Assembly: GCA_976551045.1 (NCBI GenBank)
Contig: CDPCPM010000391.1
Span: forward strand, 930,001-994,000
DNA length: 64,000 nucleotides
Origin: Glaucostegus cemiculus
Taxonomy: Eukaryota
Direction of reading: 5' to 3'
Shown piece by piece: positions 1-64,000 of this stretch (position 1 is the stretch's first letter; each line of letters starts with the position of its first letter). The notes under the pieces are model-generated. The model was not told where the DNA came from. It was given only the letters and a program-made list of their open reading frames with translations, and made no database searches. The position numbers were made by a program, and so were the translations under genes.

Positions 1-3000
1 GAAAAATGATACAGAAGATTGTACAAAACAGACAACTCTCTGAATGCACAGCTTTGTAAATTATTGATTCAATAGCTCATAACTATATCATGTGGCATTT
101 ACTCGTCGATGATCTGCTCACTGATCTTAGTTTGACTCTTGCCAGGTTGGCTGAGGTCTAGGGCCTCATTGTCTGAATGAGCTCAACTCTGGAGCTGATG
201 AGGGTGACTGCCAACGACAGCAAGTGTGGCATCAAAGGAAGACTGATGCTGCTAAGGATTGGTGGTGAAATTCTCAGTGCCACCCTCAAGGCTTTATTTC
301 TGTACTGTTTCCCCTGGCTGGAGTTTCCAGAACTAAGAGTTTTGCTCTCACAATAAGAGGTCAAGCATTTGGAACTAAGAGGAGAAGTTTCTTCTCACTT
401 AGAACTGTGAATGTTTGCAGGTCTCCATACCAAATGGCTGGGTACTATTTTCAAGAATGGCACGTTGATGAGTGTTTGGATTCTGAGGGAATTGTGGGAT
501 TTTGGGATCAGACGGGAAAATGGAGGTAGACAATCAGTCAGGATCTCAATGCGTAGTGGTGCAGGTTTGAGGGTTGCATCCTGTCCCCATTGCATGTCCT
601 ACAGATGTTTCTTGTGTAAGAAGTGTACCAATCACCAAGCAGAAAAAAGGGGTAACCCACTTATTCGAGTAACCACCAGTGTGGAGAGAAGAATGTTGGA
701 TCTCTGTTCCACTAGGTAATTCTGGAATTTCGGGGTACTTCCAAGAGTGCTTGCCTGAGCCTCTACCGCAGTGGGGTCTGGTGGGATGGTAGTTGCCCAG
801 TGGAGCCCAGGAGCAGCAGAATCTTTGACAACCTGAAGCACCCAAGGCCAGCAACCAGACCTGGTGCAGCAGAGATCTCATTGATCTCACTGGGCATGCA
901 CCATGATGTGTCTCAGGCACTGTAGTAAAAGGCAACAGGAAGTACAGGAGAACATAGGCTCCCTTAGCCACAGCACACTTATGTACTATATCCGGTGCAG
1001 CTGGAGGGATAAAATAGCTTTGTATGTTTCTTATATGCATCATTTTTATAATTAAGTATCTCAGTCACAATTCTTTAGCCTTGATCTCAGAAGATCATGG
1101 ATTTTGACAAATCTAGGCTGAAGCTTTATTCCAAGTCAACACCATGACAGGGATTTTTATCTAATTCTTATTGATGGAATAAAGAGAACAAAGTTCAAAT
1201 TGACAGTTATGTGGAGGTAGATTTGTAACAGAACACTACTTAATACCATGGTCACGTTTATTCCTCAATCAGCATCAATGAGAAACAAATTGTACTTGTA
1301 GGAGCTTTGGGGGTGCATAAATTAACTGTTGTGTTTCCTAAATTGCAACAATAACTTAATTTGGATGTAAAGCACTTCTATACATGGTGGTATATAAATG
1401 CAAGGTTTACCTTGAGATTACTCATCGTTGCATGAAAGATGACTGAATGCTTATTTAAACCCTCCTGTGGACTAGCTGCAGGCAGTTCTTTGTAATGATT
1501 GCTGATGAGGAAGATGTCAGAGTTGGTTGGTAGTAGCTGACAGTCGATCAGCAGCCTTCTTTAAAAAACTGCTCAAAGCGCTCAGGCTACTTGGAATCAT
1601 CCAAGCAGCAAATTAGAAACACGTTAAGTATTGGCATCCAATTTCACTTTAAGGTTATTCATTTGAAAGCCATGTTTCGTCGTATTTCACTCCCTGCCTC
1701 ACTCAGTGTGAATGAAGGTGTTTGCAGTTATTTCCATTTACGTATTGCAACAAACAGTCAACTTCATAATTAGGTGGTGTTTAGCCTCTGACCTGCACCC
1801 CCATCTTGCTATATTTTTTCTGTTTATTAAAGGCAGCTCCTTTGACACTGCCAACTCAAATGTCCTTCCAACTCCCATTCCGTTAAAGTCATCCTGATGA
1901 CTTTCTTGTATTATTCCCCATCCACTCTCCACTCCCCCCTTCCAACATTCTTGCTTTTCTGTCCATTTCTTAGAAAAAAATTGCCTCATAAGCTACCTAT
2001 GTCTGCAATTTTAAAATCCCAATTCCTTTGGCCTTCCATTCACCATGACATACCTGCAGCCAAACCCTCACCTGCATATTTGATCCCCTTTTACCTCAGA
2101 CCAAAACTATATCTCTGCCATCACTTATTTTCACCTCAGTCACATTGCCTAAAAGGTGACTGCTTCTGAAACACTTGCCCTTGGACTGGAATCTTCTCTG
2201 TATTCCTGTTAGCTTCCCTCCTCGTCCCTCCCTAAGGGAGTTGTCCATAAGTCTGTTACTAGAGTCCTAACTGCAAAGTCTGATTTACCCATGGTCCCTG
2301 TTCTTGCTGACCTACACCATCTCCTAGCTAAACAAGAACTTATTTTTAAAATTCTTGTTTGTTTTCCAACCACGATCTTTGTGTATTCTGGGTCTGTTAA
2401 TCTCCTCCAGCCCTCCATGATATCAGCCCTCCTGTAACTCCACCCTCTTGGCCAACCCCAGTTTGCATCACTCCTCCATTGTTGACCTTGTCGTCATCTG
2501 TCAGCCTCTGAAGCTCAGCTCCTAACTCTCTCAGCATCTCCGTTTACTTTAAAATCCACCCCTCATCTTTCTTGATATTTAATATGTCAAGTTTAGTTTG
2601 GTAATGTTCCTGTGAATCACATTGAGATGCTTTGCTAAGTTAAAGTCATTGCATAAATAACAGGTAGTACCTTTATCCCATTATACTTCATAATCACCTG
2701 ATCAAAGGCTTTATTCAGTCTACAGCTGGTCAGTTATTCAGACCAAGCATTAGGTGGTTTCCTGTAATAATCACAGGAAAGGTAGAGAGGTGGAGGAGAC
2801 TGGTTTTAGATTGCAGCATCCAAAATTAGCACCCCAGCTGCATTTATTCTCTCGCTTCTTCTTGCCCCATGGAATTGAGCACAAATCTACCAGTTGTCTT
2901 GTCTTAAACTGGACTACCAGCCTCCTTCATCCAGAACTGTGCCAAATGCTTCCAGACACCAGCTCATTTGCTCAACTGAGGACATGTGGGAACCACAATT

Positions 3001-3659
3001 CCTAATGTGCTTCCCCAATTTATTTTGAGATTTTCTCTTTTCTCCTTTCTCTTTAGACAAAGGTTTAATAACCTGTGCAAATTTCTCCATAATCTCCGCC
3101 TTCAGGCATTGATTTTATCTGGGTTTACTTGATCTCAGAGAATAACTTTTCCACCTGGAAAAGCTGATTAAAACCATTTCCAGACTCAGCCTGTTCCAGT
3201 TCACGGTGAGGGAATCAGCTGAAGAATGATCTGATCCAGGACGTTTTTGGTCATTTACATTCACTGGCATTGAGTAGGGGTGGAATCTAGTGCACCTTGG
3301 AGGAGAATAGTGTGGTCAACCCTGTCAAAGGGTTGAGAATGACGAGATAGGATGGTGTTCCTTCATCACAAGCACACAGAATCTCATTTTTTTCTTCAAG
3401 GGCAGATAAAGGAGGGCAGTTGTTACAAAATGTTGGAGTGGCTTCTTATCGTCCCTTGAGCAGAGCAGTGTTAGCAGCTTTTGTGAGACGTCCCTGAGAC
3501 TCACTTTGAATTTCTGTGAGAGTTCTCCTTATCTCCAGTCTCAGAGGAAGATTGGCAACAGCCTGGACTAATGACGCTGGCAGTACATCTCTCGAGGATC
3601 TCTCCCTCCAGGGTTGGTAGATAAATAGATAGTTTTGTCACATTGAGCCCTATGAATCC

Positions 3660-3975
3660 TTGCAACATGTTGTCATAGAAACAGGCCCTATGGCCCACCA
3701 AGCCAGTGCTGCCATCAAGCACCCACTTACACTAATCCTATTTTATTCTCCCCATATTCCTGTCCACTTCCCAGGTTCTACCCCCTCACCTACACACTCG
3801 GTGCAACTTACAGCAGCCAATTAACCTACCCGTTAGCATGTCTTTAGGATGTGACAGGAATGAAAAGCATCCTGGGGAAACCCGTGTGGCCATAATGGGA
3901 ATGTGCAAACTCCACTTAGACAGCACCAGAGGTCAGGATTGAACAGTGAGGCAGTAACTCTACTATTTGTGCCAC
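3660..3975 (-). mobile_element. Degenerate tRNA-derived V-SINE (HE1-like) with CR1-type tail
   Basis: Matches in reverse the SINE body at 21313 (TTTCC..CCCA..TCC.AAAGA..TG..GGT..G) and ends in the GGGCC..AGGGCCTGTTT tail; boundaries approximate. Confidence 0.65.
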
Positions 3976-4207
3976 CTAGCAGACCCTGCTTGATTCGTCT
4001 CAGCAGATGCAGTGGTAGGAATCTGAATATTAATCACTGGGCTTGAGAGAAAAATCAATCAGATTTATGATTACAAACCACTATCTAGAGCTTTGTGCTG
4101 GAAAGCGTACGTACTTGATCATTGCTTGACAGCAGGATTGAGGGCAACTGTGACACCAGTAGTCATCCATAAAGAGTGCTCACTTCAGTCTTACTCTTAG
4201 ACTGTGG

Positions 4208-4293
4208 GACTGAAGGTAATACTGAGTGACTGAAGGTAATACTGAGTGACTGAAGGTAATACTGAGTGACTGAAGGTAATACTGAGTGACTGA
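4208..4293. repeat. 20-bp tandem repeat GACTGAAGGTAATACTGAGT, ~4.3 perfect copies
   Basis: Read directly from the sequence. Confidence 0.95.
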
Positions 4294-7200
4294 TGTCTCG
4301 TGAAATGGATTCCAACATGCAAGTTACTGCCTCGCGGGTCTCGCTGTGATTTTGAAATATAATAGGTTTGTGATTGCAAATCATGTTCTACATAACAATC
4401 ATTAGCCTTGAAGAAGAAAATTACTAATTAATTATTATGCAAAGATTACTCATAAGTAAATAAGCTTCCATATGTTTATTTATAACGGTCTCAGCCTTCT
4501 CCGCTTTTGGTTCTGAAGTGGAGATAACAAGGGATAAGAAAGCAGAGGTAATAATGAGTAACCATTCAACCTCGCACTATTAATCAAACTTATTTACTGA
4601 TGCCTCCTAGAAAATAGAAAATGCAAGCTAAACACACATGATGGATGAGTATAATACATCTGACAGCATTTGATTTAGTGACTCATCTTCTCTGGCTTCC
4701 CCATTACAGTGAAGTTCAGAGGTTAGAGAAAGTTCTCAGATGACCTCATGAAGCACTGTCTGTGTAGCAGCCCTGGATACATTACTATACTGGATCTGCA
4801 AAATCTGTTTGCAAATTTACAAGTTCTCCTTGGGGCATTTCCTCCTGATCGACTGAATGGTTTTAATGAACATCAGCTGGAACACGTGAAAGCACCAAGT
4901 AAAAATCAGGGTCTCTCACTAAAATAATGAGAATCCATACAGAATCATTAGCACCATCACATGTGGACAGTGGAATCAGTTTTGTTTTCGCACTACTCCT
5001 GATCACTCAAGTGAAGTAAACTCATTACTGTTGTAGAATGGTTTCTGCTTTACCCTCCCTGACATATTCTTTGTCTTTCATCTTCGCTTTCACTGGTCTC
5101 ATTAAATTCTGTCAGAGCGCCTTGATTTTTCCTTGTGGTGGTTATATTGCTGTAAATGTGGTGGAGCCTGACAGATGAGAATGCGGCGAGAAAATAAACA
5201 AAAGGATTGATGTGTGGGATTAGTGTTACTTGGTGGTTGATGGTCAGCACAGACTCAGTGGGCCGAAGGGCCTGTTTCCCTGCTGTGTCACCCTAGGACT
5301 CTAGATAACACTTGGAAACTTTCAGCCTGACTTGAATTGTTTTGTTGGACTCCCAGTGGAGTTTATTCCAACATTGCAGAGCCTACTTTGTAAGAAAGGC
5401 TGGGAGATGCTTAGGCTTGTTAGAAACAGATGTGGAATGTTGGGCACTGCATCATTGATATATTAAAAGTTGGGTTATTAGTTGGTAGGGGAATAGTTGG
5501 AAAGACTGAGTGAAAACATTGACTGTATAATGTAAAAGTGATAGTCAAGCTACTGTAATCAGGGAGCTAGAATAATAAGAAGAGGGATATTGAGACAGCG
5601 ATATTTTTACTTCAGAAGTTTCAATAGATGGCTCTTCAGTAAAATATTTAAAAGCAACAATTTGTGTCCCTGCTACCTTTACTCTGGAGAAATAAACACC
5701 AAATGCTAGCCAAATGCAGCTAAAGGATTGGTGTGAATACATCCAGACAGACACGACAGTCGAGTCAATTAAGTTGGTGCCATCAGTAAGAGCTTAGCAG
5801 AAGGAGATGTCTAAACCAAATGTACCGAGACACCAGAATAAAGCCAGGGCTGAGAAAAGGTCACAACTATATTTATGAATTTTCTGCAGGACCACTGGAT
5901 TGCCAAGGCATTGTAGGTGCTGGTACGAGGGATTAGTATAGATGAGTACTTGATTGTTGACATGGACAGGGTGGGTTAGGGCACCTGTTTCTGTGCTGTA
6001 AGACTCTACGTTACCTCATCAAGGAGGAGTTGGTTGAGGTACCTTTTTGATATGATTGGTTCATTAATGGATTGAGGTACTAAGAGTAGTGATGGAGAGG
6101 GAGGATTTGCCATCCCCTTTAAATAGGGTATCTAAGCTTTGCACTAGAGAAAATAATCGGGAAGCTCCCGTGAGCTGTCTGCGGGTAGATCCTTCATGCT
6201 GGCTTTGGCTTACTACTCAAAGCCCATGTCTCCCTTTGAGACATCTCACTATTTGCAGTTTGGTTGGGAATTGCCATGCCTGTTATGGGTTTTGTTGAAT
6301 AAATACATTGTGCTTAGACGGCAAGTTTGTGAACCAGTATATGCGCTCTGTTCCACGTGTTGTGTTACCTGTGATCTCGGGAAAAAAGTTAAAATCTTGC
6401 ACAAAGGATCCACTTTAAGACTTTGTTGTACATAAAGCCTTCCTAGGGTCCCTCCTTTCTAAGGTGGGATAAAACTACTGGACTCTTATTCATTTCTATG
6501 TGAGTAGCATCCCTCCATTGGTGTTGCAAAGTTGGATCACCAAAGTGCCCAGATTTTGAATAAGCATAACCATGAGACTCAGTGCCTAACACTCATGTGA
6601 TATAAATTAGACAGCAACTTCAAATCCATGCATGTTCTGTTGAATACAGATTTCTGGAAGTTGTCTGATTTGCCCTGCTGAAGTTGCTTCCCAACTTACC
6701 TTAATGATGCACTAATTATCAGTGTATCATTAAGGTTTCTGTTTAGACCATGTGTCTCAATGAGGATTCTTCAATGAGGGGTCTACTCTTGGCCTACTTA
6801 CTCATCCCATTGATCTGGAGAGAGCACAGTATCGTGCTAGAAAAGATTTCCCACTCACTCTAGTTGTTACTGAAAAAGCCACAAAAATTCAAAAATCAAC
6901 CGTAAATGTAGTAACTATCTAGTACTGGGCCTTTGTTACTGACTGCAAAACCCATATAATAATACACGCGTTAATGTCTTATAGCTGCTCCTTTTAGAGT
7001 TTATGCTTCCAACACCTTGAAGGAAATGAAACTGCAAGATCGATAGGGACCACTTAATGGATAGAGATCCAACAGAATATGTCCCAACTCCCTGAGAAGG
7101 TGAGTTATGATGGAAATGACATAATGTTGAAGAAAATACTTCCATTTCTTCCTCAACTGTGGCCTAAGGCTTTTGTGAATTTCACGTCATCTGACAACAG

Positions 7201-7889
7201 TGATCTTGTCTCAACTGCATTATGATGAGACATGTAGCTGGAAGTCATAATGTGCCTTTCAAACAAAGTACACATAGATCTAAAAAAAAGTAAATCTGGG
7301 ACAAAAACAATGAAAAGAAATTACTTTATAAATTACATGTTCTTTAAAGGTCATTAAGCCACAAGTGATCACTCAGTGTAGCCTGTGTAATAATCCTTAC
7401 CCTTCAGTTTTCACTGCATTTATGGTACTGCCCATTGCTCTGTTTGATAAAAGCCCAAAGCACTATTCAAAGAACAGCAGGGTGAACAAATCATTAAGTA
7501 CAGCAACACAGGTCAAAAAACCTATTAAAAATGGCAAGAAAGCACTGGAAATTATTTCCAGGGGTACAAAATTCAAAGCTAGTGAAGTTATATTAAACCT
7601 GTACAGGAGCTAGACCAGGCTGCACTAGAGTTCGATACACACTTCTGGGCTCCATGCTGCAGAAAACAAAGTAAAATGTGCGAATAGGATTTGTAGGGTG
7701 ATTCTAGAACGAGAGATTAGAGCTATCAGGAAAGACTGAGCAAGTTAGAGATTTTTTTCTTTATAATATTTCTTAAGGGAGACCTGAAAGGAGTCTTTAA
7801 AGTTATGAATATGATGCAGTGTGTACCATCTACAAAATGCATCAGTTACTCACCACTGCTTTTATAAATATCCTCCTCACAGTTGACTT

Positions 7890-8710
7890 CCCCACCCAGC
7901 TTTGAATCATCAGCAAAGCAGTACACTACACTCTATCCTTTATTCTAAATCACTATTATAGATTGCTGAGGACTCAGCACTGATCCTTGTGATGCATGAT
8001 TCATAACAGCCTGTTAACCTGTAAAAGATCTGTTTATTCCTGCTTTTCATGTACTTTAACCAGTCCCTTATCCATGCCAATGCACCACCTTCAAGGCCAT
8101 GCACCCCGATTTTATGTAACAATCGACTATGCAGTATCTTATCAAATAGTGTTTGAAAATCTGTACATACGGTGTTCACTGGTTTCCCCTTATCTATCCT
8201 GTTTGTTGCTCTATTAGGTATGTCAAACACATTTTCACTTCATTCATAAAATCACATTGACTCAACCAAATTATATTATGATTTTCTAAATGCCCTGTAA
8301 CCACTTCATTCCTAACGGATTCCAGTATTTCTCAGCAACTGATGCTAGACTAACTGGTATAACAATGTCACATTTGCTACTCCAATCAGCTGGGATTGTT
8401 CCAAAATTGAGGAAATTTTGGGAGATCATCCACTATCTCTACAACCATATCTTTTTGAACTCCCAGATATTGGTTTTGAATTTTAAGAACTGCCAATCCA
8501 CATCTGAACAATCACACCCTTTCAGAATTATTATGGTCTCATTACTAGAAAAAAGAGCCGCAGCCTAATCACCCTTTGCTGATAGTTTTGATCTCTCAGT
8601 TCTGGTATCATTTGAAATCATTTTGCATTTTCTCATGTGCCCTTATTCTTTTATACCATAAGGACCAAAAATGCACACTGTATTTTAAATGTGGTTTAAC
8701 CAAAGCTCTA
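7890..8710 (-). mobile_element. Degenerate CR1 LINE reverse-transcriptase fragment
   Basis: ORF 7940-8230 reads IDKGKPVNTVCTDFQTLFDKILHSRLLHKIGVHGLEGGALAWIRDWL, resembling the CR1 RT segment VD.G..VDVVY.DF.KAFDKVPH.RL..K. Confidence 0.75.
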
Positions 8711-8939
8711 TATGCTTAACATAATCTGTCTGTGTTTTAATTCTATTTCTCTAGTTTTTGTTTGCGTTTTTATAGGCTTATTAATGTTCCCTTCATGATC
8801 TCATGAATGGCAAATCAGTGGTCTTGAACTGTGAAGCATCAATATAGAATTACTTCTGTGGGAGTATGGGGTAAAAAGCAACTGATGTCTGGTGTCCGTG
8901 GTGTTAACAACACGGTACAGTAATGGAATCAGTGGACTG

Positions 8940-9225
8940 TGAGTGCAGTCCAAACATCAAGCTCCCATTTACACTAATCCTACATTAATCCAATTTTGCT
9001 CTCTCCACATTCCCACCACAGGTTCTACTGCTCACCAACATGCTAGGGGCAATTCACAGTCGCCAATTAACCTACCAACCTGCACATTTTTGGAATGTGG
9101 GAGGAAACCGGAGCAACCAGAGGAAACCCACGCAGTCACAGGGAGAACTCTACACAGACAGCACCGGAGGCCAGGATCTAACCCGGCTTGCTGCAGCTGT
9201 GAGGCCATAGCTCTACTAACTATAC
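8940..9225 (-). mobile_element. V-SINE copy
   Basis: Contains the reverse complement of GGGTTTCCTC..GG.TGCTCCGGTTTCCTCCCACATTCCAAA (V-domain). Confidence 0.75.
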
Positions 9226-11574
9226 TTCAGCAAGATTAAACCGATCAAAAGACACTTCTGGATATTAAACGAAGAGATGAAGAGGGTAACAGAGAATATT
9301 CAATGAACCAAGCCTGGGCTGATCTGTGAATCAATGCGTCACCTCTGACTCTTAGCCTGATTCTGTATTCAGCAGAGAAACACCAGAGTCATTTGGCAAG
9401 CAATATTATGATGTTGTGTGTGTACTGTTAAGTCTTTGCACTGAGAGTGCTGTAGTGATTTGCTACACATAAGAACTAATAGGATTTTAAAGCTAATGTT
9501 TTGCAGTGAAATGGCACAAAATGAAACTGCTCCATCATTTCACCCTCACTGCTCACTCACTTCCCTTTCCATCAGTTTCATTATCCGTCAATGATTGTCC
9601 TTTTCCATTACACCAGACAATTAGATTTTCACTTCTTAATACTTTATGTAATTCTGCATTGTGTATCTGAATTTACTAGCTTAAAGGCTGGATTTGAGTT
9701 TATGAAGCTCATAATAGACTTGCAGAAAATGACAGCCAAATTACAGATTTGTCTATCAAATTGTGTTTTCTAGCCAGTACTGACTGAGCACCAATTGATC
9801 ACATCTCTCTGGGAACGTCTGTCAATAACTCATCACAATGATGTTGAGTGCATTTGGCGCAGAGCAAATAATGAAACTGCTCAAGTTTGCCTCTACACTC
9901 TGACAACCAATTTAACAGTTTCATCTTGCAGAATCTTTTCCACTGGGATAGAATCTAAAGTACATTAGTCATTACCTCCAGTCTGTTCTTTCATTGCATT
10001 GTGGTTTTATTCCGTCAGACAGATACTTTTATAAGATCTGGAGACAAATAATTAAATAGAAATGTCTAACTTGATCATAGTCTGAGATCCCAGTGTACAC
10101 TCGCTAAAGACTGAATCGGAAGTTTTGCTGACAGCATATAGAACAGTTATCCAGTCTAAGCTGAACTACTGAAGTGTATGTCGACCATCCATTATTTTCC
10201 CATCAAATCTTGTTCTCGTTCCATGGAAACCTGTCTGCATCAGTAACCTCAATCTCAAATTTTAAATTATTCAATGTTATCCTTTATTTTATACTTTTCA
10301 CACAGGAGGAAGCCTTTTGCCCCATTGAGTTCATGCTAGCACACAGCAATCCCATTAGTCCCATTCCATTCCCCCTGCCCACTGCTTATTTCCCTGTACC
10401 CCTGCAACTCATTCTCCCTCACACAGACCCATCAACTCTCCTTTGATTCTTTTTTGCTATTAACCTTATGCTAAGATTTACACTAACCAGTTAATGCACA
10501 GCACATCTTTGGGATATAGGAGGAAACCAGTGCGGTCACATAGAGCGCATGCAAATCAGACACAGGCAGCAGTTAAGGCCAGGATTGAAGCTGGACTCAG
10601 GAGGTGTGGGGCAACAGCACCAATAGACAGCTCTGTGTGAATTATATCGTGTCTCTGTGCTCATCAATGATTCCTCTGGGTCAGGCTACAAATCAGTGGA
10701 AGATTAATGTTCTGGTATCTGGCTCCAAGTTTCAGATCTTCAAAACTCATTTCACATGGAATGACTGTGAATGAAAGAAAGAGATTTTCACAGCACTTGT
10801 CTGGACTTGACTCAACCCAATTCATGTCGATAAGAGATTAGAATTCAAACCCATCAGACTCTGAAACAGTCATGTCAGACAAAGTCTAGGCCCAGACTTT
10901 GAGGTGATAATGTCAGCATTCACCATCAAAGGAATTTCCAATGTCTGAATGTGTGCAATTAAATGCAGAAGTTGGCATCGGAGCTGCCCTGCCCAACATG
11001 GGACGTGCTGGAGCAGGTCTTCCCCAGTGTAGCCAGTAGGAAGGAATTCAGTTTTTCATTTTACCATCCTATTCTGTCCACAAAACCAAGTGAAAGTATT
11101 ATCCCCTGCTTAATGTGCCATTAGTTTGTTTTTAACAGTCTGCTAAACTATAGTTACTGCAAAAGAAAATTATCCGACCTTAAGATAAAATTAGTTTTCA
11201 AAATTCCATGCTTTTTAACATTATTACTTGTTAATGAAATCCACCTGCCATAATCTCATTTGTGTGCCCCAATCTTTATTTTTCTGTCTCAAATATTTAA
11301 AAAGTTAGTTAGACTTGACTATTTTGGTTTTGCTGTCTGCCGGCATTCTCCTATTTAACCAGCTTTAAGCACATCCTTAAGTCTTTTCCTCTGTCTGCTA
11401 GGTAACTTCTTCTCATGACAGAGGTCGGAATAGTTCTAGTAGATGCTGTGGGTAAGGTCTCAGAAGCATATGGAAAGGCAGGAGTCACTGCTGCCGAGGA
11501 GACCACGAGTTTTGTGCTGGGTTTGAGGTCTTGATCTTCAAATTGACAAAAGCCTGTGCATTTCTTCAAAGATG

Positions 11575-11975
11575 TCCTACTCCATTGACTCTGTCCACAC
11601 TTCCCACGGCCTCGGGAAAGCAGTCACATAATCAAGGACCCCTCCCACCCCGGTCGTTCTCTCTTCTCCTCCCTCCAGTCGGGCAGAAGATACAAAAGCT
11701 TGAGAACACATTCCACCAGGCTCAAGGACAGCTTCTATCCCACTGTTATTAGATTCTTGGACAGACGTCTTATACACTAAAGAGGAACTCTTGAACTCTA
11801 AACCCACCTTGTCATGGCCCTTGCACTTTATTTGTCTACCTCTACTCTCTTGGTACCTTAACACTACATTCTGCATTCTGTTTGCCTCAATATACTTATG
11901 TTTGGTATGCTCTGTCTGGATGGCACACAAACTAAAGCTTTTCACTGGATCTCGGTACATTTGACAAAAATATAC
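11575..11975 (+). mobile_element. Rex1/Babar LINE 3' fragment
   Basis: Degenerate IIKD..HPG..LF..LPSGRRY...TRL.DSFYP coding trace, followed by a 3' UTR ending TTTTCACTG..TCTCGGTACAT.TGACAA. Confidence 0.7.
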
Positions 11976-11984
11976 CAATCACTA

Positions 11985-12252
11985 CCTAACTCCTGGGCAT
12001 CTCTGGCCCACTCCTCTACTCTGAGCATTCAGGATGGTACTGAGTATCTCAAGGCCAAGCACAGAGATGCAGAGCAGTGAAAGAAGCAGACCATCTCACA
12101 AGCTAGTCACCCAGCCACACCATCAGCTACCACCTGTCCCATCTGTGGAGGAGTCTGTGGCTCTCACATCAGGTTCCTTAGCCGTCTCAGAGCCCACAAA
12201 ACCTGAGTGGAAGTAAGTCATCCTCCATCCCTAGCGACTGCCTGAGAAGAAG
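11985..12252 (+). mobile_element. RTE-clade LINE 3' end
   Basis: Translates TCPICGGVCGSHIRFLSRLRAH (degenerate C2H2-like C-terminus), then a short UTR ending GAAGAAGA. Confidence 0.55.
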
Positions 12253-12511
12253 ATTAGTTGCCTGCTCAGTCTGCAGGATGACATTGCCATCGCCCATGGA
12301 TCTCCAGCAGAAGATCCTCCTTCAGTCCTTATGTGGCATTTTCTCTTGAGGGGGAGAGGTTATGGAAGGATATTGGGTTTGGCTAGTTTGAGCCAGATGC
12401 TATGGAAGTGGAGAAATAAGTAACTTAAAAAGGTGGAGGATTTAATAACAAGGTGGCATTACAAGATGGGAAGACTTAGTTGCAAAATAAAGTGGGAATA
12501 TCAGTGAATCC

Positions 12512-12843
12512 TAAGCATGGACACTGATCCTTCTGCCCACTGATTCCACGCTGAACACCAAGCACCCATTAATACCAATCCCATTTTATTCTCCCCAAAT
12601 TCCCATCAACTCCCCCTGACCCCATTCTTCCATGCCCCTACACTAGGGGCAGTTTACATTGACTATTTAACCCACCAACCCACACATCTTTGGGATGTGG
12701 GAGGAAGCTGGGGCACAGAGGGAACCCACATGGCCACAGGGAGAATGGCAAACTCCACACAGACAGCACCGGAGGTGAGAATTGAACCCACATTGCTGGA
12801 GCTGTGAGGCAGCAGCTGTAGTGTCTGTGCTATTGTGCTGCCC
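12512..12843 (-). mobile_element. V-SINE copy with CR1-type tail
   Basis: tRNA-like head (GGGCAGCACAATAGCAC..., GGGTTCAATTC), V-domain and tail on the - strand. Confidence 0.75.
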
Positions 12844-15800
12844 TTGAAAAACACAAGCAAAGCTGTCACAATGTTGATTGAAGAGCAAGCTCACAGAGAA
12901 CCCAAATGCAGCACACTGGTACAAGACTGGAGTCAGGATACTTCCTCAGGACCAAACACAGGCAACAACTGGAAGGAAATCTTGCCTCAGAGATCTGAGT
13001 AGTAATCCCAACACAAATTGAATCTTCAAGCAGGAATAGAGAACACAGGACTGCTCTGGAGTAGACCACACTAAGCAGTTAGGAGCCAAATATACCCAAA
13101 TGTTGACCAATCCTCTGACAACTAGTGCTAGAGAAACCCAGGTACTTATGCTAGGCCCCTGATGGGGCTCAGGTGTGTGTCATTGTGCAATCAGTCCAGC
13201 ATGGAATCCATGTGCTGTACAACGAGGCATCTAAGGAACCAAATCAAGGGCCAGTACTCAGAATCATGACAGAGCTTCCTGAGAAGGTGAATCTTGGAAT
13301 GACAATGAACTCCCAACCCTGCTCCTTCCCCAACAGCAATGAATGAAACCATAGCAGGCGAACCAGATGCTGATGAACCATAGCTGCTTCCTTGCTGGTC
13401 AACAGATTGAGTGTGGTTATTTTTATTATCTGCATTACTGTCATGTATATAACCGTTCCATTATATGCATCTAGCTTTTGCTGAACTAAGCCACTTAAAT
13501 TAAGATTTATGCGTGTGGAGAAATCTTGATTAAAAAAAAATCACAATTCAAGTTGTCCAAAAGCAAAATTCTCCAGGTGCTGGAAATGTGAAATAAAAAC
13601 CGAAAATGCTGAAACTACTCAGCAGGTCAGGTAGTGTCTGTGGAGGGAGAAACAGTTAACATCTCGGGAACTGTTGTCAGAACTCGTTCATTGCTGTGGA
13701 TAACTATACTTGCATCTGTGTCTGAATGCCTTCTGCCAGGGTATTGAGCTGCAGTCTGCTTCACCAAAGGGCTGTAGTTGGAAAGAAATTACTTGAAAGA
13801 CAAGCTACAAAATGAAGATTAACAATATAGCTACTCACAGTCCAGATTTCTAACAGCATTTAGTGGCATTTCCACAGATAGATGTAACATTTCTGTTGGA
13901 ATAAATATGGATTTGCTCTCTCACTCACAGTTGGAGGCAACCTGTGTTCAGCTTCACTAATCAATGCTGCAAGCACTACCACAAATGGTAATAAGCAGAA
14001 ATCAATACTTTAACCCATCAACAACTACAGCTCTTCCACATTTCTGCACATAAATACAGTGTCTGTTATCAGAGACTACTGATATGTAGAAAGAAAATAT
14101 AAATTTTATACTAAGCATGCACAAGACTAACAGGCTGCCTTTACTGTAAAGAAAACCAGTTAGAGGCAAGTTACACCGTGAAATCATACTGGAGGACAGA
14201 TTTAATTTGAAGCCAGCCTGCCCTGTGCATAACTTCCATGAGCTAGAAATTTGTTCACACAACTTAAAAGGAAAAGGTATTGTGCTGTTGAAGATTGACT
14301 TAAACCAGAATAGAATAATTGTCTACACATTTCTAGGTGTCTTAGCAACTGTGAGAAATTTGTCTTCTCAGTTTTGGTGGGATTTTCACTGTCTCAAGCA
14401 TTTTGATTGTAAAATCTGACTAAATGGAAGTCAACAGCAGGGCCATGCTGTTGAGAGTGAGATTTTCATCTCATTGGTCTGAAAAATAGTTCCTATTTAT
14501 TCACAGAACTGGCTCACTGTTTATATGTCCCTTCAGCTCTGTGGGATGCAGGGTTGATTTTACCCAGAGTGAATGGTATTGGTGATCACCTTTGGGTGAC
14601 ATTGTGACCTTCTGGGCAGGATCCACACTGAGGTGTCTGACCTTTACACAGCATCAGACATACATGTGATTGCATATTGATTTCACCTTCATCCTCTAGA
14701 TGGACGTCCCCTGTCAAGAGAACAGCAATTGCAAAGATCAAGGTGCACGGTCTGCTGGGATTGCCAATGAGATGAGAATTAAAGGGTCTCCACGCTGACA
14801 TTGATATATTGCACATAGCATCTGCCAGCCTCATCTTTCAACGCACAAGATATTTACAAACTCATTACTATTTGGACAACCAAGAATTTTATTTTATGAG
14901 CCCCGGTGCAATGTGCTGCACTGTCTACTTCACTAGTCATCCCGTATCTCACAGTGATGTGGAGCCACTGAAGGCAACAGAGTCTACCTGGGCTGATGAT
15001 CACAGGGGCGTTGGCAACACACAAAGTTCATAGTGATCATTTACATTTCCTTTGGCCCATGGGAGCAGGTGTAGCCATCTGTCTGCATTGCAGAGCTGCC
15101 CGCTGGCATGCCCTGACAACCTGCCTGAGCCTTTTGCAGGGTCTTCATGAGTCCCTTATACAAAGAACATGCCTCCTGCAGGCACTGTTCTTCACTAGTC
15201 TATCCTTGTCCCTCTGACCCCTTAGAAATACTCTCCCACCATCCCCCTCTCCCATCACAGCAGCATGGGTCCATTCAGTGCCAACAGCCCCCTGCATCCA
15301 GAAGAGTGTCGCTGGATTGTGATGTCCCTTTAGGAAGTGGCTACAAGGCTTGGACCCCCTGGGCTAGATGTCGACAAATGTGAGAACTTACAACACATCA
15401 GTGAGCAATGCGGCAGCCAGTTTCAGCACAGTGTTACACTGAAGACCAGACAGCATTGTTCTGTGAAACTTGTGATTTAAGTTCTGACACATTATGCAAC
15501 ATGCACAAGCGGTGACCCACAGGAACCTTTTTAATGCCAAAAATGCAGAGTGGAGCAATTTCTCAGCCATGATCGGTCAGCTAGCTCCCTTCCACCTGGT
15601 GTACTTTTACACCTTCAGATAAAGAGTACCGTTGGACAGTGTGTAAAATGGGGGACCACCCCAATCCCCTCAGTTTACTGCCCATCCAGGTCAGTTGAAG
15701 TTACCTACCAACGTCTCTGACCCTGGAAATGGGCCTCTGTAAAATGGTGCCACTGAGATCAGAAGACAGAAGAGTTGGTTCTACTTTTCTTTAGAGGTGG

Positions 15801-15929
15801 TAATTTAATCCTGCATGTGGCGCAGTTGGTATTTTGTGTTAATTTAATTTAATCCTGCATGTGGCGCAGTTGGTATTTTGTGTTAATTTAATTTAATCCT
15901 GCATGTGGCGCAGTTGGTATTTTGTGTTA
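15801..15929. repeat. 44-bp tandem repeat, ~3 identical copies
   Basis: AATCCTGCATGTGGCGCAGTTGGTATTTTGTGTTA begins at 15807, 15851 and 15895. Confidence 0.95.
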
Positions 15930-16645
15930 CTCTTGGGGAGAAGATTCACTGCTTGGTGCTGTGGTTGATCCTATGGGCAAGAGATGAACCCATTGACGTA
16001 CGTGAAATGTGGCAACAAATTGTAACATGAAGTTTGTGTTTCCCCAAACAAATTGTTTGTGTCACATTCTCCCAGATATTTGATTTTGAAAATACGATGC
16101 TGATTTTGAATGCCAAAAGCAGATAACCCATTGACACATCACACATCGGTTACCAACAAGTACAGAAACAGGGTGAAGATTCTATCTTGTATATTCCTAG
16201 TGGAATCCTGCAAAGAGAATAAGTGTTTTCATACGTGAGGGGCATTAACAGGGATAGTGATAGAAGTCATTGGAGTCACACCAACATGGATGTGAATATT
16301 AATTCTCAAAATCTCTGCTCAACAACTGAACCCACCTCAGTCTTGTGCAGTTCCAGTTTTAATGGAGGCTAGCAGGAACTGTTTGGTCATTTAAATATTA
16401 TAATGAAGCTACCAATCTCCATTTTAACAGCTAGTTAATTTTTAACCACAGCAGTCTGGCTTTCCCAGAGCTCTGGAAACAGCGGTTGCAAGATGAAGAC
16501 AGCAGTTGATTATGTGAACTAAGTCCCTTTACTACACCACTTGTAAAAATACTTCCTCTGACCCAACAGTGTACTCTGTAAATGCACTGCCCCAATCCTG
16601 CGGTCTGTCTACTCCCCTATTAACTCCCAATCAGCATTTCAATTC

Positions 16646-16890
16646 GTCTAGGGTTCTTCTGCCACAGGAGAGGGAGGGGTGGGTCAGGCGAGGAAGCCCC
16701 TCAAATGTGGTAAATATGTGATTGGGGATCAGCCCAGGGGGCCGCACGGGTGGCATCGGTACTGTGTTCTGTACCTATGAAAAGGTAACACTAAGAATGG
16801 ATCTGTAGACGAATGTAATGGCTTGAACTGTTTTTTATTACTGTATATAGTTTTTTTTATCATGAATAAAGTTTATTTTGTTAAAAAAAA
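16646..16890 (+). mobile_element. 5'-truncated Tx1/L1-clade LINE 3' UTR with poly(A)
   Basis: Closely similar to 61869-62113; ends AATAAA then A8; candidate TSD AATCAGCA at 16629 and 16889. Confidence 0.8.
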
Positions 16891-18667
16891 TCAGCAGAAA
16901 GAATTTCTTCATGTCTAGGTTGTGGATTTTAAAACGTTTTGTTTTAATCCATTGATCATCAACGCCATGAGCAAAGCCAATATTTATTGTCCATCAATAG
17001 GGAATAAAAAACTGCAGTTGCTGGAAATCTGAAACAAAACCAGAAAATGCTGGAAATACTCAGCAGAGAAACAGTTAACCTTTCAGGTCAAAGACCCTTC
17101 TTGCTAAGGGTCCTTGACTTAAAATTTCATCTCTCTCAATCTTACCACTTTTACTGTCCGTCTCTGAACTGAGTGGCTTGCTTGGTTATTCCACAGGGCA
17201 GTTCCTAACCAACCACACTGCTGTGGCTGGAGCCTCATGTGAGCCAAGCCAGGTAGAGATAGCAGATTAGCTTCCCTTAACGACAGTAGTGAATCCAGTG
17301 GGTGTTTCCTAACACGTGAGTAGTTTCCTGGTCACTGTTACTGATACCAGATCAATGGAATTACTGGAATGTAAATTCTCCATGTGGCATTTGAACTATC
17401 AATAGTTCAATCCAGTAACTCAGCCACTACCTGGGATTAATCTCAAAATGTTCTCCACTCCATCCAGAATTACACAGGAAGATCACGTTGATTTTGCAAC
17501 CTTAGCTGCTCACATGTGGAATACTCCATATGAAAGAGCCTGTATGACATAAACAATACTAGGATCAGCCATGTACCCGAGAAAAATATTTCATTAGATT
17601 GGAATCCACCAACAACCATGATCAGATCCATCCGTCACCGTTAACGATGCCTCCCCAAGCACCAACTGCTCCCCCACCCCAACCACCATATGTTTCTCCC
17701 GACCACCATCAGGGAGTCCCACAGCACCATCAGACCCCTACCATAACCGGCGCCTCATCTCCCCACTCCCAAGCAGCTTGCCCCGGGGGATGAATCCTTC
17801 TTAAAGAAAAGCCCAGTTAATTCTGCCTGGCATTCGGCAAACCCATCTCTCTGGCTTTCCTCAATTTTTTTGGCACACAAGACCCTGGCCTGGCGTGGAA
17901 TTCTCCTCCAGACCAATAGCTGGGCATGGCCTCCTTCATGTCCTCATTAAGGTTACACAAATATAGTTTCAGTTCCTGTGTCCGCTGCCTCCCACAAGTT
18001 GATTGGTGTGGCAGCGAGGTTGCCAAGGGAACGCTTATTAGTACTGATTTTCCAAGCTCGGAGTGAAGGGAAACAGCTGCTTCCAGTTGAAATATATCAG
18101 CACCTTTGATGATGCCACTTCGGGAAGAAAAGTGCTTCTGCAAATATTGATTGTGATGGGTGTTACCTTCTGAGCTGACTGAAGCTGCCATTGCACAGGA
18201 ACCACTTATCCACCCATCACTCAGAAACATTCAGTGTCTCTCACACTAATTGTAAGTGCTTCATCCTGCTGTTAAGAGGTCCCTCTTTGACTAATGTATA
18301 CAGACTGAGTACAGTCTGACTGGCAGCAAGACAGATGGGTTCTAATATACTCTCACTGTGCATCAGTATCATTGGCGATAACAGTTTTCAATTTTTTCCT
18401 CCCTTTAACTCTTCTGCAAATATCAATGAAAGTTTATTCAGTCGGAAGATACAAAATCTAAAGGCAGAATTTTAAGAACGATGGGTGAATTGGGCTAGTA
18501 GATGTTACTCTAATGGGCCGAGTGGACACTTCTTGATGCCAGCATTAAGTGATATTTATTTATAGCCAATCTAGCAGCACTTAATACTGCAGCCTCTCTG
18601 TGGGGCTTGAAAATCAACATTTCTTAATTTGAGTAATAAAGTTACTACTTTATTACTTGAAGACATG

Positions 18668-19047
18668 CAGAATCAGAATCAGTTTTATTGTCACAACCAT
18701 ATACATACATAGTATGCATAGGAGCGAGATACCGTCCTCCTCAGGTGCTCGTCCCATAAAATAACAACCAACAGAGACACACAGACACACTTGACAGAAT
18801 AAACATTAAAAAACATTAAACATTAAAAACTACAGAAGTTAAAATTAAATTAATACACAGATTAACTTAAAAATGGCCGGTAAATAAATAAATAGTTATT
18901 AAAGTGAACGGGCTGGTGTCGGGCATTTAAAGTGCTGGTGCATTTCTGTACATCTAGCATCTCTTAGTGTTAACAGAGGAAGATGGAGGGATGAGAGAGT
19001 TTGCAGTTCTGATGGCTTGCGGAAAGAAGCTATTGTTCAGCCTGGTC
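18668..19047 (-). mobile_element. 5'-truncated Rex1/Babar LINE with (TTCTGA)n tail
   Basis: Highly similar to 52374-52735. Confidence 0.85.
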
Positions 19048-21312
19048 AACAATATAACTTCATATGCATAATACACATCAGTATTCAACAGTCAGATCAT
19101 ATTGAAAGTGGATTTGTTGAAATTTCCTGATGCCCATCAGTTTATGTATCACAGCATTTACAACACAAAGGAGAACATTTGGGCGATATGGCAGTCAAGT
19201 TTAATCCCAATTTTCCATTTCTTCACACTCCTTCATAATTTTTTCCTGTTTTAGTGTTATCGAATTTCCTTCCAAGCAACGTTACAGCCTCTGCCTCAAT
19301 GCATTATTAATAAGAATGCTGCAGATACACTTGGGCTAGATGAAGCTATTGGCCGAGTCCGCACTGCACACTGTGCTCTGAATTACCATTCAAATGCTGC
19401 TTTGATTTTGACCCATTTACTACACTGAGATGACAGAGACTGGTGTGAAAGTAAGAACAGGTGGAGATTGTACATGTGCAACTATCACCAAACCTCGAGC
19501 TCAAACAGTTACATTTCTCACAGGGGTTCAGAGCCCAGTATAAAATCACAGTCAGAATAACCAGGTGGCAGAAACAGAGAGCATTGATCTTTATTATTTC
19601 CTGCACTTTGTAATCATACAAGGTGGTACCTCCTTCTTATGGAAGGAAATCACTGCCTCATTTACACTGGCTCCAAAGAGTGGGCTGTAATCCAGTTGTA
19701 AATTAAACATCTGTTAAAGATTTCAGTTCATTGCTTTGCAGATCTGCAGTTTGTAAAGTTTACAGGCTGCAGAAAAAATATTGGTGGAAATTTAGCCAGA
19801 CCATTAGCACAGGCTGCAAGAAGATGCAAAAAAAAGGGCAAATGGGTTAAAATAATGAGAAACAGGAATCATATAAATGGCAATCGGGCATAAGACAGTA
19901 GCAGCATCTGGAGGATCAGAAGAAATATTTGAGTTATACAAGAAAAAGATTTTTAACATGAGCTTGTGGATCATCCTCCATCTGTTGTGGTAATGTAGCA
20001 ACTGCAGGTTCCCAAATTCTTTGCTTGTTTGATAGAAGCAACTGAAGATAACTTTATATCCCCTCATTTCTCATCTATGTGCACTACAGCCCTCAGGACT
20101 TAAAACTGTTCAATGTCACACAATAATCCAGCTACTCCTACTTACACCTCTTCTAGATGCATCTTTTGTGTCTTTGCCTGTACCAATTCAGCTCCCTTCT
20201 GCCTTGCTTCACCATTCCTTCTGTCAGTTAATCTCTCCGGCCTCTGCCCTACCCCAGACCTTCCCTTGTGCTCTTTTCCCCCCTTCATCTCCTCTCTCCA
20301 TTCTAAAACTGGTTAAAATTTTTTTCCACTTCTGATTTAACACCCCTGACCCAAAATATTAATTGTTTCTCTCTCCATACAGATGTTCTCTGCCACGCTG
20401 CACATTTCCAGCATTTTCTGTTTGTAGTTCAGATTTCCAGCATCCACAGCATTTTGTTTTTGGAAGGTCAACCGAGGTCATATAAGTTTGTCATGGAGCA
20501 AGGCTGGAGTTATCATGAGGAAGGAGTGGATATGATCAATGAATTCATCATCTTACAGACTGGTAATTTCTGAATAGATGGAGCAGAATCGTGCAAAGGC
20601 TTTGAATACCCTTTCAAAATGGAACAATAAAAATGACAAATAATAAAGAAAACAACAATTAAACGCGCCATAGAACAGAATGTACTACTAGAATAAGTGT
20701 ACGCGATCTGGCAGTCTGCCAGGAACGAACAGTGAGGATTTGAGGACAGATGAGTACATTAGATCCTTGTTACCTTGGATGTACAGTGAGGATTCATACA
20801 AAAATTTAAAGCAATGGAATAGATAGCATAGTGCCATAGTATGGTTACAGTAAAGAGGAGGCCACTTGGCCCATCAGGTCTCTGTTGGCTGTTTGTACTG
20901 TAATCCATCCAGTCCCTCTCTAAGGCCCTGCAGGGTTTTTTAACCTCAGAATAATTTTCTCATTCCCTTGTGAAAGTCACAAGTAAATTTGCATCCAACA
21001 CACTCCCATTCAGTGGATTCTAAATTGTGACTACTTGCTGTATAAAAGTTTCCTTCACACCGTCCTGGATCTTTTGTCAGTCACGTTCGATCCTTCTGTT
21101 CTGATGAAGAGTCATGAACCTGAAACACTAACTCTTTCTCTTTTCACAAATGCTGCCTGACCTGCTGAGTGTTTCTGGTTTTCTTATGCTCCATCCTTGG
21201 CCTCCTTATCCCCATTGAAATCAAAGGGTTCCCAGTGCGGATGACTTGAGACAACACTGCGTTGTGCCACGTGGAGTCCAGCAGTGGAGTGAGGCCACAG
21301 CTTCAGCCTATC

Positions 21313-21547
21313 GCGGCACGATAGCGTAGCGGTTAGCACGACGCTGTTACAGCGCCAGCGATCGGGGTTCGATTCCCGTCGCTGACTGTAAGGAGTTTGT
21401 ACGTTCTCCCGTGTCTGCTTAGGTTTCCTCCGGGTGCTCCGGTTTCCTCCCATATTCTAAAGACGTACGGGTAGGTTAATTTGGGGATTTAGAATGGGCG
21501 GCACGGACTCATTGGGCCGAAAGGGCCTGTTACCACGCTGTAAATAA
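21313..21547 (+). mobile_element. Well-preserved tRNA-derived V-SINE
   Basis: Pol III A box TAGCGTAGCGG at 21322, B box GGTTCGATTCC at 21366, V-domain, and CR1-like tail TTGGGCCGAAAGGGCCTGTT. Confidence 0.85.
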
Positions 21548-22234
21548 TTTTTTTTTTTAAATATCAGATCGATCAGTAAGTCTGGCACTTCACCTTTGAT
21601 GGGCGTCCATGTAAATCCATAACTTACTGCTATTCATATGATTCAATTGAGGACTGCCAGCATTAGCTAGTGATATCTGGTACAAAGGCGGGTGTCAGAC
21701 TGGGAGCACAAAGTTGGAAAATGATCAGTGGCTAGTGATGCAACTGAAAGTTTAAGAAGTCCAGCTGCAGGACTTAACCCAGAGTGATCTCCATCTCCCA
21801 CCCACCTGCAATGAAAATAGCTCTGCCTCTGCCATATTCACAGCAGGACCAGGTCATCCATACAGATTTAGCCCACAGCTTCGGAGAAGGGATCCTCAGA
21901 AACGCTTGTTCTTTGCTGCAGTGAAAGCTCAGGCTAGCAGCATGTTCTGACTGCCCTCAGGACAGACGTGGTAGAGTTCACATTCTTCATTAAGCAAGAG
22001 GATTTTGCTGGAGACTGAGCAAAGAAAGACGTATCTGAGATTGGCTGCTCTAGGAAGATGAATGAGACGGAGAGATCGGTGGGTGTGTGTGCACGCTTCA
22101 TTGAGAGTGGCAAATGGTGAGAAAGTGGGAGTAGAGTAGAGGGCTGAGGACGCAGCCTTGTGGGGCCCCACTGTCGGGAATAATCGTGCAGGAGATGTTG
22201 CTGCCTATCCTCACTGATTGGGGTCTGCTGGGTC

Positions 22235-22605
22235 TATAGAAGTGTTTAAAATTATGAGAGGCATAGAAAAGTGGATGGTAACAGTCTTTGCCCCGAGGTG
22301 GGGGAATCCAAAACTAGGGGGCATTGGATTAGGGTGACAGGGGAAAGATTTAAAAGGGACCTTAGGGGCAACTTTTTCACCCAGAGGGTGGTGAGTGTGT
22401 GGAACGGGCTGCCAGAGGGAGTGGGTGAGGCAGGTACAACAGGATCATTTAAGAAGCACTTGGATAGGTACATGGAGGGGCGGGGCTTAGGGGGATATGG
22501 GCCGAATGCAGGAAATTGGGACTAGCTGGGTGAGCACCGTGGTCAGCATGGACTGGTTGGGCTGAAGGGCCTGTATCGTGCTGTGTTGCTCTGTGACTCT
22601 ATGAT
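22235..22605 (+). mobile_element. CR1 LINE 3' end
   Basis: ORF SKTRGH..RV.GERFKRDLRGNFFTQRVVSVWNGLP, then a CR1 3' UTR ending GACTCTATG. Confidence 0.9.
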
Positions 22606-22949
22606 TAAAACAAAAGCAAGTGGGATCCTGAACATTACAAGAAGAGCCTAGGAGTATGAGCATGGAAGTCAGGATAATGCTCTGTAAAACACTGCCTCAG
22701 CCACAACTGGAATACCGTGCTCAGTCTTGAACCCACTTGAGGAAAGACTTGAAATCCGTGGAGACGGTGCTGAAGAGATTCATGAGGATGATTCCAGGCA
22801 TGAGGGCCCTCAGTTATGTGCACGGACTGGAGCAGGCGGGGAACAAAGGAGGGTGCAGGCGAATCTGACAGAGGGATTCAAGATCTTCAAGGGAATGAAG
22901 CAGATGGAGATAAACTGTTCTCACTGGAGGGGGGATGACAATGAAGGTG

Positions 22950-23905
22950 TGTCTTCCCCTCTGCCTTTGTTGGTAGAGCCTCCACACATACTTCCTCCAC
23001 TTCCCACACGCTTGCTCTGAGCACCCTCCCTCTTCCCAGGCAGAAACACAGCAAAGTTTCCTTGATCCTCACCTTTCAGCTCAACTGCCTCTCATCCAAC
23101 ACGTTACCCTCCGCTATTTCCACCAGCTCCAACACCATCCCACCTCCCGTCACATCTTCCCCCTCCCTCTGCTCTCCGCAGGGACTGCCCTCTTCAGGAC
23201 TCCGTGTCCACCCATCGCTCCCCAGCCTCTGGCCCCCCGCCTCTGGCACGTTTGCCTGCAACAGTAGGAGGTGTAACACCTGTCCCTTCACCTCCCTCTC
23301 AACACCACCCAGGGACCTAACCAGCCCTTCCAGCTGAGACAGAAGTTCACCTCCACCTCTTCCAACTGGTCTATTGCATTTGGTGCTTGCAACGTGGCCT
23401 CCTTTACACGGTGAAAGCGAGCATAGGCTAAGTGACTGCTTCGTGAAGCCCTGCACTCAGATCACAGTGGCCACCTCCAGCATCCAGTTGTATGTCATTT
23501 TAACTCTCCTTCCCACTCCCACACCGGCCTGTCTGTCCTCGGCCTTCTCCGCTGCTACGGAGAGACTGAACACAAACTGGAAGAACAACATTAGTATTCT
23601 GCTTGAGTAACCTACAACCCATTGAATTTTCCAATTTCAGGTGACCCACACCCCTGGTGTCTTCCTCCCCTGTCCACCTAATTTTCTCCTCCCTTTGTTC
23701 ATCCCTCCCATCCTCTCCCCGTGGCTGGTTGCAACAGCCTAACATTTGGATCCACCTATCACCTCCCAGCCTGTGTCCCGCCCCCCTCTCCCCACCTGGT
23801 TCCACCTGCCCATCCTCCCACTCCCACCTGGTTCCATCTATCCCACTTACAGCTTTTGCCTCCGTGGATGCTGCTTGACCTGCTGAGTGTTTCCAGCCTT
23901 CTGTT
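22950..23905 (+). mobile_element. Penelope-like element fragment (GIY-YIG region plus terminal repeat)
   Basis: FACNSRRCNTCPF Cys motif, a degenerate endonuclease region, a pyrimidine-rich tract and the GATGCTGCTTGACCTGCTGAGT terminus. Confidence 0.7.
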
Positions 23906-25814
23906 CTTTCTTGTTGAAAGTGAAAGCACTTGGCAAAAGAATCAAAAGGGAGATTTTGTTTCGATGGCAGTTGGTTAGGTCTGGACTGCACTGCCCATAG
24001 AGGCAGATTCAGTTGTAACATTCAATAGGGAGAGGCAGAAGTATCTCAAGGGAAAGGATTTGCTGGGCTCTGGGAAGAGTGTGCGACCGTGGGACGAGCA
24101 GGATCGATCCTACCCGCAGCCAGTCCAGCCTTGGTGGACCAGATAGCCTCCTTTAACTCTGTCACTGTTCTCTGGTTCGGTGACTTTGGGCCAACATTAG
24201 CCTAGGTTTGAAAGTCATAAAAGTGTAAGACTCTTTAAATTTTCATTTGTGGTTCATTTTCCAGTTACTTTTGCATCTAATCTTCAATCAAATCACAAAA
24301 ATGTGGCTTTTTTTTTGAAACCTTGCACATTGATCTTGCAAAAGTGGATGTGAACATTAAAAAATAGGCAATGTTCCAATGACTATAATTACTGTACATA
24401 ATGAGACACTTGTTAGACTTTTAAAGCCTTCAACATGGACCTGTTTAAAAGTTGTTAAAATGTCTCTTTCTTCTCTGAAGTTCTCAGGCATTATTATCTG
24501 GGAATGCTGATAAGGAGGCAACAGCTCAGATCTCTGCATGCACCAATTCTAGGGATAAACAGAAAAGCAAACCTGTGTGGGTGAGCTGGCTGCCCATCTC
24601 GCCTGCATTCTGTTTACGAATCAGACAAGCTACCCAGTGGACACCAGCTGCCCCTGTGTGGAGTCACAGTGATGCATTCTATCAAACACATGCCCCACTT
24701 TCCCTCAGACATACTTTTAAATATCATGACATCCTGAAAATCATTTTTCACTAAGGACCTTGAAAATTGAAACACTGCAGATGCTGGAAATCTGAAATCT
24801 GAACAGAAGGTACTGGAAACACTCAGCAGATCAGGCAGGTTCTGTAGAAAGAGAAACGGTTAAATGTTTCAGCTCAATCCAGCTTCTTAGAACCGGGAAA
24901 CAGAGAAAATAAGTTGCAGGGAAGGGGGGCGCATGGGGGGGGGGGGCAGATTGAGGGATGGATGGGACAGAGGGAATATAGGGAACATTTTTCTGTTCTC
25001 CTGTCTGGTCTGCTCCCGTCAACCTGAGTTGTTTTCTGCCTTTCCCAGCCCGATGAAGGACTGTTGACCTGGAATGTTTTTCTCTCCAGGGATGCGGCCT
25101 GAGCTGGGTATACTCACCATATTCCTGATTTCACTTGCGGACGTATTTTTCAAAACTATACTTCAAAAGAGGTGTGGTTGGAAAAACTCACAGTGACTCT
25201 CAGATAGTTCTTAAGAAATGAACATAATGAATGTCCTACGAGCGTGGAGGATTCCGTTTCTTGCCAAGGGGAATGCACATGATTTACTTTCAGTGGAAGT
25301 TAATTTTAAAATATAAAAGGTCTAGAAAGCAGCCCTAGAAAATCCATCGACTCAAGTTTGTAACAATATTTTTACGGTGTGATTCACAAGCTGGGCATTA
25401 GGTGCAGTTGACCATGCCTGAAGTTCACTCACTGGCACAGCTGTCAGAACTGGACTACCTTAATACTTATTGTAGCATTCCTTGTTTTCACTATTATGCT
25501 TCACTATTATAACAAGCATTAAAACTGCAGCCCCTTCACCAGGCAGGTTACCGTTCGCTGGAATCCACTGTAACCTTTTTTTCTAATTTAAGATTGCTCC
25601 ATTTCTTTCACTTAGCGTTTATCAGTCAAACACAGCACCTAAGCTGTACTTAGTGGAAAAGACTAACAACTACAGAAAGACTTGCACAATCTTTGCTACC
25701 TTCTAGTCAGGTGTATGTGTGGTCCAGTCAGGTCCGGTGCACTGTCATCATTTCATAGCAACTCTCAGCACCAAACAAGCAGAGATTTAACATTCCGAGC
25801 TGAAGGCTACTTAC

Positions 25815-26090
25815 CCTGGAGTGGCACTGAAACCCAAAGTACACCACTACAATAGTGGGCAGCAGCACAATGCAAAATACAGTGCCCATGAGGGCAAGGT
25901 TCAGGAGGAACAGTGCAAAGTTAAAGGCAGTGACCAGTAATGCCCATCCCCAGCACTCACACATACTGCGTGTTTCCAGTGGCCACAGTTGGTCATCAAT
26001 GCTGTACGGTGGAGGGTGGACATGATTAAGCATGTAGGCAGTGTCCGACACACTATCCACATCAAAGTCCTCAATTTCTTGCCCTGCCAT
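25815..26090 (-). CDS. TMEM88B: Transmembrane protein 88B-like, first coding exon (92 codons)
   Basis: ATG at 26090; SDTAYML and VLLPTIVVVYFGFQCHSR match the TMEM88 family (human 88B recalled as SDTAPML...VLLPAAAVVYLGFLCHSR); phase-0 donor AGG|GTAAGT after 25815; paralog assigned by adjacency to ANKRD65/MRPL20. Confidence 0.85.
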
Positions 26091-51912: not shown

Positions 51913-52373
51913 GAATACAAGGGCAGTTATGTAGGAAATAAAACAGCAATTTGCACAGGTCAAGTTCCCACAAACAGCAGTATAATGTTGCCTGGACAGT
52001 CTGTTTGAATGAGGCATCAATATTGGTCAGCCCACAGGAGATTACTTCCCTGTACTCCTTCCCAAAAAGGCCACGGGATCTTTAAGAATCATCCTGGGAT
52101 CAGATGGGTTATCCCCAACAGAAGGAGCACTTCCTCACACTATGGGAGCATTAGATTGGACATCTATGCTCAAGGAATGGGATTTGAACCCAGGACATTG
52201 TAAGTTAGAATTGAGTCAAACCTGTCTCTCACAACAAAAGGTTTGTGGCCTCAGAAATATCCGGCAATATCCAATAGCCAAGAGGTGCGGATAGTGGAAA
52301 CCTGCAAACTCTCCTGCTTTTTGCAAGTCACCTAGCAGGGTTTTGTCAGGTTTCTAAGCCACTTGGTGTCTTA

Positions 52374-53115
52374 CAGAATCAGAATCAGAATCAGTTTTAT
52401 TGTCACAACCATATACATACATAGTATGCATAGGAGTGAGATACCGTCCTCTTCAGGTGCTCGTCCCATTAAATAACAAACAACAGAGACACACAGACAC
52501 ACTGAACAAAAAAAAATTACGGAAGTTTAAATTAAATTAAATACACAGATTAAATTAAAAATGGCTGGTAAATAAATAAATAGTTATTAAAGTGAACGGG
52601 CTGGTGGCGGGCATTTAAAGTGCTGGTACATTTCTGTGCACCTAGCATCCCTTAGTGTTAACACAAAAGATGGAGGGATGAGAGAGTTTGCAGTTCTGAT
52701 GGCTTGCGGAAAGAAGCTATTGTTCAGCCTGGTCGTTCTTGCCCTGATACATTTGAGCCTCCTTCCAGATGGCAAAATTGTAAAGAGGTGATGGGAGGGG
52801 TGAGAAGGGTCGGCCATTATATCTTTGGTCTTCCTCACACAACGGTCCTTGTATATGTCTGCGAGGGATGGAAGAGAGACACCTATGATCCTCTCCGCAG
52901 CCCTAACTATCCTCTGGAGGGACTTCTGCCCAGCAGCTGAGCAGCTTCCAAACCAAACAGTGATACATTGAGTTAGGATGCTCTCAATGGTCCCTCTATA
53001 GAAGGTTTTCATAACTGAGGGATGGGAGTTCGCTTTCCTCAGTCTCCACAAGAAGTAGAGGCGTTTCTGGGCTTTCTTCGTGAGGGCTGTAATGTTAGTG
53101 GACCAGGTCAGGTCG
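52374..53115 (-). mobile_element. 5'-truncated Rex1/Babar LINE, uninterrupted C-terminal frame
   Basis: ORF 52587-53150 KKAQKRLYFL..LRK...FYRGTIESIL...LPSGRR...RLNNSFFPQAIR; (TTCTGA)n tail. Confidence 0.92.
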
Positions 53116-53570
53116 GACCAGACAGTGGAGCCTATGGGCATTGCACCCAAATGCTGGCTGCTTAGTCAAACCTTTGAGAAACTTTAAAAGAATGGCAATT
53201 TTTTTAAACATTAGGTTTCCAGCATCTGCATTCTTTTGATTTTTGCTATTTTCTGGTTATTTATAAGCACTTTCATGATTGCTGGATATCAGACGCCCTT
53301 GTGCAGCATCCCTTTTGTACACCAGCGTTGTACTCTGCACCTGTCCCAAAAGCGTCTAAAAAATTTAAAAGGTGCAAAAACAACAAGGATTTGCAGAATT
53401 AAAATGCCCGCCCAGTTTCAGACTCTGCTTGCCCCAAAATCTGCTTCTTTTATAGCTCTAGCAGTGGTTTCATGCAGTCTTTTATTCACGTAAAAATACC
53501 CCATAAAACTCTCCAAATGTCAGTTTTATCAGTTTTGTTTTTTTTGAGAAGACACGAAGAGGTATCCGGG

Positions 53571-53752
53571 ATGACAACAGAACTGTTGCGGAGGCTGGTG
53601 GATATCAGTGAAGCGATATCCAGCGAGGTGCAGCAGGGAGCAGGAGATGGAGTCCAGCTGGGCAGATGGTCTGACCTTCATCAGGCAGCTTGTAGCGGTA
53701 ACACCCATCTAGTGAAAACACACCTACAGCATGGTGCTCTCGTAGATTCCAG
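53571..53752 (+). CDS. ANKRD65: Ankyrin repeat domain-containing protein 65-like, coding exon 1
   Basis: ATG in GGGATG context; ankyrin repeat WSDLHQAACSGNTHLVKTHLQHGALVDS; phase-2 donor AG|GTGAGG. Start codon not certain. Confidence 0.75.
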
Positions 53753-55412
53753 GTGAGGTGCTGCTATTGGCAACAAATGACAGCAACAGGAAATAGATCA
53801 GCAAAAGAATCAGTGGAATGGGATTATGAATGGAGGAGTTTGCTTTCTGTGCATAAGGAACATCAGGGCAAGTCACAACAGTCCTCCTTCCAGTTCTTCA
53901 TGATCTCCCTGGTGGAACCTCTTCCTCACAACTGTCTACCTCCAGAGCCAGCCTGTGCCTTCTCTTCCATCTCCTTTACAGTGTGAGGAATTTGTGAATT
54001 ACTTTGTCTTTAAAATAAAGCCTTTGCACTTTGACTGATGCATCGTGCACTCTAAAAAAACACTTGCAATACCTGATAAAGGATGAAAGGTGTTAGGTGA
54101 TGCACTGACCCAATGGGCGAAGCTCTGAGCTCTACTCAGGACCATATGAGTGGGATGAGAAACAACTCTCAGTTATAATAAATCGACGTGAGTGAGTTTG
54201 GGCAGAAATGGGTGTGGGTGCAGGGGATAAAATTGCTCAGTTTAAGGGGAAAAGATTCTGCCTCTGTGGTCCCAGCACTTATCGGAAGTGTGTAACGTGA
54301 TGCGCTGCGAGCAATTGATTCCCAGCCTGGGATTATCAGCTAGTGAGGCAGTAGAATAGTCAGTGCGGGAGATGGGCAGTAGGGGGTACGCTGTGTGCGT
54401 TAGGGAGAGCATCAGCTTAGCCCTTACGCCTGTGTCCTTGGATATCATGAACAGATACATCCCACTGGTGTCACTAGCTTGTGTTACTAAAAATAACATT
54501 GGAAACTGATAGAGACAATACTTTGCTTTTAACAACCCTCGCACAAACCATGCTAATCAGGTTAAACTGTAATTTGTTAGTCAAATAAGAAATATATATA
54601 TATATAATTATATATAAGCTACATACAGATAGAGATAATTGAATTCTGGATGTGATAGGCTGGCTCTGTGCTAAAGGGAGAGGATTTACCAGACCAACTA
54701 GTCAGGGGTGAATAAAATGAGATTCAAATTGAGCAGGATTGAAATTCTAACTGGAGATATGTTTTCACAATGTCCAGTTTGACACTGATTGTAGTGAAAG
54801 ATTTGTGAGCAATGGCTTCAGTTGCCTGTGTAGGAGGTTATCAATTACCAGAGAATCCCAGCACAATCCTAAGGAGTGAAACATCCAGATCACTAGCTGG
54901 GTTAGTGGGTGATCACACCTTTATTAGCGTAACTGTGTAATAATTATTAGCGTAATTATTATACTCTGACTTTAATTTATGGGCAAGGTTTCAGTGTGTC
55001 GGACTAACAGTTTGATCTTATCCTGGATGGGGCCTCAGTGGGATTGTCATTAATGGGAGCAGTTCCACATGGATCTAGTCATGAGTGGAGTCTCCCAAGG
55101 ATCTATTGCGAATCCTAGTCCTTAATGATGATCTGGATGAGGGAGTCGTTAGGTAGTGGAGGGGAGAAACTTCTGTGAACATTAAATATATTGGGTCCAG
55201 TCCTTGCAGAGATCCTGTCTTACTGGTCCTCAGTCCAAATGTCTCACTTTGTTCATCCTGGCGTTATTCACTAGCACAGGAACCAGTCCATACCACCCAG
55301 AATTCATTGTATATATCTCCCTGAAGTCTCAGTCTTCATTTTAACTGGATGATTGAAGCGTGTGTGGGCACGGTCAGGCACTGGCTGTACACCGTTATCC
55401 TGTTATACGCAG

Positions 55413-55962
55413 GGATGAGTACGGCTACACTCCGCTACATTACGCAGCATTTAATGGCTGTCAGGCGCTGGTTAAACTTCTCGTTCACCGTGGGGCACAG
55501 GTCGATGCCACAGACAAGCATGGGTGGACTCCTCTACATCGAGCTGCATGGAATGGACACACCCAGACTGCCGTGCTCCTACTGCGACGTGGAGCTTCGA
55601 CCAGTGCGTCTACCGGATGCGGATTGACAGCATTGCACTGTGCAGCTGCAGGGGGGCACATACTGACTGTGCAGCAGCTGCTGAGCTATGGTGCAAGGGC
55701 AGATGCATTGGATACTCACTGCTGGACCCCACTGCACTGGGCAGTTGTGGGTGACCAGTTACATATAATAGAGTTCTTCCTTTCTAAGGGAATTTCGATG
55801 CATTGTACAACACGGGGCAACATGACACCCTTGCATCTAGCTGTGGAGGCTGGAAACAGGAAAGTAATTAAACTACTGTTGGAAAATGGAATCTGCATCA
55901 ATGCTGAAGATGCTGTTGGACGGACTGCGTTATCGATTGCTGCTGCTAATGGCCAAGAGGAG
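55413..55962 (+). CDS. ANKRD65: ANKRD65-like, coding exon 2 (about 5-6 ankyrin repeats)
   Basis: Acceptor ATACGCAG|G is in phase with exon 1; repeated G.TPLH.AA..G motifs; phase-0 donor GAG|GTATGT. Confidence 0.9.
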
Positions 55963-56929
55963 GTATGTCTAAGCAATAAATAATGATGCACTGATACACT
56001 GAAGGACACAGACCATACCAGATCCTCTCCTCTTTTTAAACAGTTTCCTAGGCATCAAGCATGCAGAGAAGCCTGACTGATACTCCAAAGCCGAGCTCAC
56101 CAACAATCTGTGCAACCAGTAACAAGCTAGAATGTGCCAAGTCAAAATTACTGCTCTTAAATCACTTCAAAGTTGGGAATAGGCAAGTGTTTCCCTTCAG
56201 GTTTTCATGCCTTCAACATTTCAGTGGCAATAATTCACCCACTGTCTATGGAAATGTCCACAGGCTACCCCTGGAGAACACATCCCAAAGATACAATACC
56301 CTCTAGCTGAGATCTGAACAAGATACTCCTGTCATGTGGATGTGTGTTTCTCAAATCTCCCCATAGGTGGATTAAGTCAGCATTTGAACAAATTCAAGTG
56401 AGAAGCTGTTTGGTTTCGGAGGAAGCTGAACATTTCATGGAAGTGGGTTCAATTGATTAACTAACTTGGTGCATCTTTAGCTCAGGTAGGAATTCAAAAT
56501 TAAGAACACACACTGCTTCCTCTATTGTAGAAGGCTGGCTTCCTTAAACAAAAATGCTTTCAGCCAATCATACAATATTTCAAATCACTTTTTATTTATT
56601 TGGTTTTTTTTGGATCAGGCATCAATGGGAAGCCAATATTTATTGCCCAACTCTCAATGTCCTCACGAAAGTGGTGGTGTGTCACCTTCTTGGACCACTG
56701 CACACTGTTGGGTAGAGTTCTACGATTTAGATGGGAGGTTGAGGAACGGTGATATATTTCACCGTCAGGATGGTGGGCAACTTGAAGGAAGTCCTACAGC
56801 TATAGTAAACAGTGGATTTCCAATACGTCTGTTGTGCATTCACTCAGGCAAAGGGTTAATTATCTGGTATGTTAACCCATTCAAGTTATGCAGCTAACAG
56901 GTAGTTAAAGAACTGCCAATGGTAACTAC

Positions 56930-57072
56930 AAACAAACTGCTGGAGGAACTCAGCGGGTCAGGCAGCATCTGTGGAGGGAAATGGGCAGTTGATGTTGTGG
57001 GATGAAATGTCGACTGTGCAGTTCCCTCCACAGATGCTGCCTGACCCGCTGAGTTCCCCCAGCAGTTTGTTT
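56930..57072. repeat. Near-perfect inverted repeat (51-bp arms) of Penelope-type termini in ANKRD65 intron
   Basis: 56930-56980 versus 57022-57072: 50 of 51 complementary. Confidence 0.9.
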
Positions 57073-57222
57073 TTTGCTCCAGGTTCCAGCATCTGCAGTA
57101 TCTTGTGCCTGCTAGTGGTAAGTGCTTGTTTGGTGTAAAGGAAAAGCTCAGAATGTAATGATTCTCAATAAACAGCGGCAGAGGTACTTTGTGAAGTTCA
57201 TGGTTTGCTTGCTTTGTTACAG

Positions 57223-57648
57223 GTGGTGATAGATCTGCTGGCACATGGGGCTGTGGACAGTAACAGAGCTTCTGCTCTTCAAGCTGCAGCAGGAATAGGT
57301 CACTTCAGAATAATGGAACTTCTAATGCAACACGGGGCCAGCGTGGACGTCCGAGATAGCCTGAACATGACTGCACTTCATCGGGCAGCAGAGAGGGGCG
57401 ATACAGAAGTTGCAGAGTATCTGATAGACCACGGAGCTGACGTAGAGGCGAGAGGGTGGCTTATGAATACCCCCCTTCACCTTGCCACAGAAAGGGGCCA
57501 TGAGCAGACCATCCAGTTACTGCTGAGCAAAGGTGCCGATACATACACCACCAACCTGTGGTACGAAACGCCCCTTGACATTGCTTCAGCACGAGTTTGT
57601 CATGATGGCTGTTTGTTTGAAAATAACCTTCCTGAGAAAAATAATTAG
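57223..57648 (+). CDS. ANKRD65: ANKRD65-like, last coding exon
   Basis: Acceptor TTTGTTACAG|GTG, phase 0; TALHRAA, TPLHLA and ETPLD motifs; TAG stop. Joined CDS 182+550+426 = 1158 nt = 385 aa. Confidence 0.9.
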   Translation: MVIDLLAHGAVDSNRASALQAAAGIGHFRIMELLMQHGASVDVRDSLNMTALHRAAERGDTEVAEYLIDHGADVEARGWLMNTPLHLATERGHEQTIQLLLSKGADTYTTNLWYETPLDIASARVCHDGCLFENNLPEKNN

Positions 57649-57892
57649 CTCTAGTTATTGTCTATAAACTTAAAATGATCATGTACCCTTTACAACACCA
57701 TAAATTACAGGCCTCAGTACTTTTAACAATGTTATATATTGTACAATATACATTGGAGAGTGACAACTCTTGTATGTCAATGTACTTGATATAACACCAT
57801 AAAATGTACAGCATTATCCCTTGTCCTGCATCATATTTACACTGCTCCACAAACTACCTCACACCAACTATTCCAACACCAAATATGGGGGT

Positions 57893-58810
57893 CTGAAACA
57901 AAACAGAAAATGGCTGAAAAACATAGCAGGTCAGGTAGCATCTGTGGAGAAAGAAACGGAGTTCTCGGTCAGTGACTTCTCACCAGAACAGAAAGGGTGA
58001 GACAACAGGTGTGCTTTAAACTGCAGAGACGTGGGGGCATGGAGAGAACAGAGCGAGGGTCTGTGATGGGGTGGAGATCAAGTTTGTCCAGGTAACTTTA
58101 TTGCTCTCGGTGCCAGCTAGTTAATAAATGGATGAGGTGCAGTCAGAGCGAGAGAGGAAACCAAAGAACATGTTGTAACTGTGAGCAGTTGCTGGAAAAT
58201 TGAAACAAAAGAGAATGCTGGAAATCTCCCGGAGATGAGGCAGCTCCCCGCGGACAGAGAAAAGGCAAGTTTCTGCCACGGGTGGATAACCTCACAATAA
58301 AATTGGCCAATTCTGACCAACAGAAAACGGCTGATTCATTGTCTTATTCAGTAATGAGTCTCCATGTTACCACATGCCCAGACAGATGTTCCTCGAGCTA
58401 ACACAGGTCACTGTTGGAACAGTGTAGGAGACCAGATGTGGAAAAATCGGAGTGGAGAATTGAAGTGCAGGGGTCTGGAAGCTCAGGGTTACCTTGTGCA
58501 CTGAGTAATGGACGCGTTTTGCAAAGTGGTCACCCAATCTGCATTTGGCTTCTCCGGTGCAGTGGAGACCACCTCATGAGCACTGGATGCAATGCACTGA
58601 ATTGAAATAGGACCGTATGAATTGCTGCTTCACCTGGAAGGACTGTTTCTAGCCCAGGAAGGGAGGAGGTAAAGAGCTGTGAGTGCATGGGAAGATGCCA
58701 GGAGAAGGGAGCGGTTGATGGAAATGTAAGAGCGAACCAGGGAGTGAACTGTCCCATTGGAATGCTGTAAGACGGAGGGAGGAAAAGGGGGAAGATCTGA
58801 AGGGTGTGGT
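57893..58810 (-). mobile_element. Degenerate Penelope-like element (termini and GIY-YIG trace)
   Basis: Reverse-orientation similarity to 23100-23900. Confidence 0.6.
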
Positions 58811-61421
58811 CCAAAATCCTGCTTCAGTGTAATTGGCACTGTTGTGACAGAGAGGGAATGGTTGGGAAACTCAGCTCAAGAGACCAAGGCCATGGCATTA
58901 CTTTTGAATTGATTAAGAGGAGATTTGACAGTCTTGATGGCTAAAGTAGTCTCTTTCTGTGGTATAGTCTAACATACCTCAATGGTCAGCCCATTAGATA
59001 GCACCACTTCCTGCCTACCTAGCAACATTGCACTGTTGTATTTTATCATTTCCTTGACAACACCTTGCAAGTTCCTACATTTCATCTACCCCTATCATTT
59101 TCCCTTCTGAGTCTAATACATGGTGCTACTACCAAAAACTCACAAGTAGCATCCTTTAAGATTTCTGCAGCTGCACTGATGTGTGCTTACAGTTCACTAT
59201 ATGGTGCTGCTTCGCTCTGCCTCACTGGTGGCACTGGAGGGAAGCTCTGCGATCCTCTGATGACAGAACTTTCTCAGGTTAAAGTAAAACTATAGATAAA
59301 GGGAAACTTACAGTTTCATCTTCTCTGCAGGACCCTGGGACCGGCAAGTTGGCTGCTGAGGAATACATTTTGTCTAATTCAGCTCCGTGTCTTTCAGTGG
59401 GGTACTCATTTTGCAATCAACAGAGTGGCTTTGATGTTGTAGATTCAAGGCACTCATGGTCAGTTGAGAGATTTGGTTGAAGCTGCAGCATGGATGTTGC
59501 TAAGCAATCATGCAGCCCAGCGATAGGGCATTTTACAGTGCTTTTGACAGGTGAAACTCTCTTAAGCTGCTTAGCGCAGCAAGGCTTACAACTTTAAATT
59601 TGTTATACTGCAACACAAGTGCCGTGCACAGTCAGCAATGAAAGAGCTTCACATTTGTCTGCCATTGGATGAAAGTAAATCTTCAAATGATTTCCTGGCA
59701 GACCTTCGTGGAATGTCCATCTTATGGAATTGCACGGTCTTTTTGGTTTACTCCTGCTTATGTTCTCAATTTACATTTTACTTGGTTCTGCTGTTTACTA
59801 ACAATACAGAGCATGGAGCCACCCCCAACTAGTTGTGTAGCATTAGCAACCCCTGGAGAAGCAAACAACGCCACTTACTGCACTCATCATCATTCATCAA
59901 GGAAGCTTCAATGTTGTGTTACTCCAGCAGATACTTTCCCGCCGCTTCTTTTTGAACATTTATGTTAGGATTATGACACCCATTTTGTTTTTTCATAACA
60001 ACCCATTGGAAACACTGGGAAAGCAGCCTATTGAAAACAGGTGTTGATGGTTGGCAGACTCAGTGGACCGAAGGGCCTGCTTCCATGCTGTGTCTCACCG
60101 TGAATCTCTGTAAAATGCTAATGGTATTTGCAAAGCTAATTAGGTAATTGTCCATCCTCACCCAGCTTTCAATGGCAAATCAAAGTTAAAGTCATTGTCA
60201 TCTGCACAAGTCCATGTGTGCACAGGTGCAATGAAAAACCTACCTGCAGCAGCATCACAGGCACAGAGCATCAGATAAGCAGCATTCACAAGAAAAACGT
60301 AAATTATACACAATTTTTAAAAGAAAGAACACTAGAACAAAAAGAATAAAAAGTCTACTTTAGTGCAGAGATCAAAGTGATCATAGTGTTGCTAAACTGT
60401 GGCGATTATGATATTGCCGGTTGATTCAATTCCAGAAGTTATTTGTATAAGTTGTAAGAAGAAAATAAATGGCATACCACCAGAAATCCCATTGAGCTCA
60501 CATGTGAACAAAATATAGCAGTAAATAGAAATCTAACACACCTCAAAAGTGTAGAATTAGGATAAAATGAGAAAAAATACATGGCATATTGTAATCAGGA
60601 AGGCTAACATAAGGTAGAATTTAACATACATGTGATTTTGATGGATAAACTTATTGTGGCATGTTACTTTATTATTTTGGAAGCAAAATTAAACCGTTTA
60701 ATTGTTCCCATGCAAGGTCACCAGGCTGAAATATTAGCTGTTCTAATGTTTACTGGATGCATTTGGTGTGTTCGCCACAGATGTCACCTGACCTGCTGAG
60801 TATTCTCAGCATTTTCTCTATTTCTAACTATGCAGTTATTTTGTCTTCTTATTCATATTCTGTTTTAGGATTTACAACCAGAAATCCTCCAGTGAATTAA
60901 ACACCAAGTTCTTACCATTCCGCATACTGAATAAAAAGTTAAAGCAACTCCTTAATTTCTACTCTGCTAATTAGGCTTTGCCACTTGATTAAAGTTGATA
61001 GGAAAACAATAATACAGGAAAGCAAAGTTTCAATCAACTTTAGATGGTGTAGAAAGTTCAGTAAATGTAGATTTTCCCAACAGAATGCTTATCTGGCCTC
61101 AGTTTTAATGTACTGGGCTAACAGCGTGAGCAAGTGGAAAGAATGCGAAACACCAAGCCAAATGCTGACGCTCCAGCCTGAAGTGCTGAATATACCCAGC
61201 AACTCATCAAACCTGACTGAAGTATTCCCAACATTTTCTCTTTTGAGGTAATTAGACATTAGCACCGACTTTTGAAAGGAGACGACTGTTTTTTAAATAA
61301 TTTTTTCACCGTGTTAACCACTACTTCTATTGCATCTTACTGCTGCACACTTTCACCCACTGCTGTACAGCTCCCGAGGCTGTCATCAGTTTACATACCT
61401 TGTTTCATTTTAAAAGCCTTC

Positions 61422-62113
61422 CCCAACTAATCCTTGGCTGGATATGGATAATCCTTCCTGCACGGTTGGGGCATCACCCCCAGCGCGCGCTGCCCCCGGG
61501 AGGACTGCGCTGGGGACGAGACGGTCGCCCACCTCTTTGCGGGCTGTGGGTTTGTGAGGAGGGTGTGGAGAAAGATGCAGGGGTCCTTGTCACGGTTCAT
61601 CCCCAGCAGCTGCATAACAGAGGACTCTCTGCTCTACGGGCTGTTCCCGGGGACACACACAGAGACGGGCATCAACTGCTGCTGGAGGGTCATCAACTCA
61701 GTGAAAGACGCCCTTTGGTCTGCCCGAAAGTTGTTGGTCTCCCGGCACTGTGAGATGTCCGTAGGGGAACGCTGCCGACTGGCACATTCCAGGCTGCAGG
61801 AGTACGTGCTGAGGGACGCACTGAAGCTGGGCGCAGCCAGCGCAAGGGCTCGGTGGGGAAGGACGACAGTCTAGGGTTCTTCTGCCACAGGAGAGGGAGG
61901 GGCGGGCTCGGGTGAGGAAGCCCCTCGAATGTGGTAAATATGGGATTGGGGATCACCCCAGGGGGTCACACGGGTGGCATCGGTGCTGTGTTCTGTGCAT
62001 ATAAAACAGTAACACTAAGAATGGAACTGGACACAGGTGTAATGGTTTGAACTGATTTATTATTGTATATAGTTTATTTTATGATGAATAAAGTTTATTT
62101 TGGTAAAAAAAAA
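61422..62113 (+). mobile_element. 5'-truncated Tx1/L1-clade LINE with poly(A) and 10-bp TSD
   Basis: ETVAHLFAGC...VWRKMQ...INSVKDALWSAR...LQEYVLRDALKLG; AATAAA at 62087; AAAAGCCTTC at 61412-61421 and 62110-62119. Confidence 0.9.
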
Positions 62114-62269
62114 GCCTTCAGAACTGCTGCAAAAATCAGCATAACACAGAGCACACCCTGGTATTTGAAAAAGTGTTGTTTAGAAAGATGCCATGATAAA
62201 GAGAGTCAACAGTTTCAAATAATTTGCAGGGAATTTGTTTAATAAACCTCAGCACAGTTTGGGCAGCAG

Positions 62270-62534
62270 CCCCCCCCCCCCGCACATGATGAGCCCTCCC
62301 GCCCCGTATCCTCCCGCCTCCACAGTGGTACAGTCCAGGTCCCGCCCGCCCGAGGGGAATGCGCGCATGCGCGGGATGGGAGTGACCAATGACAGGGCGC
62401 GGTCCCGCCCCCCGGATCCGGGCCTGGGACATCCGGTGCGAGCGGCGCCGTCACCTTGGCTCCGCGCCCCGGGAAGGTGCAGTTGAGCCGGGCGGTGGGG
62501 ACTGGGGCCGCCGCCTCCCTCCGTCCCTCCGCTG
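62270..62534 (+). promoter_or_regulatory. CpG-island promoter and 5' UTR of MRPL20
   Basis: CpG-dense; NRF1 palindrome GCGCATGCGC at 62363-62372; CCAAT at 62386; CCGCCC GC boxes near 62297, 62342 and 62405. Confidence 0.8.
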
Positions 62535-62621
62535 ATGGTTTTCCTCAGTCTCTCGCGTTGGATCCGGAGCCGCGGGCCCGACCGCTACTGGCGGGTCCAG
62601 GAGTTGCTGCAGCGGGCGCGG
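62535..62621 (+). CDS. MRPL20: 39S mitochondrial ribosomal protein L20, coding exon 1
   Basis: MVFLSLSRWIRSRGPDRYWRVQELLQRAR (87 nt); donor CGG|GTGAGG. Confidence 0.95.
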
Positions 62622-62633
62622 GTGAGGGCGGTT

Positions 62634-63205
62634 CCCGGGCCCAGGCCTCGGCCCCCGGGCCCCTCCCTCACCCGGGCCCAGGCCTCGGCCCCCGGGCCCC
62701 TCCCTCACCCGGGCCCAGGCCTCGGCCCCCAGGCCCCTCCCTCACCCGGGCCCAGGCCTCGGCCCCCAGGCCCCTCCCTCACCCGGGCCCCCGGCCCCTC
62801 CCTCACCCAGGCCCCCGGCCCCTCCCTCACCCCGGGCCCCTCCCTCACCCGGGCCCAGGCCTCGGCCCCCGGGCCCCTCCCTCACCCGGGCCCAGGCCTC
62901 GGGCCCCTCCCTCACCCGGGCCCAGGCCTCGGCCCCCGGCCTCTCCCTCACCCGGGCCCCCGGCCCCTCCCTCACCCCGGGCCCCTCCCTCACCCCGGGC
63001 CCAGGCCTCGGCCCCCGGGCCCCTCCCTCACCCCGGGCCCCTCCCTCACCCGGGCCCCTCCCTGCCCTCGGCCCCCGGGCCCCTCCCCGCCCTCGGCCCC
63101 CGGGACCCTCCCGGGCCCCACCCTCGACCCCCGGCCCCCTCCCTGCCCTCGGCCGCCGGGCCCGGCCCCTCCCTGCCCCCCCGGGCCCCTCCTGGCCCCG
63201 GCCCA
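62634..63205. repeat. C-rich minisatellite in MRPL20 intron 1 (37-bp unit with 18-30 bp variants)
   Basis: Unit CCCGGGCCCAGGCCTCGGCCCCCGGGCCCCTCCCTCA; degenerates after about 63060. Confidence 0.92.
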
Positions 63206-63324
63206 GTGCGGGGTTTCATAGGAAGCGAGAGCGCCCCAGCTGTGGGCAGCATGGGCACGGCGGGCCGAATGGCCTGATTCTGTGCTCGTCCTCCGTCTGC
63301 AGGTCGTCGAGTCAGGGTTGTAGA

Positions 63325-63556
63325 ATAATGCCGCACGGAAACAGGCCCTTCGGCCCGACTGGTCCATGCTGACCATCCTGCCCGTCCAGCTAGTTCCATG
63401 TGCCTGCTCCGAGCCCCTCCTTACCCATCTACTTGCCCTTTGAATGTTGTTAATGTACTTGCCTCAACTGCTTTCCATGGCAGCTCATTCCAGGTGCTCA
63501 CCATTCTCTGCGTGAAGGTGTAGCCCACTCAAGTCCCTTTTTAAATCTTTCACCTT
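63325..63556 (-). mobile_element. CR1 3' fragment in MRPL20 intron 1
   Basis: ACGCAGAGAATGGTGAG..CCTGGAATGAGCTGCCA and GGGCCGAAGGGCCTGTTTCCGTGC on the - strand. Confidence 0.75.
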
Positions 63557-63621
63557 AGACCCAGGGGTCTAAGGTCCTGACCCAAGGTCTGTTCTCATTC
63601 TTTTCTCCTTTGTTTCTACAG

Positions 63622-63732
63622 CATTTCCGTGGGCGGAAGAACCGATGCTACAGCCTGGCATTGCGGGCTGTCCGGAGAGCCTTCCTCTACTCCACCAAAG
63701 CCAGGAAGCTGAAGAAGCGGAACATGAGGATG
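63622..63732 (+). CDS. MRPL20: MRPL20 coding exon 2
   Basis: Acceptor TTTGTTTCTACAG|; [37 protein letters not shown] (111 nt), bL20 signature; donor ATG|GTAAAG. Confidence 0.96.
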
Positions 63733-64000
63733 GTAAAGAACCCGACCGGAGGGGCCAGTCAGCAAAAGTTATTGGGTGGGAGGGGTGAGGCAAACATCTG
63801 GCAGTGACCAGGCAAGATATGCAGCTGTAATGTCCAATTATTGAAAAGTGTGACATGGATAGGATACTGAGTGATAACGGTGTTAATGTGCAATGGGAGA
63901 GCCGGTGCTTATGAAATGTTAAAGAACAGGACATCAGTGACATCATATGTCACGAGAACTCTGGAGATGAGAGTGGTATTTAACAGATAATCCAGCATTT

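Follow-up and report, generated by a model that had tools for sequence, protein, structure and literature searches.

A C-rich minisatellite complementary to the donor of MRPL20 intron 1 in Glaucostegus cemiculus

The MRPL20 gene and its first intron

The window analysed here is a stretch of 64,000 nucleotides from Glaucostegus cemiculus (contig CDPCPM010000391.1, positions 930,001 to 994,000). Positions are given in the coordinates of this window unless a contig or a locus is named. Close to its 3' end the window contains the beginning of a gene that a first-pass annotation, made from the nucleotide sequence alone, called MRPL20, and this identity is well founded. Exons 2, 3 and 4 match the Pfam family Ribosomal_L20, and the four exons together encode a product of 149 amino acids with an intact frame, 138 of which are identical to a stingray protein (P0001). 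The closest homologues are found in rays, sharks and one chimaera. With exon 2 as a query only one place is found in the genome, as expected of a single-copy gene. Exon 4 lies from position 996707 of the contig (locus L009).

The features of the first intron and its surroundings are listed in Table 1. The donor of intron 1 reads CGG/GTGAGG, where the slash marks the exon-intron junction and intron position +1 is 62622. It is the best of the 40 GT sites in the region 62450-63621, and none of the other sites there is an alternative donor of similar strength. The frame of a transcript that retains intron 1 runs to a stop at codon 229, within the intron.

Table 1. Features of the first intron of MRPL20 and the adjoining exons (window coordinates)
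Feature	Position	Strand	Description
MRPL20 exon 1, coding part	62535..62621	+	87 nt, 29 codons, ATG at 62535; N-terminus agrees with shark and ray MRPL20 proteins
MRPL20 codon 27, Arg (CGG)	62613..62615	+	contributes two pairs (-8 and -7); 6/6 shark and ray relatives have His
Exon-intron junction arm (-8 to +10)	62614..62631	+	contains the sole strong donor, -3 to +6 at 62619-62627
MRPL20 intron 1	62622..63621	+	1000 nt, GT-AG
Homogeneous C-rich minisatellite	62634..63057	+	14 units, one CCCTCACCC core in each
First anti-donor arm	62662..62679	+	complementary to the junction at 16/18 positions
Degenerate tail, units of the 25-nt type without the core	63049..63204	+	best match to the donor 13/18, run of 5
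MRPL20 exon 2	63622..63732	+	111 nt; PF00453

Three residues of the predicted protein, Arg27, His94 and Gln122, differ from all six shark and ray relatives. None of the 78 homologues in which exon 1 can be recognised has Arg at residue 27; all have His, Tyr or Cys there. Arg27 occurs in 1 of the 64 sequences of a second homologue alignment, and the six shark and ray relatives all have His. Residue 94 is Gln in 65 of 65 homologues and residue 122 is Arg in 66 of 66. The three residues are either true changes or assembly errors.

Structure of the array

The array starts at +13, that is 12 nt into intron 1, and its tail ends at about 63204. It has a GC content of 0.86 and a skew of -0.45, and consists of head-to-tail units of tens of bases with variant units among them, all of which is typical of GC-rich minisatellites. 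The lengths of the units are, in order, 37, 37, 37, 37, 24, 24, 18, 37, 30, 36, 24, 18, 38 and 18 nt. The five 37-mers differ from each other by 0-1 bases, and this 5' part of the array, ahead of the degenerate tail, looks young and homogeneous.

The 37-mer corresponds to the 25-nt unit of the tail with an insertion of 12 nt, and the insertion is the donor-complementary stretch. The shorter variants of the unit are deletions between CCCGGGCCC-like words. The core is present in all 14 of the young units, although the deletion events behind these were few. Eight matches to a 19-base stretch of the unit are found in the 2.85 Gb genome, all of them at the MRPL20 locus, and thus the unit itself is local. 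A search for similar windows in other genomes found none. Elsewhere in the 64-kb window, a 14-nt unit is repeated about 99 times at positions 37307-38686.

Complementarity of the donor and the array

Of the 18 positions of the segment 62614-62631, which spans the exon-intron junction, 16 can pair with 62662-62679; the mismatches are at -4 and +8. Ten contiguous Watson-Crick pairs extend from -3 to +7, and the two arms are 30 nt apart. The eight-base core CCCTCACC has 14 copies within 62665-63050 and 4 further copies on the + strand in the remaining 62.5 kb, and the full 18-mer of the first arm is present in 8 copies in the array. The match and its geometry had been described in the first-pass annotation, together with a core that recurs about 14 times up to about 63050 and with donor-like words on the opposite strand of the array. 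The match and the copy count were reproduced, and the donor-like words can be read directly from the sequence. A longer arm of 26 nt was considered as added evidence and rejected, because the extension is only the array's own CCCGGG palindrome.

The significance of the match depends on the null model. When the repeat units are shuffled, the probability of at least 16 matches in 18 is 0.0013-0.0022 and that of a run of at least 10 is 0.011-0.015. The corresponding values for shuffles of the whole array are 0.025-0.060 and 0.125-0.128. The z-score of the predicted fold against shuffled sequences is -2.95 for 566 nt and -2.40 for 91 nt. The comparison with shuffles that had been proposed earlier thus places both the match (P 0.001-0.002) and the fold above chance as far as simple shuffles are concerned. 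If the nine-base core is held fixed and the rest is shuffled, however, the probabilities become 0.062 for at least 16 of 18 and 0.595 for a run of at least 10. Against the pool of real arrays of the genome, the donor match is only marginal.

Related arrays in the genome

The nine-base core is a common minisatellite word in this genome. A pattern of three cores has 954 matches, compared to 437 for its control. A donor word followed by two cores is found 36 times genome-wide, and a looser version of the pattern 42 times; some of these matches lie at the ends of other exons, with arrays behind them that share the same core but have unrelated units. The 36 matches, against 2 in a backwards control, gave the impression of a strong enrichment, but this fell after controls for order and word swapping (44, 11 and 27 matches). 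In the word-swap counts, the donor word is accompanied by the complementary array word in 80 cases and by a permuted word in 26, and a non-donor word in 46 and 10, respectively (odds ratio 0.67). These counts are raw, and dispersed repeats as well as overlapping matches inflate them; combinations able to form a hairpin are not in excess among them.

The specificity of the pairing was assessed on a set of 22 loci, comprising MRPL20 and 21 others that were chosen by eye from matches preselected for the core. Overlapping matches and copies of dispersed repeats were excluded, as was any locus whose upstream part was neither CpG-rich nor an open frame. The exon is confirmed by Pfam at 4 of the 21 foreign loci (ANF_receptor, 7tm_1, Xlink and PARP_reg) and is putative at the rest. 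The donors pair with their own arrays about as well as with foreign ones: the mean run is 7.5 versus 7.8 (P 0.93) and the mean best-of-18 is 11.7 versus 11.6 (P 0.41). Without MRPL20 the P values are 0.96 for the run and 0.60 for the best-of-18. On the 21 foreign arrays the MRPL20 donor finds a run of 9 in 18 cases, of 10 in one and of 8 in two, and reaches 15/18 in six. Furthermore, the MRPL20 array offers 10-11 consecutive pairs to 4 of the 21 foreign donors.

Arrays with the core follow GTGAGG, GTGAGT and GTAAG donors, and the bases that flank the core do not track the local donor. At +8 the MRPL20 array has a T, where a copy of the MRPL20 donor would have a G, and the TCC context before the core is also present in the arrays of L028 and L040. 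The proposal that the arm is in any special sense a local copy of its own donor is not supported, because the core is common, follows unlike donors without tracking their flanks, and carries this T. Since the core fills unrelated arrays beside other exons, the MRPL20 match is likely to be a by-product of an ordinary repeat. Matches that are 'antisense to their own donor' come cheaply in a genome where core arrays sit after many donors, and caution is needed in reading them; the right null model is a set of swapped donor-array pairs and not shuffled sequence.

Several other occurrences of the core deserve mention. Unrelated post-donor arrays that share CCCTCACCC are found at L028, L040, L039, L114, L118, L120, L124, L128, L134, L137, L138 and L140, on the intron side of position ~1500 of each locus. 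Two families of dispersed repeats, found at L047, L051-L053, L056, L058, L059, L063 and L084-L103, have two copies of the core close to a G-rich word and thereby inflate the genome-wide counts of the pattern. Loci L032, L130 and L132, on contigs C306, C406 and C477, are nearly identical, CpG-rich, and have donor-like junctions that differ and are followed by a C-rich tract. They form a small multi-copy family.

Neighbouring CpG islands and the orientation of arrays

A region of 491 kb of the same contig (650001-1141059) contains eight CpG islands, one of which is a retroelement-like frame as judged by eye. Six of the seven non-retroelement islands have a GC-rich array, C-rich on the sense strand in four cases and G-rich in two, that starts 8-35 nt past a putative donor. 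Each array at the neighbouring islands has an unrelated unit, and the core is present in MRPL20 only. The first-pass annotation had suggested that other CpG-island first introns be searched for the same pattern. At these islands the position of the arrays, just after putative donors, is shared, and the core is not. An array close to the donor seems to be the norm in this part of the contig. A long frame resembling a retroelement integrase, judged by eye, lies in a CpG-rich stretch at contig positions 661400-662300, and immediately upstream of the CpG island that comes next after MRPL20 lies an array of 2.1 kb (L010:3-2129) built from a 21-nt unit.

The core is also found in the G-rich orientation after at least two exon-like frames, L309 and L320, the latter with a Pfam VWA_4 match. 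The anti-donor orientation thus shows no sign of being favoured, although the numbers are tiny, and too small to exclude a preference for C-rich arrays. This survey covered 53 loci among the matches listed (100 of 190); 10 of them start at a donor-like word, and 2 of these 10 follow an open coding-like frame. Two broader counts of orientation (954 and 359 matches) are uninformative, being swamped by matches within arrays. Selection that purges G-rich arrays as decoy donors and spares C-rich ones was considered and found no support, with two G-rich cases against one C-rich case (L118) for the same donor class and contig range. The G-rich arrays at L309:645-800 (+ strand) and L320 (- strand, from 667 downwards) are full of sense-strand GGTGAG words and are potential arrays of pseudo-donors.

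Origin of the array

The reading that we favour, with a probability of roughly 0.7, is that the array is an ordinary GC-rich, strand-skewed minisatellite, the core of which happens to complement the G-rich MRPL20 donor, and that the complementarity is likely a by-product and plays no part in tuning. Arrays of either skew, C-rich or G-rich, appear directly after putative donors at most of the nearby CpG islands, and core-bearing arrays appear after many unlike donors. The 37-mer is the older 25-nt tail unit enlarged by 12 nt, and the shorter variants are deletions between CCCGGGCCC-like words. The new unit probably spread, starting at the 5' end, by slippage or unequal exchange between these words.

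Alternatively, the mirror symmetry could itself be causal. A template switch during replication would have placed a copy of the junction in the older tail repeat as the 12-nt insertion, or would later have copied the arm back into the exon, changing His27 to Arg; slippage would then have spread the unit, and no regulatory role would be involved. We regard this neutral origin as unlikely, albeit worth serious consideration. MRPL20 does have the best fit of the 22 loci (16/18, compared to a maximum of 15 among the 21 foreign arrays), the insertion coincides with the complementary stretch, the arms are only 30 nt apart, and Arg27, absent from all six shark and ray relatives, adds two pairs. In the accessible part of the literature, template switching is known both to create and to perfect such stems, and the inverted repeats that it leaves are likewise short, nearby reverse-complement hairpin arms (PMC8794818). 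The MRPL20 arms, in contrast, are imperfect: -4 is unpaired inside the very stretch that is supposed to have been copied, and the other mismatch, +8, follows the context that is common to the core. The probability of the match given the core is only 0.06, and a duplication of the CCCGGGCCC word within the array would account for the insertion just as well. The argument from Arg27 is weakened by residues 94 and 122, which are also odd and are located outside the donor stem, so that one odd residue within the three codons of the stem is weak evidence.

Predicted folding of the donor region

The predicted cost of opening the donor from -3 to +6 is 12.7 kcal/mol in the absence of young units, 22.0 kcal/mol with one unit and 21.5-24.1 kcal/mol with 2-14 units. 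This pattern is unchanged at 20 degrees (versus 37) and with a span limit of 150 nt. The donor stem has a predicted energy of about -36 kcal/mol, and +4 is paired to 99% at equilibrium. For comparison, -10.9 kcal/mol was computed for a nine-base U1 duplex. The stem over the U1 site that the first-pass annotation had envisaged is thus predicted by folding and covers -3 to +6, and at equilibrium the donor would be shut.

MRPL20 is single-copy and intact, from which we infer that splicing of intron 1 gets past the stem. In a growing transcript the predicted opening cost is 5.8-13.8 kcal/mol while the 3' end is at +9 to +54, and 20.5 kcal/mol at +59, giving an interval of roughly 50 nt before the donor closes. 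A single unit is predicted to suffice for an 18-pair stem across the donor, to which extra units add nothing. The donor may be bound co-transcriptionally, ahead of the emergence of the arm at about +55 to +59, or proteins may hold the stem open; in either case the intron would still be spliced.

The predicted opening cost of the MRPL20 donor is 23.2 kcal/mol, compared to 4.9-14.2 in five neighbouring CpG-island loci. When the MRPL20 exon is placed on the 21 foreign arrays, the cost is 17.9 +/- 3.2 kcal/mol, with 19 of the 21 at 15 or above and a maximum of 22.0 versus 22.5 for its own array; MRPL20 is thus first of the 22 in opening cost as well as in fit. The folding results suggest that the strong stem is mostly what a G-rich donor forms on meeting any such array. 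Locus L040, with 37 cores in 700 nt, is predicted to bury its own donor as strongly as MRPL20 does (22.0 kcal/mol).

A single-arm kinetic switch, in which the first unit or two close the donor stem if transcription is fast or U1 is late, would cause some transcripts to retain intron 1 and be lost. The presence of the array would matter, but its length would not. The gap between a stem of about -36 kcal/mol and a U1 duplex of about -11 is consistent with such a switch, as are the sharp rise in opening cost at +59 and the lack of another donor of similar strength among the 40 GT sites. Donor-sequestering duplexes are described as changing splicing at BRSK2, GAK and NISCH in the accessible portion of one report (PMC12519161) and at SMN2 and MAPT in that of another (PMC7404189). 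Nevertheless, we consider the switch improbable. Foreign arrays would sequester the MRPL20 donor almost equally well, and selection is therefore not required to account for the stem; the array appears to be young and homogeneous; and equilibrium folding overstates blocking, because it would abolish the sole donor of a single-copy gene.

Combining the two preceding alternatives, the DNA hairpin of the junction and the repeat would have swapped sequence in both directions by template switching, which gave rise to the young unit and turned a conserved His codon of exon 1 into Arg, and the RNA stem would be a gate on the only donor that depends on transcription speed and is set by the first unit, not by the length of the array. 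If this improbable combination were true, a minisatellite and an exon would be altering one another's sequence by way of a hairpin, and splicing would be affected.

The first-pass proposal that copy number tunes retention, more units supplying more competing anti-donor strands, is scarcely credible despite the existence of 14 cores and the link between VNTR length beside a donor and aberrant splicing at human ABCA7 (PMC13747324, in its accessible part), because the predicted opening energy saturates at one unit and stays flat from 1 to 14 units at both temperatures, with or without the span limit, and +4 pairs only with units 2 and 4 in the full ensemble: the donor pairs with one arm at a time, so that copy number is no dial by this route.

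Comparison with known systems

The literature searched, which included few subscription papers, yielded no report on a minisatellite that is antisense to the donor beside it, nor on a repeat in an MRPL20 intron. The known systems below are compared on the basis of the accessible parts of the papers cited.

Intronic arms predicted to cover the U1 site, as at MRPL20, are described at MAPT exon 10 and SMN2 intron 7 (PMC7404189) and at BRSK2, GAK and NISCH (PMC12519161). Those are single arms at alternative exons, supported by probing or oligonucleotide evidence, whereas the MRPL20 arm is repeated, follows a first exon and is predicted. If the MRPL20 array is functional at all, it would act like the MAPT and SMN2 donor stems.

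The VNTR in intron 18 of human ABCA7 (PMC13747324) is likewise a C-rich tandem array directly after a donor. It is polymorphic in length and associated with aberrant splicing, whereas the MRPL20 array is known from one assembly. The accessible text on ABCA7 describes no donor-complementary unit, in contrast to that of MRPL20. The two arrays agree in adjoining the donor, but the predicted donor-pairing effect at MRPL20 does not grow with the number of units.

The 37-bp VNTR in intron 7 of human F7 (PMC1557585) is also a 37-nt minisatellite at an exon-intron boundary with a unit related to the donor. Its copies span the boundary in the sense orientation and, according to the part of that paper available, are silent pseudo-donors over which the authentic donor still wins. 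The MRPL20 copies are antisense and lack a sense donor, there being no GT site of similar strength in the array, which rules out a donor-duplicating VNTR of the F7 type.

The structured (AC)m-(GT)n introns of fish (PMC4691745) likewise have a C/A-bearing repeat at the 5' end. In the accessible account of them, a partner repeat is present at the intron's 3' end and pairing aids splicing, whereas the MRPL20 intron is without a partner. Neither GTGAG nor GGGTG occurs in 63210-63621, and bridging of the intron ends by the MRPL20 array was rejected since the last 410 nt of the intron contain no complementary repeat.

Donors with a predicted burial of more than 20 kcal/mol, such as those of MRPL20 and L040, occur at first exons, and are therefore natural test cases for the speed of U1 commitment during transcription.
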